Shown: piece after piece, positions 1 through 64,000 of the stretch | How positions within the stretch are numbered: the stretch's first letter is position 1 | Layout of the letters: every line of letters starts with the position of its first letter | From: an uncultured Ignavibacteriales bacterium | Lineage (GTDB): Bacteria; Bacteroidota; Ignavibacteria; UBA10030; SZUA-254 | Assembly (NCBI GenBank): GCA_963714795.1 | Contig: CAVQPS010000009.1 | Span: forward strand, 806,709 to 870,708 | Reading direction: 5' to 3' | DNA: 64,000 nucleotides | Made by a program: the position numbers and the translations under genes | The notes under the pieces: model-generated | What the model was told of the DNA's origin: nothing | Seen by the model: the letters and a program-made list of their open reading frames with translations, nothing else | Database searches by the model: none

Positions 1-1077
1 TCAGAGCAGGTTATTGCAACGGGTCCTGTCGCCTCACAATTGGCGATCAAACATCTGGGCACGAACGGCGGAGGTTTTTTCAATGCCAATGCAGCACATC
101 CGTACGAGAATCCGACTCCTTTGACCGATTTTCTGCTGACGCTTGCTGAAACAGTTATCGCCCTGGCGCTCTGTTACACATTTGGAAAGATGGTCGGTGA
201 TAAACGACAAGGGTGGGCATTAATCGCAACAATGATGATTATTCTAACTGTAGCAATCTTTGTTACATATCAAGCTGAGTCTGCGGGTAATCCCAAGCTC
301 ACTGCTCTCGGTGTGGATCAGCACACAACGTCGATCAACCCGGGTGGCAACATGGAAGGGAAGGAAATGCGCTTCGGCATTGCCAAGTCTGCTTTTTTTG
401 CGACGGTAACAACGGCAACGTCGTGCGGAGCCGTGAACTCGATGCACGACTCATTCACTCCGCTCGGAGGCATGGTTCTGTTGATCATGATGCACCTCGG
501 AGAAGTTGCCCTCGGTGGAGTAGGGTCAGGACTCTATGGTATGCTTGTGTTCGTCATCGTGGCGGTATTTGTCGCAGGATTACTCGTCGGTCGTACACCG
601 GAGTACATGGGACATAAAATTGAAACGTATGAAATGAAGATGGCATCATTATTAATTCTCATCATGCCGTTGGCAGTTCTGGCGTTTACGGCGGTTGCAG
701 TCGTAACCGATGTTGGAAAAGCGGCGATTGCGAATCCGGGCCCCCATGGCTTCAGTGAAATTTTATACATTTTTACGTCCCAGGCAAACAATAATGGAAG
801 TGCCTTTGGTGGTGTCAGTGTCAATACTCCGTTTTACAATATTACCGGTGGTTTGGCAATGTTGATCGGACGATTCTGGCTTGCTGTTCCCACGCTGGCG
901 CTTGCCGGTTCACTCGTACAGAAAAAATTAGTTCCGCCAAGCGAGGGAACGCTTCCGACCCATGTGCCACTGTTTATTTTCTGGCTGATCGCAGTCATCC
1001 TTATCGTTGGTGCGCTGAATTTTATACCGGCTCTTGCACTAGGGCCTATTGTCGAACATTTTATGATGGTGCAATAA
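1..1077 (+). CDS. kdpA: Potassium-transporting ATPase subunit A (KdpA). Partial: the 5' end lies upstream of the window.
   Basis: The frame is open from base 1 ([27 protein letters not shown]...). The translation is a polytopic membrane protein with KdpA-typical segments. Its stop at 1077 is followed at 1079 by the kdpB ATG. Confidence 0.9.
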
Positions 1078-1078
1078 T

Positions 1079-3211
1079 ATGCTTATCGAATCGAAAGATC
1101 GAAGTACCGTTGTAGCACAATCTTCACAACAATCAAAAAAACCTGTAGGGTTAACGCGTGAAATGTATCGCCGTGCGTTGACCGACTCGCTGGCAAAATT
1201 GGATCCACGGTCGATGGTTCGCAACCCCGTCATGTTTGTTGTTGAAGTCGGAAGCGTCCTCACGACAGCATTATGGATTCAGTCGTTATTTGGTCACGGT
1301 GAAGCACCGGCGTGGTACATCGGCGGCGTTTCTCTCTGGCTCTGGTTTACCGTTATCTTTGCGAATTTTTCCGAGGCACTTGCAGAAGGACGGGGAAAAG
1401 CACAGGCGGAGGCGTTGCGCCGTGCAAGACAGGATACTAAAGCAAAACAACTACACAATCCCCAACACAATTCTAAGTTTGACATTGTGTCATCAACGGC
1501 ATTGAAGAAAGGTGATGTATTTCTGGCAGAATCAGGAGATATCATTGCAGCCGACGGTGAAGTCATTGAAGGCATTGCTTCTGTGGACGAAAGCGCAATC
1601 ACAGGCGAAAGCGCTCCGGTCATCAGGGAATCCGGAGGGGACCGAAGCGCCGTAACCGGTGGTACACGAGTGCTTTCCGATTGGCTGGTTATCAGAGTGA
1701 CCGTTGAACCGGGCGGCGGCTTTCTTGACAGAATGATTCATCTCATTGAAGGCGCCAAACGACAGAAAACGCCGAATGAAATCGCGCTGAACATTCTTCT
1801 GGCTGCGTTCACGATTATTTTTCTTGTTGTCTGTGTAACGCTTCTTCCTTTTTCGCTCTTCAGCGTTGCTGCTGCCGGTCAAGGGGTGCCGATTACCGTA
1901 ACGGTGCTGGTTGCCCTTCTGGTCTGTTTGATTCCCACCACGATCGGCGGACTTCTTTCCGCTATCGGTATTGCCGGAATGGACCGCATGATCCGTCATA
2001 ATGTGATTGCCACTTCAGGCCGTGCCATCGAAGCTGCCGGCGATGTGGATGTTCTCCTGCTCGATAAAACCGGTACGATCACGCTCGGTAATCGGATGGC
2101 AACCGAATTAACTCCGGCTCCCGGAATTACGAAGGAACGTCTCGCCGATGCCGCACAGCTTGCTTCGCTTGCCGATGAGACACCGGAAGGCAGATCGATT
2201 GTCGTTCTTGCCAAGGAGAAATACGGTTTGCGCGGCCGAGAAATTAATGAAATCTCTGCGCAGTTTGTTCCGTTTAGCGCACAAACACGCATGAGCGGTG
2301 CCGATATTCAGCCCGAAGGAAAAAACGGCAAGAGAATTATTCGCAAAGGGGCAGCCGATGCAATCAAAACATATATCGAACAGCAAGGCGGTGTGTTTCC
2401 TCCGACAGTTCAGCAAACTGTTCAGGAAATCAGTAGGGTCGGTGCAACTCCGCTGGTCGTTGTGGAAAACAAAGAAGTACTCGGCGTCATCCATTTGAAA
2501 GACATCGTCAAGGGCGGAATTAAAGAACGTTTCGCGCATTTACGGAAAATGGGAATCCGGACAGTGATGATTACCGGCGACAATCCATTGACCGCAACAG
2601 CAATTGCCGCAGAAGCCGGAGTCGATGATTTTCTTGCGGAAGCAAAACCGGAAGACAAGCTGAAATTGATTCGTGATTATCAAAAAGGCGGACGTCTTGT
2701 CGCGATGACGGGCGACGGCACGAACGATGCGCCCGCTCTGGCGCAAGCCGATGTTGCTGTTGCCATGAATACCGGTACGCAATCCGCCCGCGAAGCGGCG
2801 AACATGATCGATCTTGACAGCAACCCGACGAAGCTTATGGAGATTGTCGAAATCGGTAAGCAATTATTAATGACCCGCGGTACACTGACGACATTCAGTA
2901 TTGCGAATGATGTTGCGAAATATTTTGCCATTATTCCGGCCGCGTTCGCGACCACCTATCCGGCGTTGAACGCGTTGAATATTATGAAGCTTGCTACGCC
3001 TGAAAGTGCCATTCTTTCCGCTGTCATTTTTAATGCACTCATTATCGTTGCGTTGATTCCGCTTGCACTGAAAGGCGTGAAGTATCGTCCGGTGAGTGCC
3101 GTCCAATTGTTGCGAAGACATTTATTCATTTATGGATTCGGCGGGATTATTGCACCATTTGTCGGAATCAAGTTGGTGGATTTGGTGCTGGTTGCGCTCG
3201 GATGGACGTAA
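1079..3211 (+). CDS. kdpB: Potassium-transporting P-type ATPase subunit B (KdpB)
   Basis: 710 aa carrying P-type ATPase signatures: DKTGTIT (phosphorylation site), [20 protein letters not shown]. It is translationally coupled to kdpA. Confidence 0.95.
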
Positions 3212-3233
3212 CAACGATCAACAAGGAATAGAT

Positions 3234-3671
3234 ATGAATTATCGTCATACCCAACTCGGTTGGATTACCATACCGGCGATCCTGATTGCTATCATCGTCT
3301 TCCTGATCGTAAGTGGTGGTGCGGGAATCTCTCAAGTTAATCAGGGTCTCGGACTGCTTCTTCTTGTGGTCATGCTGGGGTTATTCTATTCTTTCACTAT
3401 TGAAATCAGCAATGGCATTCTACAGTGTCGTTTTGGACCCGGAATTATTCGAAGACGTATTTCGATATCCGAAATCGAAGAGGCAAAGAGTGTCCGCAAT
3501 CCGTGGTACTCCGGATGGGGAATACGATGGAGACCGGGGCAGTATGTCTTGTGGAATGTTTCGGGACGTCGGGCGGTTGAGCTGGTACTCAAGAACGGAA
3601 ATCGATTTCGTATTGGAACTAACGAACCGGAGGCGCTTGTGCAGGCCATCCAATCAAACAAAGTTCTTTAA
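3234..3671 (+). CDS. Small membrane protein with two N-terminal TM helices and a PH-like soluble domain. It is not KdpC.
   Basis: ATG at 3234 is preceded by AAGGAA. The translation MNYRHTQLGWITIPAILIAIIVFLIV... has two hydrophobic helices followed by a roughly 80-aa domain. There is no similarity to the KdpC consensus. The ORF-track start at 3096 lies inside kdpB and is not used. Confidence 0.5.
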   Translation: MNYRHTQLGWITIPAILIAIIVFLIVSGGAGISQVNQGLGLLLLVVMLGLFYSFTIEISNGILQCRFGPGIIRRRISISEIEEAKSVRNPWYSGWGIRWRPGQYVLWNVSGRRAVELVLKNGNRFRIGTNEPEALVQAIQSNKVL

Positions 3672-3694
3672 ACTATAAATAATAGGAAGGTAAA

Positions 3695-5026
3695 ATGAAA
3701 CAACTGCTTCTTTTTTTCATTATCTCGACAGTAACAACCTGTTTTGGTCAAACGGATTCCGTTACTGCTGCAGCGCCGTTTGCGTTCGGCGACTTTACAT
3801 GGCTCAACGGTAACACCAGGCAGAACACTTCCGTCCTGGATACAAAATATTTTACCGGCGAGTTTCGTGCCGATGTCTCGTACATCGAAGATTTTAATCA
3901 GCCGATCGATCACACGCTCTCCGGAACGTCGGAAAGCGGCCGGACGAGCGAGATTCAGGTTCAGCAGCTCGGTATCGGAGGTGACTTTCATGTCGGTCAT
4001 GCATTGGGGCGGCTCATGACGCAATTCGGCATGTATTCCACCATGACCCCGCGGAACGATGCCAGTCCGGCGCGAGGTCAATGGGACCTTGCCAATGCAT
4101 ATCGTTATGTTTCTGAAGCATACGGCGGATATCATTGGGATGTGATGAACGGAATTAATTTCGAGGCGGGTATTTTTATGTCGTACGTCGGGTTGTTCGG
4201 TTATTATAATTTCGATAACTGGGCATATCAGCCGTCGTATGTTTCTTCCAACACGCCGTGGTTTTTCAACGGCCTTCGTGTTCAGATATTTACAAGCGAT
4301 AAACTCAAGATCGAGCCATGGATCATCAACGGCTGGCAGTCGTACGGAATGTTTAACCACACGCCGGGTGTCGGCTTCCAGATATTATGGCGCCCCAAGG
4401 AAACCGTTTCCGTTCTTTCCAACGGATACTACGGTCATGATTGGCTTGGACTGCCAGATCGCATGAGAATTCATAGCGACAACAGCATTGAGATTAAGTA
4501 TTTCGACGATCCGACGCAGGGTTTGGATAAAGCGGCGTTTTCTCTTACGGGAGATATCGGGTGGGAAAGCGGTGACGGTGTAAACGGCCTTACGAGCGCT
4601 CCGGGATCTCCTGCGCAATACTTTGCAGGTGGAATGTTGTACAACCGTTTATGGTTTAATCATGATCAGTTCGCTGTGACGATTGGCGGTGGGGGAATAA
4701 CCAATCCCGGCAGATATCTTGTGCTGATGCCGCCGATTAACGGCGCAACAGCGTTTTCAGGAACGCCGTATTTCACCGAAAACGCCGGTGATCAGTTTAA
4801 GGCATGGGATTGCACGGTAACGTTTGATTACATGCCCGATCAATGGACGACGTTCCGCATCGAATACAATCATCGCGAGTCGAATGTTCCCTACTTCGCA
4901 GGCGGCGGCGGCGTTACACCTCCGGGCGGCAATACCGGTACCCCCGGTTCATCCGTCGACGGTTGGGCGCCCGATCTTCGTACAACCGAAACCCGTCTTA
5001 ACCTTGCCGTGCTCGTGAAATTCTAA
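3695..5026 (+). CDS. Outer-membrane beta-barrel porin-like protein with a signal peptide
   Basis: N-terminal signal peptide (MKQLLLFFIISTVTTCFGQ). Aromatic- and Gly-rich alternating strands. The C-terminus ends ...LAVLVKF (terminal Phe). Preceded by AGGAAGG. Confidence 0.65.
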   Translation: MKQLLLFFIISTVTTCFGQTDSVTAAAPFAFGDFTWLNGNTRQNTSVLDTKYFTGEFRADVSYIEDFNQPIDHTLSGTSESGRTSEIQVQQLGIGGDFHVGHALGRLMTQFGMYSTMTPRNDASPARGQWDLANAYRYVSEAYGGYHWDVMNGINFEAGIFMSYVGLFGYYNFDNWAYQPSYVSSNTPWFFNGLRVQIFTSDKLKIEPWIINGWQSYGMFNHTPGVGFQILWRPKETVSVLSNGYYGHDWLGLPDRMRIHSDNSIEIKYFDDPTQGLDKAAFSLTGDIGWESGDGVNGLTSAPGSPAQYFAGGMLYNRLWFNHDQFAVTIGGGGITNPGRYLVLMPPINGATAFSGTPYFTENAGDQFKAWDCTVTFDYMPDQWTTFRIEYNHRESNVPYFAGGGGVTPPGGNTGTPGSSVDGWAPDLRTTETRLNLAVLVKF

Positions 5027-5056
5027 ATTATTCCGGATTTCATAATAAAAAATATC

Positions 5057-5458
5057 ATGCATGTATTTACAGCACGACAGTTTCCGAAGCGAACTTCAAC
5101 TGTTCTTCACCGACGCAATGAGAAAATTATTGCGTTACATCAGATAAAAATTCCGGTCATGTTTACAATCGGTCGATTTATTTTCGGTGGAAATAAACAG
5201 ATGTATCATATTTCATCTATCGAATTGAATCGTGATGGAGTCTATCTTACTTTTCCACAGGGAACAATATTGACGGAAGGGGAAATCTTTCGCATTGTCC
5301 GTCCGCTTGGATCGTATAAGTACGATTATTTTTCCTTTGGTTGTCCCCGAAATGTAGTTGCGAAAGTGAAAGTCTTGAAAATTGCCGGCAATGCCCGCGT
5401 CCTTGTTCAGGTTCTTCACGGAAGAGTCACAAATGGTGTAAGTGCTGAGCGGAGTTGA
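5057..5458 (+). CDS. Hypothetical protein. The start is uncertain; internal Met codons at about 5162 and 5201 are possible.
   Basis: Open frame lying between the porin and kdpD with no recognisable motif. Confidence 0.3.
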   Translation: MHVFTARQFPKRTSTVLHRRNEKIIALHQIKIPVMFTIGRFIFGGNKQMYHISSIELNRDGVYLTFPQGTILTEGEIFRIVRPLGSYKYDYFSFGCPRNVVAKVKVLKIAGNARVLVQVLHGRVTNGVSAERS

Positions 5459-5575
5459 TGATAAAACTGCAGATGGGATTTCTGCAAAAACGCTGTATTC
5501 ATGAATGACAATATGAGATTGGAATTCAGAAACTTCGTTACTCGATTTTCTATCCTGCCTTTTGTATATTGAGCC

Positions 5576-8261
5576 ATGTCCAAACAATACGATATCCGCC
5601 TGAATCCGGAAGTTCTTCTTCGTTCGCTCAAACGGGCTGAAGGAAAAGAGGGTAAGGGACACCTGAAAATTTTCTTCGGTATGTGCGCCGGCGTCGGTAA
5701 AACATACGAGATGCTGCAAGCGGCACAGGAGGCGAAGAAAAAAGCGATTGATGTCGTCATTGGATTTGTTGAAACGCACGGCCGGAAAGAAACCGAAGCG
5801 CTTCTCGGCGACCTGTTCATCGTCCCGCGAAAAAAAATCGAATATCACGGTGCCGTTCTCGAAGAAATGGACCTCGATGCCATTCTTGCCAGAAAACCGA
5901 CCCTGGTGCTGGTCGATGAGCTTGCACATTCCAATGCCCCCGGAAGCCGTCATACGAAACGATATCTCGATGTTCTGGAATTACTCGATAACGGCATCGA
6001 TGTGTATACGGCGCTGAATGTTCAGCACCTTGAGAGCCGTGCTGATACCGTTGCTCAGATTACCGGCAGTATCGTTCGGGAAACCGTTCCCGATTCCGTA
6101 TTTGAACGAGCGGATGAAGTGACCGTGATCGATTTGCCGGCTGATGAATTGCTGAAGCGGCTCGCAGAAGGAAAAGTGTATACGACGGAACGTTCACAGC
6201 GGGCGGTCGAACACTTTTTCCGTAAAGGCAATCTCACCGCGTTGCGTGAAATGTGTTTGCGTATTGCCGCGGAACGGGTCGAGCATCAGTTACGCGACAT
6301 TATGCAGGTCGAGCGAATTTCCGGCCCGTGGAAATCCGGACAGCGCCTGATTTTCGGCATCAGTCCGAGCCCGACGTCCGTTCGCCTCATTCGATGGACT
6401 CGCCGGATGGCATTTACCATGCAGGCAAGCTGGGTGGCGGTCTACGTTGAGAGGTCGGCGCCCTTGAGCGATCACGGAAAAAGATCAGCTTGCAAAAAAT
6501 ATCGCGCTTGCACGGGAATTGGGAGCGGAAATTGTTACAACCGCCGATGAAGATGTTGCCGCTGCATTGCTCCGCGTTGCACGCGAACAAAATGTTACTC
6601 AGGTTATCGTCGGTAAATCTGATAAAACTGTTCGATTTCAACGAAGCGTTCTCAATCAATTGATTGAGCAAAGCGGTGATCTCGACGTTTATATTGTCGG
6701 TGGCGATCAGGAAGAGTCTGCAGAAAAAGGAAAATTACATTTTCCCGTTATCCAATCGAATATTCTTCAATATCTTGCCGCGACCGCTCTTGTGTCGCTT
6801 GTTGCCGCTCTCTGTTATCCGTTCAACGATGTTATCGGCTATCAAACGGTTTCTCTGTTTCTGTTATTGACCATCGCTCTTCTTCCGTTGCGGTTGGGGG
6901 CCGGTCCGGTTATTCTTGCCGCCGGTATCAGCGCGTTGTTGTGGGATTATTTTTTTATACCGCCGAAATTCACCTTCGCCGTTTATTCCTTTCAGGATAT
7001 TTTGATGCTTGTGGTCTATTTCGCGATTGCGGCGGTGACCGGAGTGCTGACGGTTCGCGTGCGTGCCCGCGGAAAGGCAGTTCAGCTCCGGGAAGAACGC
7101 GCGTTGGCATTATATGCGTTGACGAATGAGTTGTCGATTGCCAACAGTCAGGATGCTGTTGTCGAGGCGGCGGTGAGAAATATCAAGAAATTTTTCAATG
7201 CGGAAGTGGCAATTTTTTTAAGTAGTCTCGAAGGAGATTTTCTCAACGTTCCGCATCCGCAAAGCACATTCTCACCGGGAGAAAAAGAACTCAGCGTTCC
7301 GGCGTGGGTTCATTGGAATGAAAAACGTGCCGGGAAATTTACCGACACGCTTCCGTTTGCAGAGGCAACATATTTTCCGCTTGCCGGACCGCGTTATCCG
7401 ATGGGCGTTGCCGGCGTAAAACTTGAAGGGGACAGGCGGTTGACGGTTGACCAGGAAATATTGTTCGGAAATTTTCTCAGTCAAATTTCATCCGCACTCG
7501 ATCGCGAATTTCTCAACGAGATGGCGAAACAATCGATCGCTCTTGCAGAATCGGAACGGCTGTATACGACGCTGTTCAACTCCATTTCACACGAGATGCG
7601 TACACCGATTACCGCTCTCATCAGCGCATCGGAGGGATTATTGAACGATGCTGTCGGCCAACAACCGCAGCTGAGGCGTGATCTTGCCGCCGAAGTCCAG
7701 GAAGCCGCAAACCGTCTCGACCATATCGTGCAAAATCTTCTCGCCATGGCGCGTTTTGAATCGGGGCTCATCAAACCGAAATTGGACTGGTGCGATATTC
7801 GCGATGTCATCAATTCATCCATCGGAAAAATGAAGAACGATCTCACACATCATCCTGTTCAGATCGATATTGCGGAACCCGTGCCGTTGATAAAATTGGA
7901 TTTCGGATTGATGGAACAGGTTTTGTTGAACTTGCTTCGTAATGCCTCCGAATACACGCCGTCCGGTTCCACGATTCGCATCGGCGTTCAGACGAATGAA
8001 CGGGAATGTATTTTAACGGTTGCCGATAACGGTCCCGGATTTCCCGTGGAATCGCTCGGCAAAGTATTCGATAAATTTTACCGGGTCCCGGGATCGAAAA
8101 CAGGCGGACTTGGGCTCGGGCTTTCCATCTCGTCAGGTTTTGTTCGAGCGCATCATGGAAACATTTCCGTCGAAAACCAAACCGGTGGCGGTGCATGTTT
8201 TACGATTCGACTTCCGATCAATGAACGCGCAACAATTTCCAGCGAGGTCACCGATGGATAA
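5576..8261 (+). CDS. kdpD: Sensor histidine kinase KdpD (KdpD_N + Usp + TM + GAF-like + HisKA/HATPase). It is interrupted by a +1 frameshift inside the Usp domain near 6474-6482.
   Basis: ORF 5576..6550 carries the KdpD N-terminal domain (GMCAGVGKTYEML walker-like, LVDELAHSN) and ends ...AVYVERSAPLSDHGKRS. The frame +1 ORF 6519..8261 continues with ...EKDQLAKNIALARELGAEIVTTADED, then TM helices, H-box SHEMRTPIT, N/G boxes and GLGLGLSI. Removing one base in GGAAAAAG joins them into a contiguous KdpD-like Usp domain. Confidence 0.85.
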
Positions 8262-8940
8262 CAAACCTGTCGTTCTTGTGATCGATGATGAAATACAAAT
8301 CCGGCGGTTACTCGAATTGACATTAGAATCGAGCGGGTACAAAGTTCTTCTCGCAGAAACCGGGGAAGAGGGACTCCGGCGGGCCGGGATGGACAGGCCC
8401 GAATTCATTATTCTCGATTTAGGGCTTCCCGATATCGACGGCGTTCAGGTATTGAAGAAATTGCGGGAATGGACGCATATTCCGGTTTTGATTCTTTCGG
8501 TTCGTGATGCCGAAAAGGAAATTATTGCTTGCCTTGATGCCGGAGCCGATGATTATCTGGTGAAACCGTTCCGCACGGGAGAATTACTTGCGCGTGTACG
8601 GGTAGCTCTGAGACATCAACCGACTGTTCAGGAATCGGCGACATTCGCGACCGGTCATCTGCATGTCGATTTGACTGCGCGTATTGTGACAAAGGGAGAT
8701 TCGATTGTCAAACTTACTGCCATCGAATATTCATTGCTGTCATTATTTATCCGGAATGCCGGAAAAGTGCTGACACACCGGTTCATCCTTGAGCAAGTGT
8801 GGGGACCGAACTATGCCGAGGAGACCCAATATTCGCGCGTCTATATCGGACAGCTTCGCAAAAAACTTGAAGACGATCCTGCCAATCCGAAAATTTTTCT
8901 TACCGAATCCGGTATCGGCTACAGATTAGCGGTCGACTAG
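8254..8940 (+). CDS. kdpE: Response regulator KdpE (REC + winged-helix OmpR family)
   Basis: MDNKPVVLVIDDEIQIRRLL...ILDLGLPDIDG...: a receiver domain followed by an OmpR-type C-terminus (YRLAVD). It overlaps the kdpD stop with ATGGATAA. Confidence 0.9.
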   Translation: MDNKPVVLVIDDEIQIRRLLELTLESSGYKVLLAETGEEGLRRAGMDRPEFIILDLGLPDIDGVQVLKKLREWTHIPVLILSVRDAEKEIIACLDAGADDYLVKPFRTGELLARVRVALRHQPTVQESATFATGHLHVDLTARIVTKGDSIVKLTAIEYSLLSLFIRNAGKVLTHRFILEQVWGPNYAEETQYSRVYIGQLRKKLEDDPANPKIFLTESGIGYRLAVD

Positions 8941-8957
8941 CTCCACGTCATGGAAAC

Positions 8958-11823
8958 TTATCTTACGGTGTACGTGAACGTTGCCAGAAAATATCGGCCT
9001 AAAACTTCATTCTGGATATCTTCAACGTACGATTCCGTGATCATGCGGTTGACGCTCTTGTTCTGGTTCAGGAGATCGTTCACACCGATCTGAAGTTCTC
9101 CGCGCTGGCTGGCAAAAAACTTGTGTGCAAGATTTAAACTCCAGAGCCAGATGTTTTCATCGTATCCGGCACCCAACCCGTTGTAAAGCGTGTTGTCCAA
9201 CTCATTTCTCAGAACAAATCCATTGAGGAAGATCAGATTGAATTTTATTCCTGCTGTTTGTGAATAGTAATTATTGTTCAATTGCAGCTCGCTGCTGTTC
9301 TTTGCAATATTGTAATTCCCGGTATAGGACAGGGTAAAGTCGACATCGGTGCTGATGTTACTGGAAATGACTCCACCCGCGGTTAATGCGGAAGTATTAT
9401 TGAGATTCAAAGCACCATTGACGAGACCCGGTGTGCGGGTAAAGTTGTAACCGGCGGTGAGATTGAGATTGCTGCTGATGAGTCCTATCGGCAGGCCGTA
9501 CGTCAGAAAAAATCTTGCATTCCAATAATCGTCGAGGTTCACAGGCGTTGTTAATTGACTTCCCTGATGCAGCAGAATACCCTGGCTCAGCAAAGAATCC
9601 TTCGTCGCAGTGTAGATGGAATTGGCAACATAGTTGTTTGTTTCCTGGGCAGTGAGGAAAATAAACAGGCTATGACCTTCCCGTGCATTCGTCAAGCCAT
9701 AACGCAGCAAGATAGTCTGTCCATATGACTGGGTGAGATTCGGATTGCCGCCGGTGAGTTGCAGAGGATTGGAGTTGTCGATAACGTTTTGCAATTGTGC
9801 GATCGTCGGTGCCGTGGTTGACGTCCTGTAGAAAAAACGTAAGTTCGTGTTATCCGTGAAGGTATAATTGAGCATTGCCGAAGGAAGCACGTTGTAAAAT
9901 GTTCTGTTCACGACGTTCGAAAATGGATACACTTGCGTTCCATCCAGCGAAGCAATCTGGTACGCGGCGTTGATCATGAGGTTCAGTGTAGAAACATGAA
10001 TGCGGTACCCGATCCCGGCATTTTGCGTTGTGTACGTGTTGTGAAATGTGTTCGAAAGCAACGTGTCGGGTAACGTGAAGGCATCTGTTTGTGAATCAAA
10101 TGCATAACGGCGATTATCTGAATTATTCTTTGTGTACGAAGGATTGTATGTCAACTGAACCTGACTAAAAACTCCGACCGGTTCGGTGTACGCGAGGCGG
10201 GGCGAAATCGTATAGCCGTCCGTGTTGAGCGTGGTATGTTCATTCAGCAGGGAATCGTAATTCTGCGTGATATAGTTCTGAAGAGAATAGACCGACCCCG
10301 TGCCCTGTTTCAGGTTTGAACTCCAACCGATGTCCAGCGACACGGTTCTTCCGGGAAGATCGAATTTGTGACGTAATGTAAGGTGGCTTGAAATGTTATT
10401 TCCCGTATATTCGGAACCGTTAATGTTTTCCACATCGGTGATCGGCCCCGACATGTTCGTCATAGAACCGGTCAAATTGCTTCCGGAATTGTTGGATTGA
10501 AAGTACACATGCGGGCGTAAAAATAATGGAGTTCGAAGAATCGAATAAATACACCGCGCGGGTATCGAACCGATGGTTAACATTGCTGCTGTTGGAGTTT
10601 GTCGCCTGCCTGTAAACCTGTTGAGAATCCTGCTGAAGTTGATATGTCTGCGCAAGGTTCTGAAGATTATTGTTCGCCGTGTGATTAAAAAAATAACCCT
10701 GGTTGATGGTAAAATTACTGTCAAAGCTGTCGTTGAAATTCGCGCCGACTGAATTCGTATTGGTAATACCGGTTTGCTGGCCGACAAGAAAATTACCAAC
10801 GTTAATACCGCTGTTTCCGCCGCCGCCCCCACCGCCGCCGCCATTTCCACCCCCACCGCCATAAAAGCCGCCGCCGCCGCCACCGCCACCACCTCGCCCA
10901 CCACCACCACCGCCGCCACGACCGCCGCCGCCAAATCCACCTCCGTTGGAAGTATTGTTTGTAACGCCGAGAATATCCTGCGTTGAAAAATTCTGTTGGT
11001 TGACATTATTGGAAAGCCCGATCAACGTCAATCGGCTGTCACCTTCGAACGAATTAACGCTCCCGCCGGCGATATAGTGATCGTCGTCGCCGTATCCCGC
11101 GTAAACCTTTCCAAAATTTTGGTTGCGCCGGTTCTTACGCGTAACTATATTCATCGTCTTCAACGATTGACCGTCATCGAAGCCGGTGAACTGTGCCTGA
11201 TCGCTCATCTGGTCAAACACTTGAATTTTATCGACTGCGTCGGCAGGGAGATTGTGTAATGCCAGCAACGGATCGCTTCCGAAGAACGGTTTCCCGTCAA
11301 GAAGAACTTGTTGCACGTTTTCACCCTGGGCATGTACGCCGGTGTTATCAATCGACACGCCGGGCAATTTCGTCACGAGGTCTCCGGCATCCGCATCCGG
11401 GTGAACTTTAAATGCGCCTGCGTTAAATTCAGCAGTATCCGCTTTTTGCTCGGCCGGAACGACCTGTCCTTCCACCACGATCTCGCCAAGCTGAACTGCG
11501 CTCACAGACATGGCGATATCGCCGGCATCGATAGATGGTTTGTCGACCACCACGGTTTTATAGGCTGAGGAATAGCCGACGTATGTGGCAGTAATTACGT
11601 AGGTATTGAAATTAACATTCCCGAATATAAACTTGCCGTCAATATCGGTGCCGACGAACTCGGCTTTTGTCGAGTCTGACTTGAGGGAAAGACGGACCGT
11701 TACTCCGACAAGCGGGGATTTGTTCTTGCCATCGATGATCCGTCCCTGCACCGTGCTTATCTGGGCAAGTGCCGGAATCGAATACCACACAACTAAAATA
11801 AGGACGAGAAGTTTTCTGAACAT
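8958..11823 (-). CDS. TonB-dependent-receptor-like outer-membrane protein (signal peptide, CarboxypepD_reg-like, Plug-like, Gly-rich linker, large beta-barrel). A frameshift near 10520 splits it into two ORFs.
   Basis: The 467-aa ORF (11823->10420) has a signal peptide MFRKLLVLILVVWYSIPALAQ, the CarboxypepD_reg-like GRIIDGKNKSPLVGVTVRL, a plug-like segment, then GGGFGGGGRGGGGGGG.... The 682-aa ORF (to 8958) continues the N/S/T/Y-rich barrel. The first ~140 aa of that ORF (Ala/Val-rich) are a wrong-frame reading of the GGN repeat. The two frames switch near a T5/A5 run around 10520. Confidence 0.75.
10814..10950 (-). repeat. (GGN)n low-complexity coding repeat that encodes a poly-Gly/Arg linker
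   Basis: On the + strand it reads as ccgccgccgcc/caccacc repeats. On the - strand it translates to GGGFGGGGRGGGGGGGRGGGGGGGGGFYGGGGGNGGGGGGGGG. Confidence 0.9.
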
Positions 11824-12147
11824 ATAATGAGTGTTGTTATCTTGTTTTACGATGAACGGAAAAAGTCAAGGGTGGTAAGCAAACCCTGCAATTTGAATGA
11901 CAATAGTTGATTTTCAGTATACGCTTATTCTTAGACTCTCCAAAGAATGAAATGTTTAAGAAAAAACCGTATCACGGGAAAATTTCAGTCGATTTTGTCG
12001 AATCTGTTCTTTTTTACAGTATCATGAATTGAACCAATATAATCGATGCCCCGGAATATTTCTGGCAATTGTTTTTTCTTGACGATGAGCAGGAAGAAAT
12101 GTACTTTGTATGAGTTAATATTTCTTTGTTCATGAAAGGAACATCCG

Positions 12148-12582
12148 ATGTCGGTTCAAAATTATGGAAATCATAAGCGTTACGTGTTTCTGTTTCATGT
12201 TGTATTATTCCTGCTCCTTGTTCTGACATTGATCGGATCATTTGTTAATTTTTATGAATCGCTGGGCGATCATGAAAGAATGTACAGTGCGTCGTTAATC
12301 GCGGTATTGTCCGTCTGTTTGCTGATGTTCTTTTTCTTCAGCAGAGGGTTTGCACTGCGGGCACAGGATCGCGCGATCCGCGCGGAGGAAAATCTCCGGT
12401 ATTTTGCACTCGCCGGTAAACTGTTCGATCCGAAATTAACCATGTCGCAAATCATTGCTCTGCGCTTTGCTTCGGATGAAGAACTGGTCGGGCTGGCGAA
12501 GAAAGCGGTCGATGAGAATCTTACGAACGATGCCATCAAACGATCGGTAAAGAACTGGCGCGCAGATTATCATCGCGCGTGA
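12148..12582 (+). CDS. Hypothetical small membrane protein
   Basis: RBS-like AAAGGAACA upstream. Two hydrophobic helices followed by a charged C-terminal domain. Confidence 0.5.
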   Translation: MSVQNYGNHKRYVFLFHVVLFLLLVLTLIGSFVNFYESLGDHERMYSASLIAVLSVCLLMFFFFSRGFALRAQDRAIRAEENLRYFALAGKLFDPKLTMSQIIALRFASDEELVGLAKKAVDENLTNDAIKRSVKNWRADYHRA

Positions 12583-12952
12583 CGTAAAGTATATCGAAAC
12601 CGGATTGATTCGGCAAGAAAAGAGAAAATCGGTCGAAATCATTTGTGATATTTTTTCTGACCCGTTCTATCATGCAGTGTTGTCGGTGCCGTCAACCCGG
12701 CATTGACTCTCAAAAGGATTTACCGTATATTTTATAAAGCACACCGAAAAAGGTCTGCATCATGCTGTTTTGTTCCTTTCATCATTTCAAATAAAGGTGA
12801 GGCGGTTGTTCGGCAACCGGCCGGCCGATCGTTCTTTCAACTAATTTTTTTTAATTCCAACACCACGATAGTACCAGCAAGACTGCGATTTCAAAATCTG
12901 TCAGCCTGGAATTGTTGATTTGATCAGTTTTTATTGAGGAAAGGATTATCCT

Positions 12953-13897
12953 ATGCCGTTACCAAAGTATGCATTTTTCAACGATAAAGTTATTCCCTAT
13001 GACGAAGCGAAAGTTGGTGTCCTGACACATGCGCTGAACTATGGAACCGCAATTTTTGACGGTATCCGGGGATACTGGAATGAGGAAGAACACGAGCTGT
13101 TTATTTTCCGGCTTCAGGATCACTGCCGCCGTTTTCTCCAGTCGGCAAAGTTGTTGTGTATGAAACTTCCGTTTAACGAACAGACGCTTTTTCAGGCATT
13201 TATGGAAGTGCTCCAGGCTGAACAATATCATGAAGATTGTTATATCCGTCCGCTCGCTTTTTATTCCGATGAAATTATCGGTGTTCGCCTTCACAATCTG
13301 ACGCCGGCCCTGTCGATCGTGGCGCTTCCGTTCGGCCGGTATGTGGATAATGAAGAAGGAACGCGCGTTACTGTTTCTTCGTGGCGCCGGGTCGATGACA
13401 ATATGATCCCGCCGCGCGGAAAGATCGCCGGTTCGTATGTGAATTCTGCTTTTATCAAAACCGATGCCCAGCGGGCGGGATTTGATGAAGCTATCGTGCT
13501 GAATCACGACGGACATGTTTCGGAAGGTTCTGCCGAAAATTTCTTTATGATCAAAAACGGAGTCGTGATCACACCCCCCATTACGGATAATATCCTGGAA
13601 GGCATTACACGCCGTACGATGATATCGCTTTTCCGGGATGAACTGGAACTGGAAGTGGTCGAACGTCAGATCGATCGAACCGAATTGTATCTTGCCGACG
13701 AGATGTTCTTTGTTGGAACGGGCGTTCAAATCGCATCGATTATTGAAGTTGATCATCGTCCTATCGGAAACGGTTCGATGGGAATCGTGACGAAAGAAAT
13801 GCGCGATATCTATTTCAATACCGTCCGCGGACGTATCCACAAATATCGCGGCTGGTGTTCGCCGGTCTACGATATGCATGTGATCGGTAAATCATAA
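12953..13897 (+). CDS. ilvE: Branched-chain amino acid aminotransferase (class IV PLP fold)
   Basis: 314 aa. The N-terminus AFFNDKVIPYDEAKVGVLTHALNYGTAIFDGIRGY... and the residues EGSAENFFMIKNGVVITPP are typical of IlvE. Preceded by GAGGAAAGGA. Confidence 0.9.
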   Translation: MPLPKYAFFNDKVIPYDEAKVGVLTHALNYGTAIFDGIRGYWNEEEHELFIFRLQDHCRRFLQSAKLLCMKLPFNEQTLFQAFMEVLQAEQYHEDCYIRPLAFYSDEIIGVRLHNLTPALSIVALPFGRYVDNEEGTRVTVSSWRRVDDNMIPPRGKIAGSYVNSAFIKTDAQRAGFDEAIVLNHDGHVSEGSAENFFMIKNGVVITPPITDNILEGITRRTMISLFRDELELEVVERQIDRTELYLADEMFFVGTGVQIASIIEVDHRPIGNGSMGIVTKEMRDIYFNTVRGRIHKYRGWCSPVYDMHVIGKS

Positions 13898-13961
13898 CGG
13901 AACATTTTCGGACGATGGTTGATTGTACGTCGTTTGTCGAATGTCATGAAAGGAAAATAAC

Positions 13962-14174
13962 ATGGCTCAATCTCATTGTATAAAATGCGGCAGTTATAAA
14001 TTTGAAATAGCCGATTCGCATCTCAAGCATAAGGAAACAAAGCTGGTTTTCGTGCAGTGTTCGTCGTGCGGTGGAGTCGTCGGTGTCTTTGAAATGCGCG
14101 CCGCCGAGAAATTTCTCGAGAATCAAGCTGAAGACCGGTTTCCAATTTCCGAAAAACCGGAGTTCGAACTGTAA
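13962..14174 (+). CDS. Small zinc-ribbon protein (CxxC...CxxC)
   Basis: 70 aa: CIKCGSYKFE...CSSCGGVV. RBS GAAAGGAAAA upstream. Confidence 0.45.
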   Translation: MAQSHCIKCGSYKFEIADSHLKHKETKLVFVQCSSCGGVVGVFEMRAAEKFLENQAEDRFPISEKPEFEL

Positions 14175-14276
14175 AGCTTTTCGCGGCATTCCTTATTCTC
14201 ACTGCTCGTCTATTTCCTTCATCATCAAGGAAATAGATGAGCATTTTTTTTCTTTGACACTGAATAAAATTTCAGT

Positions 14277-15656
14277 ATGTTCTCTTACACAATCATAAAT
14301 CAAGGTATGAACAGAACATTCAATCTTGCAGCTATTTTTTCTTGCCTGACGATGATGATTTGGTCGCCCGCCATCGCACAACATTCAACTGCCGATTCAG
14401 TAAAAGCCGAGTTTCTTCACGCATGGAACGGCTATAAACAATTCGCCTGGGGGCACGATGCTCTGAAACCGCTGAGCAAACAGCCGCGCGATTGGTACGG
14501 CAAATCATTCTGCATGACGCCGGTCGACGCGTACGACGTCTTGATGGTGATGGGACTTTCCGGTGAAGCTGCGGAAGCAAAAAAGCTTATTTTCGATACT
14601 CTTTCATTTAACAGAGATGTCGAAATCCAGAGTTTTGAGATTACCATTCGGCTGCTTGGCGGACTGTTATCGTCCTATCAGATCGACGGCGACAAACGCT
14701 TTCTTGATCTTGCTGAAGATCTCGGGAAGCGACTTCTTCCTGTTTTCAATTCGTCGACCGGAATGCCGTATCGTTTTGTCAATCTTCAAACCGGAAAAAT
14801 CCGCGATTCGATCAACAATCCCGCCGAAATCGGAACATCGTTAATTGAATTCGGCACACTCAGCAAACTGACCGGCAATCCTGTCTATTATGAAAAGTCA
14901 AAACGTGCGCTTGTACAATTATTTAATCACCGATCGAAAATCGGACTTGTCGGTACATGGATCAATGTGGAAACGGGAATGTGGGTCGATTCGACAAGCC
15001 ATATCGGCGGTGCCATCGATTCATATTATGAATATCTCATCAAATCATGGCTCCTCTTTGGCGATACGGATTGCAAAAACATGTGGGATGAAAGCATTAC
15101 GGCAATCAACACTTACATTGCCGATACAATGCACAGCGGATTGTGGTATGGTCAGGCAAACATGGAAACAGGAAAACGTATCGGCACCGAGTTCGGATCG
15201 CTTGAAGCTTTTTTCCCCGCGGTGCTTTGCCTCTCCGGAGATGTCGAGCGTGCGAAGAAACTGGAAGAATCATGTTTCGCGATGTGGAACGTTTATGGTA
15301 TCGAACCGGATGGGTTCAATTATGTTACGATGTCGGCAACGGAGAAAAACTATCCTCTGCGCCCTGAAATCATCGAGTCGGCGTATTATCTTTATCATTA
15401 TACCGGTGACCAAAAATATCGTCAAATGGGAGAAACATTTTTTCACTCTATCATGAATTACTGTCGTACCGATGACGCGTATGCCGCTCTCCAGGATGTT
15501 ACGACGAAACAGAAAACCGATTCGATGGAAAGTTTTTTCTTTGCCGAAACATTGCAATACCTCTATTTGTTATTCTCACCGGAGGAAACTCTGCCGTTCG
15601 ATTCGGTTATTTTCAATACGGAAGCGCATCCGATACGAATAACCTGGAAGAAATAA
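14277..15656 (+). CDS. Glycoside hydrolase family 47 (class I alpha-1,2-mannosidase-like), secreted. The likely start is the Met at 14307.
   Basis: Signal peptide MNRTFNLAAIFSCLTMMIWSPAIAQ. It has the GH47 family pattern, including RLLGGLLSSY and AIDSYYEYL. Confidence 0.75.
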   Translation: MFSYTIINQGMNRTFNLAAIFSCLTMMIWSPAIAQHSTADSVKAEFLHAWNGYKQFAWGHDALKPLSKQPRDWYGKSFCMTPVDAYDVLMVMGLSGEAAEAKKLIFDTLSFNRDVEIQSFEITIRLLGGLLSSYQIDGDKRFLDLAEDLGKRLLPVFNSSTGMPYRFVNLQTGKIRDSINNPAEIGTSLIEFGTLSKLTGNPVYYEKSKRALVQLFNHRSKIGLVGTWINVETGMWVDSTSHIGGAIDSYYEYLIKSWLLFGDTDCKNMWDESITAINTYIADTMHSGLWYGQANMETGKRIGTEFGSLEAFFPAVLCLSGDVERAKKLEESCFAMWNVYGIEPDGFNYVTMSATEKNYPLRPEIIESAYYLYHYTGDQKYRQMGETFFHSIMNYCRTDDAYAALQDVTTKQKTDSMESFFFAETLQYLYLLFSPEETLPFDSVIFNTEAHPIRITWKK

Positions 15657-15744
15657 TAACCGATTCCACAAATCGTTTTATTCCGGATCAATGAACCGTT
15701 GTGGATTCATGCAACTCTTCGTATATTTTATTCAATGATGACGA

Positions 15745-17127
15745 TTGTATGAAAAGAAAAATTTTATCGGGCGTATGAACCCGGCACATGAATCCCGGGA
15801 ATCGGACAAGACAAAAGCGCGACGTTTTGGACATGTTTTTCGGGCACTCCGTTTCAGAAACTATCGGCTCTTTTTCGGCGGACAACTCATTTCGCTGATC
15901 GGCACATGGATGCAGCAAATTGCGCTAACCTGGCTCGTGTACCGTCTCACGAATTCAGCATTTCTCCTTGGACTGGTCGGATTTGCCGGGCAACTGCCGA
16001 TGTTTCTTCTCGGTCCGCTTGCCGGCGTGATTGCCGACCGGTTGAATAAACAACGCATCATCATCATTACGCAAACTCTTTCCATGATTCAGGCCGGGAT
16101 ACTTGCTGTGCTTACGCTGACCGGTACGATTGCAGTGTGGCACATCATGGTCCTCAGTATTTTTTTAGGACTCATCAATGCATTCGATATGCCGACCCGC
16201 CAATCGTTTTTACTGGAGATGATTGAAAATAAAGATGAACTCGGAAATGCCATTGCTCTGAATTCTTCCATGTTCAACGGTGCACGATTAGTGGGGCCAT
16301 CCATTGCGGGATTGGTTATCGCCGCGATCGGTGAGGGGCTTTGTTTTTTTCTGAATGCCGTCAGTTATATTGCGGTCATTATAGCGTTACTCGCCATGAA
16401 ACTTCCGCCGCGTCATCATCATCAAAAAAAATCCCGCGGGATGATGGTTGAATTTAAGGAAGGGTTTCGGTATGTGGTCGGCTTTTCCGCCATCCGGAAT
16501 ATTCTTCTTCTGATTGCGCTTGTCAGTCTTGCCGGAATGCCATACATGGTGCTCATGCCGGTATTTGCAAAAGATATTTTACATGGCGGTCCGCACACAC
16601 TCGGGTTTCTGATGGGTGCAGTCGGAGTCGGGGCATTGTCCGGTGCATTGATTCTTGCCTCAAGAAAAAATGTTGTCGGACTCAGCCGGTGGATTCCGTT
16701 TTCTGCAACCGTGTTTGGCGCGGGGATCATCGGTTTTTCGTTCTCCCGGGCTCTTCCGCTTTCGATGGTTTTGTTGTTCATCGCCGGACTGGGAATGATG
16801 GTACAAATTGCCTCGAGCAATACGATTATGCAGACAATTGCCGACGACGATAAGCGTGGTCGCGTAATGAGTTTTTATACCATGTCATTTGTCGGAATGA
16901 CACCGTTCGGCAGCCTTCTCGCCGGAAGTCTGGCAAGCTCCATCGGAGCTCCTTCAACCGTTTTCATCAGCGGAATTGTATGCATAGCGGGCGCGATCAT
17001 TTTTGCTCTTCAATTGCCGTCGTTACGGAAACAAATTCATCCGATTTATGTGAAGCTGGGAATTATCCCGGAAATATCATCCGGCATACAAACCGCGAGC
17101 CAGCTGGCACGACCGCCGGCAGAGTGA
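15745..17127 (+). CDS. MFS transporter with 12 TM helices. An alternative start lies at 15775.
   Basis: Repeated 6+6 hydrophobic helices with MFS motifs (GPLAGVIADRLNKQR after TM2). Confidence 0.8.
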   Translation: MYEKKNFIGRMNPAHESRESDKTKARRFGHVFRALRFRNYRLFFGGQLISLIGTWMQQIALTWLVYRLTNSAFLLGLVGFAGQLPMFLLGPLAGVIADRLNKQRIIIITQTLSMIQAGILAVLTLTGTIAVWHIMVLSIFLGLINAFDMPTRQSFLLEMIENKDELGNAIALNSSMFNGARLVGPSIAGLVIAAIGEGLCFFLNAVSYIAVIIALLAMKLPPRHHHQKKSRGMMVEFKEGFRYVVGFSAIRNILLLIALVSLAGMPYMVLMPVFAKDILHGGPHTLGFLMGAVGVGALSGALILASRKNVVGLSRWIPFSATVFGAGIIGFSFSRALPLSMVLLFIAGLGMMVQIASSNTIMQTIADDDKRGRVMSFYTMSFVGMTPFGSLLAGSLASSIGAPSTVFISGIVCIAGAIIFALQLPSLRKQIHPIYVKLGIIPEISSGIQTASQLARPPAE

Positions 17128-17237
17128 ATCATTTTTCCCGTTAATTCGCACAGGCAATGGAATTGTTCCTCTTTATTTCTTCTTTGATTTTGCATGTTGT
17201 TTGATGTATATTCACAAGGCAAATAAAGGACATCAGC

Positions 17238-18500
17238 GTGGATAAATTCGTTATTCAGGGCGGTAAAAAACTAAAAGGGAAGGTTGTCATCAGCGGCTCG
17301 AAAAATGCGGCACTCGCGCTGATGCCGGCAACACTTCTCGCGAGCGGCAGGTATCATTTCCGGAATATTCCCGAGCTTCGCGATGTGATCACGATGGGAA
17401 AACTGCTCCAGATGATGGGGGTGGATGTTGAAAGAAACGGGCATGAGCTTCAGATGAATACGTTTCGCGTCAATAAGTTTGAAGCGCCGTACGAACAGGT
17501 GAAAAAAATGCGTGCGTCGATTTACGTTCTCGGCCCGTTGATCGCACGCTACAGTTATGCAAAAGTGTCGTTACCGGGAGGATGTGCGTGGGGACCCCGT
17601 CCCGTCAATCTTCATATCGAAGGAATACGGAAACTCGGCGCGCATATCGATATTGAAGAAGGATATATTATTGCAAAAGCCAAACGGCTCAAAGCCGCGA
17701 AGATTCATTTCGATGTTTCCAGCGTCGGTGCTACCGGCAACATTATGATGGCGGCAGTGTTGGCAAAAGGAACGACTCGAATTACCAATGCCGCGATGGA
17801 ACCGGAGATTGTCGCTCTCGGCAATTTTCTCGTCAAGATGGGCGCACACATCGGCGGAATCGGTACAGCGAAGCTGGAGATTGAAGGTGTCGATCAGCTT
17901 CATCCGGCCGATGAAACAATGATTCCGGATCGCATTGAAGCGGGAACATTTCTCGTTGCGGCGGCAATAACAGGCGGAACGGTAACCATCGAACACTGTG
18001 AGCCGTTGCATCTGACAGCAATTCTCTCGAAACTCAAAGAAGCCGGTGCATCAATACAAATCGGTGACACATGGATTACGATATCGATGCCGAAATCGAT
18101 TAAATCGGTGAATGTAACGACGGAAATTTATCCCGGCTTTCCGACAGATATGCAGGCGCAATGGCTGTCATTAATGTCGATCGCAAAAGGATCGGCGACC
18201 ATCACCGATTCGATTTATTATGATCGCTTTAAGCACGTTCCGGAACTTACGCGTCTCGGTGCCGATATTGTTTTGAACCACAATGCTGCCATCGTCCATG
18301 GCGTCAAAAAATTAACCGGTGCAAAAGTGATGTCGACCGATTTACGCGCTTCGGCGAGTTTGGTTCTTTCCGGACTTGTTGCCGGAGGGAAAACCGAAGT
18401 CCTGCGCGTCTATCACCTCGACCGAGGTTATGAAGCAATTGAAAAAAAATTACTCGCATTAGGTGCGAAGATCAAACGGGTTTCCGGTCAGGAATTTTAA
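17238..18500 (+). CDS. murA: UDP-N-acetylglucosamine 1-carboxyvinyltransferase
   Basis: GTG start. [37 protein letters not shown]... has the MurA hallmarks. 420 aa. Confidence 0.92.
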
Positions 18501-18514
18501 ACCACGACAGATGT

Positions 18515-19264
18515 ATGACAAAAATTATTGCCGTCATGCCCGCCTATAATGCTGCCCTCACGCTGGAACCAACTGTGCGGGATATACCTCCGGGAGTTGT
18601 CGATGAAATTATCGTCGTCGATGACAGCAGTAAGGATAACACCGTGGAACAGGCGCGGCGATTAGGATTGACCGTCGTTCAGCATGAAAAAAATAAAGGA
18701 TACGGCGGAAATCAAAAAACATGTTACCGCCTTGCCCTTGAACGCGGCGCTGATATTGTTGTGATGATCCATCCTGATTACCAGTACGACAGCAAGCTGA
18801 CGCCGTATCTTGTCGGTTTTTTGCGTGACCGCTATTTCGATGTGATGCTCGGTTCGCGTATCCGCACGCGGAAAGAAGCTTTTGCCGGGGGCATGCCGAA
18901 ATACAAATATGCAGCCAACCGCATGCTGACGCTTGCAGAAAATATTTGCACCGGCATGAATCTTTCCGAGTGGCATACCGGGTTTCGTGCATTTACGAAA
19001 GAAGTGCTGGAGACCATTCCCTGGCAGCAAAACTCAGATGATTTTGTATTTGATAGCCAGATGCTCCTCCAATGTGTTGCGTTCGGGTTCCGTGTCGGCG
19101 AAATTCCCGTTCCCGTGCGCTACCACGATACCGCCTCATCTATTAATTTTTTCCGTAGTGTTCGGTACGGAATCGGAACGCTGTCTGCCGTCGGAACATT
19201 TCTGTTGCACCGATTTCATGTTGGCCATCCGGAAATGTTTCGCCGAAAAGAATTTCAAACCTGA
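18515..19264 (+). CDS. GT2 polyprenyl-phosphate hexose (mannose/glucose) synthase, Dpm1/Ppm1/ArnC-like
   Basis: The N-terminus [15 protein letters not shown]...[10 protein letters not shown] has the GT2 DxD context. The C-terminal pattern GSRIRT...[11 protein letters not shown]...[27 protein letters not shown] resembles eukaryotic Dpm1 (GSR...FRLYRKEVLE...IGEVPI). Confidence 0.75.
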
Positions 19265-19275
19265 CATTCTTCCAC

Positions 19276-21159
19276 ATGCCATCCCGGGCTGAAAATTTTT
19301 CACCGTTGCTCGAATCGGTTCGCCTGCGTTGGAAGTCGCTTGCCGTTATTACCGTCGTTGTTTTCTGTGTGTACGGACAGACATTGCAATTCGGTTTTAT
19401 CAATTATGATGACGATGAACTCGTGTATCATAATGCCGCATTTCTTTCTCACTGGGAAAATATCGGAACGGCATTCGGCAGTCATGCCTTTATCGGCGCC
19501 GGTGGAGAAAGCATCTATTACCGCCCGCTGTTAACCGCCAGCTATATTATAGATTTTCATATTTGGAGACTGAATCCGCTCGGATATCATGTAACAAATA
19601 TTCTGTTGCATTGCCTGACATCGCTGGGAGTGTTTTTTCTGATACTTTTCATTCTTCAATCGGAATTGCCAGCTTTTGCCGGTGCACTTGTCTTTGCAAT
19701 TCATCCGGTTCAGACCGAATCCGTTGCGTGGATTGCCGGACGCAACGACCTGCTGTTGGGATTATTTGTGGTCGCGATGTTGATCTTTTATGCCGTTAGC
19801 ACCGCTCAACGTGTCATTGAAAAACCGTTTCGCTTTCTCGCATGGTTTGCCTTTCTGGCGGCATTGTTCACAAAAGAATCCGCCGTCTTTTATTTGTTGC
19901 TTCTGCCGTTGTATGATCTGTGCACCGGTACAAGTACGTTACGAACCATCTGTTCGTTCGGTTATTTCAGAAAATTCCGGATGATGATCATAACGGTTAT
20001 TGCTTATTGCGGAATCCGTTTGATGATTTTCGGAACGGTCATCGGTGCGGAACGGTTGTACGGTCACCGAACAATCGGTGAACGTATCGCCAATATTTTT
20101 CCGATCGTTGCTGAAAATCTGAAATTCATTTTTCTTCCGACGAGTCTCAGTATTGCTCATCCGTTAAACGAACTTCAGTGGTTTCATGCTCCGTGGACTG
20201 TGATAGCATTTGTGATGGTTTTGGTTCTTGCTGGCGTTGCAATATGGTCCTGGAGAAAAGATCGCATGTTGTGTTTCGGTATATTCTGGATCGTTGCCGG
20301 ATCTCTTCCGCTGATGGGGTTGATTCCGGTTGCGATCCCGATTTTAGAACATCGATTATATGTGCCGATGGCCGGATGTGCGATTGTTGTTGCGCGATTG
20401 ATTCAGATGTTGTATGAAAAATTCAAATTGCGAACGATATCATATGTGCTTATTACGGTTTTGGGGATTGTATTAGCCGGATGTTCCCACGCCCGGCTGC
20501 CGGTGTGGAGTAACGGTATCACGCTATTTACCGATGCAGTGCAAAAAGCGCCGTCCTATGCTCCGTCGTTTTTCAGTCTCGGTGCTGCATATTTTGAAGC
20601 GGAACGGTATACCGAAGCAATTCAACCGATGAAAACGTATCTTTCGCAAGCGCCCGTCGATCCGAATGCGCTTTCATTACTGCGTGAAATATATTTTCGT
20701 GCACAACAGTACAACGACGCCGCCGAGATTTCCCGCAGATTAATTTTGCTAGAGCCGCATAATTCCCGGCGCTTTCTTGAGGCAGGAATGCTGTTCGAAG
20801 CAATGCATCAATATGACAGTGCCGCAGTCATGTATCAAAAAGGATTGACCATCGATACTGCGAATGAAGAAATATATATTCATCTTGCCGATATGTATCA
20901 GAAGCAGGAACGTTTAGGAGATGCAGAAGAAAGTTATCGTCGGGTACTTGAGATGGATCCATTGAATGCCGTTGCACCGGTCGCTCTGGCCCGTGCGTTC
21001 GAAGCTCAGGGAAAAAATGATGAAGCAATTCATCTTTTGGAACAACGTATTGCCGCAGGTGAGCCGTCACGTGAAATGATCAACCTTCTGGTATCGCTGT
21101 ATAATAAATCGGGAGACCTGTTAAAAGCGGATCAACTATCGAAACGATTTCACCCATGA
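19276..21159 (+). CDS. TMTC-like GT-C membrane protein (DUF1736-type region with a YYRP motif) plus C-terminal TPR repeats
   Basis: N-terminal polytopic region with a DDDE acidic motif in the first loop and IYYRPL. The C-terminal third shows TPR-like repeats (AYFEAERYTEAIQPMKTYL..., MYQKGLTID...). Confidence 0.7.
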   Translation: MPSRAENFSPLLESVRLRWKSLAVITVVVFCVYGQTLQFGFINYDDDELVYHNAAFLSHWENIGTAFGSHAFIGAGGESIYYRPLLTASYIIDFHIWRLNPLGYHVTNILLHCLTSLGVFFLILFILQSELPAFAGALVFAIHPVQTESVAWIAGRNDLLLGLFVVAMLIFYAVSTAQRVIEKPFRFLAWFAFLAALFTKESAVFYLLLLPLYDLCTGTSTLRTICSFGYFRKFRMMIITVIAYCGIRLMIFGTVIGAERLYGHRTIGERIANIFPIVAENLKFIFLPTSLSIAHPLNELQWFHAPWTVIAFVMVLVLAGVAIWSWRKDRMLCFGIFWIVAGSLPLMGLIPVAIPILEHRLYVPMAGCAIVVARLIQMLYEKFKLRTISYVLITVLGIVLAGCSHARLPVWSNGITLFTDAVQKAPSYAPSFFSLGAAYFEAERYTEAIQPMKTYLSQAPVDPNALSLLREIYFRAQQYNDAAEISRRLILLEPHNSRRFLEAGMLFEAMHQYDSAAVMYQKGLTIDTANEEIYIHLADMYQKQERLGDAEESYRRVLEMDPLNAVAPVALARAFEAQGKNDEAIHLLEQRIAAGEPSREMINLLVSLYNKSGDLLKADQLSKRFHP

Positions 21160-23447
21160 ACAAAAACCTTCATCGACGAACGGTTTTCATTGCCGGCATT
21201 CTGTTGCTGGCGGTGTCGTTAGTGTTTATCAATATTCCGCTCTTGAATTATTTGGGGTACGAATTTTCCACGGCAATCGCCCTGATTGTTCCCTGGATAC
21301 TATGGTTTCCGACATCATTATCAGTTCGTGAATGGATGAAAGAAAACGGAACCGGTTCATTGCGCGGCTTTCGGTCGCTGGTTACCTCGTGCGTTTTTAC
21401 CGGATTCGGACTCTTATTGATTCCGTTGATAGTCGGAGGCCTGAATGTTTTCTTCGTGAAGAATTGTGCGATTGCCGAAGGGGCTTTCTATTATATTCTT
21501 CATCCGTTGGTGACGGCATTCTGGTCGATTGCCCTTTCAATGATATGTTGTGTCCTGGCACGACGACCGTTTCGTCTCTATGCCACAATTCTCGTGTTGA
21601 CTCTTTTGTATCCTTTCTATATCGGTTATGTTTCGCCTCAGATTTATTCGTACAATTTCATTTATGGATTTTTCCCCGGTATTTCGTATGACGAAGTCGT
21701 GCGAATCACGCCGACACTGATTCTCTTCCGGTGTATAACGATTGCGATGGCATTCATGTTCCTGCTGGTGGCATCGCTGGTGATACAAAAATCATCGCCG
21801 GACCGAAAATTCCATGAAAAAATAATGTCCTTGTTTTCACCTTTTCAACCGAAGACAACACAATTATCGGCCCTGGTTCTTGTGATTGGTTTGATCGTTG
21901 TTTGGGTTATTCGTGTCCCGCTCGGTTTTGAAACTTCCGAAGCTTCTATTCGAAAGACTCTTTCTTCACATATCCAAACGGAACACTTTACGATTTATTA
22001 TGCCCCGGCATCATTTTCTCATGATGAAATACAATGGGTCGCCGCTCTTCATGAATTTCGGTATGAACAGGTCTGCACGGCGCTTCACGTAACGATACCG
22101 GTTTCCATGACGTCATATATTTATCCTGATGAGGATACAAAACGCGAGGCAATCGGCACATCAACCACCAATATTGCCAAGCCATGGAGAAAAGAAATCC
22201 ATCTCGACGTTCATTCGTGGCAGGAAACGCTGAAGCATGAGATCGTGCATGTTGTCGCGGGCGAATTCGGCATGCCTGTTATCAAAGCGCATTATCATAT
22301 CGGATTGGTAGAAGGACTTGCGATGGCGATCGACGGCGAGTACGGTAACCGCACTCTCCATGAATATGCCGCGGCAATTAAAACATTTCACCTGATCAAT
22401 AATCCGGGAAGTCTTATCACACCAATCGGTTTTGCAACGCACGGGTCTTCTCTCAGTTATGTGTTGATGGGATCGTTCTGCCGCTATCTTCTTGATCGTT
22501 ACGGCGTCGTACGGTTCAAAGAATTATACGGAGGAAGTTCGGTGGAGAAAGTGTACGGAACGTCGTACCAGAACCTTGTGGACGAATGGCAGTCGTTTCT
22601 GGATCGCATCGTTGTTCCCGGGTCATGGAAGGATCATGTGGAATTTTATTTCAACCGCCCTTCTATTTTTGCAAAGGAATGCGTTCGTACTGTTGCCATA
22701 TTAAATGAAGAAGCAAACCGGAAGCTTGCACACCGTGATTGGGACGGCGCGATTCACGATTTCAAGCAAGCGCTGATGACGAATTGGAACACCGAATCGT
22801 ATGCGGGCATTCTTCGGTCTTCGTATGCCGCCGGCTATTTTGATACCGTGGTCAGTTTATTCGATACCGTGAATCGGGATAGTTCCACGCACTCGGCGTT
22901 TCTCGGATTTCTGTTGGCATACGGTGATGCCGAGTGGCATGAAGGGAACGAGAATTCCGCCGCTGAGGCATATCGAGAGATTCTTCGTATCGATCTTTCC
23001 CGGTCGGTCGACGAAGCGGCAACTGTCCGGCTGGAGGCAATGGACGATCCTGTGGTCGGCCCGATTTTTCCGAAATATCTTTCCATCGCTCAATCCGATA
23101 CAGCTTCATGGAATTTTCTTGATTCGTGTTCACAACTGAAGAATACTCCGTTTCTGCGATTTCTTGAAGCAAGAGCCGGGTTGCGACTGGAAAAATTTCA
23201 ACAGGTGATCGATCTGCTTCAGCTCGATTCAATGCGATTTGCCCATCCCGAATTGAATGCATCGAAAGAACTGATGCTTGGACAGGCATCGCTGCGTTTG
23301 TTGCAATTTCAAAATGCCCGCGCACATTTTTGGCGCTCGCTGAATTTTATCGACAATCTTGCAGCAATGCAGCAAGTGTATGATTGGATTAAACGATGTG
23401 AATGGTATGAACAACATGAACGACAATACTTCAATTCTAAAAAATAG
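21156..23447 (+). CDS. Large polytopic membrane protein with an HExxH...E metallopeptidase-like motif and a TPR-like C-terminal region
   Basis: About 9 predicted TM helices in the first 260 aa, then HEIVHVVAGEF and GLVEGLAMAIDGEYG (a gluzincin-like arrangement), then helical repeats. It overlaps the upstream stop (ATGA). Confidence 0.55.
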   Translation: MNKNLHRRTVFIAGILLLAVSLVFINIPLLNYLGYEFSTAIALIVPWILWFPTSLSVREWMKENGTGSLRGFRSLVTSCVFTGFGLLLIPLIVGGLNVFFVKNCAIAEGAFYYILHPLVTAFWSIALSMICCVLARRPFRLYATILVLTLLYPFYIGYVSPQIYSYNFIYGFFPGISYDEVVRITPTLILFRCITIAMAFMFLLVASLVIQKSSPDRKFHEKIMSLFSPFQPKTTQLSALVLVIGLIVVWVIRVPLGFETSEASIRKTLSSHIQTEHFTIYYAPASFSHDEIQWVAALHEFRYEQVCTALHVTIPVSMTSYIYPDEDTKREAIGTSTTNIAKPWRKEIHLDVHSWQETLKHEIVHVVAGEFGMPVIKAHYHIGLVEGLAMAIDGEYGNRTLHEYAAAIKTFHLINNPGSLITPIGFATHGSSLSYVLMGSFCRYLLDRYGVVRFKELYGGSSVEKVYGTSYQNLVDEWQSFLDRIVVPGSWKDHVEFYFNRPSIFAKECVRTVAILNEEANRKLAHRDWDGAIHDFKQALMTNWNTESYAGILRSSYAAGYFDTVVSLFDTVNRDSSTHSAFLGFLLAYGDAEWHEGNENSAAEAYREILRIDLSRSVDEAATVRLEAMDDPVVGPIFPKYLSIAQSDTASWNFLDSCSQLKNTPFLRFLEARAGLRLEKFQQVIDLLQLDSMRFAHPELNASKELMLGQASLRLLQFQNARAHFWRSLNFIDNLAAMQQVYDWIKRCEWYEQHERQYFNSKK

Positions 23448-23457
23448 TGTTTTCACG

Positions 23458-25117
23458 ATGATGAGTCGGGAAGATCGACGGAATATTGCTATTCTCGTCG
23501 CTCTGACATTTTTTTCACTGATTCTTTTTGTGAACAAGGCGGTGCATATCGATGATACGCTCTTCATCCGCGTTGCACAACAAATTCAATCACACCCCGC
23601 TCGATCCGTATAACTTCACGGTAAACTGGTTCGGTACCGACCGGCCGATGTATGGCGTGACAAAAAACCCGCCGCTGGTCTCGTATTACCTTGCATTGAT
23701 CGGCTCCATTGCGGGCTGGAGCGAACCGGCGCTGCATTGCGCGATGATGATTCCGGCAATTTTCTGTATTATCGGAATTTATATTCTTGCCCGGCAATTT
23801 TGTTCGAAACCGTTTGAAGCCGCTCTCGTTTCGTTGTTTTCACCGGCATTTCTTCTTTCGTCGACGACGCTCATGTGTGATGTGATGATGCTGTGTCTCT
23901 GGATATGGTCGATCATTTTTTGGATGAACGGAATTCGCAGCCGGTCCCGGTCACAGTTGATCATCGCATCATTTCTCATAGCACTTTCCGCTTTGACAAA
24001 ATATTTCGGCGCGGCACTCATCCCGCTTTTGGCTGTATGGACTATTGCAGAACGCAAACGAATCGATTCTTCGCTCATCGCGATGGTGATTCCGGTTGTG
24101 ATTCTTGCAGGATATCAATGGCTGACAATGAAATATTACGGTCATGGACTTCTTTTTGATGCGGCTTCGTACGCGACCGATAATGAAGTTCGCGGGTTCA
24201 CCGCTTATGTTTCGAAAAGTTTCGTCGGATTGGCATTTACCGGCGGGTGTTTTATTGCCCCACTATTCTTTTCGCACACGTTGTGGAGCCGAAAGTCTCT
24301 TGTTCGCACTGGAATTATTTCCGGCATGATTTTTTTAACGGTCGTACTATTTCAAAGCATTTCCGGTTCGATTCATCTGAACGAGAAGAGCGTGTCGTGG
24401 ACATTCATTTTTCAATTCGGCCTTTTGGATCTGATCGGAATGACAGTCATTTCGCTTGCGATAGCGGATGTCAAAAAGCATCGGGATGCTTCTTCGTTGA
24501 TGATTATTTGTTGGATCGTGGGGACATTTCTTTTTACGATTTTCATCAACTGGACGGTCAACGGCCGCTCGATATTGCCGCTGGTACCGGCGGCAGCAAT
24601 CCTGTTGATGCGACGATATGATGATCGGTGGAATAACGCCGAACCGCATAGTACGCTAACCGTTGTTGCACCGATTATCGTTTGTGCAATCGTTGCGCTC
24701 ACCGTTACCTATTCGGATTTTTCTCTCGCCAATGCTATCCGTGACGATGTCACCGCAATTTGGTCTCATCCCCGCACACCGAATTCGAAAATCTGGTTCG
24801 AAGGCCATTGGGGTTTTCAATATTACATGGAAACATCGGGCGGAAAAGCTTTCGATGTGGAACGGAGCACGCTCAACCGCGGCGATATTGTTATTATTCC
24901 GGTCAATAATACATCGTTGTATCATCTGCCGGAGCGTTATTTTGTGTTGAGCGACTCCCTTCTGGGCAACGGCATATCCTTGCTCGCGACGATGAACAAT
25001 ACCGCGGGAGCCGGATTCTATTCCGATTTTTGGGGACCGATGCCGTTTGTTTTTGGAGAAATTCCGCCGGAAAAATACTATGTCTACATCCTCAAAGAAG
25101 GAATCGCAATTCATTGA
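23458..25117 (+). CDS. GT39/ArnT-like (PMT_2) GT-C glycosyltransferase. A -1/+1 frameshift near 23598 separates the first TM segment from the rest.
   Basis: The frame-1 N-terminus MMSREDRRNIAILVALTFFSLILFVNKAVHIDDTLFIRVAQQIQSHP is followed in frame 2 by LDPYNFTVNWFGTDRPMYGVTKNPPLVSYYLAL.... Together they give the ArnT/PMT first-loop pattern (D-D...HPPL). The shift lies in the CCCC run at about 23597-23600. Confidence 0.7.
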
Positions 25118-25179
25118 TCAAAAATTTTTGAACGATCCTTCAGCATTGCTTCTCTATTATAAGTTCCCTATTTTCTGTT

Positions 25180-26214
25180 ATGCAATCGATTAAACGCATC
25201 CTTCTTTCACGGATGAAATACATCGGCGACATTGTGTTGACGACGCCGGTTATCCGCGCGACACGGGAGAAATTTCCGGACGCATATATTGCGTACCTTG
25301 GCGATAAAAAAGCCACCTCGCTGCTCGAACACAATCCCTATCTTGATGAAATTCTTTCATACGATTTTACCCGTCCGGATATGCTTGAACAAATCCGCAT
25401 GATCATCCAGATTCGAAAACGGAAGTTCGATGTCTTTGTCGATCTCTTTTCCAACCCGCGCACGGCGATGCTTGCCCGTGCAAGCGGTGCCCCGATCCGG
25501 ATCGGCAAAGATGTGAAGGGAAGAGGTAAAGTCTACACCCATCGTGTCGGCGATTACGGAAGCATGAAGTCGGCAATTGAATTTCATTATCAGTATGTAA
25601 AACCGCTCGGTGTGGAAATGAAATATTTCCAGACGGAAATTTTTTTGACGGAAGACGAGCGGCGCGAAGCACGTATTTTTCTCAAACATCAGGACGTCGA
25701 TATCGCAAAACCGATCGTTGCTCTTCATCCCGGCGCAACGTGGAGCAATAAGATGTGGGATAAAAACCGGTTTGCGGAACTGATCGATCTTCTGCGTGCA
25801 AAACTCGGTGTCGAAATTCTTCTCAGCCCCGGTCCGGAAGATCAGCAATTAATGAATTCGATCATCAACAATACCACCGCCAACGTTCATCTCTTACCGG
25901 TCTTGCCGGTGCGCCAGCTTGCTGCAATTCTGTCGCAATGTGCGGTATTCGTTTCGAATGATTGCGGCCCGATGCACATCGGCGTTGCTGTCGGTACAAA
26001 AACAATCGGCATTTTCGGTCCGGAACCGCCGGAAGTGTGGTTTCCCTATTCTGCAAACGACGGTCATCTCGCTCTGTTCAAAAAAATCGAATGCTCACCT
26101 TGCCGTACGACAAGCTGTTTCCGTGAAGCTGAAAAGTTTATGGAATGTATGCAGTTGATTTCTGTTCGTGAAGTTTTCGATGAAGTCAAAAAAAGAATCA
26201 TTCCTGCTCAATAA
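25180..26214 (+). CDS. GT9 family glycosyltransferase (ADP-heptose:LPS heptosyltransferase-like)
   Basis: ILLSRMKYIGDIVLTTPVIRATREKFPDAYIAYL... and the C-terminal CGPMHIGVAVGTKTIGIFGP are typical of GT9. Confidence 0.8.
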   Translation: MQSIKRILLSRMKYIGDIVLTTPVIRATREKFPDAYIAYLGDKKATSLLEHNPYLDEILSYDFTRPDMLEQIRMIIQIRKRKFDVFVDLFSNPRTAMLARASGAPIRIGKDVKGRGKVYTHRVGDYGSMKSAIEFHYQYVKPLGVEMKYFQTEIFLTEDERREARIFLKHQDVDIAKPIVALHPGATWSNKMWDKNRFAELIDLLRAKLGVEILLSPGPEDQQLMNSIINNTTANVHLLPVLPVRQLAAILSQCAVFVSNDCGPMHIGVAVGTKTIGIFGPEPPEVWFPYSANDGHLALFKKIECSPCRTTSCFREAEKFMECMQLISVREVFDEVKKRIIPAQ

Positions 26215-26294
26215 ATTTTCCCTCGCACTATCCGATTTCGATCCATCTCTTTCTCCGCGTTGCATTTCGTTCGCATTTTGGCGATATTATTTAA

Positions 26295-27620
<1,326 letters not shown>

Positions 27621-27636
27621 TTGAATGAATTGTTGA

Positions 27637-27659
27637 GGATATCACAATTTGTGTTATCC
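27637..27659. promoter_or_regulatory. Imperfect inverted repeat GGATATCACAA-TT-TGTGTTATCC between eno and modA. It is either a candidate operator or a terminator stem.
   Basis: 10 of 11 arm matches. It lies 17 nt after the eno stop and 40 nt before the modA start, with no T-tract after it. Confidence 0.3.
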
Positions 27660-27699
27660 TTAAAATACTTTAAAATGGTAGTCTATCTCAAACCCATCG

Positions 27700-28527
27700 A
27701 TGATGAACGTTAAAAAAGTATTTACAATTTTGATAATACCGTTCTTCTTCATGCAATCGGATATTTCTGCACAAAAAAATGAGGTAAGCGAATTAACCGT
27801 TTTTGCTGCTGCATCGCTCACCGAAGCGTGTACTTCACTTGGCAACCAATTCGAACAATCTCATCCCGGAACAAAAATCGTTTTTAACTTCGGCGGTTCA
27901 CAGCAATTGATACAACAGTTGGCAAACGGGGCCGAAGCGGATTTATATATGCCGGCAAGTCAGAAATACATCAAGCTTGCTATCGATCAAAATCTTGTCG
28001 ACAGCCGGTCCGTGAAAATATTTTGCCACAATCGACTCGTGGTCATTCTTCCGAAAGAAAATCCCGGCGACATCCATAAACTTCAGGATCTTGCGAAGCC
28101 GAATCTTAAAATCATTCTTGCACAAAAAGAAGTTCCCGCCGGACAATATGCGCTGGATTTTTTGGAGAAATGTTCGCGCCGGGCAGAATTCGGCGAACCA
28201 TTCAAACAAAACGTTCTGGCAAATGTCGTGTCGTATGAAGAAAATGTCAAGGCGGTTGTCGGGAAAATTAAACTGGGCGAAGCCGATGCTGGCATCGTCT
28301 ATCGTTCGGACGTTTCCACCGATTCATTGCATTATCTTCAAACGATCGGGGTTCCGGATAGCATGAATGTGATTGCCTCGTATCCCGTCGGCGTCGTTCG
28401 CGGATTGCATCACGAAAAACTTGCGGGTGAGTTTCTTCGATTTCTTCTGTCGCATGAGGGGCAATCAATTCTTGCAAAGTTCGGATTCGAAACGGTTTCC
28501 GGCCACGATTTGAAAGATCGTCGGTAA
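27700..28527 (+). CDS. modA: Molybdate ABC transporter substrate-binding protein
   Basis: Signal peptide. FAAASLTEACTSLGNQFE...VFNFGGSQQL matches the ModA family pattern. Confidence 0.85.
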   Translation: MMNVKKVFTILIIPFFFMQSDISAQKNEVSELTVFAAASLTEACTSLGNQFEQSHPGTKIVFNFGGSQQLIQQLANGAEADLYMPASQKYIKLAIDQNLVDSRSVKIFCHNRLVVILPKENPGDIHKLQDLAKPNLKIILAQKEVPAGQYALDFLEKCSRRAEFGEPFKQNVLANVVSYEENVKAVVGKIKLGEADAGIVYRSDVSTDSLHYLQTIGVPDSMNVIASYPVGVVRGLHHEKLAGEFLRFLLSHEGQSILAKFGFETVSGHDLKDRR

Positions 28528-29360
28528 TGAGCGGTGAAAATTTGCATCACCAACATCCGCTACCGATTTCTGCAAAGCGGTTTCCTCGTTGGCTTCTTAT
28601 CGTTGCAAGTATTCCGTTTCTCGCATTTCTCACCGTTCCGCTGGTTGCGTTGATTCTTCATACATCGATGTCGCATTTGCTGGATTCGCTTTTCGAGCCG
28701 CATGTTGCCGAAGCGATGATGTTAAGTATTTCGACGACGCTGGTGACGACCGTTCTCGCCGTGATCTTCGGAACGCCGGTTGCGTATCTCCTTGCCCGGC
28801 ATCGATTTTGGGGGCGTTCGCTTGTCGATACGATCGTCGATCTTCCGATGGTGTTGCCGCCCGCTGTTGCTGGCGTTGCATTACTGATGGCGTTCGGAAG
28901 ACAGGGAATGTTCGGTTCGTTCATGCAGAACTTTGGAATCAGGATTGCTTTTACACAAGTCGCGGTAGTTCTTGCACAGCTTTTCGTTGCTTCGCCGTTT
29001 TATATAAAGTCGGCTGTGCAGGGATTTGCCGGCATCGATCGCGAAATCGAGCATGCGGCAGCGATGGATGGCGCGTCGGCATTTCATGTATTCCGGAATG
29101 TAACGATTCCACTTGCACTTCCGTCGTTATTCAGCGGTATATTGATGACGTGGGCGAGAGCGTTGGGTGAGTTCGGCGCGACGATCATCTTTGCCGGAAA
29201 TTTTCCCGGCAGAACGCAGACCATGCCGCTGGCAATTTATATCGGTTTTGAAATCGACTTTTCCGTCGCCCTGACACTTGCCGTTGTGTTGTTGGCAATT
29301 TCATTTGCCATTATTATTCTGTTGAAAAAAATTCTCCATGACCGGATGTTTTTGGTATAG
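28527..29360 (+). CDS. modB: Molybdate ABC transporter permease
   Basis: Permease EAA-loop-like motif MDGASAFHVFRNVTIPLALP. Its ATG overlaps the modA stop. Confidence 0.85.
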   Translation: MSGENLHHQHPLPISAKRFPRWLLIVASIPFLAFLTVPLVALILHTSMSHLLDSLFEPHVAEAMMLSISTTLVTTVLAVIFGTPVAYLLARHRFWGRSLVDTIVDLPMVLPPAVAGVALLMAFGRQGMFGSFMQNFGIRIAFTQVAVVLAQLFVASPFYIKSAVQGFAGIDREIEHAAAMDGASAFHVFRNVTIPLALPSLFSGILMTWARALGEFGATIIFAGNFPGRTQTMPLAIYIGFEIDFSVALTLAVVLLAISFAIIILLKKILHDRMFLV

Positions 29361-29412
29361 TCAGAATTTCTTCGTAAAATTACTTCATTAATTAAATCAA
29401 TTTGGGTATTGC

Positions 29413-30924
29413 ATGAAACGATCATCTTCAACGAAAAAATCAACGAAACGAAAAAAATCTTCCAAACAAAGGAAGGTTTTGTCACAAAAAGCTCAGACCG
29501 GTTCAGTCATACATTTCGGTACCGATGGGTGGCGGGGAAAGATTGCCGAAGATTATACATTTGATAACGTGCGGCGATGTACGCAGGGATTTGCAGGATA
29601 TTTGAAATCGATATATTCATCCGCCCAGCTTCAGCGCGGCGTTGTCGTTGGCGGTGATCGCCGGTTTAATTCCGAACATTTTGCCGCTGCAGCCGCCGAA
29701 GTTCTTGCGGGCAACGGCATTCCGGTTCATTTTTGCGGCGGCGGTGTGCCGACGCCGGTGATTTCATTCAGCGTCAAAGCGCGCAATGCGATTGCAGCGA
29801 TCAATATTACTGCAAGTCACAATCCTCCCGGCGACAATGGATTTAAAGTGCGTGATGAGAACGGCGGCGCCATTGCACCGGACGGGTTGAAAAAAATTGA
29901 AAAGCTTATTCCGAAAAATCTGACCGGCGTCAAGCAACTGAAGTTTTCCGACGGTAAATCGTCCGGTGTGATTAAAGAATTCAATGCCGATGCGCAGTAT
30001 ATCGAGCAAATCAAAAAAATGGTTGATCTCGGTCCGATCAAAAATGCGGGCTTGAAAATTCTTGTCGACCCGATGTGGGGAAACGGTGCCGGATGGTTCT
30101 CGCGGTTGATCGGCGGCGGCAAAACGCAGGTCATCGAAATTCATAGCGACCGGAACCCGTCGTTTCCGGAAATGGGAAGACCCGAACCGATCCAGCCGAA
30201 TATCGATGTCGGTTTGAATAAAGGAAAAGAAATCGGTGCGGATGTCGTGCTGATTACCGACGGCGATGCCGATCGCTGCGGTATCGGTGATGAACGCGGA
30301 CAGTTCATCGACCAGCTTCGCGTGTACGGTTTGCTGGCGTTGTATTTGCTTGAAGTGCGCGGACAGCGCGGAGCTATTGTGAAAACACTATCGACGACTT
30401 CGATGCTCGAAGCTCTCGGGAAAATATATAATGTTCCTGTTTATGAAACCGGTGTCGGATTCAAATATGTTGCACCGAAAATGATGGAGACCGATGCGCT
30501 CATCGGCGGCGAAGAAAGCGGCGGCTATGCATTCCGGAATCATGTGCCGGAGCGGGACGGGATTCTTGCCAATCTGTTTTTCCTCGACTTCATGGTGAAG
30601 ACCGGACTCAAACCGTCACAGCTTCTTCAGAAATTATTCGATAAGGTCGGGCCCCATTTTTACGATCGCATTGATACCGTCATCGATGCCGGTCAGAAAG
30701 AAAGCATTCTCAAAAAATTGAAAGCGAACTTTCCGAAAGAACTTGTCGGCCGGGAAGTGGTCAACACCAATCTATCCGATGGTTTCAAGTTCATTCTCAG
30801 CGACGGCAGCTGGTTACTCATCCGGTTTTCCGGAACAGAACCGCTGGTCCGGATGTATTCTGAAGCAGGAAGCCACGAGCTCGTTCAGAAAATTCTCGCC
30901 GCAGGGAAAGCGCTCGTTCAATGA
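29413..30924 (+). CDS. Alpha-D-phosphohexomutase (phosphoglucomutase/phosphomannomutase family) with a Lys/Ser-rich N-terminal extension
   Basis: Active-site [21 protein letters not shown], and the sugar-binding GGEESGG. The first ~30 aa ([20 protein letters not shown]) are low complexity. Confidence 0.85.
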
Positions 30925-30930
30925 CAATAA

Positions 30931-31020
30931 TTGACAATTGCTAATTTTCGATTGTTAATTACTAATTATTAATTTATAATTGTTAACTGTTAACTTATAA
31001 TTCATAATCATAAAGGAGAA
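30931..31020 (+). promoter_or_regulatory. AT-rich osmC upstream region containing TTGACA and repeated TAATT/GTTAAC motifs, which may be a promoter and operator
   Basis: TTGACAATTG at 30931. A tandem GTTAAC-T-GTTAAC palindrome at 30981-30993. RBS AAAGGAGAA at 31012. Confidence 0.35.
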
Positions 31021-31025
31021 ATGAT

Positions 31026-31448
31026 ATGCCGGTTCGCACAGCAAATGCAGTCTGGGAAGGAGACCTCAAAAGCGGTAAAGGTCATATGAAGTTCGCCGCG
31101 TTCGATGGTCCGTATTCGTTCAGTTCACGATTTGAAGAAGGAAAAGGAACCAATCCCGAAGAACTTCTTGCCGCGGCTCACGCCGGTTGTTTTTCGATGG
31201 CATTTTCAGCAGGCTTGGCAAAGGCAGGATTCATGCCGAAAAGTGTTCGCACAACCGCGAAGGCAACATTGGAAAAAGTCGGTGAAGGATTTAAGATCAC
31301 GACAATGGAACTTGTCACCGAAGGCAATGTTCCCGGAATCGATAAGGCGAAATTTCAGGAAATTGCCGACGGTGCAAAGAAGGGCTGTCCTGTTTCTCAG
31401 GCGCTTGCCGGCGTCAATATCAAACTTTCCGCAACGCTTGTTCATTAA
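31026..31448 (+). CDS. osmC: OsmC/Ohr family peroxiredoxin-like protein
   Basis: 140 aa. AHAGCFSMAF and GCPVSQAL are the two conserved Cys motifs of OsmC. Confidence 0.85.
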   Translation: MPVRTANAVWEGDLKSGKGHMKFAAFDGPYSFSSRFEEGKGTNPEELLAAAHAGCFSMAFSAGLAKAGFMPKSVRTTAKATLEKVGEGFKITTMELVTEGNVPGIDKAKFQEIADGAKKGCPVSQALAGVNIKLSATLVH

Positions 31449-31472
31449 AAAATATTTTGGAATATTGATAAC

Positions 31473-31501
31473 GGGGTGAGAATTGTTCTCACCCTTTTTT
31501 A
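31473..31501 (+). terminator. Rho-independent terminator after osmC
   Basis: GGGGTGAGAA-TTG-TTCTCACCC stem-loop followed by TTTTTT. It is flanked by an outer inverted repeat GATAACGG...CCGTTATC. Confidence 0.8.
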
Positions 31502-31697
31502 TTGCCGTTATCGTTACAAATTTGGAGAATCGTGACGAAACCCGCACTCTTGCTCATTGTTTCAAACTGGAAAGTCATCCTTGTTTGCGTTTAAATAATA
31601 GGAACATCGTATATAGTTTCTTGAGATTTCTTGGGCATTTTGGTATATTACGGAACCATCAAGCTATCGAACATCCAACATTCTTCAGGAAAATTAT

Positions 31698-32882
31698 ATG
31701 ATCCACATTGCACAACGTATGAGCCGTCTCGGAACGGAAACAGCATTTGAAGTGCTTGCCAGAGCGCGGGCATTGGAAGCACAGGGAAAAGAAATCATTC
31801 ATCTTGAAATCGGCGAACCGGATTTTGATACGCCGATCAACATTCGCAACGCTGCAAAGAAAGCGATCGATGAGGGGATGACACATTATGGTCCGGCTGC
31901 AGGTTTGCCGGAAGCCCGGAAAACGATCGCAGCATATATTTCAAAAACGCGGAAGATCAGCGTCAATCCCGATCAGGTCGTTGTCACCCCGGGGGCAAAA
32001 CCGATCATGTTCTTTGTCGTTCTTGCCTGTGTCGACGAAGGGGATGAAGTGATATATCCTAATCCCGGATTTCCGATTTATGAATCGGCAATTGATTTTG
32101 TCGGTGCGAAATCGGTTCCCATTCAGTTGAAAGAAGAAAATGAATTTCGTATCAATATCGATGATTTGAAGAAATTGATTACGAAAAAGACCCGTCTGTT
32201 GATCCTCAACTCGCCGCAGAATCCGACCGGCGGCATTTTGACCGAAGCGGATATACGGGCTATTGCCGATCTTGCTATCAAACACGACTTTATGGTTCTG
32301 TCCGATGAAATTTATGATCAGATTATTTACGACGGATTTACGCCGCTCAGTATTGCGACAATTCCGGGCATGCAGGAACGCACAATTATTCTCGATGGAT
32401 TTTCCAAGACGTACGCGATGACGGGGTGGCGGCTGGGCTTCGGCGTGATGCCTGCCGAACTTGCCGCACATGTCACCCGGCTTCAAATAAACAGTACTTC
32501 GTGTACCGCTAGCTTTTCACAAATTGCCGCCATAGAAGCGTTAACTGGGCCTCGCCAGGACGTGCAGAAAATGGTAAAGGAATTCGAACGGCGCCGCAAT
32601 TTGATCGTAGAGGGATTGAATGCTATCGACGGTATTCGATGCCACAAGCCGCACGGTGCATTTTATGTGTTTCCCAATATTACCGGAACCGGACGTTCGT
32701 CACGCGAACTTGCCGACGTGCTGCTCACCGAGGCCGGTGTTGCGTGTTTATCGGGAACATCATTCGGTAAATTTGGCGAGGGATTTTTGCGGTTCTCGTA
32801 CGCGAATTCCGTTCCCAACATTGAAAAGGCGATTGCCCGCGTTGCCAAAACGGTAGAGCGGCGGACGACAGTACCCGCATAG
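31698..32882 (+). CDS. PLP-dependent aminotransferase class I (aspartate/aromatic aminotransferase-like)
   Basis: 394 aa. NSPQNPTGG, GFSKTYAMTGWRLGFG (the PLP-Lys region) and RFSYA are class-I aminotransferase motifs. Confidence 0.85.
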   Translation: MIHIAQRMSRLGTETAFEVLARARALEAQGKEIIHLEIGEPDFDTPINIRNAAKKAIDEGMTHYGPAAGLPEARKTIAAYISKTRKISVNPDQVVVTPGAKPIMFFVVLACVDEGDEVIYPNPGFPIYESAIDFVGAKSVPIQLKEENEFRINIDDLKKLITKKTRLLILNSPQNPTGGILTEADIRAIADLAIKHDFMVLSDEIYDQIIYDGFTPLSIATIPGMQERTIILDGFSKTYAMTGWRLGFGVMPAELAAHVTRLQINSTSCTASFSQIAAIEALTGPRQDVQKMVKEFERRRNLIVEGLNAIDGIRCHKPHGAFYVFPNITGTGRSSRELADVLLTEAGVACLSGTSFGKFGEGFLRFSYANSVPNIEKAIARVAKTVERRTTVPA

Positions 32883-32917
32883 CGGCTTTTTCCTTCGGAT
32901 AGTACCCAAAATAATTC

Positions 32918-32960
32918 TTGACATTGATTTTTGTTTTTTGTATACTTTAGTAGACTAAAG
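32918..32960 (+). promoter_or_regulatory. Sigma70-type promoter (TTGACA-17-TATACT). A perfect 7-2-7 palindrome CTTTAGT-AG-ACTAAAG overlaps the -10 and +1. It is a candidate operator for the YerC-like regulator.
   Basis: -35 at 32918-32923, 17-nt spacer, -10 at 32941-32946, palindrome at 32945-32960. The regulator ATG is at 32965. Confidence 0.6.
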
Positions 32961-32964
32961 TGCT

Positions 32965-33252
32965 ATGCGTAAAATAACCCGGGACGATATTGAATCGATG
33001 TACGGTGCGATTTTGTCGCTGCAAACGATGAATGAGGCGAAATTGTTTTTCCGTGATCTCCTGACGCAAACGGAAATTAATGAATGCGTCGAACGGTGGA
33101 AAGCCGCCCGGCTGCTTTCGGCGGGAGTTCCCTATACGCAGATCATCAGCGAGACCGGACTCAGTTCCACGACGGTCGCCCGCGTCGCCCGGTGGATGAA
33201 GAAGGGCACCGGCGGTTACCGCCTTGCTTTGCGCCGGACCCGGCCACAATAA
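32965..33252 (+). CDS. yerC: YerC/YecD (TrpR-related) family DNA-binding protein
   Basis: 95 aa. TQTEINECVERWKAARLLSAGVPYTQIISETGLSSTTVARVARW is the helix-turn-helix region characteristic of the TrpR/YerC family. Confidence 0.75.
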   Translation: MRKITRDDIESMYGAILSLQTMNEAKLFFRDLLTQTEINECVERWKAARLLSAGVPYTQIISETGLSSTTVARVARWMKKGTGGYRLALRRTRPQ

Positions 33253-33268
33253 TTTTTTTTATCAATTC

Positions 33269-33286
33269 ACTTTATTATACTAAAGT
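33269..33286 (+). promoter_or_regulatory. Near-palindrome ACTTTATTATACTAAAGT abutting the hisG start codon. It shares the ACTAAAG half-site with the upstream operator.
   Basis: 16 of 18 self-complementary. It sits after a short GC hairpin and T8 tract at 33236-33260. Confidence 0.45.
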
Positions 33287-34162
33287 ATGCTCGCACGAAA
33301 CGGTAGATTAAAGATCGCGATTCAGAAAGACGGCCGCATTACGGAAGATTCCATCGGGTTGCTGAAACATGCCGGCCTGGATTTTGATATCCGGTCGAGA
33401 GCGCTGTTTTCTCCCTGCCGGAATTTTCCGCTCGATGTGCTTGCCGTCCGGGATGACGATATACCGGAATACGTTCAGGATGGCGTGAGCGACCTCGGCA
33501 TCGTCGGTGAAAATATTGTCGCTGAAAAACGTGCACGCGTTAAGGTTGTCGAACGGATGGGATTCGGAAAATGCCGTTTGGTGATTTGCATTCCGAAAGG
33601 AAGCACCATCAAAACCATTTCACAGCTTCGCCGGAAGCGCATTGCAACATCGTACCCGGTAACCGTCAAACAATTCCTGCATGAACATTCGATTGAAGCT
33701 GAAATCATTGAGATCAGCGGATCGGTGGAAATTACACCCGCGCTGAATGTTGCCGATGCAACATGCGATATCGTCTCGACCGGAAGTACCGCCCGCGTGA
33801 ACGGGCTTGAGTTTCTTCATACCGTGATGGAATCCGAGGCGGTTTTGATCGCAAACGCAGATGCAGTCAAATCGGTAAAGAAAAAACCGGCCATCGATAA
33901 TCTTTTGGTCCGGATTCGAAGTCAATTGAATGCCCGCGGCAAAAAATATATCATGATGAACGCTCCGTCTAAGGCTATTCGAAATATTACGACGCTTATT
34001 CCCGGCATGAAAAGTCCCACCATCATGCCGTTAGCATCGTCCGATATGGTCGCCGTCCACTCGGTGGTCGGTGAAGATGTTTTTTGGGATGTGATCGATC
34101 AGTTAAAACGCGCCGGTGCTTCCGATATTGTCGTTCTTCCGATCGAAAAAATTATCGCATAA
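33287..34162 (+). CDS. hisG: ATP phosphoribosyltransferase (long form)
   Basis: RLKIAIQKDGRITEDSIGLLKHAGLDF, DIVSTGSTARVNGLE. 291 aa including the C-terminal regulatory domain. Confidence 0.92.
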   Translation: MLARNGRLKIAIQKDGRITEDSIGLLKHAGLDFDIRSRALFSPCRNFPLDVLAVRDDDIPEYVQDGVSDLGIVGENIVAEKRARVKVVERMGFGKCRLVICIPKGSTIKTISQLRRKRIATSYPVTVKQFLHEHSIEAEIIEISGSVEITPALNVADATCDIVSTGSTARVNGLEFLHTVMESEAVLIANADAVKSVKKKPAIDNLLVRIRSQLNARGKKYIMMNAPSKAIRNITTLIPGMKSPTIMPLASSDMVAVHSVVGEDVFWDVIDQLKRAGASDIVVLPIEKIIA

Positions 34163-34166
34163 TGGT

Positions 34167-35456
34167 ATGAAACGGTTCAATGTTTCACAAATAGATCTTC
34201 AGGCATTCATTAAACGTCTTCGTGGCTTGGTTCTCGACGAAGGAACTGTTGAATCTGTTCGTGTTATGATACGGGAAGTTGCCTCGCGGGGGGATGATGC
34301 TGTTCGAATGTTGACGAAACAATTCGACCGTGTGACGATGGAAGATCTTTCTGTTACCGATGAGGAATTTATTCAGGCAAAAAACGTCACTTTGGCAACT
34401 ATTGTCAATGCACTTTCTGTCGCTGCTAATAATATCGAACAATTTCACCGCGCTCAACTTCCAAAGCCGGTAGAAGTTCAAACGATGCGGGGCGTTGTGT
34501 GCCGCCGTGAGTGGCGGCCGATTCGTCGGGTTGGGCTTTATGTTCCCGGCGGCTCTGCACCACTGATCTCGACGGTTTTGATGCTCGGCATTCCGGCCCG
34601 CATTGCCGGTTGTGAGGAAGTAATACTTTGTACGCCGCCGGCAGGGTCGGGGGAAATTTCGGCGGCTCTCCTTGTTGCCGCGGAAATGGTCGGCATCAAA
34701 CGGGTTTATAAAATTGGAGGCGCGCAGGCGATTGCCGCCATGGCCGTTGGAACAACAACGATTCCCCGTGTCGATAAAATATTCGGTCCGGGCAACCGGT
34801 TTGTTTCTGCCGCCAAATCGATCGTTTCACATCCGCCGTATAATGTCGCCATCGATATGCTTGCCGGTCCGTCGGAGCTTCTGATTGTAGCCGACGAATC
34901 TGCAAATCCCCGATGGGTTGCCGCCGATCTGTTATCACAGGCCGAGCATGGAAAAGATTCTCCCGTTTTTCTCATTTCAACTTCGTCATCATTTGTCGAT
35001 GAGGTTGAAAAATGGATTTCTGTTCAACGATCAAGTCTGACCCGATCGGCGATGATTGAAGAATCGATTCGCAACAGTGTTGCCCTCGTTGTCGACCATC
35101 TTGATGATGCGATCCGGGTTGCAAACGAATATGCGTCGGAGCATTTGATTCTCGCGGTGAACAATCCCGGCAAAATTATTCCCCGCATTCAAAATGCCGG
35201 GTCGGTATTTATCGGTAATCTGACTTCGGTTGTCTTCGGTGATTATGCCTCCGGAACGAATCATACATTGCCGACGAACGGTTCGGCCGTTTCAACCGGC
35301 GGATTAACGGTAGAGAGTTTCATGAAGCCGATTTCATTTCAATCAATAACGAATGAGGGATTTCAGAATCTTGCGGCAGTCGCCAAAACCCTTGCTCAAG
35401 CCGAAGGTTTGGATGCACATGCAAACGCCGTGGCTGTTCGAGAGGTGACGATATGA
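34167..35456 (+). CDS. hisD: Histidinol dehydrogenase
   Basis: Start MKRFNV at 34167. GGSAPLISTVLMLGIPARIAGC, IYKIGGAQAIAAMAVGT, LSQAEHG are HisD motifs. Confidence 0.92.
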   Translation: MKRFNVSQIDLQAFIKRLRGLVLDEGTVESVRVMIREVASRGDDAVRMLTKQFDRVTMEDLSVTDEEFIQAKNVTLATIVNALSVAANNIEQFHRAQLPKPVEVQTMRGVVCRREWRPIRRVGLYVPGGSAPLISTVLMLGIPARIAGCEEVILCTPPAGSGEISAALLVAAEMVGIKRVYKIGGAQAIAAMAVGTTTIPRVDKIFGPGNRFVSAAKSIVSHPPYNVAIDMLAGPSELLIVADESANPRWVAADLLSQAEHGKDSPVFLISTSSSFVDEVEKWISVQRSSLTRSAMIEESIRNSVALVVDHLDDAIRVANEYASEHLILAVNNPGKIIPRIQNAGSVFIGNLTSVVFGDYASGTNHTLPTNGSAVSTGGLTVESFMKPISFQSITNEGFQNLAAVAKTLAQAEGLDAHANAVAVREVTI

Positions 35457-36496
35457 TCGATTCATTGGTTCGAAAACACCTGCGGTCGTTTCAGCCGTAC
35501 AAATCGGCAAGGAGCGAAACGCATCAAGCTTCAATTTTTTTAGACGCAAACGAATTGTCGATCGGTAGCCCCGTTTCATTCGGTGATATTGCATTGAATC
35601 GCTATCCCGATCCGTATCAGCTTGCTCTTCGCAGAAAGCTTGCTTCCCGGTTCGGAATTTCTTCTGACATGATTTTTCCCGGCGTCGGTTCCGATGAAAT
35701 TATCGATTTGCTGATACGCCTTTTTTGCGAACCGGCAACTGACCGGGTGTTGGTTCTTGAGCCGACGTACGGTGTGTATCGCGTTGCATCGGACGTAAAT
35801 GCCGTTCAAGTCAAAACCGTTCAACTCAACGAGGAATTTCACATCGATCTTCAATCGACGCTTCAGGCGGTAACACCGGATGTAAAAATTATTTTTTGTT
35901 GTTCTCCGAATAATCCAACCGGCAATCTTTTGCGCCGCGAAGATATTCTGGCGTTGTGCAAACAGGTTCGGGGAATCGTGGTGGTCGATGAAGCATATAT
36001 TGAATTTTCCGAAAAAGCGTCGAGTCTGGCTTCCGATGTTTCCCGTGTTCCCAATCTTGTTGTTCTGCGAACATTATCAAAAGCATGGGGGCTTGCCGGG
36101 ATTCGTCTCGGCTATTGTATCGCGAACTCTTCAATCGTTTCATATTTGCTTGCAATCAAATCTCCGTACAACGTGAATGCTGTAACCATACAGCTTGCGT
36201 ATGAAGCGTTAAGCAACGCGGCCTTTTTCGAGAGCGCGCGGTCGATAATTATAACGGAACGCGATCGGGTCCGCCGGGGACTTGAACGGCTTTCATGTGC
36301 CCGGAAGATTTATCCAAGTGAAACAAATTTTTTGTTGATAGAATTCGATGATCCCAAAAAAGTTTTTGAAGTGCTCTATCGAAACGGTATTGTCGTCCGG
36401 CGCAGGAACGAACAGCGCCTGTCTCAGTGTTTGCGGATGACGATCGGCACACCGGAAGAAAATTCGTTGGTATTAAAAATTTTATCGGAAATGTGA
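35453..36496 (+). CDS. hisC: Histidinol-phosphate aminotransferase
   Basis: LDANE...NRYPDP, CSPNNPTGN, LRTLSKAWGLAGIRLGY (PLP-Lys). The ATGA overlaps hisD. Confidence 0.9.
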   Translation: MIDSLVRKHLRSFQPYKSARSETHQASIFLDANELSIGSPVSFGDIALNRYPDPYQLALRRKLASRFGISSDMIFPGVGSDEIIDLLIRLFCEPATDRVLVLEPTYGVYRVASDVNAVQVKTVQLNEEFHIDLQSTLQAVTPDVKIIFCCSPNNPTGNLLRREDILALCKQVRGIVVVDEAYIEFSEKASSLASDVSRVPNLVVLRTLSKAWGLAGIRLGYCIANSSIVSYLLAIKSPYNVNAVTIQLAYEALSNAAFFESARSIIITERDRVRRGLERLSCARKIYPSETNFLLIEFDDPKKVFEVLYRNGIVVRRRNEQRLSQCLRMTIGTPEENSLVLKILSEM

Positions 36497-37590
36497 TGAA
36501 GAAAATTGTTTTTATCGACCGTGACGGTACAATGATTCGTGAACCACGGGACAAGCAAATTGATTCCCTTGAAAAACTGGAATTAATACCCGGCATTATT
36601 TCGGGCTTGGAGTTATTGCGTGATGCAGGATTTTCTCTGGTCATGGTAAGCAATCAGGATGGACTGGGTACGAAACGCTATCCGAAGCGGGCGTTTCAGG
36701 AAGTTCAACAAAAAATTTTAACATTGCTCGACGGTGAAGGGATTCATTTCGAAAAAATATTTATCTGTCCGCACTATGCAAAAGACACCTGTTCCTGCCG
36801 GAAACCGAAGACCGGGCTGGTGGATCGTTTTTTGAAGCAGAACAAGATCGATGAATCGCATTCGTTCGTTCTCGGCGACCGCGATACGGACGTTGTACTT
36901 GCCAAGAATATCGGTGTGCGATCCGTTCAGTATTCATCCGGGAAAAAATCGAAGGCGGAATATCATACCGCAGATATGTTGGATGCCTGCCGGTATATTG
37001 CGCGATCTGCCCGATCATCATCGCTGCGAAGAAAAACCTCGGAAACCGATATAACAGCGCGGGTGTGGCTTGACGGAAACGGTTCGTATGAAGTTCATAC
37101 CGGGATCGGATTTTTCGATCATATGATTGCACAGCTTGCAAAACATTCCGGCATCGATCTGGTTCTGAATGTCGCCGGCGACCTTCATATCGACGAACAT
37201 CATTCTGTCGAAGATGCCGGAATTGTTCTCGGCGAAGTTCTTCGGCAGGCGCTCGGGGAAAAGCGCGGCATCAACCGGTACGGATTTACCGCTCCGCTTG
37301 ATGAAGCTGTTGCGAATGTCGTGCTTGATCTCAGCGGCAGAAGATTTCTTTCTTTTTCGTGCAAGTTTTCGCGCCCCAACGTTGGCGGGCTGCCGACCGA
37401 ATTAGTGGAAGATTTTTTCCGCGCGCTTGCCGACGGATTGCAGGCAACGATCCATATTTCCTGCCGCGGGAGAAATGACCATCATAACATTGAAGCAATT
37501 TTCAAATCCTTTGCTCGTGCGCTGAAACAGGCAATACAGATTGATGAGAGACGCCGCAATCTTTTGCCGACCACCAAGGGAAAATTATGA
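36496..37590 (+). CDS. hisB: Bifunctional histidinol-phosphatase / imidazoleglycerol-phosphate dehydratase
   Basis: N-terminal HAD-like IVFIDRDGTMI, and a C-terminal IGPD domain with repeated DxHHxxE motifs (HIDEHHSVED, DHHNIEA). Confidence 0.9.
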   Translation: MKKIVFIDRDGTMIREPRDKQIDSLEKLELIPGIISGLELLRDAGFSLVMVSNQDGLGTKRYPKRAFQEVQQKILTLLDGEGIHFEKIFICPHYAKDTCSCRKPKTGLVDRFLKQNKIDESHSFVLGDRDTDVVLAKNIGVRSVQYSSGKKSKAEYHTADMLDACRYIARSARSSSLRRKTSETDITARVWLDGNGSYEVHTGIGFFDHMIAQLAKHSGIDLVLNVAGDLHIDEHHSVEDAGIVLGEVLRQALGEKRGINRYGFTAPLDEAVANVVLDLSGRRFLSFSCKFSRPNVGGLPTELVEDFFRALADGLQATIHISCRGRNDHHNIEAIFKSFARALKQAIQIDERRRNLLPTTKGKL

Positions 37591-38189
37591 TCGGCGTTGT
37601 CGATTATGAAGCAGGAAATATTGCCTCCGTCAGCAATGCATTGTCAACGCTTGGTGCTGAATTTATTGTCAGCGGCAGAGCGGATGATTTGTCGCGGTGT
37701 GGCGGCATTATCCTTCCGGGGGTCGGTGCCGCATCCGGCGCGATGCAATCGTTGCGGGAACGAGGTTTGATTGATTTTTTACGGTCTGCCCGTGTTCCTT
37801 TCATGGGAATTTGTTTGGGAATGCAGATTTTATATGAAAATTCTGCCGAAGGCGATACACAGTGCCTTGGAATTTTTCCGGGAATGATAAAAAAACTGAA
37901 TGTCTCGGCCGAAAAAATTCCGCATATGGGCTGGAACCGGGTAGAGATCATAGCACCGCATCCGTTGATGAACGGGATTCGATCGAATGATTTTTTTTAT
38001 TTTGCCCATTCCTATATCGCACCGGTGGACGATTGTACGATTGGAATTACCGCCAGCGGCGAACGATTTGCTGCTGTCGTCGCGAAAGAAAATTATGTTG
38101 GTGTTCAATTTCATCCGGAAAAATCCGGCGCGAGCGGACTTCATCTCTTACGAAATTTTATCGAATTATGTTCATCATCCCGGCAATAG
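37587..38189 (+). CDS. hisH: Imidazole glycerol phosphate synthase, glutamine amidotransferase subunit
   Basis: GVCLGMQIL (catalytic Cys), and HPEKSG near the C-terminus. Confidence 0.9.
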   Translation: MIGVVDYEAGNIASVSNALSTLGAEFIVSGRADDLSRCGGIILPGVGAASGAMQSLRERGLIDFLRSARVPFMGICLGMQILYENSAEGDTQCLGIFPGMIKKLNVSAEKIPHMGWNRVEIIAPHPLMNGIRSNDFFYFAHSYIAPVDDCTIGITASGERFAAVVAKENYVGVQFHPEKSGASGLHLLRNFIELCSSSRQ

Positions 38190-38887
38190 ATATCATTCAA
38201 AATTCGTGTGTTCGCCTCACGGAAGGTTCGTATTCTTCCGTGAAGAATTATTCTGTTTCACCGGAGGTTATGGCGAAAGAATTTATTGGTGCCGGCGCAA
38301 CCCATCTTCATGTTGTCGATCTTGAAGGCGCCAAACAAGGAAATGTTATCAACTGGGACGCTCTTGTTGCAATACGGAAATTGAAGAGTGTTACTCTCCA
38401 GTTCGGCGGCGGCGTACGGTCGGAGGCGGATGTAATTCGGCTTATCGATATCGGAGTCGACCGCATTATCATCGGAAGCATCGCATTACTTTCTCCGACC
38501 ATCTTACAGCAATGGATCGACCGTTTCGGTTCTGAACGATTCTGTGTTGCGCTCGATTTCAAAGATGGAACGATTGCTACACACGGCTGGCAAAAAGTTA
38601 CTCAATCAACATACAATGATGTGGTGCCCGGATTAATAAAAATCGGTGTGAAGAATTTTCTTTCGACTGATATTCGGAAAGACGGAATGATGAGCGGTCC
38701 GAATTTTGAACTCTATAAAAACCTTGTCAGCACGTTTCCTTCTGCCGATTGGTTTGCATCCGGCGGCGTGCATTCTCCGGAAGATATCCGTCAGTTGAAG
38801 ACGACCGGTGTGACCGGAGCGATTATCGGTAAAGCATTATATGAAGGAAAGTTACGATTGAAAGATATATTGGAGTTGCAATGCTGA
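38168..38887 (+). CDS. hisA: 1-(5-phosphoribosyl)-5-[(5-phosphoribosylamino)methylideneamino]imidazole-4-carboxamide isomerase
   Basis: Start MFIIPAIDIIQNSCVRL at 38168. (beta/alpha)8 HisA pattern: VVDLEGA, GGGVRS. It overlaps hisH. Confidence 0.88.
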   Translation: MFIIPAIDIIQNSCVRLTEGSYSSVKNYSVSPEVMAKEFIGAGATHLHVVDLEGAKQGNVINWDALVAIRKLKSVTLQFGGGVRSEADVIRLIDIGVDRIIIGSIALLSPTILQQWIDRFGSERFCVALDFKDGTIATHGWQKVTQSTYNDVVPGLIKIGVKNFLSTDIRKDGMMSGPNFELYKNLVSTFPSADWFASGGVHSPEDIRQLKTTGVTGAIIGKALYEGKLRLKDILELQC

Positions 38888-39636
38888 CACGTCGAATAAT
38901 TCCCTGCCTCGATGTGCTTGACGGAAGGGTGGTCAAAGGGAAAAAATTTCAAAAACTTACCGACGTCGGAGACCCGGTAGAACTTGCCGCACGATATTCC
39001 GATGAAGGAGCAGATGAAATTGTTCTTCTCGATATTTCTGCCTCGCTGGAATTCCGGAAACCGTTTTTCGATCTCGTTGCCGATGTGGCGAAACATGTCG
39101 CTATTCCGCTGACGGTCGGCGGAGGGATCCGTTCGCTTGACGATATTATTTCACTCCTCCGGTGCGGTGCCGATAAAGTATCTCTGAATACCGTTTTGAC
39201 TGACGATCCGTTCTTGTTAGGTCGTGCGGCCGAGCGTGTCGGCACACAGGCGCTGGTTGCTGCAATTGATGTTCAACGCCGAAACGGTTCGTGGACGGTT
39301 CATGTGAAAAGCGGCACGGAACAAACCGGTCGTGATGCGCTTGCGTGGGCGAAAACTGTTGTGGATCACGGCGCCGGTGAGTTATTGATCACATCGATCG
39401 ATCACGACGGCATGAAACAAGGTTATGATGTTGAACTGCTGGCGAAACTTTCAACGCTGGTTAAGGTGCCGATTGTCGCTTCCGGCGGCGCCGGGACGGT
39501 TCAACATCTTCTCGATGCACTTTCTCTCGGCCGCGCCGACGCGGTGCTCGCGGCAAGCATTTTTCATTTTAAAGAAATTTCCATTATCCAATTAAAACAA
39601 TTTCTTTCTGCGGAAGGACTTCCGGTGCGATTATGA
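38881..39636 (+). CDS. hisF: Imidazole glycerol phosphate synthase cyclase subunit
   Basis: MLTRRIIPCLDV..., TVGGGIRS, ASGGAG are classic HisF residues. Confidence 0.92.
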   Translation: MLTRRIIPCLDVLDGRVVKGKKFQKLTDVGDPVELAARYSDEGADEIVLLDISASLEFRKPFFDLVADVAKHVAIPLTVGGGIRSLDDIISLLRCGADKVSLNTVLTDDPFLLGRAAERVGTQALVAAIDVQRRNGSWTVHVKSGTEQTGRDALAWAKTVVDHGAGELLITSIDHDGMKQGYDVELLAKLSTLVKVPIVASGGAGTVQHLLDALSLGRADAVLAASIFHFKEISIIQLKQFLSAEGLPVRL

Positions 39637-40232
39637 TTGAGAAATTACAATTTGATAAACTCAACGGCATTGTTCCCGCAATTATTCAGGATGCTGATGA
39701 CGGCACGGTCCTGATGGTCGGTTTTATGAATCGTGAAGCGGTGGAGCAGACGCTCAGGGATCGTCAGGTTATTTTTTGGAGCCGCACCAAACAGCGTCTC
39801 TGGAAAAAAGGTGAAACATCCGGAAATATTCTTCATGTTGTGTCGGTCGTGACGGATTGCGATAATGATTCACTGCTTATTACCGTAAAACCGTCAGGCC
39901 CAGTCTGTCATACCGGCGAACGGAGCTGTTTTCCCGAAGCTTCTTCTCGGATCGGTGCAACGCTCCAGAATCTCGAAACAGTTATTCAATCCAGAAAAAA
40001 AGAAATGCCGGCCGGTTCCTATACAACAGAATTATTCAGGAAGGGTGTTGCCAGAATTGCGCAGAAAGTCGGGGAAGAAGCTGTGGAGCTTTCGATTGCT
40101 GCGCAGTATAACGACAAACAACGAATCATGGAAGAAACAGCCGATTTGTTGTATCATACCATTGTACTTCTCGCAGAAAAAGGAATTACGATGCAGGATA
40201 TTTATCGGGAACTTGGGAAAAGGGTGAAATAG
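39633..40232 (+). CDS. hisI: Bifunctional phosphoribosyl-AMP cyclohydrolase / phosphoribosyl-ATP pyrophosphatase
   Basis: N-terminal HisI (VPAIIQD...CHTGERSCF). C-terminal HisE (EEAVELSIAAQYNDKQRIMEETADLLYH). Confidence 0.9.
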   Translation: MIEKLQFDKLNGIVPAIIQDADDGTVLMVGFMNREAVEQTLRDRQVIFWSRTKQRLWKKGETSGNILHVVSVVTDCDNDSLLITVKPSGPVCHTGERSCFPEASSRIGATLQNLETVIQSRKKEMPAGSYTTELFRKGVARIAQKVGEEAVELSIAAQYNDKQRIMEETADLLYHTIVLLAEKGITMQDIYRELGKRVK

Positions 40233-40262
40233 GGTAATCGGCTTTTTGAGTTTTCACCGATA

Positions 40263-41246
40263 ATGCCGTATATTGACGATGCAAACTGTGCATTTCAATT
40301 CGGCATGATGAAAACATTTGACCTTGCAATAGCGTGGAATTGGGAGTTTGATGACGATTTCGTTACCGGAATCGAACATCAATGCGCTGTGCGCGGTATT
40401 TCCACTTACCGCATCGATCCGAACAATCTCGCCGAAACAATCCACAACGTGCGATCGGGACATCTCGGATTTCGTTCTTTATTTGACCGTGCTTCCGATG
40501 CCGATACGGAATTTCTTCAACTCGTTCGATTGCTGAAACAACCGTCGGTGTTTGTCATCAATCCGCATGAGAATGTCGTGCAGGCAATCGATAAGTCGAC
40601 GATGCACCTTACGCTGATTACAAACGGTATTCATGTTCCGAACAGCATCATTCTCCCGCCGTTCCGGACGAACGGAACGGTCAAATTACAGCAAAGTGAT
40701 CTCGACCGGGTCGGTATTCCGTTCGTCATCAAACCGGCGAATACGACCGGCGGCGGTACCGGCGTCGTTATGCAGGCGCGGACGCTCAATGATGTTCTGA
40801 CTGCCCGCATGACTCACGCGGATGATACCTATCTTGTTCAGGAAACTATTGTTCCGCAAATGCTCGAAGGAAAACGAGCGTGGTTCCGTGCGTATTGTAT
40901 ATTCCATGAAAATATTATTTGCTGGTGGGATGATACGACGCATGCATATACCGAAATGATGCCGGACGACGAGCAACGCCACGGCCTTGCCGGCATTCGC
41001 GATATTATGAAAACGATCCAGCGTACATGCAAGCTCGATTTTTTTTCTTCCGAAATTGCCGTGACGGATGAACGAAAATTTATCGTCGTCGATTATGTGA
41101 ATGAAGTATGCGATATGCGCCTGCAATCGAAATATGCCAACGGAGCGCCGGATGCCGTCGTCCATAAAATTGAAATGCTGATCGCCGACAGAGTAGCGCA
41201 CCATACAGGCAAACCGGAAGGCATCGTAACCGGACATGATTATTAA
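40263..41246 (+). CDS. ATP-grasp fold protein (RimK/glutathione-synthetase-like). The start may be the internal Met at about 40305.
   Basis: GIPFVIKPANTTGGGTGVVM (P-loop-like of ATP-grasp) and YLVQETIVPQ. Its stop overlaps the next gene. Confidence 0.6.
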   Translation: MPYIDDANCAFQFGMMKTFDLAIAWNWEFDDDFVTGIEHQCAVRGISTYRIDPNNLAETIHNVRSGHLGFRSLFDRASDADTEFLQLVRLLKQPSVFVINPHENVVQAIDKSTMHLTLITNGIHVPNSIILPPFRTNGTVKLQQSDLDRVGIPFVIKPANTTGGGTGVVMQARTLNDVLTARMTHADDTYLVQETIVPQMLEGKRAWFRAYCIFHENIICWWDDTTHAYTEMMPDDEQRHGLAGIRDIMKTIQRTCKLDFFSSEIAVTDERKFIVVDYVNEVCDMRLQSKYANGAPDAVVHKIEMLIADRVAHHTGKPEGIVTGHDY

Positions 41247-44200
41247 TGATATTCCCCGTATGAAAATTTCTCTGACCCGGTTTCCCCAATTATCGCAACA
41301 GGATGTTCGGCAGTATCCGCGATATGAATTTCATATTCGGGCTGAAGTCCGGAAAAAATATGAATTTGATGATTCGTTGTACGGCATTACCGGCAACGTT
41401 ATCTTTCCGAACTTTCGCGCCGTTCGTGTTTTTGCTCAGAAAATGAACGCTCGTCGCGATCTTCGGCATCATCCGGAACAAACCGTCAAAGCCGGGCATC
41501 TCAACGCCATGGGATTGATCGATGAAATATTTCATCACCTGTTGCGCGTTTACGAAGAGACAGTCAACCCGAACGTCTTTGCGCGTGCGTTAAAACATCT
41601 TGACGGAACCGTCGACCATTCATCGGTCCTTTCGACTCTGAAGGAATTTATCGATGAGTTCCCCCCCATTGATGTTCATCGAAACATTATCCACCGCGAT
41701 AAATATCTCAAAGCGAAAACCGGGAATAAACCTCATCCCGAAATCACACTTGAAGAAATTATTTTACTTTCACTTGCCAATTTCAATCCGGCATTTGTAC
41801 CGTTCAAAGAATTATTTCAGGATGAACGATTGCGGAATGATACGAAGTATTCCGTTATCCTGCAGGAACTGGAAAAATTCTTCCGTTCCGAAAAACCGTT
41901 CGGTACTCAGGGAATAACGGTGCTGGACCTTCTTCGTGCACCGATACTTGCATGTCCGGACAGTCTGGAAGGACAACTTTCGTACATCAAACAGCATTGG
42001 GGATTGCTGTTGGGCGACCGGTTCCTGAAAAAGCTTCTTGGCGCCCACGATCTCATCGAGGAAGAATCAAAACTTATTTTTTCGGGCGGCGATGTGCCGA
42101 CAGTTGTGCCGACGTATACATCTGCCGATGGTTTCAAGGCAATCGATCTTGAGCGATTTACATCCGATCTCGAATGGATGCCGAAAGTTGTACTGATAAC
42201 AAAGAATACATATGTCTGGCTCGATCAGTTATCAAAAAAATACCGACGATCGATTACGAAGCTGAATGAAATACCGGACGAAGAACTCGACCGGCTTGCC
42301 CGCTGGAATTTTACAAGCTTGTGGCTGATCGGCATCTGGGAACGAAGTTCTGCATCACAAAAGATCAAACAGATGACCGGCAATCCGGAAGCCGTTGCCT
42401 CGGCATATTCAATTTACGATTACGTGATTGCAAACGATCTTGGCGGCGAGGAAGCATTCCAGCATCTCCGGCACCGTGCATGGGCGCGCGGCATCCGGCT
42501 TGCCGGCGATATGGTGCCGAATCACGTCGGCATTTATTCAAAATGGGTAGTCGAGCATCCCGATTATTTTATTCAATCCGACTACCGGCCGTTTCCGAAT
42601 TATCAATTTAACGGTGAGAATCTTTCGGAGCATGCCGATGTCGATATCCGGATCGAAGACGGTTACTGGAACAGAAGCGATGCAGCGGTGGCTTTTCAAC
42701 GGGTGGATAAACGAACGGGGAACGTGCGGTACCTGTATCACGGCAACGACGGAACGAATATGCCGTGGAACGACACGGCACAACTCAATTTTTTGCGCGC
42801 CGAGGTTCGTGAAGCGGTTATCCAGATGATCTTTCATGTAGCGAGAAAATTTTCCGTCATCCGTTTCGATGCGGCGATGGTGCTGGCAAAAAAACATTTC
42901 CAGCGATTATGGTTTCCGCCACCCGGCGCCGGCGGGGCAATTCCGTCGCGTGCCGATTACGCTATCGCAACGGAAGAATTCAACCGGCTCTTTCCGAATG
43001 AGTTCTGGCGCGAGGTGGTCGACCGTATCAACAGCGAAATGCCGAATACGTTACTGCTTGCCGAAGCGTTCTGGCTGCTCGAAGGATATTTTGTCCGCAC
43101 GTTGGGCATGCATCGCGTATACAACAGCGCATTTATGCACATGCTGATGAAAGAAGAGAATGCAAAATACCGTGAACTGATCCGGAACACACTGCATTTC
43201 AATCCGGAAATCCTGAAACGGTACGTCAATTTTATGAGCAATCCGGATGAACAAACTGCCATCGCACAATTCGGAAAAGATGATAAATATTTCGGTGTTG
43301 CCGTTTTGCTGGTGACGTTGCCGGGACTTCCGATGTTTGCCCACGGTCAGATCGATGGATTCACTGAAAAATACGGCATGGAATATAAACGCGCCTATTA
43401 TAAAGAAGAATCGGATGAGCATTTAGTGCGGAGGCATGAGGCGGAAATTTTTCCCATCATGCAAAAGCGACATCTGTTCAGCCAGATGACCGATTTCGAA
43501 CTGTATGATTTTATCGACACGAACGGTAACCTCAATGAAAATGTCTTTGCCTATTCCAATATGGCCGGCGACGAACGCGCGCTGATTTGTTATCATAATA
43601 AATATGAGGAAACCGCAGGATGGATTATGCACTCGGTCGGGAAAACGACCTCCACGACCGGTGATGAAGAGGGAAAAAAAGTTATCCGGCGCACGCTTGG
43701 TCAGGCATTGCACATTCGCCGGGAAGATGCTTATTTCTATATTTTTAAAGATCATAAAACAAATCTGGAATTTATCCGATCCGGGATCGAGCTTCATGAT
43801 CGGGGACTATTTGTCGAGTTGAAAGCATTTCACTATCATATCTTCCTCGATTTCCGGGAAGTTCATGACACAACAGGAGAATATCAATCTCTTGCGCATC
43901 ACCTGAACGGAAACGGTGTTGCCAATATCAATAGTGCATTACGCAATCTCAAACTTGCCCCGTTGCATCATGCTTTTGAGCAGCTTTTTACCGATGCAGC
44001 ATTCGATCATTTGACAACACTCTGTGCCGAACAGAGCACTTCCAAACAATTGGAAATATCCCGTAAAGCATTATCGTCGATTTATGCCGATTTTCTTGAC
44101 CAACTTCAACAATATGAGCCGAAAAAATTTCCGAAGACGGCTATTCTGAAAAATTTTGAAGATGATGTACGTACTCTTCATATTCTGAATAACCGGCCCT

Positions 44201-44802
44201 TTGCCGACATCGACGCATCGTTTGACAAGAAATTTCAAAAGAGTATGATGTCGATCGACAAAACTGCTGAACAGCGTTTCGGATCGACAGTAATCGAGAT
44301 GGGATTAATCGTATTGAAGCAGTTGGAAATGGTTTCGGTACAACCTGCCGAAAGAATATCTTCCGGGAATGTGTTTGACCGGATCGGGATTGCCGATACA
44401 TTGCGATCGATTTTGGATCAGCGGGATTTTCCCGAGCAGGATCGAAATGGAATCGTACACTTGATCAGAGTTCTTCTCACACAACCGAATCCGATGGATG
44501 GCCCGGCGCAGATGCGGGAAACTGTTCATCGCATACTTGAGCAAGAAACCGTCCAACAGTTTCTCAATGTCAACCGGCATGAAAATATTTTATATTTTAA
44601 TAAAGAACGGTTTGAACTGATGCTTTATTGGTGGTTCTGGTCGGTTTCAATCAGCGTTATCCGGTCATGCAAGATTCCGGAAGCGAATAAAATTCTTGCA
44701 CAAACAATGAAGGTCGCCGAAAAGCTCCATCATTCTGCGGAAATATCCGGATTTAAGCTGGATGATTTTCGGAATGAACTTGTAAAGCTTCATGTCAAAT
44801 AA
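41236..44802 (+). CDS. Large (1188 aa) GH13-family (alpha-amylase superfamily) multidomain protein
   Basis: GH13 regions: YSIYDYV...GGEEAFQHLRHRAWARGIRLAGDMVPNHVG (region I), VIRFDAAMVLAKKHF (region II, catalytic Asp), LLAEAFWL (region III, Glu), FMSNPDEQT (region IV). Confidence 0.75.
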   Translation: MIINDIPRMKISLTRFPQLSQQDVRQYPRYEFHIRAEVRKKYEFDDSLYGITGNVIFPNFRAVRVFAQKMNARRDLRHHPEQTVKAGHLNAMGLIDEIFHHLLRVYEETVNPNVFARALKHLDGTVDHSSVLSTLKEFIDEFPPIDVHRNIIHRDKYLKAKTGNKPHPEITLEEIILLSLANFNPAFVPFKELFQDERLRNDTKYSVILQELEKFFRSEKPFGTQGITVLDLLRAPILACPDSLEGQLSYIKQHWGLLLGDRFLKKLLGAHDLIEEESKLIFSGGDVPTVVPTYTSADGFKAIDLERFTSDLEWMPKVVLITKNTYVWLDQLSKKYRRSITKLNEIPDEELDRLARWNFTSLWLIGIWERSSASQKIKQMTGNPEAVASAYSIYDYVIANDLGGEEAFQHLRHRAWARGIRLAGDMVPNHVGIYSKWVVEHPDYFIQSDYRPFPNYQFNGENLSEHADVDIRIEDGYWNRSDAAVAFQRVDKRTGNVRYLYHGNDGTNMPWNDTAQLNFLRAEVREAVIQMIFHVARKFSVIRFDAAMVLAKKHFQRLWFPPPGAGGAIPSRADYAIATEEFNRLFPNEFWREVVDRINSEMPNTLLLAEAFWLLEGYFVRTLGMHRVYNSAFMHMLMKEENAKYRELIRNTLHFNPEILKRYVNFMSNPDEQTAIAQFGKDDKYFGVAVLLVTLPGLPMFAHGQIDGFTEKYGMEYKRAYYKEESDEHLVRRHEAEIFPIMQKRHLFSQMTDFELYDFIDTNGNLNENVFAYSNMAGDERALICYHNKYEETAGWIMHSVGKTTSTTGDEEGKKVIRRTLGQALHIRREDAYFYIFKDHKTNLEFIRSGIELHDRGLFVELKAFHYHIFLDFREVHDTTGEYQSLAHHLNGNGVANINSALRNLKLAPLHHAFEQLFTDAAFDHLTTLCAEQSTSKQLEISRKALSSIYADFLDQLQQYEPKKFPKTAILKNFEDDVRTLHILNNRPFADIDASFDKKFQKSMMSIDKTAEQRFGSTVIEMGLIVLKQLEMVSVQPAERISSGNVFDRIGIADTLRSILDQRDFPEQDRNGIVHLIRVLLTQPNPMDGPAQMRETVHRILEQETVQQFLNVNRHENILYFNKERFELMLYWWFWSVSISVIRSCKIPEANKILAQTMKVAEKLHHSAEISGFKLDDFRNELVKLHVK

Positions 44803-44842
44803 TTCTTTTGTGAATATACGTACCAATAAGTAGAGAAAATAT

Positions 44843-46132
44843 ATGCAGGACGTCTTAGCAATCATTTTGGGCGGAGGGCGCGGCGAACGGCTCTACCCGC
44901 TCACGAAACACCGTGCAAAGCCGGCACTTCCGCTTGCCGGGAAATATCGGCTGATCGATATTCCGGTCAGTAACTGTATCAATTCGGGCATATTGCGGAT
45001 TTACGTGCTGACGCAATTTAATTCCGCTTCGCTGAATCAGCATATTGCCAACACGTATCGTTTTTATCCGTTCATGAACGGATTCGTCGACGTGCTTGCC
45101 GCACAACAAACGCCGGTCAGCCCGGATTGGTTTCAGGGAACGGCTGATGCGGTCCGAAAAACGTTGTGGGTGATGGAGCCGTGGAAGGTGAATGATTATC
45201 TCATTCTTTCCGGCGATCATCTGTACCGGATGGATTACCGTCTTTTCATCGAACATCACCGCGCGTCGAATGCCGATGTAACAATTTGTGTCACACCGGT
45301 TCAGGAAAAACTCGCATCCAGTTTCGGTCTGATGAAGATCAACGATAAGGATCGGGTTGTTGAATTCCGGGAAAAGCCGACCGGTTCGACTCTGGAGTCT
45401 ATGAAAGTCGACACGCAAAGACTTGGTCTGGATGCTGTCTCCGCAGCCAAAACACCGTATCTTGCATCGATGGGAATTTATGTGTTCAAACGAAATGTGC
45501 TTATCGAATTATTAAAAAATAATCCCCAGCATACCGATTTTGGCAGGGATGTGATTCCGATGGCAATCGATTCGCACAATGTTTCCGCGTATACGTTTCG
45601 CGGGTATTGGGAAGATATCGGAACGATCGATTCATTTTATCATGCCAATCTCGCGCTCGTACGGCAACCGAATCCGGCATTTAGTTTTTATGACGCGGAT
45701 TTTCCGATTTTTACACGGGCACGGTTTCTTCCGCCGAGTAAAATTTTGAATGGTCAGGTTTCGCAGGCAATGGTTTGCGACGGATGTATTATCAAAAGTC
45801 TGAACATAAAAAATTCCGTCATCGGAGTTCGTTCGCGGCTGGAAGAAGGCTCTCAGTTGGAAAATGTTTTATTGATGGGTGCGGACAATTACCCATCCGA
45901 TGCGGAACGGAATGCCGATCTTGCGTCCGGTATTCCGCCGGTTGGTGTCGGGGAGAATAGTATCATCAAAAATGCCATCATCGATAAAAATGCGCGGATC
46001 GGCAGGGATGTGAAAATTATCAATAAGGATCAAATCCAAAATGTCGAACGTGAAAGCGAAGGGTATTGGATCCGGAACGGTATTATCATTGTCATCAAAG
46101 ATACGATCGTGCCGGATAATACGGTAATTTGA
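44843..46132 (+). CDS. glgC: Glucose-1-phosphate adenylyltransferase
   Basis: [45 protein letters not shown] is diagnostic. A left-handed beta-helix C-terminus. Confidence 0.93.
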
Positions 46133-46135
46133 CGT

Positions 46136-47695
46136 ATGGAATTGCCACAACATGTTATTATGGTTGCGGGGGAAAACGACGCGCTCAAAAACGGAAAGGT
46201 TGGCGGCGTCGGCGATGTTATCCGCGATCTTCCGCGCGCACTTGCCGATCTCGGTTGGACGGTGACGGTCATTACGCCGTCGTACGGGTTTCTCCATGTC
46301 GATAATCCTTCCATGCAAATCGATACGGTTCGTTTTCCGTTTGGCGGAAAAACGCTGGAAGGAAGTATGTATGAAGTGACGGCAAGACTTCCGCATCCGG
46401 GTGTTCGCAATTATGTATTCGAGCATTCCGGAATTCGCGGTACTCCGATTTATTTCAACGATCCTCCCGATGAACCGTTCGCTCAGGACGGCACGAAATA
46501 TGCACTCTTTTGTTCGGCGGTCGGCGAATATCTGAAGAAAATTCCTTCGCAATTCATTCTTCACTTGCACGATTGGCATGCGGGAATGCTTCTTTTCCTC
46601 CGGGAAATGCACCCGGACTTTTCACATCTCAAAAAAAATAAAACCGTATTTACGATCCACAATCTTGCTATCCAGGGCAACCGGCCTCTTCTCGGCAAAT
46701 ATGCCACGACGGAACAATGGTTCCCGGAATTATTTCATGATGTGCATTGGATTGAGCAATGGAAAGACCCGCGCTTTCCCGTTCCGAATCTCACACCGAT
46801 GGCGATCGGCATTGGACATGCCGATGCAGTGAATACAGTATCTCCGACATACGCGGAAGAAATTCTGTTGCCCAGTGATCCGAAAAACGGAAAATTTCGC
46901 GGCGAAGGATTGGAAAAAATTCTGCAACAGGCAAAACAGGGAAACCGGCTTTTCGGTATTTTGAACGGGTGTGATTATCCGGAATCCCGGATTCCGCCGA
47001 GAATGTCCTTTCCGGCGCTCTGCGATCTGATTATTGCAGAAGTAAAAAAATGGAATGCCAAGCATGCCGATCCGATGAATGATGAAATTATCGGCCGGGT
47101 TCAAACAATACGAAATCTGAACCCATCGTTATTGTTGACCGGTGTTACGCGGGTAGTCGAACAGAAAATCAAACTGTTGTTCGAAGAGACATCACGCCAA
47201 ACAGTCGTTATCGATGACCTTTGTGAAATGCTTTCGGCAAGCAACGGTGTTTACATGATTCTTGGCACCGGGACCAAGGATTATGAAGATCGTTTGATGG
47301 AACGATTTCGCAAACATGAACGATGTATCTATCTCAAAGGATTTTCTGAAACGATCGGAAACGCATTATATGCCAACGGGACGATTTTTATGATGCCGAG
47401 TTCGTTTGAGCCGTGTGGTATCGGGCAGATGATCGCCATGCGTGACGGCCAGCCGTGTATCGTTCATGCGGTCGGCGGATTGAAAGATACGGTGATCGAT
47501 GGCGTGAATGGGTTTCAATTCTCCGGAAATTCTTTGCGGGAACAAGCCGATCAGTGTCTTGCAGTGACCAAAAAGGCAATCGACATAAAACTGAACAACG
47601 ACAATAAATGGCAAAATGTTGTTGCCGAAGCATTCCGGGCGCGCTTTACCTGGGAAAAAAGTGCAAAAGAGTATGTCGACCTGCTGTACCGATAA
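46136..47695 (+). CDS. glgA: Glycogen/starch synthase (GT5), ADP-glucose type
   Basis: N-terminal KVGGVGDV motif (KxGGL-like). C-terminal GT-B fold with PSSFEPCGIGQM. Confidence 0.88.
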   Translation: MELPQHVIMVAGENDALKNGKVGGVGDVIRDLPRALADLGWTVTVITPSYGFLHVDNPSMQIDTVRFPFGGKTLEGSMYEVTARLPHPGVRNYVFEHSGIRGTPIYFNDPPDEPFAQDGTKYALFCSAVGEYLKKIPSQFILHLHDWHAGMLLFLREMHPDFSHLKKNKTVFTIHNLAIQGNRPLLGKYATTEQWFPELFHDVHWIEQWKDPRFPVPNLTPMAIGIGHADAVNTVSPTYAEEILLPSDPKNGKFRGEGLEKILQQAKQGNRLFGILNGCDYPESRIPPRMSFPALCDLIIAEVKKWNAKHADPMNDEIIGRVQTIRNLNPSLLLTGVTRVVEQKIKLLFEETSRQTVVIDDLCEMLSASNGVYMILGTGTKDYEDRLMERFRKHERCIYLKGFSETIGNALYANGTIFMMPSSFEPCGIGQMIAMRDGQPCIVHAVGGLKDTVIDGVNGFQFSGNSLREQADQCLAVTKKAIDIKLNNDNKWQNVVAEAFRARFTWEKSAKEYVDLLYR

Positions 47696-47755
47696 TGTGA
47701 AATCGTCATTGCTGAGTTTTACCGGAGTTATCTATCATTATTTATTGTTGGTGGA

Positions 47756-48712
47756 ATGAATTGTATGGCATCATTTGCCAACATTCTTCTGTTCTTATTA
47801 TTGTTAAACCGCATTGGTGAGACCGGGAATTCCCACAACCTGCAATCCGGGGGCAGTGGAAATGCAATGGCGACACCAATTTTGATTTCTGCTTCGACGG
47901 GAATGGAAACGGCATGGGATATTCCCCGCGCACCACGTTCGGATTTGCTTCCGCCCGATTCTCTGCTTGCCGGTCGGATCCGGCGCGGCTTTGAAATCTT
48001 TCTCGATACGCCACGTAAAGCTAAACGGTTCTCAGGGAACCAACTTTCCTGCAATAATTGTCATTTAAACGGTGGCCAACGGGAAAAATCAATGCCTCTG
48101 ATTGGCGTTGCCGGAGTTTTTCCCGAATTTAATAAACGGGCGGGCAGGCCGATCAACCTGGAAGATCGTATCATCAATTGTTTCCTGCGAAGCGAAAATG
48201 CAGCCGGTAGTAAAAAAGGAAGCAAGTCTTATCCGGAGCCGAAGTCGGAAGAGGTGGTTGCACTCTCGGCATACATAACATGGCTTTCATCCGGACAATC
48301 CATCGACACTGCTCTTCCGTGGAGAGGGCAAAATATTATTCCGGTAAAAAATATAATTTCTCTTGATAAACTCGACCGGAAGCTGGGAAGAATACTATAC
48401 GGTGAGAAATGCAATACGTGTCATGGAAACGATGGACAGGGAGTTTGGATTGGTGACAAAAAAGCCGGCCCGCTGTGGGGTCCCAATTCGTGGAATGACG
48501 GTGCCGGTGCCGCACGCATATATACACTTGCCGGTATGATTCGTTTTTCGATGCCCTATCTCGATCCGGAAAGTCTTACCGACGAAGAGGCTCAGCACAT
48601 AGCGGCTTATATCGATTCAAAGCCCCGGCCCGTTTTCCCGTTGAAAGATCAGGATTATCCGGGACAAAAGATTCCTGTCGATGCGGTATATTATGTGCAT
48701 TCGAAAAAATAA
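47756..48712 (+). CDS. Diheme c-type cytochrome, thiosulfate dehydrogenase TsdA-like
   Basis: Two CxxCH motifs (CNNCHLNGG, CNTCHGNDG). Context LIGVAGVFPEF...LEDRIINCFLRSENAA and PLWGPNSWNDGAG resemble TsdA. Confidence 0.65.
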   Translation: MNCMASFANILLFLLLLNRIGETGNSHNLQSGGSGNAMATPILISASTGMETAWDIPRAPRSDLLPPDSLLAGRIRRGFEIFLDTPRKAKRFSGNQLSCNNCHLNGGQREKSMPLIGVAGVFPEFNKRAGRPINLEDRIINCFLRSENAAGSKKGSKSYPEPKSEEVVALSAYITWLSSGQSIDTALPWRGQNIIPVKNIISLDKLDRKLGRILYGEKCNTCHGNDGQGVWIGDKKAGPLWGPNSWNDGAGAARIYTLAGMIRFSMPYLDPESLTDEEAQHIAAYIDSKPRPVFPLKDQDYPGQKIPVDAVYYVHSKK

Positions 48713-48741
48713 AAAAGCGCAGTACTGTACTGCGCTTTGTC
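48711..48741. terminator. Bidirectional rho-independent terminator between convergent genes
   Basis: AAAAAA-GCGCAGTAC-TG-TACTGCGC-TTTG: a GC stem flanked by an A-run and a T-run. Confidence 0.75.
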
Positions 48742-48766
48742 GTTCATATACCAAGAGACATCTTGT

Positions 48767-49453
48767 TTAACCGGCGAAACAGTATGTGCAACCGTGTTCT
48801 TGTGCGCGGTTGACGGCGAGAACACCTGACGGGACCAATTGAATTCCCGGCAGGATTCCTGCGATCCATTCCTTTTTCACGTCGGCTGCATCCATTTTCA
48901 TTTCCTTTGCAACCTTCATGGTGTAGACGGTAATTGCCATATCACAAACGCCGAAAAGGACGCCGCGCTTTTGAAGTTGATCGACAGACATATCGGGAAG
49001 CATCAGTTCGCCTGGTTTTGGATTCCAGAATGGGTTACGGAATGCCGGAGATTTTGTCGCTCCATCCGTCACTTTGAAAAGTTCTCCGAATTTGTACTTT
49101 GTCCATAATGTGTCTTCCATGGCAAGAGGGATCGCTTCATGGCGAAGAATGTGGACGGCAGAGAGATCGCCATCAGGGGTTCCCGTATCGTTATACGTGC
49201 TGAGAAATACCCGGACCCATGCAAGCACCAAACCGTCGCGATGAGCGGGCGAATCGAATACCTGACGGTGCTTGCCCTGAATTTTTCCGAGCCAATTCTC
49301 GAAGCCGGAAGTATCGGACCATTTGTGTTCATCAAATGTTTTTGCGGCGGTCCGGAACGGCGAAACTAAATTTGCTACTCCGAGAGCGGCTGCTCCGGCG
49401 GCAACACTTCCCAAAAACCCACGACGGGGCATTGTTTGTGTAGTGTTAAACAT
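48767..49453 (-). CDS. Tat-signal (twin-arginine) exported hypothetical protein
   Basis: Start at 49453 is preceded by GGAGGG. MFNTTQTMPRRGFLGSVAAGAAALGVANL is a Tat motif. C-terminal CTYCFAG. Confidence 0.6.
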   Translation of the reverse strand: MFNTTQTMPRRGFLGSVAAGAAALGVANLVSPFRTAAKTFDEHKWSDTSGFENWLGKIQGKHRQVFDSPAHRDGLVLAWVRVFLSTYNDTGTPDGDLSAVHILRHEAIPLAMEDTLWTKYKFGELFKVTDGATKSPAFRNPFWNPKPGELMLPDMSVDQLQKRGVLFGVCDMAITVYTMKVAKEMKMDAADVKKEWIAGILPGIQLVPSGVLAVNRAQEHGCTYCFAG

Positions 49454-49598
49454 AATTGTACCCTCCGTATATAAAGAACGTGGTAAGAATGATTTGTGAT
49501 TGCGTGGAAAAATAATAAGAAAATAATGAGAATGCAAATAATGAAACCGGGTGCAAACGAGACAAGGAAATCCACATATCTCATTTTTTTAGCGAAAA

Positions 49599-49967
49599 AT
49601 GCCTGTTTTGAAATTTTTGCAGAATGAGGTTGGTGATATGCTATACATTCGAACTTGCCAATGGCTGACGGATTTACTACTTTCACACTCAAATAACGAG
49701 CGGTATATAGTTCATTACTATGGAGAACAAATGGAACAGGAAGAGATTCATAAAGTTGCAACCCTTCTTCGGAGAATAGAAGGATGGCTTTCGTTTATTG
49801 CCTGCTTGATGGTCATTCTCAGTTTACCGAATATCATTGACTTTGCCACGAATCATTACAAAGGATTGAGCTTCGGCATTGCAATGTGGGCTATATTGGG
49901 ATTGTCCGTTTTGATCTTTGTGGTTCTTATCGGTCTCTTTCGTCGGGGCAGGAAAAATTCATTCTAA
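49599..49967 (+). CDS. Hypothetical membrane protein with uncertain start
   Basis: Two C-terminal hydrophobic helices. No motif recognised. Confidence 0.3.
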   Translation: MPVLKFLQNEVGDMLYIRTCQWLTDLLLSHSNNERYIVHYYGEQMEQEEIHKVATLLRRIEGWLSFIACLMVILSLPNIIDFATNHYKGLSFGIAMWAILGLSVLIFVVLIGLFRRGRKNSF

Positions 49968-50080
49968 AACATTTGCTCACCTCGCGGGATTGTTGAATCT
50001 CTCATCGAAAGGGGGGACTGCTCTTGTTGTCCGGGATTCATGAAGCGTCTATTTATCAGTCCCGACTCACAATTTGAAAT

Positions 50081-50123
50081 AAAAAATCCCTCAGGACAAT
50101 AATGCCGCATGTCTCTGGAGGGG
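50081..50123 (-). terminator. Rho-independent terminator of the porin gene (minus strand)
   Basis: On the minus strand: CCCTCCAG...CTGAGGG stem (7 bp, 1-nt bulge, 20-nt loop) followed by ATTTTTTATTT. Confidence 0.55.
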
Positions 50124-50139
50124 TTTCCAAGGAAAAGAT

Positions 50140-51267
50140 TCAAAACGTATAGATAAAATTAATACCGAGTGTTGTCTGAGTATCCTTCCATTGATCTTCA
50201 GTTTCAAAAACATTTTTGTCGGATGTATCGATTCTTGCATCTCCCCGAATAATAAAATGTTCCGATTGCCGGAATTCCGGTGTGAGCGTTAACTCCCGGA
50301 GTTTCTGAGCTGTTTTCGTACGCAAGCCATCACGGTCTTCGAATTGTTCTGCACGAAACGAAAGTGAAAAATCGGAAAAGAGATTCACACGGCAATACAC
50401 CGCCGCACCGAGCCAGACAGCATCTCCGCCATTCCCGGCAGAATGCTGTTCGACACCGTAGTCGCCGTTGATGCCTGTCGTTACGGAAGCATTGAATATA
50501 TATGTGCCTACAAAATCAAAGAGCTGACGATTGTCGCTGTTATTATTTGCCTTTTCCGGACCGAACATATAGTTGACGGATACATTCATGTTCGTTGTCG
50601 GATTGACAATCACCTGCCCGCAAATGCTTTTCGATGTGTTGCTGTCGATAGAGTTATCCCAGCCGTTCACGATCATCACCATCCCGGAAATTTCCTGATT
50701 GAAGGAATAGGAAGTCTTGATGCCCGTGTGCGTATACGGAATGGCGTATCCGAACAAAAAGGAATGGGAGTAATTATAGTTGTAACCATCGTATCCTTCG
50801 ATAACTTCATAACCCATCGTCGTGATGAATTTCCCGATGTCGAATCTCAGTCCATTACCAAGGGGAGCGATATAGCTGAGAAAGGTCTGATGAAAATCAA
50901 AATCACCGATATCAAATCCGCTTGAGCGTGCAACGTGGGGGATAGATGATCCGGCAACCATGTCGACCCGAAATCCTGCATCGCCGGATTTGATTACCGG
51001 GCGTTGGAAAACGAGTTCGAATGCGTCGACCTTGAAAGAATTATCGTCCCCATCAAAGACCCGATATTCGTTTTTCATCGAATCAGGTCTGTTGAAATTA
51101 TACGAATACGCCGATGAAAGAAAGCCGTTGATGGAAATCGATTCGTACCACGGTTGACTATGAGCGGAATCGTTCAGGACTTCAGCATGAAGGGAAACCG
51201 GACCGATTATTCCCAGAAAAATGAATAGAACGGTCCGGAATCCCGATGCCGCGGCATTACGCCGCAT
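50140..51267 (-). CDS. Outer-membrane beta-barrel porin-like protein, immediately downstream of amt
   Basis: Signal peptide MRRNAAASGFRTVLFIFLGIIGPVSLHA. Alternating amphipathic strands. C-terminal ...GINFIYTF. Its start overlaps the amt stop. Confidence 0.7.
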   Translation of the reverse strand: MRRNAAASGFRTVLFIFLGIIGPVSLHAEVLNDSAHSQPWYESISINGFLSSAYSYNFNRPDSMKNEYRVFDGDDNSFKVDAFELVFQRPVIKSGDAGFRVDMVAGSSIPHVARSSGFDIGDFDFHQTFLSYIAPLGNGLRFDIGKFITTMGYEVIEGYDGYNYNYSHSFLFGYAIPYTHTGIKTSYSFNQEISGMVMIVNGWDNSIDSNTSKSICGQVIVNPTTNMNVSVNYMFGPEKANNNSDNRQLFDFVGTYIFNASVTTGINGDYGVEQHSAGNGGDAVWLGAAVYCRVNLFSDFSLSFRAEQFEDRDGLRTKTAQKLRELTLTPEFRQSEHFIIRGDARIDTSDKNVFETEDQWKDTQTTLGINFIYTF

Positions 51268-52489
51268 ATTCTTCTTCTTGTAAATATGCTTTTTCACCGT
51301 GAAGTGATTCGTCGAGCCCCGCCTCTTCTTCTGCATGAGAGACGTGGACAGGCGTCACTTTGTTGATAATCCAAAGCACAATATACGTGAAGACAAATGA
51401 ATAAATTGCTGCACCGACGACTGCAACAATTTCTTTCATGAAAAACATTCCGTTGCCCAACAGTAAGCCGTTGGAACCGGAAGGATTCATAGAAATATCC
51501 GCGAAAATTCCGAGCGCGATAACGCCTAAACATCCGCCGACACCGTGAACACCCCAGACATCAAGCGCGTCATCCCATTGAAGTTTATTCTTCAGCGTAA
51601 TCGCGAAATAACAAACAATACTTGCAACGATACCGATGATGACTGCGCTGGTTGTCGTAACATACCCGGCGGCAGGAGTGACTGCCGCGAGCCCGGCAAT
51701 TGATCCGGTCAGCAAGCCGACGAATTTCGGCTTCTTCTCGAAAATCCATGCCATGAACAACCACGTGATGGCGGCGAACGATGCCGCAACATCGGTATTG
51801 ATGAATGCAAGAGCGGTAATGGCATCGACGCGGAGTTCACTGCCTGCATTGAAGCCGTACCATCCGAACCAGAGTAATCCGGTGCCGAGAGCGACGAGCG
51901 GAATGCTGTGTGGCCCGCGGTCCTGCACACGCCTCTTTCCGAGGAAAAACACCGACGCCAGTGCCGAAAATCCTGCAGTTGCATGGACGACAATCCCGCC
52001 GGCGAAATCAAGCACACCCCATTTTGCAAGCAGACCGCCACCCCAAATCATATGAGCCGCGGGGAAATACATGAACAACAACCAAAGGACAAGAAATATA
52101 AGATAAGGACCGAAACGGACTCTGTTGCTGAACGCTCCGGTAATCAACGCCGGTGTGATTTGGGCGAACATCATTTGATATGCCATGAAGACCCACAGCG
52201 GAATACTGTTCGATCCCGTGAATGCGGTGTTCAGATCAACTCCTTGCAGAAATGCGTAGCGCAGATCCCCGATGATTGCTCCTTCACCGCCGCTGAAACA
52301 CAACGAATACCCGAATGCATACCAGATAACCGTTGTCACTCCCATTGAAACGAAACTTTGGATCATAATTGCCAGAACATTTTTTCTTCCGACCAAGCCG
52401 CCGTAGAAGAATGCTAATCCCGGAGTCATCAACATCACCAAACTCGTCGCAACAAGCATAAAAGCAGTGTTACCAGTATCGAAATGCAT
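51257..52489 (-). CDS. amt: Ammonium transporter (Amt/MEP family)
   Basis: 410 aa, 11-12 TM helices. Family pattern including FAGGIVVHATAGFSALA and DVWGVHGVGG. Confidence 0.92.
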   Translation of the reverse strand: MHFDTGNTAFMLVATSLVMLMTPGLAFFYGGLVGRKNVLAIMIQSFVSMGVTTVIWYAFGYSLCFSGGEGAIIGDLRYAFLQGVDLNTAFTGSNSIPLWVFMAYQMMFAQITPALITGAFSNRVRFGPYLIFLVLWLLFMYFPAAHMIWGGGLLAKWGVLDFAGGIVVHATAGFSALASVFFLGKRRVQDRGPHSIPLVALGTGLLWFGWYGFNAGSELRVDAITALAFINTDVAASFAAITWLFMAWIFEKKPKFVGLLTGSIAGLAAVTPAAGYVTTTSAVIIGIVASIVCYFAITLKNKLQWDDALDVWGVHGVGGCLGVIALGIFADISMNPSGSNGLLLGNGMFFMKEIVAVVGAAIYSFVFTYIVLWIINKVTPVHVSHAEEEAGLDESLHGEKAYLQEEEYAA

Positions 52490-53039
52490 AAGAAACTCCT
52501 TATAGGTAAATGGAAAAATAATTCGAAAAGAACATTGAAGAAGGCCGGGTGATCATAGTCTTCTTATTGAACAATGAAGATTGTTAATGATGGAACGAAG
52601 AAATGATACGTAATATACGGAAAACACAAATGAGGCGAAAGCGATAACAGAAAAATAAATCGATGAAAATACAGACAAGAACTGTCAAATAGACCGTTTG
52701 TGCATCATTTTTCTGTCCAACCAATCTTCAATGGTGAATTCGAAAAGATAGAGATCACAACCGGGTTGACAATGGAAAAAACCTTCCCTACCTTAGTTTC
52801 ATCAGGGAAAATAAGCCCATTCTTGTTCTTAGCCGAATACTGTTTGATTTGTTCCGTTTCCTTCCGTTATGAGATAATGGTATGAAGTGTATCGTTATGT
52901 TCCTACGTTTTGTTCGTCACGGTGTCGTCGGTGAGAAGTATAAGATGGGGCATCAGTTTTCCTTTGCAACAGGATATTTTTTTATTAATTGGCCGATGAT
53001 CGGTTATATCGTTCACTATCAGAAATGTCGGAGACCGTG

Positions 53040-54530
53040 ATGCCGAAAATACTTCTTCTTTATCCACCTTCAAGAATTCAATATCACCAAAGCTGTCCTA
53101 TGGGAATTCAGTTGCTTGCTTCGGTTCTGGAAAAACATGGATACGAAGTGATTCTTCTGGATGCCAATGCGGCGAAGAAAAAAATGGATAGCCGGCAGAT
53201 TATTGAATTTGCCTGCCGCGTAAAACCGGATGTCATCGGCATGACCTTATTGACTCCGATGATCAGAGAAGCGTATGCGCTGGCCCGAAGTTTAAAAAAA
53301 TACGGGTTCAAAGTATTAGCCGGCGGTCCTCATGCAACGCTCATGCCGGAAGAAACCGTGCAGCAAGGATTCGATGCTGCGGTGATCGGGGAAGGTGAAA
53401 CGGTGATTCATGAAGCCGTGCAGGCGTTGATGGGTAATATTCCCAAAGATCAAGTTCTCGGCTGGGTCTATCGGGATGAACAGAATAATGCGGTCATGAC
53501 GGCTCCGCGTCCGTTCATTACTGACCTGGATACGGTACCGTTGCCGTCATATCACATGATTGATCCTGCGTTGTACGGCGGAAGAGTCGATGGTGTTCTG
53601 CACGGTAATATTTTCAGTTCGCGCGGATGTACGGCGAAATGTTCATTCTGTTCGGGACAATTATTTGGGAAGAGATTCCGGTTCCGGTCTGCACAAAGTA
53701 TTTTGAACGAAATCGAATATCTTCATACCACATACGGAACAAGCGAATTTCATTTTGTGGATGATGCAATGACGCTCCACAAAAAGAGATTGCGCGAGTT
53801 TTGTGATGGTTTAAAACAACGGAATCTCAAGATCGGGTGGACCATCATGACGCGCATCGATGCGGTTGATGAAGAATTTCTTACGGCGATCAAAGATGCC
53901 GGCTGTTCACAGATCGACTATGGTGTCGAAAGCGGACATCCGCTCACTCTCAGGAAAATTCACAAGCCGCATACCGTCGACATGGTGCGGAACGTCATCC
54001 CGATGACAGCCCGAGTCGGAATAACACCGAATGTTTTCTTTATTCTCGGTTTTCCATGGGAAGACGTTGCGGCACTGGACGATTCTCTCCAGCTGATGAA
54101 AGAACTCGCACCGAACGTCGGCTCGTTCCATCCGGCCGTTGCATCGATTCTGATCCCGTTCCCGGGAACGGAAATTTACGAGCAATATAAAACCGAGTGC
54201 GGGTTCGAAAATTGGTGGCTTTCCGAAGAAAAAAATTACGATACGCTGGTTCCCAAACGAACATCATATTATGAAGGGAAAATATTCCACCTGGGGAATA
54301 TTCTCAAGGCAGATTTCTTCCACTACAGCCAGCCGATGAAAGATAAGATTTACGAGATTTTTGAATTTATGTACATGCATAATCTTTCATTATCCCAATC
54401 GCTGCAATCGAGAATTCAACAACGGCTTATTGCGGTTTCAAAACGGCTGACTTCGCGTTCTACTGTTGCCGAACGATTAATGTTCAAACCGGTCTGGACA
54501 TTTGAACATATTTTGAAAGCAGTTCGATAG
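53040..54530 (+). CDS. B12-binding domain radical SAM protein (class B). The start is alternatively at 52989.
   Basis: N-terminal cobalamin-binding Rossmann region (ILLLYPP...GYEVILLDAN...VIGMT). A CTAKCSFCS (CxxxCxxC) radical-SAM cluster motif. Confidence 0.8.
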   Translation: MPKILLLYPPSRIQYHQSCPMGIQLLASVLEKHGYEVILLDANAAKKKMDSRQIIEFACRVKPDVIGMTLLTPMIREAYALARSLKKYGFKVLAGGPHATLMPEETVQQGFDAAVIGEGETVIHEAVQALMGNIPKDQVLGWVYRDEQNNAVMTAPRPFITDLDTVPLPSYHMIDPALYGGRVDGVLHGNIFSSRGCTAKCSFCSGQLFGKRFRFRSAQSILNEIEYLHTTYGTSEFHFVDDAMTLHKKRLREFCDGLKQRNLKIGWTIMTRIDAVDEEFLTAIKDAGCSQIDYGVESGHPLTLRKIHKPHTVDMVRNVIPMTARVGITPNVFFILGFPWEDVAALDDSLQLMKELAPNVGSFHPAVASILIPFPGTEIYEQYKTECGFENWWLSEEKNYDTLVPKRTSYYEGKIFHLGNILKADFFHYSQPMKDKIYEIFEFMYMHNLSLSQSLQSRIQQRLIAVSKRLTSRSTVAERLMFKPVWTFEHILKAVR

Positions 54531-54592
54531 AACAATGTTGAAGATGAGAAAATCGCAGCGGTGAGCGGCTATCAGAGATCATTGCAACGTAG

Positions 54593-56134
54593 CTATTTCA
54601 TCAATACCATTTTCTTGGTTTGAACGAATTCACCTGCTACAATTCTGTAAAAATACACACCGCTCGGAATATTTGCAGCATTCCAGCTAACGGAATGTTC
54701 TCCCGGTTCGTTCTTCCCATTTACCAGCATTGCTATCTGAAGACCAAGGACATTGTAAACATTCAGAGTAACATTACTTGCCTTTGCGAGAGTGTAACTG
54801 ATTTGCGTGGTGGGGTTGAAAGGATTGGGATAATTTTCCGATAAATGATAACTAAATGGAGCGTTGGTCAAATCGTGGACACCCTGAACATTGGAGTACG
54901 TGAACACCCACACAGCTCCCGCACCGTCACCGTCAGCATATCCGCCAACAATAGCAGTTGTGCTATCACCGGAAATCGAGACAGAACAACCTTGATATAC
55001 AGTAGTTTTAAACGTGTTGACTGCACTTGTGCCCACAAGTTTATTTCCCTGCTGCGTCCAAACGGAATTGCTGCGGGTAAACATCCATGAAGCTCCGGTA
55101 TCGCTATTGTCAAAGGGCCCGCCCACGATTGCAGTATTTCCGTCTGTGGAAAGAGAGACAGCACTGCCTTGAAATGAAGTCCCCACCGCCCCTGTGCCGG
55201 CAAGTTTACTTCCCTGTTGACTCCACACATCACCGCTTCGTGTGTACACCCATGCAGCTCCGATACTGTCGTTATCACCAGGTCCGCCCACAATTGCAGT
55301 ATTTCCGTCGGCAGAAAGAGAAACAGAACTGCCTTGAAATGAAGCACCCACGGCACCTGTGCCTACCAGTTTGTTCCCCTGTTGACTCCATACACCACCG
55401 CTTCGGGTATAGATCCATGCCGCCCCGGTATTATTATTATCATTTGACCCGCCCATGATTGCAGTGTTACCGTCAGCGGAAAGAGAAACAGAAGCACCTT
55501 GAGATGGAATTCCCGATGCATCTGTCCCAATGAGCCTGTTGCCTTGCTGTGTCCACACACTGCCGCTTCGGGTATAGATCCATGCTTCCCACGTCGCATC
55601 GCTGCTGGAATTACTAAATTCCGATCCACCGAAAATTGCAGTGTTCCCATCAGCGGAAAGAGAGACAGAGCTACCTTGAAGCAAACCGTCAAAACCATCA
55701 ATGTCTGTGCCGACAAGTTTTTCTCCCTGTTGCGTCCATACACTATCGCTTCGGGTAAATATCCATACAGCGCCTCTGGAAAAATCGTCACCGGGCCCTC
55801 CAACCATTGCCGTGTTACCGTCAGCGGAAAGAGAAACAGAAGATCCTTGAGATGGTAACCATATTGCGCCACTGCCGACCAGTTTATTTCCCTGTTGAGT
55901 CCACACACCACCGCTGTTGGTATACACCCAGGCGGCTCCCATCAACGTGTTGTCTTCGGGCCCACCGACAATTGCCGTATTTCCGTCAGTAGAAAGAGAA
56001 ACAGAATAACCTTGATTTGCATTCCCCACAGCACCGTTGCCGACAAGTTTGCTTCCCTGTTGAACGAATTGTCCACGTGCACCGGATAACATCAGGAAGT
56101 AAAGAGCAATTAAAACAAACAGTGGAACTTTCAT
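54593..56134 (-). CDS. Secreted eight-blade FG-GAP-like (FG-GAP_2 type) beta-propeller protein with a T9SS C-terminal sorting domain
   Basis: Signal peptide. Eight repeats of about 48 aa (WTQQGNKLVG..QGSSVSLSADGNTAIVGGP.DN..GAAWVYTRSGGV). The C-terminal NYPNPFNPTTQISYTL...SGVYFYRIVAGEFVQTKKMVLMK is the Por/T9SS CTD pattern. Confidence 0.8.
   Translation of the reverse strand: MKVPLFVLIALYFLMLSGARGQFVQQGSKLVGNGAVGNANQGYSVSLSTDGNTAIVGGPEDNTLMGAAWVYTNSGGVWTQQGNKLVGSGAIWLPSQGSSVSLSADGNTAMVGGPGDDFSRGAVWIFTRSDSVWTQQGEKLVGTDIDGFDGLLQGSSVSLSADGNTAIFGGSEFSNSSSDATWEAWIYTRSGSVWTQQGNRLIGTDASGIPSQGASVSLSADGNTAIMGGSNDNNNTGAAWIYTRSGGVWSQQGNKLVGTGAVGASFQGSSVSLSADGNTAIVGGPGDNDSIGAAWVYTRSGDVWSQQGSKLAGTGAVGTSFQGSAVSLSTDGNTAIVGGPFDNSDTGASWMFTRSNSVWTQQGNKLVGTSAVNTFKTTVYQGCSVSISGDSTTAIVGGYADGDGAGAVWVFTYSNVQGVHDLTNAPFSYHLSENYPNPFNPTTQISYTLAKASNVTLNVYNVLGLQIAMLVNGKNEPGEHSVSWNAANIPSGVYFYRIVAGEFVQTKKMVLMK
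54850..56050 (-). repeat. Tandem ~144-bp coding repeats (8 copies) inside the propeller gene
   Basis: A recurrent DNA block, e.g. gt(a/g)tt(a/t)ccgtc(a/g)gc(g/a)gaaagagaaacagaa, at 55311, 55451, 55641, 55811, 55971. Confidence 0.85.
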
Positions 56135-56916
56135 ACACTTCCTCTAATAATGTGGAACTCGTGACGGCTTAGGGTTTAAGAACGTAATCAGAGACAGAAT
56201 GTACAGGGGTGATAAATCATGGTAACAAATCGGGACATCAATTTCAAGCTTGGCTGTTTCATCGTCAAAAAAGGATGACGTGAGATCGGTTTGAGGCGGG
56301 ACGATGTATCTTCACTTTTGTTACGATTTCTTAGGAAAACATATTCCATCCGTGTTTGATGGTTTTTTGCTAACTTCCGTAAACCGAACGGCGGATGACG
56401 GAAAATGACAAGGATTCGGGTTTTCAACCATTTCTCCAAATGCGACGGTAGCTACCCGTCTGTTGCGATTTACCCGATACGTTATCGTCTATCAAGTATT
56501 GGTTGTTGTTCCACAAAAAAAAATGTATATTCTCCGAAATAATGCATTACTGCAAGGTGCAGTATATCTTACCATCAACTCATCCTATACTGTAGCTTGC
56601 ATTGAATCGGTTGAGTGTAAAGGAGGGAACGGGAGATATGATTTCTGAAGGAAACGGTGATGCACATAATGATGTTTCACTCTGCAGAGCGAAACTATTC
56701 GGTTCAACCGGCATCGTTATCTGTTTAGTGAATTATGTCGGTTGTCGATATCAACTTTCGTTTGATGATAAACATATTTGTGTTCATCCCAAGAAAAAGG
56801 AAATAGTGTTAAATACCGAACAAAAGAATAAGAAATAGTTTATTGTTCAGTATCGTGCAAGCCAAATTGGAATGTCAATCAAAAAACATTCCCAATTCTC
56901 TGAAGTCGTTTAGGAT

Positions 56917-58266
56917 TTATTTCCCGCTTTCCAGGTTAGCCACCGCCTTCTTGACCCGTTCATTATGAGGATCGAATTGCAATTCCATTTTGTAATAGTG
57001 TAATGCATTTTTTCTATCGCCCGATTTCAAATACACTTCTGCTAAACTGTCGTACGTGTTAGCGACTTTCGGAAAAAGATCAACATTCATTTTAAAAAGA
57101 TTAATGGCAATATCTGTTTTGTCGGCAACGAGAAATTTATATCCGAAAAAATTTAAAAAACGGTCATCATACGGCAATCTTGCCTGTGCTGCCAGTTGTT
57201 TAACGTTTGTTCTTACATAACCGAATCCTTTTTCGCTGATGATTTTATAGAAGGTCATCTCGAAAGGCAATTCCAGCGGGGGATAGGATTCGTTCTTGAT
57301 GATTGAGCTCAGTCTGTGAGCTATTTCATCGGCAATGGATCCGGTATTTGCCATGACGACAAATGAAAAACCGTTTTTCTCGTTGTAATAGATGACGGAA
57401 TTCCAAAATGGAGTTCCGCCGGCAAACATTCCCGTCCCATATGTTTTTCCGGAGGGCAATTTGCTCTGCAATTTTGCTTCAGCAAATCTGAGAAGGTTGT
57501 CTATATTTGTATATGCACCTCCCGCCGGTGAGCTGTTGGAAATATCGTCTATGCTTTTTTTGTTTCCTTCAAAGTCAATATCCGTTCCGAAAGCACGATT
57601 AGTTTGTTTTTCTTTTTCGGCTTTTGTATAAAATATATTTGTTAACCCCAACGGATTTACAATTCTCCTTGTAAGATTTTCTGTATACGTCATTCCGGTT
57701 ATTTTTTCGATCACGGCACCGAGAACTGCATAGCCGGAATTAGAATATTCCCGGTTTGTACCGGGTTCAAAAAGGAGCGGTTCGTTCCTGATGATGCCGA
57801 TCAAATCGGTTAAAGAAAAATCGTGAGATTGTATCTCATCAAATTTCGGGTCTTCTAAAAAATCCCCCAACCCCGCTTTCATATCAAGAAGTTCCTGAAT
57901 AGTAATTTTGTCTCCGGATGGAAATCCGGCAAGATATTTGCTTAACGGATCATCATAAGAAAGCTTCTGTTCTTTTACTAACTGATGAATGATTTCTTCG
58001 GTGAATTGCTTGTTCAGCGATCCGATGTTAAACAATGTATTTCGGTCAAGGGTTCTTTTTGTTTGCCAGTCGGCATATCCAAGTCCTTTGAAATAGAATT
58101 CTGTTCCGTTGTGAGAAACAATCACAAGCCCTGAAAATATCCCTTTATGAAAAGCGTCGGTCAACAGAGAATCTGTTTTTTGTGTGATGCTTTCTGTTTG
58201 TTGAGAAAAAGCAATGGTAGCATGCATGAGGAGGGAGATGCATGCGATGACTATTTTATTTTTCAT
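56917..58266 (-). CDS. Serine hydrolase (beta-lactamase/transpeptidase fold) with a C-terminal TPR-like domain
   Basis: Signal peptide. SLNK (SxxK), YSN, then helical repeats at the C-terminus (YDSLAEVYLKSGDRKNALHYYKMELQFDP). Confidence 0.75.
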   Translation of the reverse strand: MKNKIVIACISLLMHATIAFSQQTESITQKTDSLLTDAFHKGIFSGLVIVSHNGTEFYFKGLGYADWQTKRTLDRNTLFNIGSLNKQFTEEIIHQLVKEQKLSYDDPLSKYLAGFPSGDKITIQELLDMKAGLGDFLEDPKFDEIQSHDFSLTDLIGIIRNEPLLFEPGTNREYSNSGYAVLGAVIEKITGMTYTENLTRRIVNPLGLTNIFYTKAEKEKQTNRAFGTDIDFEGNKKSIDDISNSSPAGGAYTNIDNLLRFAEAKLQSKLPSGKTYGTGMFAGGTPFWNSVIYYNEKNGFSFVVMANTGSIADEIAHRLSSIIKNESYPPLELPFEMTFYKIISEKGFGYVRTNVKQLAAQARLPYDDRFLNFFGYKFLVADKTDIAINLFKMNVDLFPKVANTYDSLAEVYLKSGDRKNALHYYKMELQFDPHNERVKKAVANLESGK

Positions 58267-58630
58267 TGTTCACCGGAGGTAATTGTTTTTTGGGTTGTTA
58301 GATTATACGCTTACCAGCCCAATATGGTTGCAACCGGCATGATTATCGGTTAACTGACAGGCAGGTTTTCTGTTACACATGTTTGTTGCCGTTTGACAAA
58401 AAAGGATGTATATTTTTTGGTGGGCAGGACAATGATTCACCTATATTATGCCGCAATTCACTGTAAACCCTTTCAAAACGACATACTATATCGCATCATA
58501 CAGTATATATTGGTTAGCCAGCGTGAAACAAAATAGCCGTGCGAAACCATATCATACAAAGTGCACAAAAAATTTGTAGATTGTAATATCAAAAATTACT
58601 GAGAAGTTCACAAACCAAAGGAAAAAAATC

Positions 58631-59554
58631 ATGAATACATCGTTTCTTATTCTGTTGTTTATTGCAATAGGAATTGCCTTGCTGACGGCTAAAGCAAGGA
58701 ATGTCTCGTATCCCATTAATTTAAAAAAAATCGGATTTGCAAGTCTGGGGTTGGCAGTATTAATCATGATTTCGGAATCTTTTACGATTATCGATCCGGG
58801 ATACGTGGGGGTTCCTGTGACGTTCGGCAATGTCGGTTCACAGTCTCTTCCGGCCGGCATTCATCCGATCTTTTTTTTAACTGACGTTTATAAAATGTCC
58901 ATTCAAACGAAAGACTACACCATGTCTTCGGTGCATAACGAAGGCAATAAAACAGGTGATGATGCTGTCGCCACACTCTCCCGCGATCAGCTTATTTTAA
59001 AATTTGACGTCAGCGTCTGGTATCATTTAGATCCGGCGCAAGCAAATAATGTGTACAGCAATATCGGGCTTGACTATGAGGAAGTGATCGTGAGGCCCGC
59101 CATTCGAACATCTTTGGTAAATGCCGCCACGAAGTTTGTCGCCAGCGATGTGATGTCTCTCCAGAGAGATGCCTATACCAAGAGCGTGACTGAATTATTG
59201 TTGCAGGAATTGAACGGGAAAGGTGTCATTTTGGACAATGTGCTTATCAGAAATGTCGAACCGCCGGCAACTGTCAGCGATGCTATTGCGGCAAAACTAA
59301 AAGCTTCTCAGGAAGCGCAACAGATGGAGTACACGATACAATATGCCCAGAAAGAGGCGCAGCGAAAAGCAATTGAGGCGCAGGGAATTTCCAATGCTCA
59401 AAAAATAATCGACAATGGTCTAACACAGAATTATCTGGAATGGTATTACATCTCCCAGCTCAAGGACGTCGTGAATAGTCCCAATAACACGACCATCATT
59501 TTGCCGTTCGACCAAAAATTGATTCCGCTCTTGAATATTCCGGGCAAGAAATAA
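58631..59554 (+). CDS. SPFH/Band 7 (prohibitin-like) membrane protein
   Basis: N-terminal TM segment, then an SPFH domain (GYVGVPVTFG..., VIVRPAIRTSLVNA) and a coiled-coil EAQQME...EAQRKAIEAQGISNAQ. Confidence 0.8.
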   Translation: MNTSFLILLFIAIGIALLTAKARNVSYPINLKKIGFASLGLAVLIMISESFTIIDPGYVGVPVTFGNVGSQSLPAGIHPIFFLTDVYKMSIQTKDYTMSSVHNEGNKTGDDAVATLSRDQLILKFDVSVWYHLDPAQANNVYSNIGLDYEEVIVRPAIRTSLVNAATKFVASDVMSLQRDAYTKSVTELLLQELNGKGVILDNVLIRNVEPPATVSDAIAAKLKASQEAQQMEYTIQYAQKEAQRKAIEAQGISNAQKIIDNGLTQNYLEWYYISQLKDVVNSPNNTTIILPFDQKLIPLLNIPGKK

Positions 59555-59570
59555 TCCGCACCGATTCTTG

Positions 59571-60842
59571 CTAAATACTTGACCAGACAAGAATCCGCTT
59601 TCTTGAAAAGCTTTTTGTTTTTCTTGCTTTCGCAGACATTTCGACTCGCGGGGATTTGTATGTTTTTCGCAGTCGTTCCTGTACATTTTGTAAGTAAGCA
59701 AAATGCACCGGTGAGTGATGTTGCATCATATCGATGTACAGGTTGTCGTACCATTTTTTATTGATCGTGATCGCTTCGAAAATCAGTAGCCGGCAGCTTT
59801 GCTCAATCAATGTCCGAAATTTTTGCGATTCTGCGGACTGCTCACCCTCAACCGGGCCGGTGACAACATCAAGAAACGATAGAAGATGATTTGTAAAGAA
59901 GTGAAGCGATTTTCGACAGGCAAACGCTCCTGCCAATGTTCGCTGGTTACGGCAACGGTCTTCTTCGATGTCCTGGAGATCGTCGATAAGTTGAAGCAGC
60001 ACGCCGAACCGGAATAAAAAGACCGCGTCGGCTTCGGATAAATCACCCGCCACGAGGTAACCATCTGCAAGTACCGATGTTCCGCCCTTTTCGATGCTGA
60101 TATCGAGCAAATCATCCGGCGTGAGATCGGTACCGTTGAATTGAAAAACGCTTCTCGTTTGTCCCTGATGAATTGCGATCATGCTTTCAAATACTTGAGG
60201 GCAATCGGTCCGATCGAATTCTTGTTCAACCATGCAAACAAGACGATCAATTGTCCGCTCGCGGCTGTTGTGTGCCGGAACGACAATACCGTTCAGGCGA
60301 AGAAGGAGACGATCGTTTGCCTCGCGCTTCATCTGAATATCGACATCCATAGCGTCAAGATAATTATCGGTGTAGGGATATAACATGCTGTAAGCAAAAA
60401 CAGACGGTGTGAGACAAATTTCTCTGCCGAGATACATCTGGATGGAATTCATAATGAGAACATTCCGGGAGGCCTGGTAGACCGCCTCATCACCGATATC
60501 GGGATCGAAATCATACGCACGCCGGATAAATTCATCCGTAACTGTGGAAAACCTCGTTTCCATGTCATCATCAATGATGCAATCGAAGCTGTGGAGGAGT
60601 TGAACAATGGCCCGTTGAATTCGACTTCGTACTTCCAACCGGTTTTTTTTCTCAATACGTTTGCCCTGTTTCCTGATGATGCTTGCGGTCGTATCGACGT
60701 CGCGCATCAGCCGGTCGATTTCAGCCTCTTTCTGCAGTTGTTGCTCTGCAGTATAAGAGTGATTTCGCTGAGGAACATGAGTCGACGAACGGGTCCAAAG
60801 GTCGAAGGAGTCTGTTTTTAGTGTATCAATTGTCGTCCGCAC
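59571..60842 (-). CDS. Hypothetical protein with isoprenoid-synthase-like Asp-rich motifs
   Basis: 423 aa, no signal peptide. GVLLQLIDDLQDIEEDRCRNQRT resembles the GxxFQxxDDxxD motif of polyprenyl synthases and the DxxED motif of squalene/phytoene synthases. An upstream YDFDPDIGDE / DNYLDAMD may be a second acidic motif. Confidence 0.35.
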   Translation of the reverse strand: MRTTIDTLKTDSFDLWTRSSTHVPQRNHSYTAEQQLQKEAEIDRLMRDVDTTASIIRKQGKRIEKKNRLEVRSRIQRAIVQLLHSFDCIIDDDMETRFSTVTDEFIRRAYDFDPDIGDEAVYQASRNVLIMNSIQMYLGREICLTPSVFAYSMLYPYTDNYLDAMDVDIQMKREANDRLLLRLNGIVVPAHNSRERTIDRLVCMVEQEFDRTDCPQVFESMIAIHQGQTRSVFQFNGTDLTPDDLLDISIEKGGTSVLADGYLVAGDLSEADAVFLFRFGVLLQLIDDLQDIEEDRCRNQRTLAGAFACRKSLHFFTNHLLSFLDVVTGPVEGEQSAESQKFRTLIEQSCRLLIFEAITINKKWYDNLYIDMMQHHSPVHFAYLQNVQERLRKTYKSPRVEMSAKARKTKSFSRKRILVWSSI

Positions 60843-61182
60843 GATGGTATCGGAGAGTTAGGAAGCCAAAAGGAAATTCATAATCTACTTTTGGTACGAC
60901 GAAGGAAGGGAAAAGTTACATTCTTGAGTATTTGAAGGAAGTGAAGATGATGGATGATCTGCTCTTTATCGCTTATCTAACAGTGTGGGCCCGTCACGCA
61001 TATTATATAGAGAACCTAAAATGGTAAAAATAAGGCGGTGACAAGAAAATGGAAAAGTTGACGGAAAATATAAAGTGCCGTTATAATCTTTAGAAAAATG
61101 CGGTCACTTTTTGGAGTGCGGGTTATATCTCACCATAAACCCCAAAGGCAGGAAAAGGATATTTAGGTTCCCGGATTTCAGA

Positions 61183-62007
61183 TCATCCGGCTAATGTTCG
61201 ATCGATCGTACCGAGCAGGTCTGAACGCATCAATGGCTTAGCAATGAAATCCGAAGCGCCTAATTCTTTGGCCTCCACCGCCAGTTTCAGTTCGCTGTAT
61301 GCACTAACAATGACGACTTTGGTTTTGATGGAATGTTCCTGGATGAATTTCATCACACCGTATCCCGAGACCATCGGCATGAAAATATCCAATAGCACGA
61401 GATCGAATTGTTCCTTCTGTAACTTGTCGATTGCTTCACTCCCGTCTTCCGCCTGTGTGATAGAAAAGCCTTCGTTGGCAAGCATTTCGTTCACCACGAA
61501 GCGAAAAGCGTCATCGTCATCTACCAGAAGAATCCGTTTACCCTTCCGATCTTTTTCGGGTGGAGGTTCGTTCGCCAAAGGATGAGTGGCTGTCGTAGGA
61601 TTCAGAGAAGGCACGGTATTGGCAACCTCGGGAGAGTGTGGTGCGACGTGAGGATGTGGGGCGGTGAGGTTTTGAAAGTGCCGTAACATTTCAGCAACGG
61701 AGCTTTCTTGCCGGACGACGACACAGTCCTTCTCGCTGATCTGTGTGACTTTGGATGGATCCCCTTCCGAAGAGATGAAGATGAATGGAAGTCTTCCGGC
61801 AATTCCCTGCGCAGCACGATGGAACTCTACTCCATCCATGGATGGCATATAGAGATCAGAGATAACTATGTCCACCTTCTCGGTTTGAAGCGCGCGCAAC
61901 CCCGCCCGGGCACTGCTGGCAAGCGAAACGGTAAATCCCTCCCGCACAATCTCAGAACGAATCTGAAACCGCCTTGCCGCATTATTTGTTACGACCAAAA
62001 TATGCAT
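61183..62007 (-). CDS. Orphan response regulator with two tandem receiver (REC) domains and no output domain
   Basis: REC1 HILVV...DIVISDLYMPSMDG. A Pro/His/Thr-rich linker. REC2 RILLVDDDDAFR...DLVLLDIFMPMVSG...FIAKP. Confidence 0.8.
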   Translation of the reverse strand: MHILVVTNNAARRFQIRSEIVREGFTVSLASSARAGLRALQTEKVDIVISDLYMPSMDGVEFHRAAQGIAGRLPFIFISSEGDPSKVTQISEKDCVVVRQESSVAEMLRHFQNLTAPHPHVAPHSPEVANTVPSLNPTTATHPLANEPPPEKDRKGKRILLVDDDDAFRFVVNEMLANEGFSITQAEDGSEAIDKLQKEQFDLVLLDIFMPMVSGYGVMKFIQEHSIKTKVVIVSAYSELKLAVEAKELGASDFIAKPLMRSDLLGTIDRTLAG

Positions 62008-62285
62008 AACTCCCCTCCGCTCCCGCGGGTATAGAAATGGTCCCTTTACTCTTTAAAAAATGTACAAAAGAGGAAGTACAAAAGCAATCCTCCAATTGGC
62101 ATGACGCACGGAGTTTTTCGATGGATGAAGTGGGAAAATGGGGTGGGTCATCGTGATACGTATAACGTTTTGTGATTTGTCTCACAGGAATATACGCCAT
62201 GGGGTTAATCTAGATCACAGCCCCTGTTGCCATTATTAATAAATGTCCTAATTTTGAGTTATCATAACAATTATACCGGAGCTCA

Positions 62286-63368
62286 ATGGGAGAGATGGTA
62301 TTACATGAACGCGAAATAATGCAAGGTGTCAGCAATCGTGATGAGGCCTTGCTTGCGCGGTTATATGATCTATACGGTCAAACCGTTTACAACCTGGTTT
62401 ATTACATCACCCACTCGATTGAAGAAGCTGAAACGCTCACACAGGATGTGTTTTTAACAATCTGGCAGAAAGCGTCATCAATCGACCTGCAACGCGGGAC
62501 CGTTGAAGACTGGATTCTTAACAAGGCCAAAGAAGTTGCTGTCGTACGATCCCAGTCGAATCTGCAAACGATGGTCATCAAGCAGAAACTTAATGGCAAT
62601 GCACAAACGTTTGTCGAAAAGGAAACTAACCGGATCAAAGAACTCTCCTCTGTTAATCCGGTATTACTGAAAAATGTTTTACTGAGTCCCGAAGTAAAAG
62701 AAAATATCTTTTTCACCATTCATGTGGCTCGGATTGCAGAAGCGGAAACCCAAACTTTTCGCAAAAACGGAAATCAAACGTCAATAAATCAAAAGAATGG
62801 CGTGCCCTGGTTCCACAAAAAAATTTGTTGGCCTGTCATCGAAAAAGCGCTTGCTGCGATTGCTGTTATCGTCTTTATTGCATTACTCATCGATGTCATA
62901 TTGATAAAAATCGATCGCCAGGGGGAAATTATTTCACAGCAATACAATAGAAATGTTCAACTTGAGCGTGAAATTGATGAGAAGCAAAATGTTGTGGATT
63001 TTTTTCAAGCCCGCAGATTGTCCATGATCTTTCTCGCGGGACTGAGCACCGATTCCATGGTGTCGGGAAAAATATTTTGGGATCCGGACCGGAAGATAGC
63101 ACTACTGCAGTTTTTAAATCTCCGGGCAACACTTCCCAATGAGAATTATCAACTCTGGGTGACAAGAAATTCATCGGTCACAAATGTTTGCGAGTTTGAA
63201 ATAACTCAACCCGGAAAATCATTCTGTAAAATCCTGCCACTCGATCTTCTTGCGCCTGCCAAAGTTTCTGTCATAGAGCTGAGAGTGGAACCGAAGGATG
63301 AAATTTCAAAGCCAGACGGCGAGGCAGTTTTGTCGGCAATTTTACCACACGTAATTATCTTCGGCTAA
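62286..63368 (+). CDS. Fusion protein: an ECF sigma-70 region-2-like N-terminus, one TM helix, and a C-terminal anti-sigma-K (RskA)-like domain
   Basis: LLARLYDLYGQTVYNLVYYITHSIEEAETLTQDVFLTIWQKASSID...WILNKAKEVAV gives sigma regions 2.1-2.4. TM helix ALAAIAVIVFIALLIDVILI. C-terminal YQLWVT...VSVIELRVEPK resembles RskA_C. Confidence 0.6.
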   Translation: MGEMVLHEREIMQGVSNRDEALLARLYDLYGQTVYNLVYYITHSIEEAETLTQDVFLTIWQKASSIDLQRGTVEDWILNKAKEVAVVRSQSNLQTMVIKQKLNGNAQTFVEKETNRIKELSSVNPVLLKNVLLSPEVKENIFFTIHVARIAEAETQTFRKNGNQTSINQKNGVPWFHKKICWPVIEKALAAIAVIVFIALLIDVILIKIDRQGEIISQQYNRNVQLEREIDEKQNVVDFFQARRLSMIFLAGLSTDSMVSGKIFWDPDRKIALLQFLNLRATLPNENYQLWVTRNSSVTNVCEFEITQPGKSFCKILPLDLLAPAKVSVIELRVEPKDEISKPDGEAVLSAILPHVIIFG

Positions 63369-63514
63369 GAATAAGAGTAATCGTGCATTTCCTCAGTTTG
63401 GTTGTTAGTACGATGTTTCATCCCAGGTCAGGAATCAGATTGGTCCTCGTAGAGTAAGGACTAATAAAAAAATGTCACAGTATTCTTTTCCTTGAAGTAA
63501 CTTACCCTCAAGAC

Positions 63515-63549
63515 AAAACCTCAACCGATGTATCAACGATTGAGGTTTT
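63515..63549. terminator. Bidirectional terminator hairpin between convergent genes
   Basis: AAAACCTCAA...TTGAGGTTTT near-palindrome. A-run and T-run on either side. Confidence 0.6.
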
Positions 63550-63560
63550 ATGTGATCCGT

Positions 63561-63917
63561 TCAGATGGTTTCTTTCTGTGTTTGCGATTCACCGGAATCC
63601 CAACCACAGCGACGCCGCCATTCCTGTCTGAATTTTTCCCGTTCTTCGGGCGCCATCGATGACAGTTTGTCCTCAAGACGGTGTTTCCACCGATCATGTC
63701 GCCAGCCATTCGCATACCGCCATCTTCCCCATCCGCGCAGGAGTATGTGAGAAAGTATCAGCAATCCCACGGCTTGCCAAAATGTAATGACCGGTCCTTT
63801 GAAGATGTCCGGAACCAGCGCATTCCACAGCAGCATCACGGCAAATCCCAGAACGATGCTTCCAACAATGATCATGAGAAAAAATTTTCCGATTGTCAAT
63901 GGCCATCTGTGTTTCAT
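63561..63917 (-). CDS. Small membrane protein (two TM helices, Arg/Trp-rich C-terminus)
   Basis: 118 aa: MKHRWPLTIGKFFLMIIVGSIVLGFAVMLLW.... No recognisable family. Confidence 0.45.
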   Translation of the reverse strand: MKHRWPLTIGKFFLMIIVGSIVLGFAVMLLWNALVPDIFKGPVITFWQAVGLLILSHILLRGWGRWRYANGWRHDRWKHRLEDKLSSMAPEEREKFRQEWRRRCGWDSGESQTQKETI

Positions 63918-64000
63918 ATTTCACTCCTATAGATTTTGAATGTCGTCATAAAGTTCTTTGAGTTGTTCCCGCAAAAATAATACTGCATACCGCTTGCGGG

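Follow-up and report, generated by a model that had tools for sequence, protein, structure and literature searches.

Two-step, lipid-linked transfer of single sugars is well known from eukaryotic and actinobacterial O-mannosylation and from the decoration of lipid A, O-antigen and teichoic acid. The closest described systems are the eukaryotic TMTC1–4 enzymes with DPM1, responsible for the Dol-P-Man O-mannosylation of cadherins, and the actinobacterial Ppm1 with its GT39 partner Pmt. A GT2 synthase likewise stands beside one or more GT-C enzymes in ArnC/ArnT, RgtE/RgtA-D, GtrB/GtrV, CsbB/YfhO and PpgS/Rv3779. To our knowledge, GT-Cs of the ArnT, RgtA-D, GtrV, YfhO and Rv3779 type have no TPR domain, and their targets are lipid A, O-antigen, teichoic acid and arabinogalactan. 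Searches of the literature found no bacterial enzyme of TMTC layout (GT-C plus TPR) that has been characterised.

The window analysed here, a stretch of 64,000 nucleotides from an uncultured Ignavibacteriales bacterium (assembly GCA_963714795.1, contig CAVQPS010000009.1), carries a glycosyltransferase pair that may be compared with these systems. Five consecutive plus-strand ORFs lie between murA and eno, with the coordinates given in the initial annotation, and are referred to as GT2, GT-C1, P763, GT-C2 and GT9 (Table 1). The initial family calls were broadly right. P763 is no glycosyltransferase, and the 521-aa ORF taken for GT-C2 is not the whole gene. Spacing is 14 nt from murA to GT2 and 11 nt from GT2 to GT-C1; GT-C1 and P763 overlap by 4 nt, the true start of GT-C2 follows P763 after 10 nt, and longer gaps precede GT9 (62 nt) and eno (131 nt). 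Promoter and terminator scans of the cluster gave counts no higher than those in shuffled sequence, so that spacing is what indicates that the genes may be co-transcribed.

Table 1. Features of the murA–eno slot, in window coordinates.
Feature	Position	Strand	Description
murA	17238..18500	+	upstream slot boundary; TIGR01072 3e-167, above cut-off
GT2	18515..19264	+	249-aa GT-A glycosyltransferase; Pfam Glycos_transf_2 7e-18
GT-C1	19276..21159	+	627-aa membrane glycosyltransferase; GT-C residues 1-411, TPR ~414-625
P763	21156..23447	+	763-aa inner-membrane protein
GT-C2	23458..25117	+	PMT_2-family GT-C, ~552 aa as reconstructed; frameshifted
GT9	25180..26214	+	344-aa family-9 glycosyltransferase; adjoins eno; Pfam Glyco_transf_9 6e-35
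eno (enolase)	26346..27620	+	downstream slot boundary; TIGR01060 4e-215

Synteny was compared over ~170 related loci, with counts taken from 80 species-level loci. The phylum-wide backbone of the slot is murA–P763–GT9–eno. P763 adjoins murA in every one of the 80 species-level loci with room upstream, and GT9 is present in 56 of the 68 with room downstream. GT-C1 occurs in 17 of the 80 loci, GT2 in nine and GT-C2 in two, and the GT2–GT-C1 cassette is patchy at this locus in Ignavibacteriota. Wherever GT2 is found in the slot, it is directly followed by GT-C1. GT2 lies directly 5' of GT-C1 in nine genome loci, 18 metagenome loci and L081-L089, and in many genomes the stop and start codons of the two genes abut or overlap, which bears out the initial view that they belong together. 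The pair also occurs without P763, both as murA-GT2-GTC1-eno and as murA-GT2-GTC1-GT9-eno. Because GT-C1 always follows GT2 and the pair is present with or without P763 and GT9, GT2 and GT-C1 are the real unit of this locus. The larger module of five genes proposed initially was not recovered, as other genomes do not carry its members as one set; P763 is a peptidase-fold protein and GT9 an LPS-core-type enzyme, and the pair is found without either. In other genomes, gaps in the slot are filled by ORFs (pilin-like, ATPase, pentapeptide and similar) that appear by eye to be unrelated insertions.

Copies of GT-C1 with no adjacent GT2 (eight genome loci and eight metagenome loci) must depend on a donor synthase from another locus. 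Two distant lineages again have a GT2, of 62-63% identity, in the company of PMT_2/TPR GT-Cs that are only ~27% identical. It lies directly upstream of such a GT-C in one (L128), while in the other (L158) a non-TPR PMT_2 GT-C sits between the two genes, echoing the combination of GT-C1 and GT-C2. Most of the distant GT-C/TPR relatives have no such GT2 in their vicinity. Among the related loci, median identity is 74% for GT2 versus 40% for GT-C1, and a conserved GT2 beside a diverged GT-C1 fits one fixed donor with diverging acceptors.

Family resemblance and the constant GT-C partner make GT2 a candidate polyprenyl-phosphate-sugar synthase, the putative maker of the donor. Its best NCBIfam matches are PpgS (3e-20; 72.8 bits, cut-off 370), Dol-P-hexose transferase (7e-18; 64.3 bits, cut-off 375) and AglJ (2e-17; 63.9 bits, cut-off 325), with ArnC only at 8e-4, and all scores are far under every NCBIfam cut-off. 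The best PDB match is the Pyrococcus DPMS (5mlz, 1e-6). The GT2 segment 'IHPDYQYD' aligns with 'DADLQHPP' of DPMS, the catalytic DxD-L-Q segment, reading H-P-D-Y-Q where DPMS has D-A-D-L-Q, and the first aspartate of the DxD is a histidine. C-terminal membrane helices are absent, and GT2 homologues are 70-96% identical. The matches place GT2 nearer DPMS, PpgS and AglJ than ArnC, in agreement with its initial description as Dpm1/Ppm1-like. According to the initial annotation, assignment of GT2 to ArnC clades and of the GT-C proteins to ArnT clades would speak against protein glycosylation; such a placement was not observed.

The structural model of GT-C1 has a GT-C fold with Pmt4 and Pmt2 as its best structural matches, and is read as 11 helices in the TMTC arrangement, with the N-terminus inside and the C-terminus outside. 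The TPR domain, which comes after the final helix, is predicted to be periplasmic; residues 415-625 match Pfam TPR_1, TPR_2, TPR_19 and related families and form helical repeats in the model. When compared with the TMTC motif set M1-M7 (DD, SHKSYRP, RxD, KE(T/Q)xxT, DW, PxxP, ERxxY), GT-C1 conserves M1 (D45 D46), M2 as YRP only, M3 (RND; R156 D158), M4 (KE; K200 E201) and M7 (EHRLY; E358-x-R360-x-Y362), whereas M6 is approximate (P345, P351) and M5 (DW) is absent, with a conserved 'HP' in that loop. Fold, topology, motifs and the periplasmic repeats together uphold the initial call of a TMTC-like protein with C-terminal TPRs.

The window GT-C1 has no match to Pfam PMT or PMT_2, and none to TMTC_DUF1736 even at E <= 10; this last model matches one of 16 GT-C1 homologues at 0.008 (true TMTCs score < 1e-30), and Pfam PMT matches just a few homologues. 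PMT, MIR and PMT_4TMC have no Pfam match in either GT-C1 or GT-C2, the latter matching PMT_2 only, and at E <= 10 Pfam returned nothing on the membrane domains of GT-C1 and P763. Against PDB sequences, a full-length profile of GT-C1 homologues was swamped by TPR proteins and a profile of the membrane domain had no match, while Foldseek with the GT-C1 model returned only TPR structures from the PDB. Searched against plasmids by tblastn, the GT-C1 domain had a single archaeal match, weak and uninformative. NCBIfam assigned only TPR families to GT-C1, BcsC, PgaA and LapB among them; Domains of this kind also serve as scaffolds in polysaccharide and LPS machinery, of which these three are examples, a point against a protein acceptor.

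GT-C2 is a sporadic accessory GT-C, found in the murA–eno slot only together with GT-C1. Its membership of PMT_2 (Pfam, 1.5e-13) agrees with the initial description as a GT39/ArnT-like enzyme, but no ArnT model matches it, and NCBIfam and PDB sequence searches gave no match. The 521-aa ORF (23552-25117) lacks the first membrane helix and the 'HIDD' motif, which are encoded in another frame from 23458. Frame A of 23458-23613 encodes 'MMSREDRRNIAILVALTFFSLILFVNKAVHIDDTLFIRVAQQIQSHP', and intact orthologues (551-586 aa) read ...KAVHIDDPLFIW...HPLDPYGF... across this region. In the window, the run CACCCC (23594-23599) is one base longer than in a relative of ~90% nucleotide identity, whose GT-C2 is intact (551 aa). 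The resulting +1 frameshift cuts the rest of the gene off from its first helix and its catalytic DD motif, and the homopolymer insertion is possibly an assembly error.

P763 belongs to an unrecognised envelope protein family and combines a seven-helix, ABC-2-permease-like domain with a periplasmic zinc-peptidase (gluzincin) fold and a C-terminus of TPR-like helical repeats. Only one family has these three parts in this fixed arrangement, and P763 reaches the cut-off of no Pfam or NCBIfam family. The HExxH noted initially is invariant in 111 homologues, and the protein has the features of gluzincins (clan MA), namely a thermolysin-like fold and HExxH...E, in which a Glu after the HExxH supplies the third zinc ligand. 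It shares the catalytic fold with M9/M1 gluzincins, and the gluzincin fold plus periplasmic TPR-like repeats with BepA (periplasmic zinc protease + TPR). The membrane domain superposes on permeases of the ABC-2 (type V) class, among them NosY and the ABCG membrane domains, but has seven helices rather than six, and no gene for an ATPase partner is nearby. P763 is found beside murA across the surveyed Ignavibacteria-like MAGs.

The call of GT9 as a GT9 transferase stands, with Glyco_transf_9 at 121 bits against a cut-off of 22. By sequence it resembles LPS-core heptosyltransferases and is a conserved resident beside eno. It scores 149 bits with heptosyltransferase III (TIGR02201, cut-off 170), other models of the WaaC/WaaF/WaaQ type scoring lower, and its PDB matches are 3tov (1e-31), WaaF (2e-10) and WaaC (2e-7), with no protein-heptosyltransferase among them. 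P763 and GT9 are the older, independently conserved occupants of the murA–eno slot and may be co-transcribed with the pair. P763 does not demonstrably belong with the glycosylation pair, and no mechanistic link ties either protein to it.

We propose, with a probability of roughly 0.6, that the GT2–GT-C1 cassette carries out lipid-linked sugar transfer outside the cytoplasm, the acceptor most probably being Ser/Thr of envelope proteins. GT2, as a soluble or peripheral GT-A enzyme, would load one nucleotide-sugar residue onto polyprenyl (undecaprenyl) phosphate at the cytoplasmic face, and a flippase would then flip the lipid-linked sugar. The cluster encodes no candidate flippase. The ABC-2-like domain of P763 was considered for this role and rejected as the main reading, since most slots that lack the pair have P763 and the pair occurs without it. 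GT-C1, whose 11-helix fold carries the first-loop DD, RxD, KE and E-x-R-x-Y, would transfer the sugar in the periplasm, where its TPR domain may select the acceptor, most probably envelope-protein Ser/Thr as in TMTC/PMT; this is the least secure step. GT-C2 probably serves a second acceptor, drawing on the lipid-linked donor that GT-C1 would use.

It is rather unlikely that the pair, together with GT-C2, instead adds one sugar to LPS (at lipid A or the core) or to some other glycolipid of the envelope, with GT9 acting on the same molecule. ArnC/ArnT, RgtE/RgtA-D, LgmA/LgmB and GtrB/GtrV offer parallels for such a role, but the pair is found without GT9 and GT9 mostly without the pair. The much closer match of GT2 to PpgS than to ArnC, together with the want of an NCBIfam ArnT match for either GT-C and of other Arn-type genes in the cluster, also argues against it. 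We know of no lipid A or core GT-C transferase with a TPR domain, a further point on which GT-C1 differs. Modification of a cell-wall polymer or lipid-linked precursor (peptidoglycan, lipid II or a secondary polysaccharide) seems quite improbable, even though PpgS is the best NCBIfam match of GT2 and PpgS/Rv3779 on arabinogalactan and CsbB/YfhO on teichoic acids are precedents. The pair lies beside murA throughout the lineage and immediately beside murJ in the unrelated lineage L128; however, the murJ case is single, and the conserved murA–eno slot also holds unrelated genes, so that adjacency to murA may be historical. The fold results show no polysaccharide-binding module.

That all five genes form one glycosylation machine, in which P763 processes or presents substrates and GT9 extends the glycan, is very improbable and already largely refuted by synteny. 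The tight spacing on one strand from murA to GT9, the same five-gene order in close relatives (L091/L093 and L010/L097) and the TPR-type repeats that both P763 and GT-C1 put in the periplasm speak for it. Nevertheless, all sub-combinations occur, with P763 lacking glycosyltransferases in most loci and the pair lacking P763, GT9 or both. The nucleotide sugars on which GT9 enzymes act are cytoplasmic, so that the membrane separates these enzymes from the products of GT-Cs, and GT-C2 is frameshifted in the window.

A wider form of the envelope-protein proposal, that the pair of GT2 and TPR-bearing GT-C starts general periplasmic protein O-hexosylation in FCB-group bacteria as the counterpart of DPM1 and TMTC, with its orthologues as the enzymes that attach the protein-linked hexose of the general Bacteroidota O-glycan to Ser/Thr, is speculative and improbable as it stands; the patchy occurrence of the cassette at this locus in Ignavibacteriota speaks against it. 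The machinery for the general O-glycan core of Bacteroidota has not been found, and homologues of eukaryotic O-mannosylation were suggested (2025 review, PMC12871550). We found no identified Bacteroidota O-mannosyltransferase in the literature. If the acceptor is a protein, TMTC-type O-glycosylation would predate eukaryotes, and the cassette would supply a class of candidates for the enzyme, so far missing, that initiates O-glycosylation in Bacteroidota. Compact and well conserved, the GT2 and GT-C/TPR cassette is an experimentally tractable entry point.

The pair is probably a bacterial variant of the known two-step scheme, a candidate for lipid-linked sugar transfer with acceptors that are possibly proteins. 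With TMTC1–4, GT-C1 shares the 11-helix GT-C domain, the non-cytoplasmic TPRs and the first-loop DD, YRP, RxD, KE and E(x)RxY, and the Dpm1-like GT2 is the putative donor source. It differs from them in lacking TMTC_DUF1736 and M5 (DW), in a shorter helix 7-8 loop and in its bacterial host, where undecaprenyl phosphate would take the place of dolichyl phosphate as carrier. Yeast Pmt1/2/4 provide, in Pmt4 and Pmt2, its best structural matches; unlike the PMTs, GT-C1 is without the MIR domain and the PMT_4TMC region, a TPR domain standing in place of their MIR acceptor module. By predicted roles, the pair shares the synthase plus GT-C scheme of actinobacterial Ppm1 and Pmt (GT39), although GT2 has no membrane or partner domain as in Ppm1. 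GT2 also lacks the C-terminal membrane helices of GtrB and ArnC, and its similarity to ArnC is marginal. The service of several GT-Cs by RgtE resembles the association of GT2 with GT-C1 and GT-C2 in the window and the corresponding arrangement in L158.

All seven genes from murA to eno lie on the forward strand of the window between 17238 and 27620, and the five same-strand genes placed between murA and eno by the initial annotation are present, with the extent of GT-C2 in need of correction. The successive intergenic gaps are 14, 11, −4, 10, 62, and 131 nt, the fourth (P763 to GT-C2) being counted to the true GT-C2 start. It is this spacing that suggests co-transcription from murA to GT9, since simple promoter and terminator scans gave site counts no higher than in shuffled sequence.

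Coordinates of the murA–eno genes and of neighboring features in the window
Feature	Position	Strand	Remarks
KdpD sensor N-terminal domain, 324 aa	5576–6550	+	
DUF4118-HisKA-HATPase kinase, 580 aa	6519–8261	+	overlaps KdpD ORF by 32 nt
TonB-dependent-receptor/OMP_b-brl_3 gene	8958–11823	−	frame switch at about 10513–10526
GH47 alpha-mannosidase-family protein, full-length	14277–15656	+	Pfam 3.7e-128
MFS_3 transporter	15745–17127		after GH47, before murA
murA	17238–18500	+	TIGR01072 3e-167
GT2, 249 aa	18515–19264	+	
GT-C1, 627-aa membrane protein	19276–21159	+	C-terminal TPR repeats
P763, 763-aa polytopic protein	21156–23447	+	HExxH
GT-C2, PMT_2-family membrane protein	23552–25117 (ORF)	+	
GT9 enzyme	25180–26214	+	
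Enolase	26346–27620	+	
Phosphoglucomutase/phosphomannomutase-family gene	29413–30924	+	3' of eno

A P763-anchored retrieval yielded 80 species-level genome loci (L001–L080), all from Ignavibacteria-like or 'Bacteroidota bacterium' MAGs, in which the seven proteins were placed by tblastn. P763 lay directly 3' of murA or of a GT2/GT-C1 insert in all loci with room upstream; murA was upstream of it in 73 of 73 such loci, and GT9 and eno were downstream in 56/68 and 54/64 of the loci with room on that side, respectively. The most frequent arrangement was murA-P763-GT9-eno (31 loci). GT-C1 was found in 17, GT2 in nine, and GT-C2 in two of the 80 loci, which contradicts the initial proposal that the five genes form one module. 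Look-ups seeded with GT-C1 or GT2 homologs retrieved further loci with the orders murA-GT2-GT-C1-eno (L081–L084, L089), murA-GT2-GT-C1-GT9-eno (L087, L088), and murA-GT2-GT-C1-P763-GT9-eno (L085, L086). When metagenomes were scanned with the membrane domain of GT-C1 as anchor, 26 near relatives were recovered; GT2 was immediately 5' of GT-C1 in 18 of them and missing, with murA abutting GT-C1, in eight, and one locus (L098) reads murA-GT2-GT-C1-GT-C1'-GT-C2 without P763. No in-slot GT2 without GT-C1 directly downstream was seen in the surveyed loci of the lineage, and no GT-C2 in the slot without GT-C1. From these arrangements, P763 and GT9 are older slot occupants independent of the GT2–GT-C1 pair. 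What remains of the five-gene "module" is a cassette of two genes, joined now and then by a third, with a patchy distribution at the murA–eno locus in Ignavibacteriota. Median identity is 74% for GT2, versus 40% for GT-C1 and 37% for P763.

GT2 matches Glycos_transf_2 alone in Pfam. Its top NCBIfam models are PpgS (3e-20), a haloarchaeal Dol-P-hexose transferase (7e-18), and AglJ (2e-17), compared with 8e-4 for ArnC, so that polyprenyl-phosphate sugar synthases rank first, as expected from the earlier Dpm1/Ppm1-like assignment, with all scores well under the family cut-offs. The closest solved structure is the Pyrococcus Dol-P-Man synthase, and the alignment spans the catalytic segment (a 13-letter stretch versus MDADLQHPPEVIP). 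The protein is short, and no C-terminal membrane helices were seen in its sequence; human DPM1 and PpgS likewise lack them, in contrast to GtrB and ArnC. From the family resemblance and the constant GT-C partner, we infer that GT2 is the donor synthase.

For GT-C1, residues 1–411 had no Pfam match even at E ≤ 10, and a few homologs match PMT_2 (8e-9), PMT (3e-6), or TMTC_DUF1736 (0.008). The AF2 model, built with 105 sequences, has a pLDDT of 94.9 and a pTM of 0.91, and PMTs are its top structural matches. Together with the positive-inside rule, the model indicates 11 helices, a long periplasmic loop 7–8, and an external TPR domain, which is the arrangement of TMTCs. Invariant or nearly invariant residues among the homologs are D45 D46 (NYDD), Y82 R83 P84, H143 P144, R156 D158, K200 E201, H295, P345, and E358 R360 Y362. 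Five of the seven tabulated TMTC motifs (PMC7801869) are present, namely M1 (DD), M2 (in part), M3 (RxD), M4 (KE), and M7 (ERxxY), whereas M5 (DW) is absent and M6 is approximate only. The TMTC-like description in the initial annotation holds for the layout and the TPR domain and in part for the motifs, but not for Pfam DUF1736, to which the window protein has no match. True PMTs have a MIR domain, which GT-C1 lacks. The modeled layout is like that of a TMTC- or PMT-type enzyme.

Distant GT-C/TPR relatives (25–33% identity) mostly have no window-type GT2 in their vicinity. The exceptions are two loci, L128 (5181–9181), with a GT2 (62% identical) followed by a PMT_2/TPR GT-C immediately upstream of murJ, and L158 (590–5051), with, in order, a GT2 (63% identical), a TPR-less PMT_2 GT-C, and a PMT_2/TPR GT-C, a window-like combination of one GT2 with two GT-C kinds. 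Tandem GT-C/TPR paralogs, two to three in a row, are frequent in other lineages (L098, L122, L130–L132, L169–L170).

The 521-aa ORF of GT-C2 lacks the first membrane helix and the acidic loop motif, and the missing N-terminal part is encoded in a different frame just 5', from 23458 (MMSREDRRNIAILVALTFFSLILFVNKAVHIDDTLFIRVAQQIQSHP). Intact orthologs, 586 aa long in L001 and 570 aa in L010, run uninterrupted through '...KAVHIDDPLFIW...HPLDPYGF..NW.G..RPMY..TKNPP', and a relative with ~90% nucleotide identity to the window and the identical five-gene order (L091/L093) carries an intact GT-C2 of 551 aa. In the DNA alignment, the CACCCC run of the window (23594–23599) has one base more than the relative. 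A second frame change adjoins an A5 run (~10519–10523) in the TonB-dependent-receptor-like gene, which occupies two overlapping frames in the window versus one 950-aa ORF in L091. Since two homopolymer indels occur in one window, an assembly error is plausible; alternatively, GT-C2 may be a real pseudogene. The two KdpD-type ORFs may represent a natural split of KdpD or a further frameshift.

P763 joins an ABC-2-like membrane domain to a gluzincin fold and to TPR-like repeats matching the TPRs of BamD, YbgF, LapB, and BepA; no known family attains the cut-off for this architecture, and no ABC ATPase gene lies nearby. A word-indexed search gave more than 430 family members and an exhaustive search with the membrane domain gave 674 cluster representatives; of the full-length proteins among the 150 matches listed, nearly all have ~700–810 aa and an N-terminal match. 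By the positive-inside rule, the peptidase part, the TPR part, and every conserved loop of the membrane domain are periplasmic. P763 is not a glycosyltransferase and looks like an envelope zinc peptidase; the HExxH noted initially is confirmed by the invariant H361, E362, and H365, joined by an invariant E386, but its place in a glycosylation module is not.

The GT9 family assignment is solid, as first annotated. Among the models, it comes closest to LPS heptosyltransferase III and RfaQ, in each case under the cut-off, and its closest structures are 3tov, WaaF, and WaaC; no protein heptosyltransferase was matched in the structure search. Because GT9 enzymes are cytoplasmic and use nucleotide-sugar donors, it is unlikely that products pass directly between GT9 and the periplasmic GT-Cs.

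The best-supported reading, with a probability of about 0.6, is that GT2 would synthesize a polyprenyl-phosphate sugar, which a flippase would translocate across the membrane for periplasmic transfer by GT-C1 to an acceptor picked by its TPR domain, and that GT-C2, where intact, would draw on this donor to modify a further acceptor. Transfer by GT-C1 to protein is tentatively favored by the TPR domain, the TMTC-like layout, and the PMTs as top structural matches. Decoration of LPS or a glycolipid by the pair is judged unlikely. Modification of a cell-wall polymer, at which the murA/murJ adjacency and the PpgS resemblance hint, seems quite improbable, and an integrated five-gene machine, largely refuted by synteny, still more so.

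The GH47 protein, with a signal-peptide-like N-terminus as read from its sequence, is encoded two genes upstream of murA and belongs to a chiefly eukaryotic ER/Golgi family. The same GH47-MFS pair is upstream in L001 and L090–L092, lineages that also bear GT-C2; any connection with a glycan that contains mannose would be speculative. The phosphoglucomutase/phosphomannomutase gene directly follows eno in many relatives and follows modA/modB in the window; in L081–L089 it precedes DUF4921 and glycogen phosphorylase genes, and it probably serves glycogen metabolism rather than sugar-donor supply.

No characterized bacterial TMTC-like enzyme turned up in the literature searches; prokaryotic TMTC homologs are stated to exist, with nothing further said of them (PMC7801869). 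According to a 2025 review, no enzyme has yet been identified that attaches the conserved core of the general O-glycan of Bacteroidota, the protein-linked sugar of this core is a hexose, reported as mannose, and homologs of eukaryotic O-mannosylation enzymes are suggested as a place to look (PMC12871550). The GT2–GT-C1 pair is a candidate of this class, although the link is a long shot at present.

Follow-up and report, generated by a model that had tools for sequence, protein, structure and literature searches.

How are the genes of histidine biosynthesis controlled when a small gene for a TrpR-like protein stands directly in front of them and palindromes mark the starts of both that gene and hisG? 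The question was raised by a stretch of 64,000 nucleotides (called the window throughout) from an Ignavibacteria-like member of the Bacteroidota. A sequence-only reading had proposed autoregulation as well as control of the his operon by the TrpR-like protein, and had regarded this as an uncharacterised mode of his regulation. Here, we analyzed the protein, its putative operators and the corresponding loci of related genomes, and compared them with repressors already described. The 95-residue protein is very probably a HisR-type (YerC/YecD, TrpR-fold) repressor of histidine biosynthesis acting at two operators (O1 and O2), with hisR and the his genes predicted to share a single transcript.

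Organization of the hisR-his locus

All genes and promoter elements described here are located on the forward strand; the two palindromic operators have no strand assigned. The hisR gene (yerC/yecD family, 32965-33252) is separated by an intergenic region of 34 nt from hisG (33287-34162), which encodes the long form of the enzyme with a C-terminal regulatory domain (PF01634, PF08029, TIGR00070). Domain and family matches confirmed the gene order hisGDCBHAFIE that had been read from the sequence: hisD (histidinol dehydrogenase, 34167-35456; PF00815 2e-157 and ORF tables), hisC (histidinol-phosphate aminotransferase, 35453-36496; PF00155, with the same position after hisD in related loci), hisB (36496-37590; PF00475 and HAD-type domains), hisH (37587-38189; TIGR01855 1e-64), hisA (38168-38887; TIGR00007 7e-71), hisF (38881-39636; TIGR00735 9e-96) and the bifunctional hisIE (39633-40232; NF002747 2e-83). 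HisB is bifunctional as well, combining a HAD phosphatase with an IGP dehydratase, and the ATG at 36496 agrees with the onset of its domain matches. For hisA, the ATG at 38168 was taken as the start, the TIGR00007 match beginning at residue 46-48 of a longer TTG open reading frame. An alternative GTG start of hisD is present at 34116, overlapping hisG. Stop and start codons of the his genes mostly overlap, and together hisGDCBHAF(IE) encode the complete pathway. No Shine-Dalgarno sequence precedes hisG; this feature and the 34 nt that separate hisG from the hisR stop codon were counted against a polycistronic model.

The regulator belongs to the HisR (YerC/YecD) family

HisR, the orthologue of Bacillus subtilis YerC, is a repressor of the TrpR family, identified through comparative genomics, that controls genes for the biosynthesis and transport of histidine (Ashniev et al., 2022, BMC Genomics 23:558, PMC9413887). 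The 95-residue protein of the window, described by the sequence-only reading as TrpR-like/YerC, matched the yecD_yerC family TIGR02531 (NCBIfam) with 63.7 bits, above the curated cutoff of 42.2, and Trp_repressor (PF01371, Pfam) with an E-value of 3e-17 and 62.9 bits (cutoff 27). Its sequence matches in the PDB were the YerC/HisR-type structures 3g1c, 3frw and 3kor (E of about 1e-11, 30-36% identity), the first of which is the HisR structure used in the published work (PMC9413887). The AlphaFold model consists of six helices (pLDDT 86), and its closest fold matches were 3frw, 3kor and 3g1c (probability 1.0), followed by E. coli TrpR. In its size and in its modeled all-helical TrpR fold with a helix-turn-helix, the protein thus corresponds to the family.

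In an alignment of 25 sequences of the clade, the recognition-helix residues Y57, T70 and R73 were invariant, and their counterparts in 3g1c are likewise Y, T and R. Y57 is the Tyr that replaces Arg69 of TrpR, and T70 and R73 are equivalent to Thr81 and Arg84, so that these DNA-contact positions conform to the family, whereas at the positions corresponding to Ala80 and Ser83 the window protein has T69 and A72. Five acidic residues (E24, D31, E37, E40 and E43) were likewise invariant across the clade, in agreement with the acidic helix-2 pocket that was proposed to accommodate histidine (PMC9413887).

A sigma-70 promoter fused to operator O1

The promoter of hisR consists of a -35 hexamer TTGACA (32918-32923) and a -10 hexamer TATACT (32941-32946) separated by 17 nt, i.e. 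the textbook sigma70 promoter that the earlier reading had recognized; in a promoter scan of positions 32700-33500 it was the sole sigma-70-like match (11 of 12 positions). The -10 hexamer shares its final three bases with the beginning of operator O1 (ACTTTAGTAGACTAAAGT, 32944-32961; 20-bp form 32943-32962), which also overlaps the predicted transcription start and is separated from the hisR ATG at 32965 by 3 nt. O1 had been described as a perfect 7-2-7 palindrome overlapping the -10/+1 region. The symmetry is indeed perfect and the overlap with the -10 hexamer exists, but each arm is one base longer, giving the 8-2-8 palindrome ACTTTAGT-AG-ACTAAAGT.

This arrangement was preserved in relatives. 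The alignment consensus around O1 reads C-TTG(a/c)ca, 17 nt, TATACTTTAC..A.TAAAGT, then ATG: each of the three positions of the -35 TTG, at its fixed distance of 17 nt from TATACT, was conserved in 36-40 of 46 related loci, and TAT directly 5' of ACTTTA in 36-42 of 46 O1 sites. Both hexamers are therefore conserved in the related loci, with the -10 element fused to the left half-site of the operator. The gap between O1 and the hisR ATG was 0 nt in 27 and 3 nt in 10 of 47 loci. Transcription initiated about 7 nt downstream of the -10 hexamer would begin within O1, and its leader would be short (about 9-12 nt) and devoid of a Shine-Dalgarno sequence. A Bacteroidetes-type promoter (TTTG / TAnnTTTG) was also considered for hisR and rejected, the conserved TTGACA-17-TATACT being, by eye, the better fit to a standard sigma-70 promoter.

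Operator O2 and the T tract in front of hisG

The near-palindrome that the sequence-only reading had placed against the hisG start is operator O2 (ACTTTATTATACTAAAGT, 33269-33286; 20-bp form 33268-33287), which is directly followed by the hisG ATG at 33287. In related loci the gap between O2 and the ATG was 0 nt in 30 of 42 cases, and the alignment consensus reads a-TTTTTTT-t, about 8 nt, CACTTTAtc..AgTAAAGT, then ATG. Neither TTG nor TAT was found in the O2 consensus at the positions equivalent to the O1 promoter in the aligned related loci, and no second promoter was called by the scanner in 32700-33500. O2 is located 325 bp downstream of O1 in the window, and in 39 of 42 loci the spacing was 316-345 bp. 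DNA looping between O1 and O2 is not supported, this range of spacings showing no helical phasing.

Directly 3' of the hisR stop codon lies a T8 tract (33253-33260), and a tract of T5-T8 was found at a fixed distance from O2 in 39 of 47 hisR-hisG loci. The earlier reading had combined this tract with a weak GC hairpin; the T8 tract stands and is conserved, but it is not a canonical terminator, and the hairpin is a non-conserved stem of 4 bp, separated from the T tract by 6-8 nt, that falls short of terminator criteria. A consensus terminator scan gave no match at the T tract, and folding of the 45 nt before the tract in 39 loci yielded no consistent hairpin. Terminator-like hairpins preceded the tract in 3 of these 39 loci, compared with 108 of 780 control coding positions (14%). 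A terminator between hisR and hisG was rejected on the basis of the scan, the folding and this comparison.

Both sites match the HisR consensus and are conserved with the linkage to his genes

The 20-bp forms of O1 and O2, tACTTTAgtagacTAAAGTg and cACTTTAttatacTAAAGTa, both fit cacTTTAnnnnnnTAAAgtg, the common consensus published for the 20-bp palindromic HisR operator (PMC9413887). A search of the 64 kb for ACTTTA-N4-ACTAAAGT with at most two mismatches retrieved only O1 and O2, with 0.13 sites expected, and none of 100 shuffles reached this count. As to further members of the regulon in the window, the only additional match (10 of 12 positions, at 12973) lies 20 nt inside an open reading frame and is at chance level.

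Conservation of the motif in orthologous intergenic regions had been set as a test beforehand. A homologue search provided 154 relatives, the closest of which (up to 94% identity) were encoded in metagenome-assembled genomes (MAGs) labelled Bacteroidota or Ignavibacteriae, and others in genomes labelled Blastocatellia or Acidobacteriota. Scanning a single genome for each species yielded 80 related loci, comprising Ignavibacteria/Bacteroidota MAGs (including one of Ignavibacterium album), two Blastocatellia-labelled MAGs, many Patescibacteria, and MAGs labelled Gammaproteobacteria or left unclassified. With a threshold of at least 11 of 12 positions of ACTTTA-N6-TAAAGT, a site was present just upstream of hisR in 75/80 loci. 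Linkage to his genes in relatives, the second test named by the earlier reading, was found in 46/80 loci, where hisG directly follows hisR; 41 of these 46 carry a site between the two genes. Among the hisR-hisG loci, hisD came next wherever the sequence reached that far, and hisC was present in most. Altogether, 124 of 131 sites fell at the hisR or hisG positions, the chance expectation for 456 kb being about 2. Neither test refuted the regulatory reading; this conservation and linkage strongly support the predicted autoregulation and control of the his operon by the TrpR-like protein. For a family-wide regulon, a pattern scan of metagenomes was performed with ACTTTA-N6-TAAAGTATG; among the matches listed, 107 of 127 precede open reading frames of less than 50 residues and are chance matches, 3 precede hisR and 2 precede hisG.

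Proposed mechanism of repression

By analogy with the characterised family, a HisR dimer loaded with L-histidine would bind the 18-20-bp palindrome ACTTTA-N6-TAAAGT. Since O1 overlaps both the -10 hexamer and the predicted start point, binding there should, from the geometry, block RNA polymerase and lead to autorepression of hisR. The most likely arrangement is one hisR-hisGDCBHAF(IE) transcript initiated at the hisR promoter; a single transcript is favored because no conserved -35/-10 elements precede O2, and we infer co-transcription from one observation, the absence of a recognisable hisG promoter. O2 would then act as a roadblock, i.e. an additional barrier to polymerase entering the biosynthetic genes, so that repression may be tighter for the his enzymes than for HisR. 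A drop in histidine would release HisR from O1 and O2 and allow transcription of the whole operon.

Alternative readings of O2, of the palindromes and of the ligand

A different role of O2 is conceivable, namely that the operator harbours a separate promoter for hisG, which is translated from a leaderless mRNA. The spacer of O2 in the window reads TATACT (33276-33281), with 5 nt between this hexamer and the hisG ATG; exactly 17 nt upstream of it, in the place of a -35 element, lies the T tract (33253-33258). The A of the ATG would be the first transcribed base, HisR bound to O2 would occlude the promoter, and hisG-IE would form a transcription unit apart from hisR. The absence of a Shine-Dalgarno sequence at hisG, compared with its presence at about 10 other window genes, points in this direction, as does the zero gap between O2 and the ATG seen in most loci, which a leaderless start needs. 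In one relative (L020), a strong hairpin and a T5 tract follow hisR, and TTGTCT-17-TATAGT-5-ATG is found within O2; moreover, A occupies the second position of the putative -10 element in 19 of 42 O2 sites but in only 6 of 46 O1 sites. However, TTTTTT is a poor -35 element, and the scanner calls no promoter here. By eye, about 10 of 42 O2 spacers read TANNNT, so the -10 element is not conserved, and with only about a quarter of the spacers of this form a leaderless promoter cannot be the rule for the family. O1 abuts its ATG in the same manner, although its promoter clearly lies further upstream. We consider an embedded hisG promoter possible, though it is not what we expect, and otherwise retain O2 as a putative roadblock within one transcript. 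A broader suggestion, which we put forward as unlikely, treats the T tract, 8 nt, O2 and the ATG as one module distinctive of this Ignavibacteria-type lineage, serving either as a leaderless-hisG promoter or as a HisR roadblock that ends transcription jointly with the upstream U tract and without a hairpin. The HisR family would, in addition, extend over Bacteroidota, Acidobacteriota-labelled genomes and Patescibacteria, in some cases beside genes other than his. If true, either reading of the module uncouples the expression of repressor and enzymes in a way that is undescribed for HisR.

That the palindromes act as RNA, by hairpins masking the start codons or, together with the T tract, as an attenuator or terminator, is highly improbable. 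An AU-rich hairpin of 6 bp could arise from either palindrome beside the AUG, and a U tract is nearby, but the half-sites are nearly invariant in sequence across phyla, which is conservation of sequence and not merely of pairing, and they equal the consensus built on predicted DNA sites of HisR, a set with one member confirmed in vitro. Most of O1 would lie before the transcription start or at it, and the U tract stands before the O2 hairpin, not after it, and itself lacks a preceding hairpin. The RNA fold of 33200-33300 was no better than that of shuffled sequences (z = -0.35), and a scan of the whole window at Rfam gathering thresholds gave no match, including the His leader and the T-box. 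RNA-based control of the his genes by a His leader attenuator or a histidine T-box was rejected on these grounds, together with the short intergenic region and the lack of a conserved hairpin. With O1 and O2 taken as DNA sites, HisR might still sense a ligand other than histidine (e.g. a pathway intermediate) or none at all. Compared with Firmicutes HisR, several helix-2 positions proposed for histidine contact are changed (among them FFED to FFRD and RFEVAK to RWKAAR), and because these positions differ L-histidine is not proven as the ligand. HisR paralogues whose targets have changed to tyrosine/tyramine or histidine-utilisation genes have been published, and homologues in CPR genomes adjoin non-his genes. 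Against this, the regulated genes form the complete histidine pathway, whose end product is the expected co-repressor, and the five acidic residues are still invariant. Another ligand, or none, is accordingly quite unlikely, and both the pathway and the acidic residues suggest L-histidine as the co-repressor of the window protein.

Comparison with known systems

The claim that the locus represents an uncharacterised mode of his regulation did not hold: HisR has been published with the same operator consensus, which both window sites match, and HisR of Ruminococcus gnavus bound such a site in vitro only in the presence of histidine (PMC9413887). YerC of B. subtilis had first been predicted earlier by the same group (reference 11 of PMC9413887), and the control system was described between 2013 and 2022. 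HisR was reported in 492 genomes, 395 of Firmicutes and 97 of others, the latter from Actinobacteria, Proteobacteria, Synergistetes, Dictyoglomi, Elusimicrobia and Acholeplasma; paralogues with tyrosine/tyramine or histidine-utilisation targets were included in that publication (PMC9413887). The window protein resembles the published HisR in family (TIGR02531/PF01371), length (about 95 residues) and fold, in the operator consensus cacTTTA-N6-TAAAgtg and in its targets, the his operon and hisR itself. Published operators precede his biosynthesis or transport genes and often hisR, as O1 precedes hisR and O2 precedes hisG. The position of hisR directly upstream of the his operon was likewise already reported for Peptococcaceae, Negativicutes and others (PMC9413887).

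The window system differs from published HisR in its host, an Ignavibacteria-like Bacteroidota MAG, and its protein is 30-36% identical to the solved Firmicutes proteins. Its operators are 0-3 nt from the start codons, whereas the published positions, in the part of that source drawn on here, are mostly -22 to -300, and its lineage has a conserved T tract between hisR and O2. In lineages with a TrpR-like HisR motif, hisR is immediately before hisG and autoregulatory by construction, as in the window, and the operator is near the hisR start (-22 to -50 in the portion of the source considered); these lineages have a single site, TGTAnTA-N6-TnTTACA, in contrast to the two Firmicutes-type TTTA/TAAA sites of the window.

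E. coli TrpR shares the fold of the window protein (1zt9, 1trr and 1tro, probability 0.9-0.98), and TrpR and HisR have in common that they are small, dimeric, co-repressor-dependent and autoregulated, with a palindrome overlapping the -10 hexamer. Unlike in TrpR, the operator sequence and the pathway are those of HisR, and no sequence match between the window protein and E. coli TrpR was obtained at E <= 0.01; the tryptophan-contacting residues of TrpR are not conserved in HisR. A regulator of the E. coli TrpR type (operator TGTACTnGTnnACnAGTACA, control of trp/aro genes) was rejected, because the window sites follow the ACTTTA/TAAAGT pattern and stand beside his genes, not trp genes.

Ignavibacteria, Bacteroidetes, Chlorobi, Acidobacteria and Patescibacteria are not mentioned in the main text of PMC9413887, the regulator goes unmentioned in a survey from 2021 that covered his genes of the Bacteroidota-Chlorobiota superphylum, and our literature search found no earlier report of HisR in Ignavibacteria, Bacteroidota or CPR. 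Matches to 'HisR' in the Bacteroidota-Chlorobiota paper refer to HisRS, the tRNA synthetase. What is new here is the host lineage (Ignavibacteria/Bacteroidota, also Blastocatellia-labelled and Patescibacteria MAGs) of a control system that is already known; operators unusually tight to the start codons, relative to the published positions considered, and the conserved T tract distinguish it slightly. The understanding of his regulation is unchanged, the finding being essentially a correct rediscovery of HisR. For annotation, hisR is the name to be used in place of 'YerC/YecD family TrpR-related protein', and a protein repressor, not an RNA leader, can be assigned to the his operon of Ignavibacteria-like Bacteroidota. 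The range of HisR is extended to lineages outside the 2022 survey, and the roughly 120 conserved operator sites obtained here could refine the motif.

Gene starts and the hisR-hisG spacer

Neither hisR, which encodes the TrpR-fold repressor of the yerC/yecD family, nor hisG is preceded by a Shine-Dalgarno sequence (window 32950-32967 and 33270-33289, respectively), whereas clear GGAG-type sites are found at about ten other genes of the window. At both starts the right half-site TAAAGT of the predicted HisR operator abuts the ATG. A T tract (window 33253-33260, with the equivalent position in L001-L048 of the 80 related hisR loci) lies directly past the hisR stop codon; it is present as T5-T8 in 39 of the 47 hisR-hisG loci, at a constant distance from O2, the operator before hisG, and no conserved hairpin was found 5' of it in these loci. 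If the O2 spacer is taken as a -10 element, the tract occupies the -35 position. A variant layout was observed in L020, an Ignavibacteriales MAG with a 118-nt hisR-hisG spacer (L020:1010-1145), where a strong GC hairpin followed by T5 precedes TTGTCT-17-TATAGT-5-ATG with the -10 falling within the operator spacer. Judged from this layout, L020 looks to have a separate, leaderless hisG promoter.

Flanks and distribution of the module

Directly upstream of the hisR promoter lies a class I (AspAT-like) aminotransferase gene (window 31698-32882), and this synteny is kept in the closest relatives L001, L002, L004, L006, L007 and L013; no HisR site was found in front of the aminotransferase gene in the window. 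Where the his operon stops is not delimited, because no terminator was found 3' of hisIE (window 40232-44802) and further ORFs follow, namely one for a weakly RimK/ATP-grasp-like protein (40263-41246) and, overlapping it within the same interval, one for a 1188-aa protein with alpha-amylase-like regions. The same module of hisR, O1 (the operator before hisR), O2 and hisGDC occurs in L003 and L014, two MAGs labelled Blastocatellia (Acidobacteriota). Their HisR proteins share 66-75% identity with the HisR encoded in the window. The presence of the module in these MAGs points either to horizontal transfer or to a mistake in binning or labelling.

hisR loci of Patescibacteria

Amino-acid biosynthesis is usually thought to be absent from Patescibacteria (CPR) organisms. 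The CPR loci L047 (3166-4407), L071 and L077, in which hisR adjoins a stand-alone PRA-CH (hisI-like) gene, accompanied in L047 by a short-form hisG, are partial his gene sets. Four others (L058, L061, L069 and L074, at about 3280-4570) carry a second HisR-type site 308 nt past the hisR start, before a SLOG cluster4 (PF18306) gene; in L061 the gene next after this one belongs to the AstE/AspA family (PF24827). These loci suggest a HisR paralogue whose regulon is unrelated to histidine biosynthesis. In L075 (Liptonbacteria, 3.6-kb contig) ACTTTAGTTAACTAAAGT is present in three identical copies, at 2828, 3426 and 3538, two of them downstream of hisR. Thirteen CPR loci (among L050-L080) contain two directly abutting HisR-type operators upstream of hisR (for example L067:2941-2976 and L066:2928-2963), and around the majority of them his genes are lacking. 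This arrangement, frequent among the CPR homologues and with the operators phased at 18 bp, recalls the tandem binding of TrpR.

Follow-up and report, generated by a model that had tools for sequence, protein, structure and literature searches.

AlphaFold2 models show that the protein encoded at 59571-60842 of the window (the whole 64,000-nt stretch of DNA analyzed here) has a class I alpha-helical isoprenoid-synthase fold, and the reading of this gene in an earlier note, as encoding a divergent isoprenoid-synthase-like protein, is supported. Judging from sequence, its nearest relatives appear to be the trans-prenyl diphosphate synthases (IPPS), the only enzymes with which it has a statistically supported sequence relationship, and part of our best explanation is that it belongs to a discrete, previously uncharacterized family that branched from them. 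We tentatively interpret the protein as a soluble, Mg2+-dependent class I enzyme of the ionization type with a single prenyl diphosphate as its substrate, which would make it a non-canonical terpene synthase; this reading, based on sequence comparison and modeling, we regard as plausible but short of probable.

The ORF occupies exactly 59571-60842 on the minus strand, begins with GTG and encodes 423 aa. It is a real gene under strong constraint, since its relatives form 4,241 clusters at 90% identity (1,819 representatives at 50% identity), and are encoded in at least 565 species genomes; in 194 sequences, 25 of the positions checked are strictly invariant. All conservation counts below refer to these 194 sequences, whose identity to the query extends down to 29%, unless a separate alignment of 51 sequences is named. 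The flanks, scanned for a sigma-70 promoter and a terminator, scored no better than shuffles. The features considered here are as follows:

59571..60842, minus strand: complete CDS, with the stop codon at 59571-59573 (ORF call; N-terminus agrees with homologues)
60507..60842, minus strand: N-terminal helical extension, residues 1-112, four helices (DSSP on the AlphaFold2 model)
59649..60506, minus strand: predicted catalytic core, residues 113-398, class I isoprenoid-synthase alpha-fold (core model and Foldseek)
60462..60476, minus strand: Q123-A-S-R126-N127, counterpart of IPPS region I, G-K-R-x-R-P (hhalign, conservation, translation)
60354..60398, minus strand: putative first metal-binding motif, F149-AYSMLYPYT-D159-N160-Y-L-D163, 'helix D' (hhalign, conservation, translation)
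60327..60329, minus strand: K172, a Lys 9 residues after D163, 194/194 (hhalign, conservation, translation)
60159..60173, minus strand: I224-H-Q-G-Q228, counterpart of IPPS region III 'GQ', helix F (alignment, conservation, translation)
60063..60089, minus strand: K252-G253-G254-T-S256-V257-L-A-D260, helix G (alignment, conservation, translation)
59937..60005, minus strand: putative second metal-binding motif, G280-VLL-Q284-LI-D287-D288-LQ-D291-IE-E294-D295...T302, C-terminal end of helix H (alignment, conservation, translation)
59574..59648, minus strand: C-terminal tail, residues 399-423, basic (model and alignment)

The AlphaFold2 models of the full-length protein (pLDDT 86.5, pTM 0.87) and of the core (pLDDT 92.2, pTM 0.90) are both all-alpha, and their top-50 Foldseek matches in the PDB are all class I isoprenoid synthases, among them FPPS, GGPPS, OPPS, CrtM, SQS, and HpnC as well as terpene cyclases from bacteria, fungi, and viruses, which bears out the fold proposed in the earlier note. 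TM scores ranged from 0.34 to 0.61 over the top 50 matches of the core model, with a best value over both models of 0.61-0.62, and the core structure is approximately equidistant (TM about 0.5-0.6) from all three known isoprenoid-synthase branches. BalTS was absent among the top-50 matches of either model. The invariant residues described below may lie close together in three dimensions, which we infer from helix assignment alone. Compared with E. coli IspA, the 423-aa protein has ~80 additional N-terminal residues; in the model the extension comprises helices at residues 5-18, 32-58, 65-85, and 92-112 (DSSP), with pLDDT 60-74 for residues 51-90 of the full-length model and conserved residues at W16, E39, F105, and F112. 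The C-terminal tail has pLDDT below 50 in the full-length model and is poorly conserved and variable in the 51-sequence alignment.

Database searches agree with the earlier remark that there is no strong family match. The sole Pfam match is to polyprenyl_synt (13.7 bits versus a cut-off of 27; E = 0.038; residues 218-296), the single NCBIfam match, NF005258, is far below threshold (15.5 bits versus a cut-off of 344), and neither database contains a model for the family. Across the 51 aligned members, polyprenyl_synt is the only recurrent weak Pfam match (7/51; best E = 0.0024). Searches of PDB sequences with the protein and its profile returned nothing meaningful: sub-significant matches to OPPS and IspA confined to the second Asp-rich motif (SARM), plus spurious coiled-coil matches to the N-terminus. 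Canonical IPPS were not retrieved by the family profile from 1.84 billion representatives. It is profile-profile comparison that connects the two groups, with the core scoring 42.3 (P = 4.7e-5) when aligned by hhalign to a profile of 11 IPPS sequences, compared to ~19 for the reversed profile and 23.3 +/- 3.1 for block shuffles, none of which (0/60) reached the real score. The N-terminal half of this alignment is of low confidence, and a full-length run put the first motif in another register. Five catalytic landmarks are collinear with E. coli IspA, with spacings within 7 residues.

The residues invariant in all 194 sequences include D159, N160, D163, D287, D288, D291, D295, R126, K172, Q228, and K252-G-G. 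The three peptides quoted in the earlier note are all present in the translation of 59571-60842, and the suggestion that one of them mirrors the second Asp-rich motif of trans-prenyltransferases has held up well. This peptide, GVLLQLIDDLQDIEEDRCRNQRT (residues 280-302; window 59937-60005), contains G280xxLQ284xxD287D288xxD291, which is invariant, aligns by hhalign to the SARM of IPPS, and fits GxxFQxxDDxxD except for L283 in place of Phe. G280, Q284, D287, D288, D291, and D295 are each found in 194/194 sequences and T302 in 187/194, while position 294 is Glu in 147/194 and Asp in 17/194. The motif carries an acid triad at i/i+4/i+8 (D287/D291/D295) and was aligned both to the IspA SARM and to the class IB segment L-D-YfI-D-QeE-D.

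The candidates for a first metal site fared differently. TDNYLDAMDVD (residues 158-168) lies partly within the stretch translated from 60354-60398, FAYSMLYPYTDNYLD, and its DNYLD portion aligns with the first Asp-rich motif (FARM) of IPPS, with D159, N160, and D163 invariant, but the AMDVD tail that follows is not conserved (D166 is Asp in 35/194 sequences and D168 in 26/194), so its acids were rejected as ligands. Y151, S152, Y155, and P156 are likewise found in 194/194. The first motif is a DNxxD variant of the IPPS FARM and of the terpene-synthase DDxxD, with Asn at its second position in every sequence; by hhalign it aligns to IspA HAYSLIH-DD-LPAM-D and class IB IVAyQTIsDYL-DN-LC-D. YDFDPDIGDE (residues 110-119), also proposed earlier as part of the first Mg2+ site, was discarded: among its positions that were counted, only F112 is conserved (190/194), E119 is Glu or Asp in 117/194, and none of its acids is invariant or reaches 90% in the 51-sequence alignment. 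A third candidate, the nearby 'VTDEF' on which full-length hhalign placed the FARM, was of low confidence and required a 36-residue gap; its Asp is neither invariant nor conserved to >=90% among the 51 aligned sequences, and several of the members shown have another residue there. When residues 1-112 are removed, the FARM aligns to DNYLD with an equal hhalign score, a slightly better P value and probability, and IspA-like spacing. The conservation check proposed for the Asp-rich motifs separates the acids of DNxxD and DDxxDxxxD (194/194) from those of YDFDPDIGDE, D166, and D168.

Further elements are arranged as in trans-IPPS (PF00348; E. coli IspA, OPPS, CrtE), which share with the family the class I alpha-fold, the region-I Arg (R126), AYS...D-x-x-x-D, GQ (Q228), K-T/G (K252), and GxxLQxxDDxxD, followed after the SARM by D...T (D295, T302). 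R126 (194/194) lies 33 residues ahead of the first motif, versus 36 in IspA, and the region-I Lys is replaced by Q123 (194/194). I224 and Q228, both 194/194, align to IspA GGQ. The K252 segment (K252, G253, G254, V257, and D260 in 194/194; S256 in 193/194) aligns to IspA HKTG and class IB tG-STLG, K252 being the counterpart of the diphosphate-binding 'KT' lysine of IPPS, whereas the invariant Gly-Gly (G253-G254) and D260 are specific to the family. K172 adjoins the position of the diphosphate-binding 'RRG' arginines of IPPS, though RRG itself is missing.

Despite these likenesses, the family departs from IPPS where a second substrate is held. IPPS enzymes use the region-I Lys, the His before the FARM, the RRG pair, and the 'GK' lysines to hold the second diphosphate, that of IPP. 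In the family, the region-I Lys has become Gln and the His has become Phe, neither the RRG pair nor either GK lysine remains (the second GK position being His or Gln), and a deletion removes the 11-residue 'GK' loop that follows the SARM. The basic residues K45, R95/R96, K236, and K247 of IspA have no basic counterpart, and of the clamp on the second diphosphate just R126 (the region-I Arg) and T302 (the final Thr) are retained. The second Asp of the FARM is Asn in all members, while its first and last Asp, which are Mg2+ ligands in IPPS, are kept. The family is therefore not part of the trans-IPPS: it scores below the Pfam threshold and has neither a DDx(2-4)D FARM nor an IPP clamp, although it shares with them the SARM (with Leu for Phe) and the class I all-alpha fold.

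The metal-binding signature of the family resembles that of the class IB large-terpene synthases (BalTS, PF10776; B. subtilis YtpB tetraprenyl-beta-curcumene synthase, DUF2600, 5yo8). Both groups have the class I fold and consist of stand-alone, strongly conserved genes without canonical DDxxD/NSE motifs. The family's DNxxD is embedded in class IB DYL-DNLxD, its DxxxDxxED corresponds to DY[FLW]IDxxED, and its helix-G segment aligns with 'G-STL'. In BalTS, all six Asp of the class IB motifs, as well as Mg2+, are essential (PMC5939612). For comparison we used 49 class IB sequences recovered by a metagenome DNA-pattern scan and verified against PF10776 (E = 1e-137) and 5yo8 (E = 1e-99). The motif pair DN..D and D...D..[ED]D, at a spacing of 100-180 aa, is confined to the family and to class IB, with 0 of ~995 background ORFs having it, a likeness that was spotted post hoc. 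Alignment of the two profiles by hhalign is full-length and collinear, superimposing both motifs and the helix-G glycine segment, and suggests homology that is marginal (P = 0.03; probability 1.7%; 2/60 block shuffles reach the score). PF10776 matches neither the query at E <= 10 nor any of the 51 members, and by Pfam match and homology the family does not qualify as class IB. Unlike class IB, the family has Pro156 at the first Asp of DYLDNLxD, so that YPYT-DNYLD agrees in its Tyr and in D-N-x-x-D; other residues stand at the Y-[FLW]-I positions of the second motif, with the three Asp in 194/194 and Glu or Asp at E294 in 164/194; the motifs are 128 aa apart versus about 161 aa in class IB; and the IPPS-type GxxLQxxDD context and the 'K' of KT are retained. 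An equation of the BalTS kink glycine G208 with G253/G254 was set aside as a weak lead, since the 'TG' glycine is residue 211 by PDB chain index and a 3-residue numbering offset would have to be assumed.

Other isoprenoid enzymes share the fold but diverge in their motifs. Canonical class I terpene cyclases (with DDxxD and NSE/DTE motifs; BjKS 4w4r, 1-epi-cubenol synthase 9hqa, selinadiene synthase) gave the highest TM of all matches (BjKS, TM 0.59/0.61, rmsd 4.3 A), and the helix-H acid triad of the family mirrors the geometry of their (N,D)Dxx(S,T)xxxE. However, the family has Asp where this triad has Ser/Thr and Glu, giving acids at all three positions of a pattern described as N/DDxxS/TxxxD/E in terpene synthases (PMC7484799), and DNxxD rather than DDxx(D,E) in 194/194. 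In sequence the family shows no similarity to these cyclases beyond a weak Terpene_syn_C_2 match in 1/51 members (E = 0.014). The C-terminal RY pair is not conserved (position 380 is Arg in 126/194 sequences and His in the query), and the family has no Arg ~46 residues upstream of the triad, a spacing that we take to be that of selinadiene synthase. The resemblance of D291-x-x-E-D295 to the DxxED of squalene/phytoene synthases, raised in the earlier note, finds a parallel in structure, as head-to-head synthases match the fold about as well as IPPS and cyclases do (CrtM 3vjd, TM 0.55/0.56; HpnC 4hd1, TM 0.54/0.58), but not in sequence: SQS_PSY does not match the query at E <= 10 and is not among the 25 Pfam families listed for the 51 members, and unlike SQS, the family has a first motif and GQ/KT/FQ elements of the IPPS type.

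Terpene synthases of classes ID, IE, and IF offer a precedent, having been mined from actinomycetes as hypothetical proteins with a class I-like predicted fold, unrecognizable motifs, often no gene cluster, and Mg2+-dependent activity (Abe et al. 2024, PMC11234867). Class ID is described by D(N/D), ND, and RxxKD, some 194 residues separating D95/N96 from N289/D290 further along (PMC11234867). D159-N160 fits the D(N/D) start, and the class ID enzyme PeuTPS is of similar length (432 aa versus 423 aa), but the second motif of the family is DDxxDxxxD, with DD rather than ND in 194/194 and only 128 residues downstream, and RxxKD is not present in the family consensus; this separation from class ID is at the level of published motif descriptions.

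If the protein is a terpene synthase, D159/D163 and D287/D291/D295 would hold a trinuclear Mg2+ cluster binding the diphosphate of one allylic prenyl diphosphate, which R126, K172, and K252 may help to grip; in the alignment, these three invariant residues and the invariant Q228 sit at diphosphate- or substrate-binding positions of IPPS. Diphosphate loss would then generate an allylic carbocation in a pocket putatively lined by the invariant aromatics Y151, Y155, and Y157. With no region-I Lys, His, RRG, or GK lysines in place and with the rare class IB signature present, the cation would most likely be quenched or cyclized within the one substrate rather than condensed with IPP. That the gene stands alone, as in class IB and class ID PeuTPS, also speaks for a terpene synthase. 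The very strong conservation across phyla, together with the absence of a gene cluster, suggests that there is one defined product and not a diversifying secondary metabolism; like that of class IB, this product could be a terpenoid associated with membranes. We consider it rather doubtful, though worth entertaining, that the family constitutes a further subclass of the class I terpene synthases ('class I-x' in the Sato nomenclature), intermediate between IPPS and class IB, whose one conserved terpenoid might be a membrane lipid. On this view the family has kept the SARM context and an IPPS ancestry that can still be detected statistically, and the DNxxD and DxxxDxxED metal sites of class IB are already present.

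The main rival to a terpene synthase is a specialized prenyltransferase, in which the allylic prenyl diphosphate would be ionized in the same Mg2+-dependent manner and the cation captured by a second substrate, either IPP (in a coupling that is irregular or of unusual chain length) or a non-isoprenoid nucleophile such as an aromatic, lipid head group, or peptide, as in ComQ and CqsB4, transferases of the IPPS or SQS fold. The earlier note allowed for either type of enzyme. We consider this a real possibility, albeit not a probable one. The statistical similarity of the family is to IPPS rather than to terpene synthases, a point against the terpene-synthase reading, and the IPPS in question are head-to-tail enzymes. 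Loss of the region-I Arg turns a GGPPS into a terpene synthase (PMC7484799), and the family retains the counterpart as invariant R126. Retention of this Arg, needed for IDS activity, along with GQ and K(T), means that a site for IPP or another second substrate may exist; Q228, K252, and the SARM with its preceding Gln are invariant as well, and invariant polar residues peculiar to the family (Q123, N127, Q135, S152, and D260) might accommodate a polar acceptor. The very high conservation across phyla would also fit a single defined two-substrate reaction, and prenyltransferases of the same fold (CqsB4, 7vwt; Ord1, 9v4i) are among the structural matches. Yet 4 of the roughly 7 basic residues with which IPPS clamp their two diphosphates are missing along with the GK loop, the FARM is DNxxD in every member, the polyprenyl_synt score is far under threshold, and no gene for a partner or for supplying an acceptor is conserved nearby in 80 loci, whereas ComQ-type enzymes adjoin their substrate gene.

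Readings further from isoprenoid synthesis appear less compatible with the data. It is improbable that an isoprenoid-fold enzyme here acts on a non-isoprenoid or non-allylic substrate (e.g., another pyrophosphorylated metabolite), or hydrolyzes or regulates the polyprenyl diphosphate pool: although neither the window nor 80 other loci have an isoprenoid gene close by, the structure is about as far from each of the three known branches as from the others, and several invariant polar residues are without counterpart in known families, every characterized structure that was matched is an isoprenoid enzyme, the two acidic motifs are invariant and on canonical helices, and class IB and class ID terpene synthases are unclustered too. 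A non-catalytic protein, whether a decayed enzyme or a regulatory or scaffolding subunit comparable to the small subunits of heteromeric prenyl synthases, would account for the lack of a family match above threshold and the off-consensus FARM, but is very improbable, as 7 acidic and 4 basic candidate active-site residues are present in 194/194 sequences from more than six phyla, a signature of catalysis, and no partner gene is conserved in 80 loci. Non-catalytic small subunits also typically lack Asp-rich motifs.

The family is discrete, single-domain, and stand-alone. No domain fusions were found in the best 150 of the 1,819 representatives, which are single-domain proteins of about 340-485 aa, and PLSDB contained neither plasmid carriage nor annotated homologues. 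Genomic context gave no clue to function: when all ORFs of 80 loci were clustered, no neighbor was conserved beyond 14/80 loci, the most frequent one reflecting housekeeping synteny of the Prolixibacteraceae lineage, and the genes adjoining the ORF in the window are unrelated, so an operon or gene-cluster clue was rejected. Three additional genomic contexts had nothing in common, and there was no IPPS gene in the window or in 84 loci. We found no description of the family in literature on the motif, on class ID-IG and IDS-like bacterial terpene synthases, or on those of Bacteroidota and Clostridia.

Members are encoded by Bacteroidota, Ignavibacteriota, Clostridia, Acidobacteriota, KSB1, and Chloroflexota, among others, and occur in many sediment and soil lineages that are largely anaerobic (Prolixibacteraceae, Ignavibacteriota, Tissierellales, Acidobacteriota, KSB1, and Anaerolineae); Aminicenantes have members too. 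To our knowledge, Ignavibacteriota, Prolixibacteraceae, Tissierellales, and Aminicenantes have rarely been reported as terpene producers. If active on prenyl diphosphates, the family would enlarge the bacterial terpenome by a widespread class that is invisible at the sequence level, and one lying outside the actinomycetes, the source of the recently mined non-canonical classes. Because detectable IPPS ancestry is kept alongside an unusual class IB metal-binding signature, it could serve as a test case for how terpene synthases arise from chain-elongating prenyltransferases. Extreme conservation and the lack of clustering also point to a single physiological product that would escape standard mining for biosynthetic clusters. 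Among orthologues from cultured hosts is WP_285626249.1 of Proteiniborus. Cultured hosts, which permit genetics and lipidomics, include Draconibacterium sediminis, Tangfeifania diversioriginum DSM 27063, Tissierella simiarum, Alkaliphilus pronyensis, and Clostridium lacusfryxellense.

ORF calling placed the target gene at window positions 59571-60842 on the minus strand, with a GTG start and a 423-aa product, exactly where the earlier note had put it; the peptides quoted there were all found, and each motif's coordinates were checked by translation. Its remark that nothing matches strongly was right as well. Pfam and NCBIfam matches lay below cut-off (polyprenyl_synt, the sole Pfam match, at residues 218-296 with 13.7 bits versus a cut-off of 27, E = 0.038; NF005258, the single NCBIfam match, far below threshold at 15.5 bits versus 344), and a PDB sequence search with the protein gave no meaningful match. 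Far from being an orphan, the protein has 4,241 relatives among 5.8 billion clusters at 90 % identity; HMMER, run exhaustively against 1.84 billion representatives at 50 % identity, gave 1,819, of which 773 had E <= 1e-30. Each of the 150 best among these 1,819 was a single-domain protein of about 340-485 aa. Canonical prenyl synthases are far more numerous. Since 1,819 is far under the count expected had the profile reached them, we read the target protein and its relatives (the target family) as a discrete group.

At least 565 genomes carried a family member in a scan of GTDB species representatives. Those listed include Bacteroidota, particularly Prolixibacteraceae (Draconibacterium, Mariniphaga, Tangfeifania, Maribellus), Ignavibacteriota and Melioribacter, Clostridia and Tissierellales (Alkaliphilus, Tissierella, Brassicibacter, Clostridium lacusfryxellense), Acidobacteriota, KSB1, and Chloroflexota and Actinomycetota MAGs. 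The nearest species representative among the matches listed was a Bacteroidota MAG at 58 % identity to the target, and metagenome relatives reached 98 %. Relatives are named "hypothetical protein" or, in a few cases, NCBI's generic "class 1 isoprenoid biosynthesis enzyme"; the family has no curated model, and a literature search found neither a paper on it nor any experimental characterisation. New classes of non-canonical terpene synthases are an active research topic, and the present family combines large size with a broad phylogenetic range and lies outside the usual producer phyla, though its chemistry may be ordinary.

AlphaFold2 models, one of the full-length protein built on a 51-sequence alignment (pLDDT 86.5, pTM 0.87, disorder only in the C-terminal 25 residues) and one of the core, residues 113-398 (pLDDT 92.2, pTM 0.90), were all-alpha. 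For both, all of the top 50 Foldseek matches in the PDB were class I isoprenoid-synthase-fold enzymes, the result that the earlier note's reading called for, and we regard the predicted class I fold as settled. Core matches had modest E-values (4e-3 to 3.5e-2) and TM-scores of about 0.5-0.6, and spanned three branches: head-to-tail trans-isoprenyl diphosphate synthases (IPPS; CrtE, OPPS, FPPS), head-to-head synthases (CrtM, HpnC, SQS) and terpene cyclases (BjKS, TM 0.59/0.61, rmsd 4.3 A; 1-epi-cubenol, trichodiene and geosmin synthases). The family is roughly equidistant from all three.

Among 194 aligned family sequences (29-98 % identity to the target, median 35 %), Q123, R126, N127, Q135, Y151, S152, Y155, P156, D159, N160, D163, K172, I224, Q228, K252, G253, G254, V257, D260, G280, Q284, D287, D288, D291 and D295 were invariant (194/194). 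The last six bear out in full the second Asp-rich motif (residues 280-302) proposed in the earlier note. Of the clusters it had suggested for a first metal site, only the D, N and final D of DNYLD within TDNYLDAMDVD (residues 158-168) are invariant; the resulting putative motif, D159-N160-x-x-D163, lies at the C-terminal end of helix 146-163. D166 and D168 vary, and in YDFDPDIGDE only F112 is conserved among the counted positions, E119 being E/D in 117/194 and no acid reaching 90 % conservation in the 51-sequence alignment. Because they are poorly conserved, the YDFDPDIGDE acids, D166 and D168 were ruled out as metal ligands. With its first site thus corrected to DNYLD only, the earlier interpretation is supported. 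The two acidic motifs, both invariant, lie on the counterparts of helices D and H in a predicted class I fold, and the family is a member of the known superfamily of class I isoprenoid synthases.

Profile-profile comparison (hhalign) against E. coli IspA plus ten diverse annotated polyprenyl synthases gave P = 7e-5 over 281 columns for the full-length family. Removal of the N-terminal extension gave a score of 42.3 (P = 4.7e-5, probability 68-70 %), versus ~19 for reversed profiles and 23.3 +/- 3.1 (maximum 36.3; 0/60 at the real score) for 60 block-shuffled IPPS profiles. In this alignment R126 falls on the Arg of GKRxRP, FAYSMLYPYT-D159-N160-YL-D163 on the first Asp-rich motif (HAYSLIH-DD-LPAM-D), Q228 on GQ, K252 on KT, G280..Q284..D287-D288..D291 on the second Asp-rich motif (GxxFQxxDDxxD), and D295 and T302 on D...GKxT; landmark spacings in target and IspA (33/36, 69/74, 24/23, 35/42) differ by <=7 residues. 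The alignment thus shows invariant basic and polar residues of the family where IPPS bind diphosphate. In contrast to IPPS, the region-I Lys is Gln123, the His ahead of the first motif is Phe149, the RRG pair is missing with K172 alone nearby, the 11-residue loop with the first GK past the second motif is deleted, and His or Gln takes the place of the Lys in GKxT. FPPS structures have established that in IPPS these basic residues grip both the allylic diphosphate and that of IPP. IDS activity depends critically on the region-I Arg, mutation of which turned a GGPPS from a fungus into a terpene synthase (PMC7484799); the target family keeps it as R126.

Class IB large-terpene synthases (BalTS, YtpB) are defined by DYLDNLxD and DY(F,L,W)IDxxED, in which all six Asp, along with Mg2+, are essential (PMC5939612; PMC11234867). 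The D-N-x-x-D of the target sits inside DYL-DNLxD, and D287-DLQ-D291-xx-E294-D295 shares the D-x-x-x-D-x-x-E-D of the second motif. A metagenome scan with a back-translated DNA pattern yielded 55 ORFs with both motifs (one representative verified: PF10776, E = 1e-137; BalTS 5yo8, E = 1e-99). Against 49 class IB sequences, the family core gave a marginal hhalign score of 23.4 (P = 0.03, probability 1.7 %; reversed 13-16; block-shuffle null 16.4 +/- 3.3, with 2/60 at the real score). This marginal alignment was nevertheless full-length and collinear with both motifs superimposed: P156-Y157-T-D159-N160-Y-L-D163 over D-Y-L-D-N-L-C-D, helix-G "GGTSVL" over "tG-STLG", and D287/D291/E294/D295 over Asp/Asp/Glu/Asp. 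As a separate check, the two motifs were looked for 100-180 aa apart; they occurred together in 123 of the 1,118 ORFs >=250 aa in the DNA collected, all target family or class IB (55), and in none of ~995 unrelated ORFs. However, Pro replaces the first class IB Asp in the family, its motifs lie 128 aa apart rather than about 161, it has no PF10776 match, and BalTS is absent from the top-50 fold matches. Class IB may therefore serve as a working model for the enzyme but not as its family, and the family may link IPPS with class IB. It fell outside the definitions of IPPS, canonical terpene synthases, class IB, SQS/PSY and class ID (motif level only).

The target gene stands alone. Its immediate neighbours are a convergent SPFH/Band-7 gene on one side and a double-receiver response regulator 340 bp upstream; farther out are a beta-lactamase-fold protein, a T9SS-secreted FG-GAP protein, a B12-radical-SAM enzyme and an ECF-sigma-like protein, and none of the window neighbours has an evident isoprenoid role.

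52989-54530, plus strand: B12-binding radical SAM enzyme, 513 aa (PF02310 and PF04055)
54593-56134, minus strand: secreted FG-GAP-like repeat protein, 513 aa (repeats and Por_Secre_tail)
61183-62007, minus strand: two-REC protein (Pfam Response_reg x2)
62286-63368, plus strand: 360-aa sigma-70 region 2 protein (ECF-like N-terminus)

With all ORFs called and clustered, the commonest neighbour occurred at <=14 of 80 genome loci, those 14 being Prolixibacteraceae housekeeping synteny. Three other long contigs with a family member shared no common neighbour, and an IPPS gene was absent from the window and from 84 loci (L001-L084).

The two-REC protein (274 aa), encoded on the target's strand, has its REC pair bridged by a Pro/Thr-rich linker and lacks an output domain; neither its gene nor the radical SAM gene, about 5 kb from the target, counts as a conserved family neighbour elsewhere. 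By eye, the sigma-70 region 2 protein continues past its N-terminus into a hydrophobic stretch and a C-terminal domain, and looks like a fused sigma/anti-sigma protein. The FG-GAP-like protein carries ~8 near-identical ~55-aa repeats ("GNKLVGTGAVG...SVSLSADGNTAIVGGP...AAWVYTRSGGVWSQQ") and a C-terminal T9SS Por_Secre_tail sorting domain, an FCB-group mark. In Proteiniborus sp. MB09-C3 (L002; CP127161.1, Clostridia), a 283-aa GNAT acetyltransferase (9279-10130) directly follows the family member with zero intergenic gap (stop 9278, start 9279) and a radical SAM gene precedes it; neither association recurs in other loci.

We tentatively favour single-substrate, terpene-synthase-type chemistry, at slightly less than an even chance, because the family lacks four of the roughly seven basic clamps of IPPS, the acids form an i/i+4/i+8 triad as in the NSE/DTE site, the metal sites carry a class IB-like signature, and the gene, like those of class IB and the class ID enzyme PeuTPS, stands alone. 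Alternatively, the enzyme could be a specialised prenyltransferase, a real though rather doubtful prospect: R126, GQ and K252 are kept, IPPS is the only significant homology of the family, and the invariant polar residues Q123, N127, Q135, S152 and D260 are peculiar to it. The invariant acids make a non-isoprenoid substrate unlikely and a non-catalytic role highly improbable. D159/D163 and D287/D291/D295 are predicted to hold three Mg2+ that ligate an allylic prenyl diphosphate through its diphosphate group, with R126, K172 and K252 assisting; ionisation would then give an allylic cation in a putative pocket lined by the aromatics Y151, Y155 and Y157.

In the metagenome-scan records (L096-L215), about half of the exact DYLDNLxD matches were true class IB (DUF2600) genes of very uniform architecture, with motif 1 near residue 90 and motif 2 about 164 residues on. 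Position x, left variable in the published motif, was Cys in nearly all (DYLDNLCD), suggesting that this Cys is conserved in class IB. Several PLSDB "plasmids", 1.8-5.5 Mb in size (L086, L088, L091 and L095; NZ_CP119140.1, NZ_CP093325.1, NZ_CP108777.1 and NC_022111.1), have a housekeeping ispA; these large, almost unannotated records are evidently mislabelled chromosomes or chromids.

Follow-up and report, generated by a model that had tools for sequence, protein, structure and literature searches.

A membrane-anchored protein with ECF sigma region 2 and an RskA-type extracytoplasmic domain, lacking sigma region 4

The window (the whole 64-kb stretch of DNA analysed here) contains, near its end, a gene for a 360-aa membrane protein that unites an ECF sigma region 2 domain (sigma2), one transmembrane (TM) helix and an RskA_C domain and has no sigma region 4 (sigma4), a composition confirmed by our analysis. 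The ORF has an ATG start, its exact coordinates were confirmed, and its parts follow one another in the order sigma2, remnant of anti-sigma helix 3, helix 4 of an anti-sigma domain (ASD), spacer, TM helix, coiled coil and RskA_C. The gene, its parts and its neighbours are as follows.

61183..62007, minus strand: divergent upstream gene for a REC-REC protein (two Response_reg stretches)
62286..63368, plus strand: whole gene, 360 aa
62289..62585, plus strand: ECF sigma region 2 domain, residues ~2–100 (Pfam, own HMM, 4lup_A, identity to L013, dN/dS)
62601..62645, plus strand: anti-sigma helix 3 remnant, residues 106–120 (alignment; AF2 helix 106–120)
62688..62771, plus strand: predicted counterpart of ASD helix 4, residues 135–162 (PEVKENIFFTIHVARIAEAE...), the most constrained segment (alignment, AF2, dN/dS)
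62772..62837, plus strand: flexible juxtamembrane spacer, residues 163–184 (pLDDT, conservation)
62838..62912, plus strand: single TM helix, residues ~185–209 (Kyte-Doolittle, AF2)
62913..63005, plus strand: extracytoplasmic helical stalk or coiled coil, residues 210–240 (AF2, conservation)
63006..63365, plus strand: RskA_C-type beta-sandwich, residues 241–360 (Pfam, BLASTP to L013, AF2 strands 245–359)
63561..63917, minus strand: 118-aa membrane protein (ORF)
63927..64000, minus strand: 3' end of a complete 170-aa ECF sigma gene with sigma2 and sigma4, running past the window end (Sigma70_r2 and r4 in L001:4774-5286(-))

The same full-length ORF occurs at 86, 64 and 53% identity on independent contigs from different samples, the protein is conserved over its full length across five relatives, and the AF2 model of all 360 residues has a mean pLDDT of 90.1. 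This recurrence on independent contigs, together with the lack of any sigma4-like sequence in another frame, ruled out an assembly or frameshift artefact. A scan for sigma-70-type promoters and terminators gave no signal above chance.

The initial annotation had proposed a functional link to the tandem-REC regulator at 61183–62007, a proposal left unsupported by the gene's distribution: it lies beside the 62286–63368 gene only in the window and in the closest relatives L001, L002 and L003, and is absent in L004 (53% identity) and in other lineages. A link to the upstream 423-aa gene was ruled out as well, the 421-aa gene beside P0005 being unrelated. With the divergent REC-REC gene upstream, the gene does not lie directly downstream of a cognate SigK-type sigma gene, as is the placement for the RskA type. 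That no separate ECF sigma gene exists nearby holds inside the window only through the window's end, because a complete 170-aa ECF sigma gene lies from position 63927 onwards on the minus strand. This neighbour is convergent to the 62286–63368 gene, about 560 bp downstream of it in the family of the window protein, and has no significant similarity to its sigma2 domain. A 145-aa, sigma4-only reading of the neighbouring sigma in L002 and L003 was traced to the choice of start codon and does not represent a split sigma. Directly downstream of the 170-aa sigma gene, on the same strand, lies the gene for the 118-aa membrane protein, which has no Pfam or NCBIfam family match and whose arrangement is common to L001–L003.

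Domain composition

Sigma70_r2 matches residues 26–78 with 29.0 bits (Pfam cutoff 24), our own ECF HMM matches residues 7–100 with 96 bits, spanning only model positions 9–102 of 192, and NCBIfam and PDB both rank SigK-type sigmas first, with the match confined to their N-terminal part. The N-terminal ~90 residues of the AF2 model superpose on E. coli sigmaE region 2 (4lup_A) with a TM score of 0.84 and an rmsd of 1.6 Å. The earlier assignment of regions 2.1–2.4 to the first 90 residues stands for regions 2.1–2.3, which are canonical: their canonical positions are kept at ≥0.83 in the family conservation table, in which residue numbers, set against an E. coli RpoE ruler sequence, are approximate. 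These regions, conserved aromatic positions included, are better kept than in full fusions. The end of region 2.4, however, is degenerate, the canonical I-D-x-x-R positions having been lost.

Region 4, first described as weak or absent, is absent by every approach used. Pfam and NCBIfam gave no sigma4 match in the window protein or in the seven family members, our own HMM match ends before it, and whole ECF sigmas superpose on the AF2 model only at TM ~0.5 and rmsd 8–15 Å, with no sigma4-like superposition. A cryptic sigma4 within residues 100–165 was ruled out, given this poor superposition and the presence there of only two helices, homologous to anti-sigma helices 3 and 4.

Class I ASDs bind sigma4 through helices 1–3 and sigma2 regions 2.1/2.2 through helix 4 (PMC7406223). 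Neither zf-HC2 nor RskA_N was matched in the window protein by Pfam, and the alignment gap spans anti-sigma helices 1–2 and the H-x3-C-x2-C zinc motif, leaving a Cys-less helix 3 remnant; this stretch, residues 106–120, sits at the deletion junction and aligns to the sequence that follows CxxC in relatives of both the conventional and the full-fusion type, while itself lacking these zinc ligands. Residues 135–162 align to PPELKERILF...RLAxVA of conventional RskA-type proteins and are modelled with a pLDDT of ~96. They include the most conserved stretch of the protein, PEVKENIFFTIHVARIA (residues 135–154), which aligns to helix 4 of class I ASDs, and by this homology we assign residues 135–162 as the predicted counterpart of the sigma2-binding helix 4. 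AlphaFold predicts the cytoplasmic fragment 1–165 as one compact module (pLDDT 92.6, pTM 0.85). Such scores are only indirect indicators of a contact between helix 4 and sigma2, and the alignment behind them includes fused and paired relatives, which could bias the model towards the docked state. The idea of an RskA-like anti-sigma domain in the chain needs amendment: RskA_C is present, but it is the extracytoplasmic domain, whereas the true cytoplasmic anti-sigma domain is mostly deleted, helix 4 and the helix 3 remnant being what is left.

Beyond helix 4, the spacer is poorly conserved, with dN/dS up to ~1, and is predicted to be disordered over residues 166–179 (pLDDT <50, AF2). The sole hydrophobic segment of the protein, with a Kyte-Doolittle maximum of 3.23 at residues 189–207, agrees with the single TM helix that had been proposed; in the AF2 model it belongs to a continuous helix, residues 182–240, whose extracytoplasmic part, the stalk at residues 210–240, is kept in conventional RskA-type relatives. 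RskA_C (PF10099) scores 19.6 bits (E 0.0011) in the window protein, under the Pfam cutoff of 29.4, and is clear at the family level: six of the seven family members have a match, other sigma2-only members score 55–84 bits (P0006, 55.6; P0007, 70.9), and the family profile retrieves RskA_C proteins at E values down to 1e-33. The domain carries a family-specific conserved tail, PH(V/I/L)IIFG. Pfam, our own HMM, the structure and the family-level RskA_C match thereby bear out the single polypeptide of ECF sigma region 2, TM helix and RskA-type C-terminal domain that the initial annotation had described; no region 4 with a separate anti-sigma gene was found, and the resemblance to the RskA extracytoplasmic domain holds at the family level.

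Origin, recurrence and selection

The closest sequence relatives among conventional pairs belong to the FCB group, in an Ignavibacteria MAG (L013) and in Rhodohalobacter sulfatireducens WB101 (L025). Residues 11–91 match residues 24–104 of the free ECF sigma in L013 (38% identity, E 4e-18), and residues 117–349 match residues 46–280 of the adjacent RskA-type anti-sigma (28% identity, E 1e-30, BLASTP); residues 105–201 of that sigma and 1–45 of that anti-sigma have no counterpart. Multiple alignment shows one clean gap over sigma4 and the HxxxCxxC region, so that, compared with conventional SigK/RskA-type operons, two pieces are gone: sigma4 and its partner, that is, anti-sigma helices 1–2, the zinc site and the start of helix 3. 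These comparisons largely establish that the protein derives from a SigK/RskA-type sigma/anti-sigma module and has lost sigma4. A single in-frame deletion, either across the sigma/anti-sigma gene junction or within a read-through fusion of the two genes, would have taken sigma4 together with its binding partner and left the sigma2–helix 4 pair joined to the original TM helix, stalk and RskA_C. Bryobacteraceae offer a series of such forms, with separate sigma P0266 and RskA P0187, read-through fusions P0178 and P0179, and deleted forms P0134, P0177 and P0180. Long matches in species-representative genomes were ruled out as full fusions, their ORFs being conventional adjacent gene pairs.

Word-indexed homology searches returned only 5–7 relatives, and an exhaustive profile search gave a wider set. 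Sigma2 with RskA_C and without sigma4 occurs in at least six diverged clusters, and the sigma4-less clusters fall at three places on a neighbour-joining tree of the shared part that carries no bootstrap support; the form apparently has more than one origin, the number of origins being uncertain. No sigma gene lies directly adjacent in four other sigma2-only contexts (P0007, P0177, P0180 and P0134), a pattern that would follow from conversion of the former sigma gene into the N-terminal domain.

The ratio dN/dS is 0.22–0.38 for the whole gene, 0.14–0.34 for sigma2 and 0.06–0.35 for the helix 4 segment (0.06 against the closest relative), and lies within 0.06–0.41 across every folded domain. These ratios indicate purifying selection on all domains. 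No member has a disrupted ORF, even where identity within the family drops to 53% (dS ~1.4).

Proposed function and alternative explanations

Without sigma4 there is no reading of a -35 element, and without the helix 1–3 bundle there is no clamping of a sigma4. The protein cannot therefore be a normal sigma or a normal anti-sigma, and we regard it as a modulator instead; the suggestion of one-component signalling likewise fails, since a chain without sigma4 is not self-sufficient like IutY or ECF52. The reading that we favour, at a probability of roughly 0.55, is a deletion derivative with a self-masked, signal-gated sigma2 module that acts as a regulatory modulator, an output that we infer. 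At rest, helix 4 would dock in cis on sigma2 regions 2.1/2.2, the face for the RNA polymerase beta' clamp helices, so that the cytoplasmic module would mask itself and stay at the membrane. Perception of a signal by RskA_C would then free or unmask sigma2 through regulated proteolysis or a conformational change, as is usual for the RskA type; no site-2 protease or partner emerged from the analysis.

The output that we prefer is that of a sigma mimic or decoy, which would compete either for helix 4 in an RskA-type anti-sigma paralogue or for the clamp helices of core polymerase. The effect would be to tune a SigK-type regulon whose genes lie elsewhere in the genome; the 64-kb window itself revealed no paralogous SigK/RskA pair. 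Decoy or competition is stoichiometrically demanding for what is probably a low-abundance membrane protein, and promoter melting is another role with which the good preservation of region 2.3 residues would be compatible. More tentatively, and with considerable doubt, the protein may represent a distinct class of transducer, a membrane-tethered 'half sigma' that is masked in cis by an anti-sigma helix, freed by an extracytoplasmic signal and acts on RNA polymerase or a paralogous anti-sigma as a sigma4-independent initiation factor, core competitor or PhyR-like decoy. If so, ECF systems would include a form of regulatory logic that has not been described for them and that would have arisen repeatedly via the same deletion.

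Three other explanations must be weighed, all of which we consider improbable. The protein could be a working anti-sigma acting in trans on a separate ECF sigma such as the 170-aa neighbour, with helix 4 binding the sigma2 of that partner and the sigma2-like domain replacing the helix 1–3 bundle. Helix 4, the TM helix and RskA_C are indeed kept and conserved, a complete ECF sigma lies close by in the window family, and L004 has another sigma 5.7 kb away. The sigma4-binding bundle is lost, however, and the neighbouring sigma is convergent, has a downstream gene of its own and shares no significant similarity with the target sigma2; with only 30% identity between this neighbour and the L004 sigma, there is no conserved partner, and other sigma2-only lineages have no directly adjacent sigma. 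Since helix 4 is moreover predicted to lie within a compact module with its own sigma2, we hold action in trans to be unlikely. We give even less credence to a relic, in which a deletion would have inactivated a sigma/anti-sigma pair and left an open but functionless ORF; this is the least probable of the three. The deleted parts are essential to both parent functions, the form is rare (clustering at 90% identity gives ~15 clusters, whereas conventional RskA proteins number in the hundreds) and there is no conserved partner gene, yet the ORF has stayed intact in all members at a dS of up to ~1.4, every folded domain has the low dN/dS given above, the same architecture recurs in distant lineages, and the junction helices are the best-conserved part.

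Ranking between these two is a reduced but functional sigma, which we also think quite unlikely: sigma2 alone, released or tethered, would direct polymerase to -10-like promoters, or would pair with an unlinked sigma4 protein as a split sigma. T4 gp55 is a precedent for the former case and B. subtilis SigO-RsoA for the latter; we know, however, of no ECF sigma that works without sigma4. Canonical regions 2.1–2.3 and their aromatic positions are kept, better than in full fusions, sigma2 is under purifying selection, its predicted fold is very near that of sigmaE region 2 as bound to -10 DNA, and split ECF-type sigmas do exist, as in SigO-RsoA (PMC7826278). Against this, searches of the window and of all flanks of 12 related loci turned up no sigma4-only ORF, even at E ≤ 10, region 2.4 lacks its conserved I-D-x-x-R end, and helix 4 is predicted to occupy the core-binding face (PMC7406223).

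Comparison with known systems

ECF sigma/anti-sigma pairs are a main bacterial route of signalling across the membrane. In the protein described here, a deletion along the modular interface that joins sigma4 to helices 1–3 and sigma2 to helix 4, together with selection in several lineages, suggests that a maskable sigma2 can be useful by itself. If true, this would provide a natural minimal system for the gating of sigma2 by helix 4 and possibly a new type of factor that modulates competition among sigmas; at minimum, annotation as 'sigma-70 family' from region 2 alone can mislead on function. No description of the sigma4-less sigma2/RskA_C form was found in the literature searched. Censuses of ECF sigmas demand both sigma2 and sigma4 (PMC7826278, PMC7671368), so that sigma4-less proteins are filtered out of them and annotated merely as 'sigma factor'.

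Operons of a SigK/RskA-type ECF sigma and a class I anti-sigma, of which the M. tuberculosis pair has been solved (4NQW), share with the protein a SigK-like sigma2, a homologous helix 4, a single TM helix, the stalk and RskA_C. They differ in having two genes where there is one here, which lacks sigma4, anti-sigma helices 1–2, the zinc motif and an upstream sigma gene.

Sigma/anti-sigma hybrids are known from IutY of Pseudomonas putida (ECF243), from ECF48/52/53 and from some ECF36 members, and the fused sigma domain of IutY is released by regulated intramembrane proteolysis (PMC8999054). With full hybrids already known, it is the sigma4-less form that is unusual; its newness is that of a variant of known sigma/anti-sigma hybrids. 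Full sigma2–sigma4–ASD–TM–RskA_C fusions also occur among the relatives (P0011–P0015, P0071, P0117, P0178 and others). Like the hybrids, the 62286–63368 protein has a sigma domain and a membrane-spanning anti-sigma-like extension in one chain, an origin in gene fusion and, probably, control by proteolysis. The hybrids, however, keep sigma4 and a complete anti-sigma domain and yield a competent sigma on release, which the 62286–63368 protein cannot.

Region 2 without region 4 is shared with T4 gp55. It is shared as well with SigO-RsoA, in which sigma2 and sigma4 reside on separate polypeptides (PMC7826278). Both systems are soluble and have a dedicated partner, encoded alongside in the case of SigO-RsoA, whereas the present protein is membrane-tethered, is fused to an anti-sigma helix and had no partner ORF in the window and 12 related loci.

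A regulatory sigma-like domain that does not itself transcribe has, to our knowledge, a single well-studied precedent: PhyR, the anti-anti-sigma in the general stress response of alphaproteobacteria. It acts by sigma mimicry through such a domain (PMC7826278), and the likeness, a functional resemblance only, would lie in a non-initiating sigma-like domain that is masked intramolecularly until a signal arrives. No receiver domain was found by Pfam in the 62286–63368 chain. PhyR is soluble, with degenerate sigma2 and sigma4 domains masked by a receiver and switched by phosphorylation, whereas the protein described here has sigma2 only, an anti-sigma helix and a membrane anchor.

Domain composition and predicted structure

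The target protein is the product of a real open reading frame:
62286–63368, + strand: 360 aa

Sigma region 2 (sigma2) lies at its N-terminus, as the initial annotation had proposed: Pfam Sigma70_r2 matches residues 26–78 at 29.0 bits (cutoff 24), the top NCBIfam matches (PRK12519 and SigK PRK09646) are restricted to their N-terminal ~100 positions, and the closest solved relative, M. tuberculosis SigK, covers residues 11–89. Region 4 (sigma4), expected to be weak or absent, is matched by no Pfam model, and the single transmembrane (TM) helix is borne out by residues 185–209, the sole candidate and strongly hydrophobic (Kyte-Doolittle 3.2). The proposed RskA-like C-terminal domain is recovered at E 0.0011 (RskA_C, residues 189–337), but its 19.6 bits fall short of the Pfam cutoff of 29.4. 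The description of the sequence was thus correct and the observation is confirmed, but its interpretation is supported in part only.

The full-length model (mean pLDDT 90.1) contains sigma2 helices at 2–16, 20–42, 45–61 and 73–99, further helices at 106–120 and 135–162, a disordered spacer at 166–179, one long helix at 182–240 comprising TM and stalk, and a beta-sandwich spanning 245–359. Modelled alone, the cytoplasmic fragment 1–165 forms one compact module (pLDDT 92.6, pTM 0.85) in which both post-sigma2 helices are placed confidently relative to sigma2. In a Foldseek comparison, the N-terminal ~90 residues fit region 2 of E. coli sigmaE (4lup_A; TM-score 0.84, rmsd 1.6 Å), and whole ECF sigmas superpose at a TM-score of just ~0.5 (rmsd 8–15 Å); the target therefore holds no hidden sigma4. 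Its C-terminal domain is a generic Ig-like sandwich, for which no close solved relative was found. The C-terminal tail PH(V/I/L)IIFG (63345–63365; residues 354–360), modelled with a short terminal strand at 357–359, is invariant or nearly so in 5/5 window-family members and missing from other RskA_C proteins.

The middle segment and anti-sigma helix 4

An exhaustive profile search, followed by Pfam scans of the matches, yielded three related architectures:
(a) conventional RskA-type anti-sigma, ~290 aa: zinc-finger anti-sigma domain (ASD), LP..LPP..PPELKERILF..RLA.VA, TM, RskA_C
(b) full one-chain fusion, 414–499 aa: sigma2, sigma4, ASD with H-x3/4-C-x2-C, same linker, TM, RskA_C
(c) the target's type, 280–363 aa: sigma2, linker, TM, RskA_C

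Proteins of type (a) align to the target from residue ~111 on, and in a joint alignment the fusions match it at both ends with a single clean internal gap, which takes in sigma4, the first anti-sigma helices and the zinc motif that these carry. In class I ASDs, sigma4 is bound by a bundle of helices 1–3, and helix 4, after a flexible linker, binds sigma2 regions 2.1/2.2, the surface contacting the beta' clamp helices (PMC7406223). The PPELKERILF... segment of conventional relatives is helix 4 because it is located after the CxxC helix and linker. On sequence grounds, target residues 135–162 are assigned to helix 4 and residues 106–120 to a cysteine-free helix 3 remnant; given these assignments and the gap, the target has kept the sigma2/helix 4 pair and lost the sigma4/helices 1–3 pair. 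From the model, we infer that helix 4 contacts sigma2. The wider-family profile reaches solved anti-sigma cytoplasmic domains, those of RslA (3hug_B, E 4e-6), RskA (4nqw_B, E 0.023) and RsiW (5wuq_C, E 0.035).

Independent metagenome contigs, one of them named as part of a Bacteroidota MAG, supply five close relatives of 357–363 aa: four share 86, 86, 64 and 53% identity with the target, and the fifth is an identical database entry. Conservation in this family peaks mid-protein, at FVEKET.RI.ELSSV.P..L.NVLL.PEVKENI.FT, which belongs to neither the sigma nor the RskA part. Purifying selection acts on every folded part, with Nei-Gojobori dN/dS against three relatives of 0.14–0.34 (sigma2), 0.06–0.35 (middle segment) and 0.23–0.41 (RskA_C). 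When the sigma2 surface of sigma4-less proteins was compared with 38 canonical ECF sigmas, using an RpoE ruler with approximate residue numbers, conserved region 2.1–2.3 positions were kept at ≥0.83, including Q, F and W of the DxxQ[ED]xFxxxW motif and a second conserved W, often at higher retention than in full fusions; the I-D-x-x-R end of region 2.4, adjoining the junction, was lost (0.25–0.58).

Origin, recurrence and gene neighbourhood

The nearest relatives in species-representative genomes are ordinary two-gene operons:
Rhodohalobacter sulfatireducens WB101: sigma 202 aa, RskA-type anti-sigma 268 aa, 4-nt overlap
Ignavibacteria MAG: sigma 201 aa, RskA-type anti-sigma 287 aa, 3 nt apart

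Target residues 11–91 correspond to residues 24–104 of the Ignavibacteria sigma (38% identity, E 4e-18), and residues 117–349 to residues 46–280 of its anti-sigma (28%, E 1e-30). The target clearly derives from a SigK/RskA-type module, and one in-frame deletion across such a gene junction would yield its architecture. A Bryobacteraceae lineage holds the whole series at 60–70% identity:
Separate genes: sigma P0266, RskA P0187 (starts MSCEEL...)
Read-through fusions: P0178, P0179 (...GMSCAEL... still present internally)
Sigma4-less: P0134, P0177, P0180

These last three lack everything between LYAGVE and APPARLRRRLL, the latter being helix 4. P0177 starts inside sigma2 in the alignment, and its stop-to-stop frame (5830–6912 on its contig, L008, versus 6001–6915 for the called gene) reaches ~57 codons further 5' than the called start; the database entry is probably N-terminally truncated through gene calling.

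Sigma2 plus RskA_C without sigma4 occurs in 6 diverged clusters among 175 proteins, which also include 14 full fusions; a later search added sigma4-less P0176, P0177, P0180, P0207 and P0215. Neighbour joining on the shared part gave a tree without support values, in which sigma4-less forms fall in three places, two of them adjoining full-fusion clades. Full sigma2-sigma4-ASD-TM-RskA_C chains (P0011–P0015, P0019, P0022–P0025, P0038, P0071, P0079, P0117, P0178, P0179) make up at least 14 diverged clusters across metagenomes, with Rokubacteria MAGs among the sources; the literature searched yielded no discussion of this RskA-type hybrid, which may merit separate study.

Neighbouring genes in the window are:
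59571–60842, − strand: 423-aa protein
61183–62007, − strand: stand-alone tandem receiver, divergent to the target gene
63561–63917, − strand: 118-aa two-TM membrane protein, next gene 3' of the 170-aa sigma
63927–64000, − strand: last ~24 codons of a complete 170-aa ECF sigma (sigma2 and sigma4), cut by the window end; whole at 4774–5286, − strand, of the window-family contig L001

The initial annotation saw no separate ECF sigma here; none lies complete inside the window, but the 170-aa sigma crosses its end. This gene is convergent to the target gene, and its product has no significant similarity to the target sigma2 and is 30% identical to the different sigma carried by the contig of the relative at 53% identity. 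The 118-aa protein, which has no family match, may regulate this sigma. The suggested functional link to the tandem receiver was not upheld, that gene being conserved among the closest relatives only. By eye, its second receiver has a canonical acidic pocket (DDDD...D...S...K), and in the first, which may be a pseudo-receiver, TNN replaces the N-terminal acidic pair. The 423-aa protein has no significant family match. Its DDxxD-like motif (LIDDLQDIEED) and a weak hit to Polyprenyl_synt (E 0.038) may point to a diverged prenyltransferase or an enzyme resembling terpene synthases. At its position, contigs L002 and L003 carry a gene called at 454 aa, without a family match. A sigma-70-type promoter scan gave nothing above chance; TAATTTTG (62249–62256, +), 30 nt 5' of the target start codon, fits TAnnTTTG, the Bacteroidota housekeeping -7 promoter consensus; this single short match could be chance.

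Possible mode of action and known systems

With architecture, homology of each part, absence of sigma4 and the zinc bundle, purifying selection, recurrence and orphan status established for the sigma4-less family, the target combines a clean anatomy with a recurrent form under selection, and it is its function that we infer. Helix 4 would mask sigma2 in cis, RskA_C would sense a signal, and sigma2, unmasked or freed by proteolysis or conformational change, would serve as a decoy or competitor and not as a sigma. The site-2 protease Rip1 of M. tuberculosis acts on RskA. In IutY, RIP has been documented to set a fused sigma domain free (PMC8999054).

There is specific evidence against each of three other readings. 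That the target is a partial anti-sigma acting in trans is unlikely; in other lineages, sigma4-less genes stand as orphans in housekeeping surroundings and have no sigma gene as an immediate neighbour. A reduced or split sigma is slightly less probable again, and a search of the window and 12 related loci at a cutoff as loose as E ≤ 10 gave no sigma4-only ORF. A relic, set beside the selection on every folded part, is the least probable of the three.

No description of a membrane-anchored protein that joins sigma2, helix 4 and RskA_C and lacks sigma4 was found in the literature searched, and two large ECF surveys required both sigma domains, which excluded sigma4-less proteins (PMC7826278, PMC7671368). 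The target falls outside the ECF sigmas (sigma2 present, sigma4 missing), the class I anti-sigmas (no helix 1–3 bundle) and the known sigma/anti-sigma hybrids (no complete sigma). Such hybrids are already established in IutY, ECF48/52/53 and some ECF36 (PMC8999054), split sigmas are known from SigO-RsoA (PMC7826278), and PhyR is an established case of sigma mimicry.
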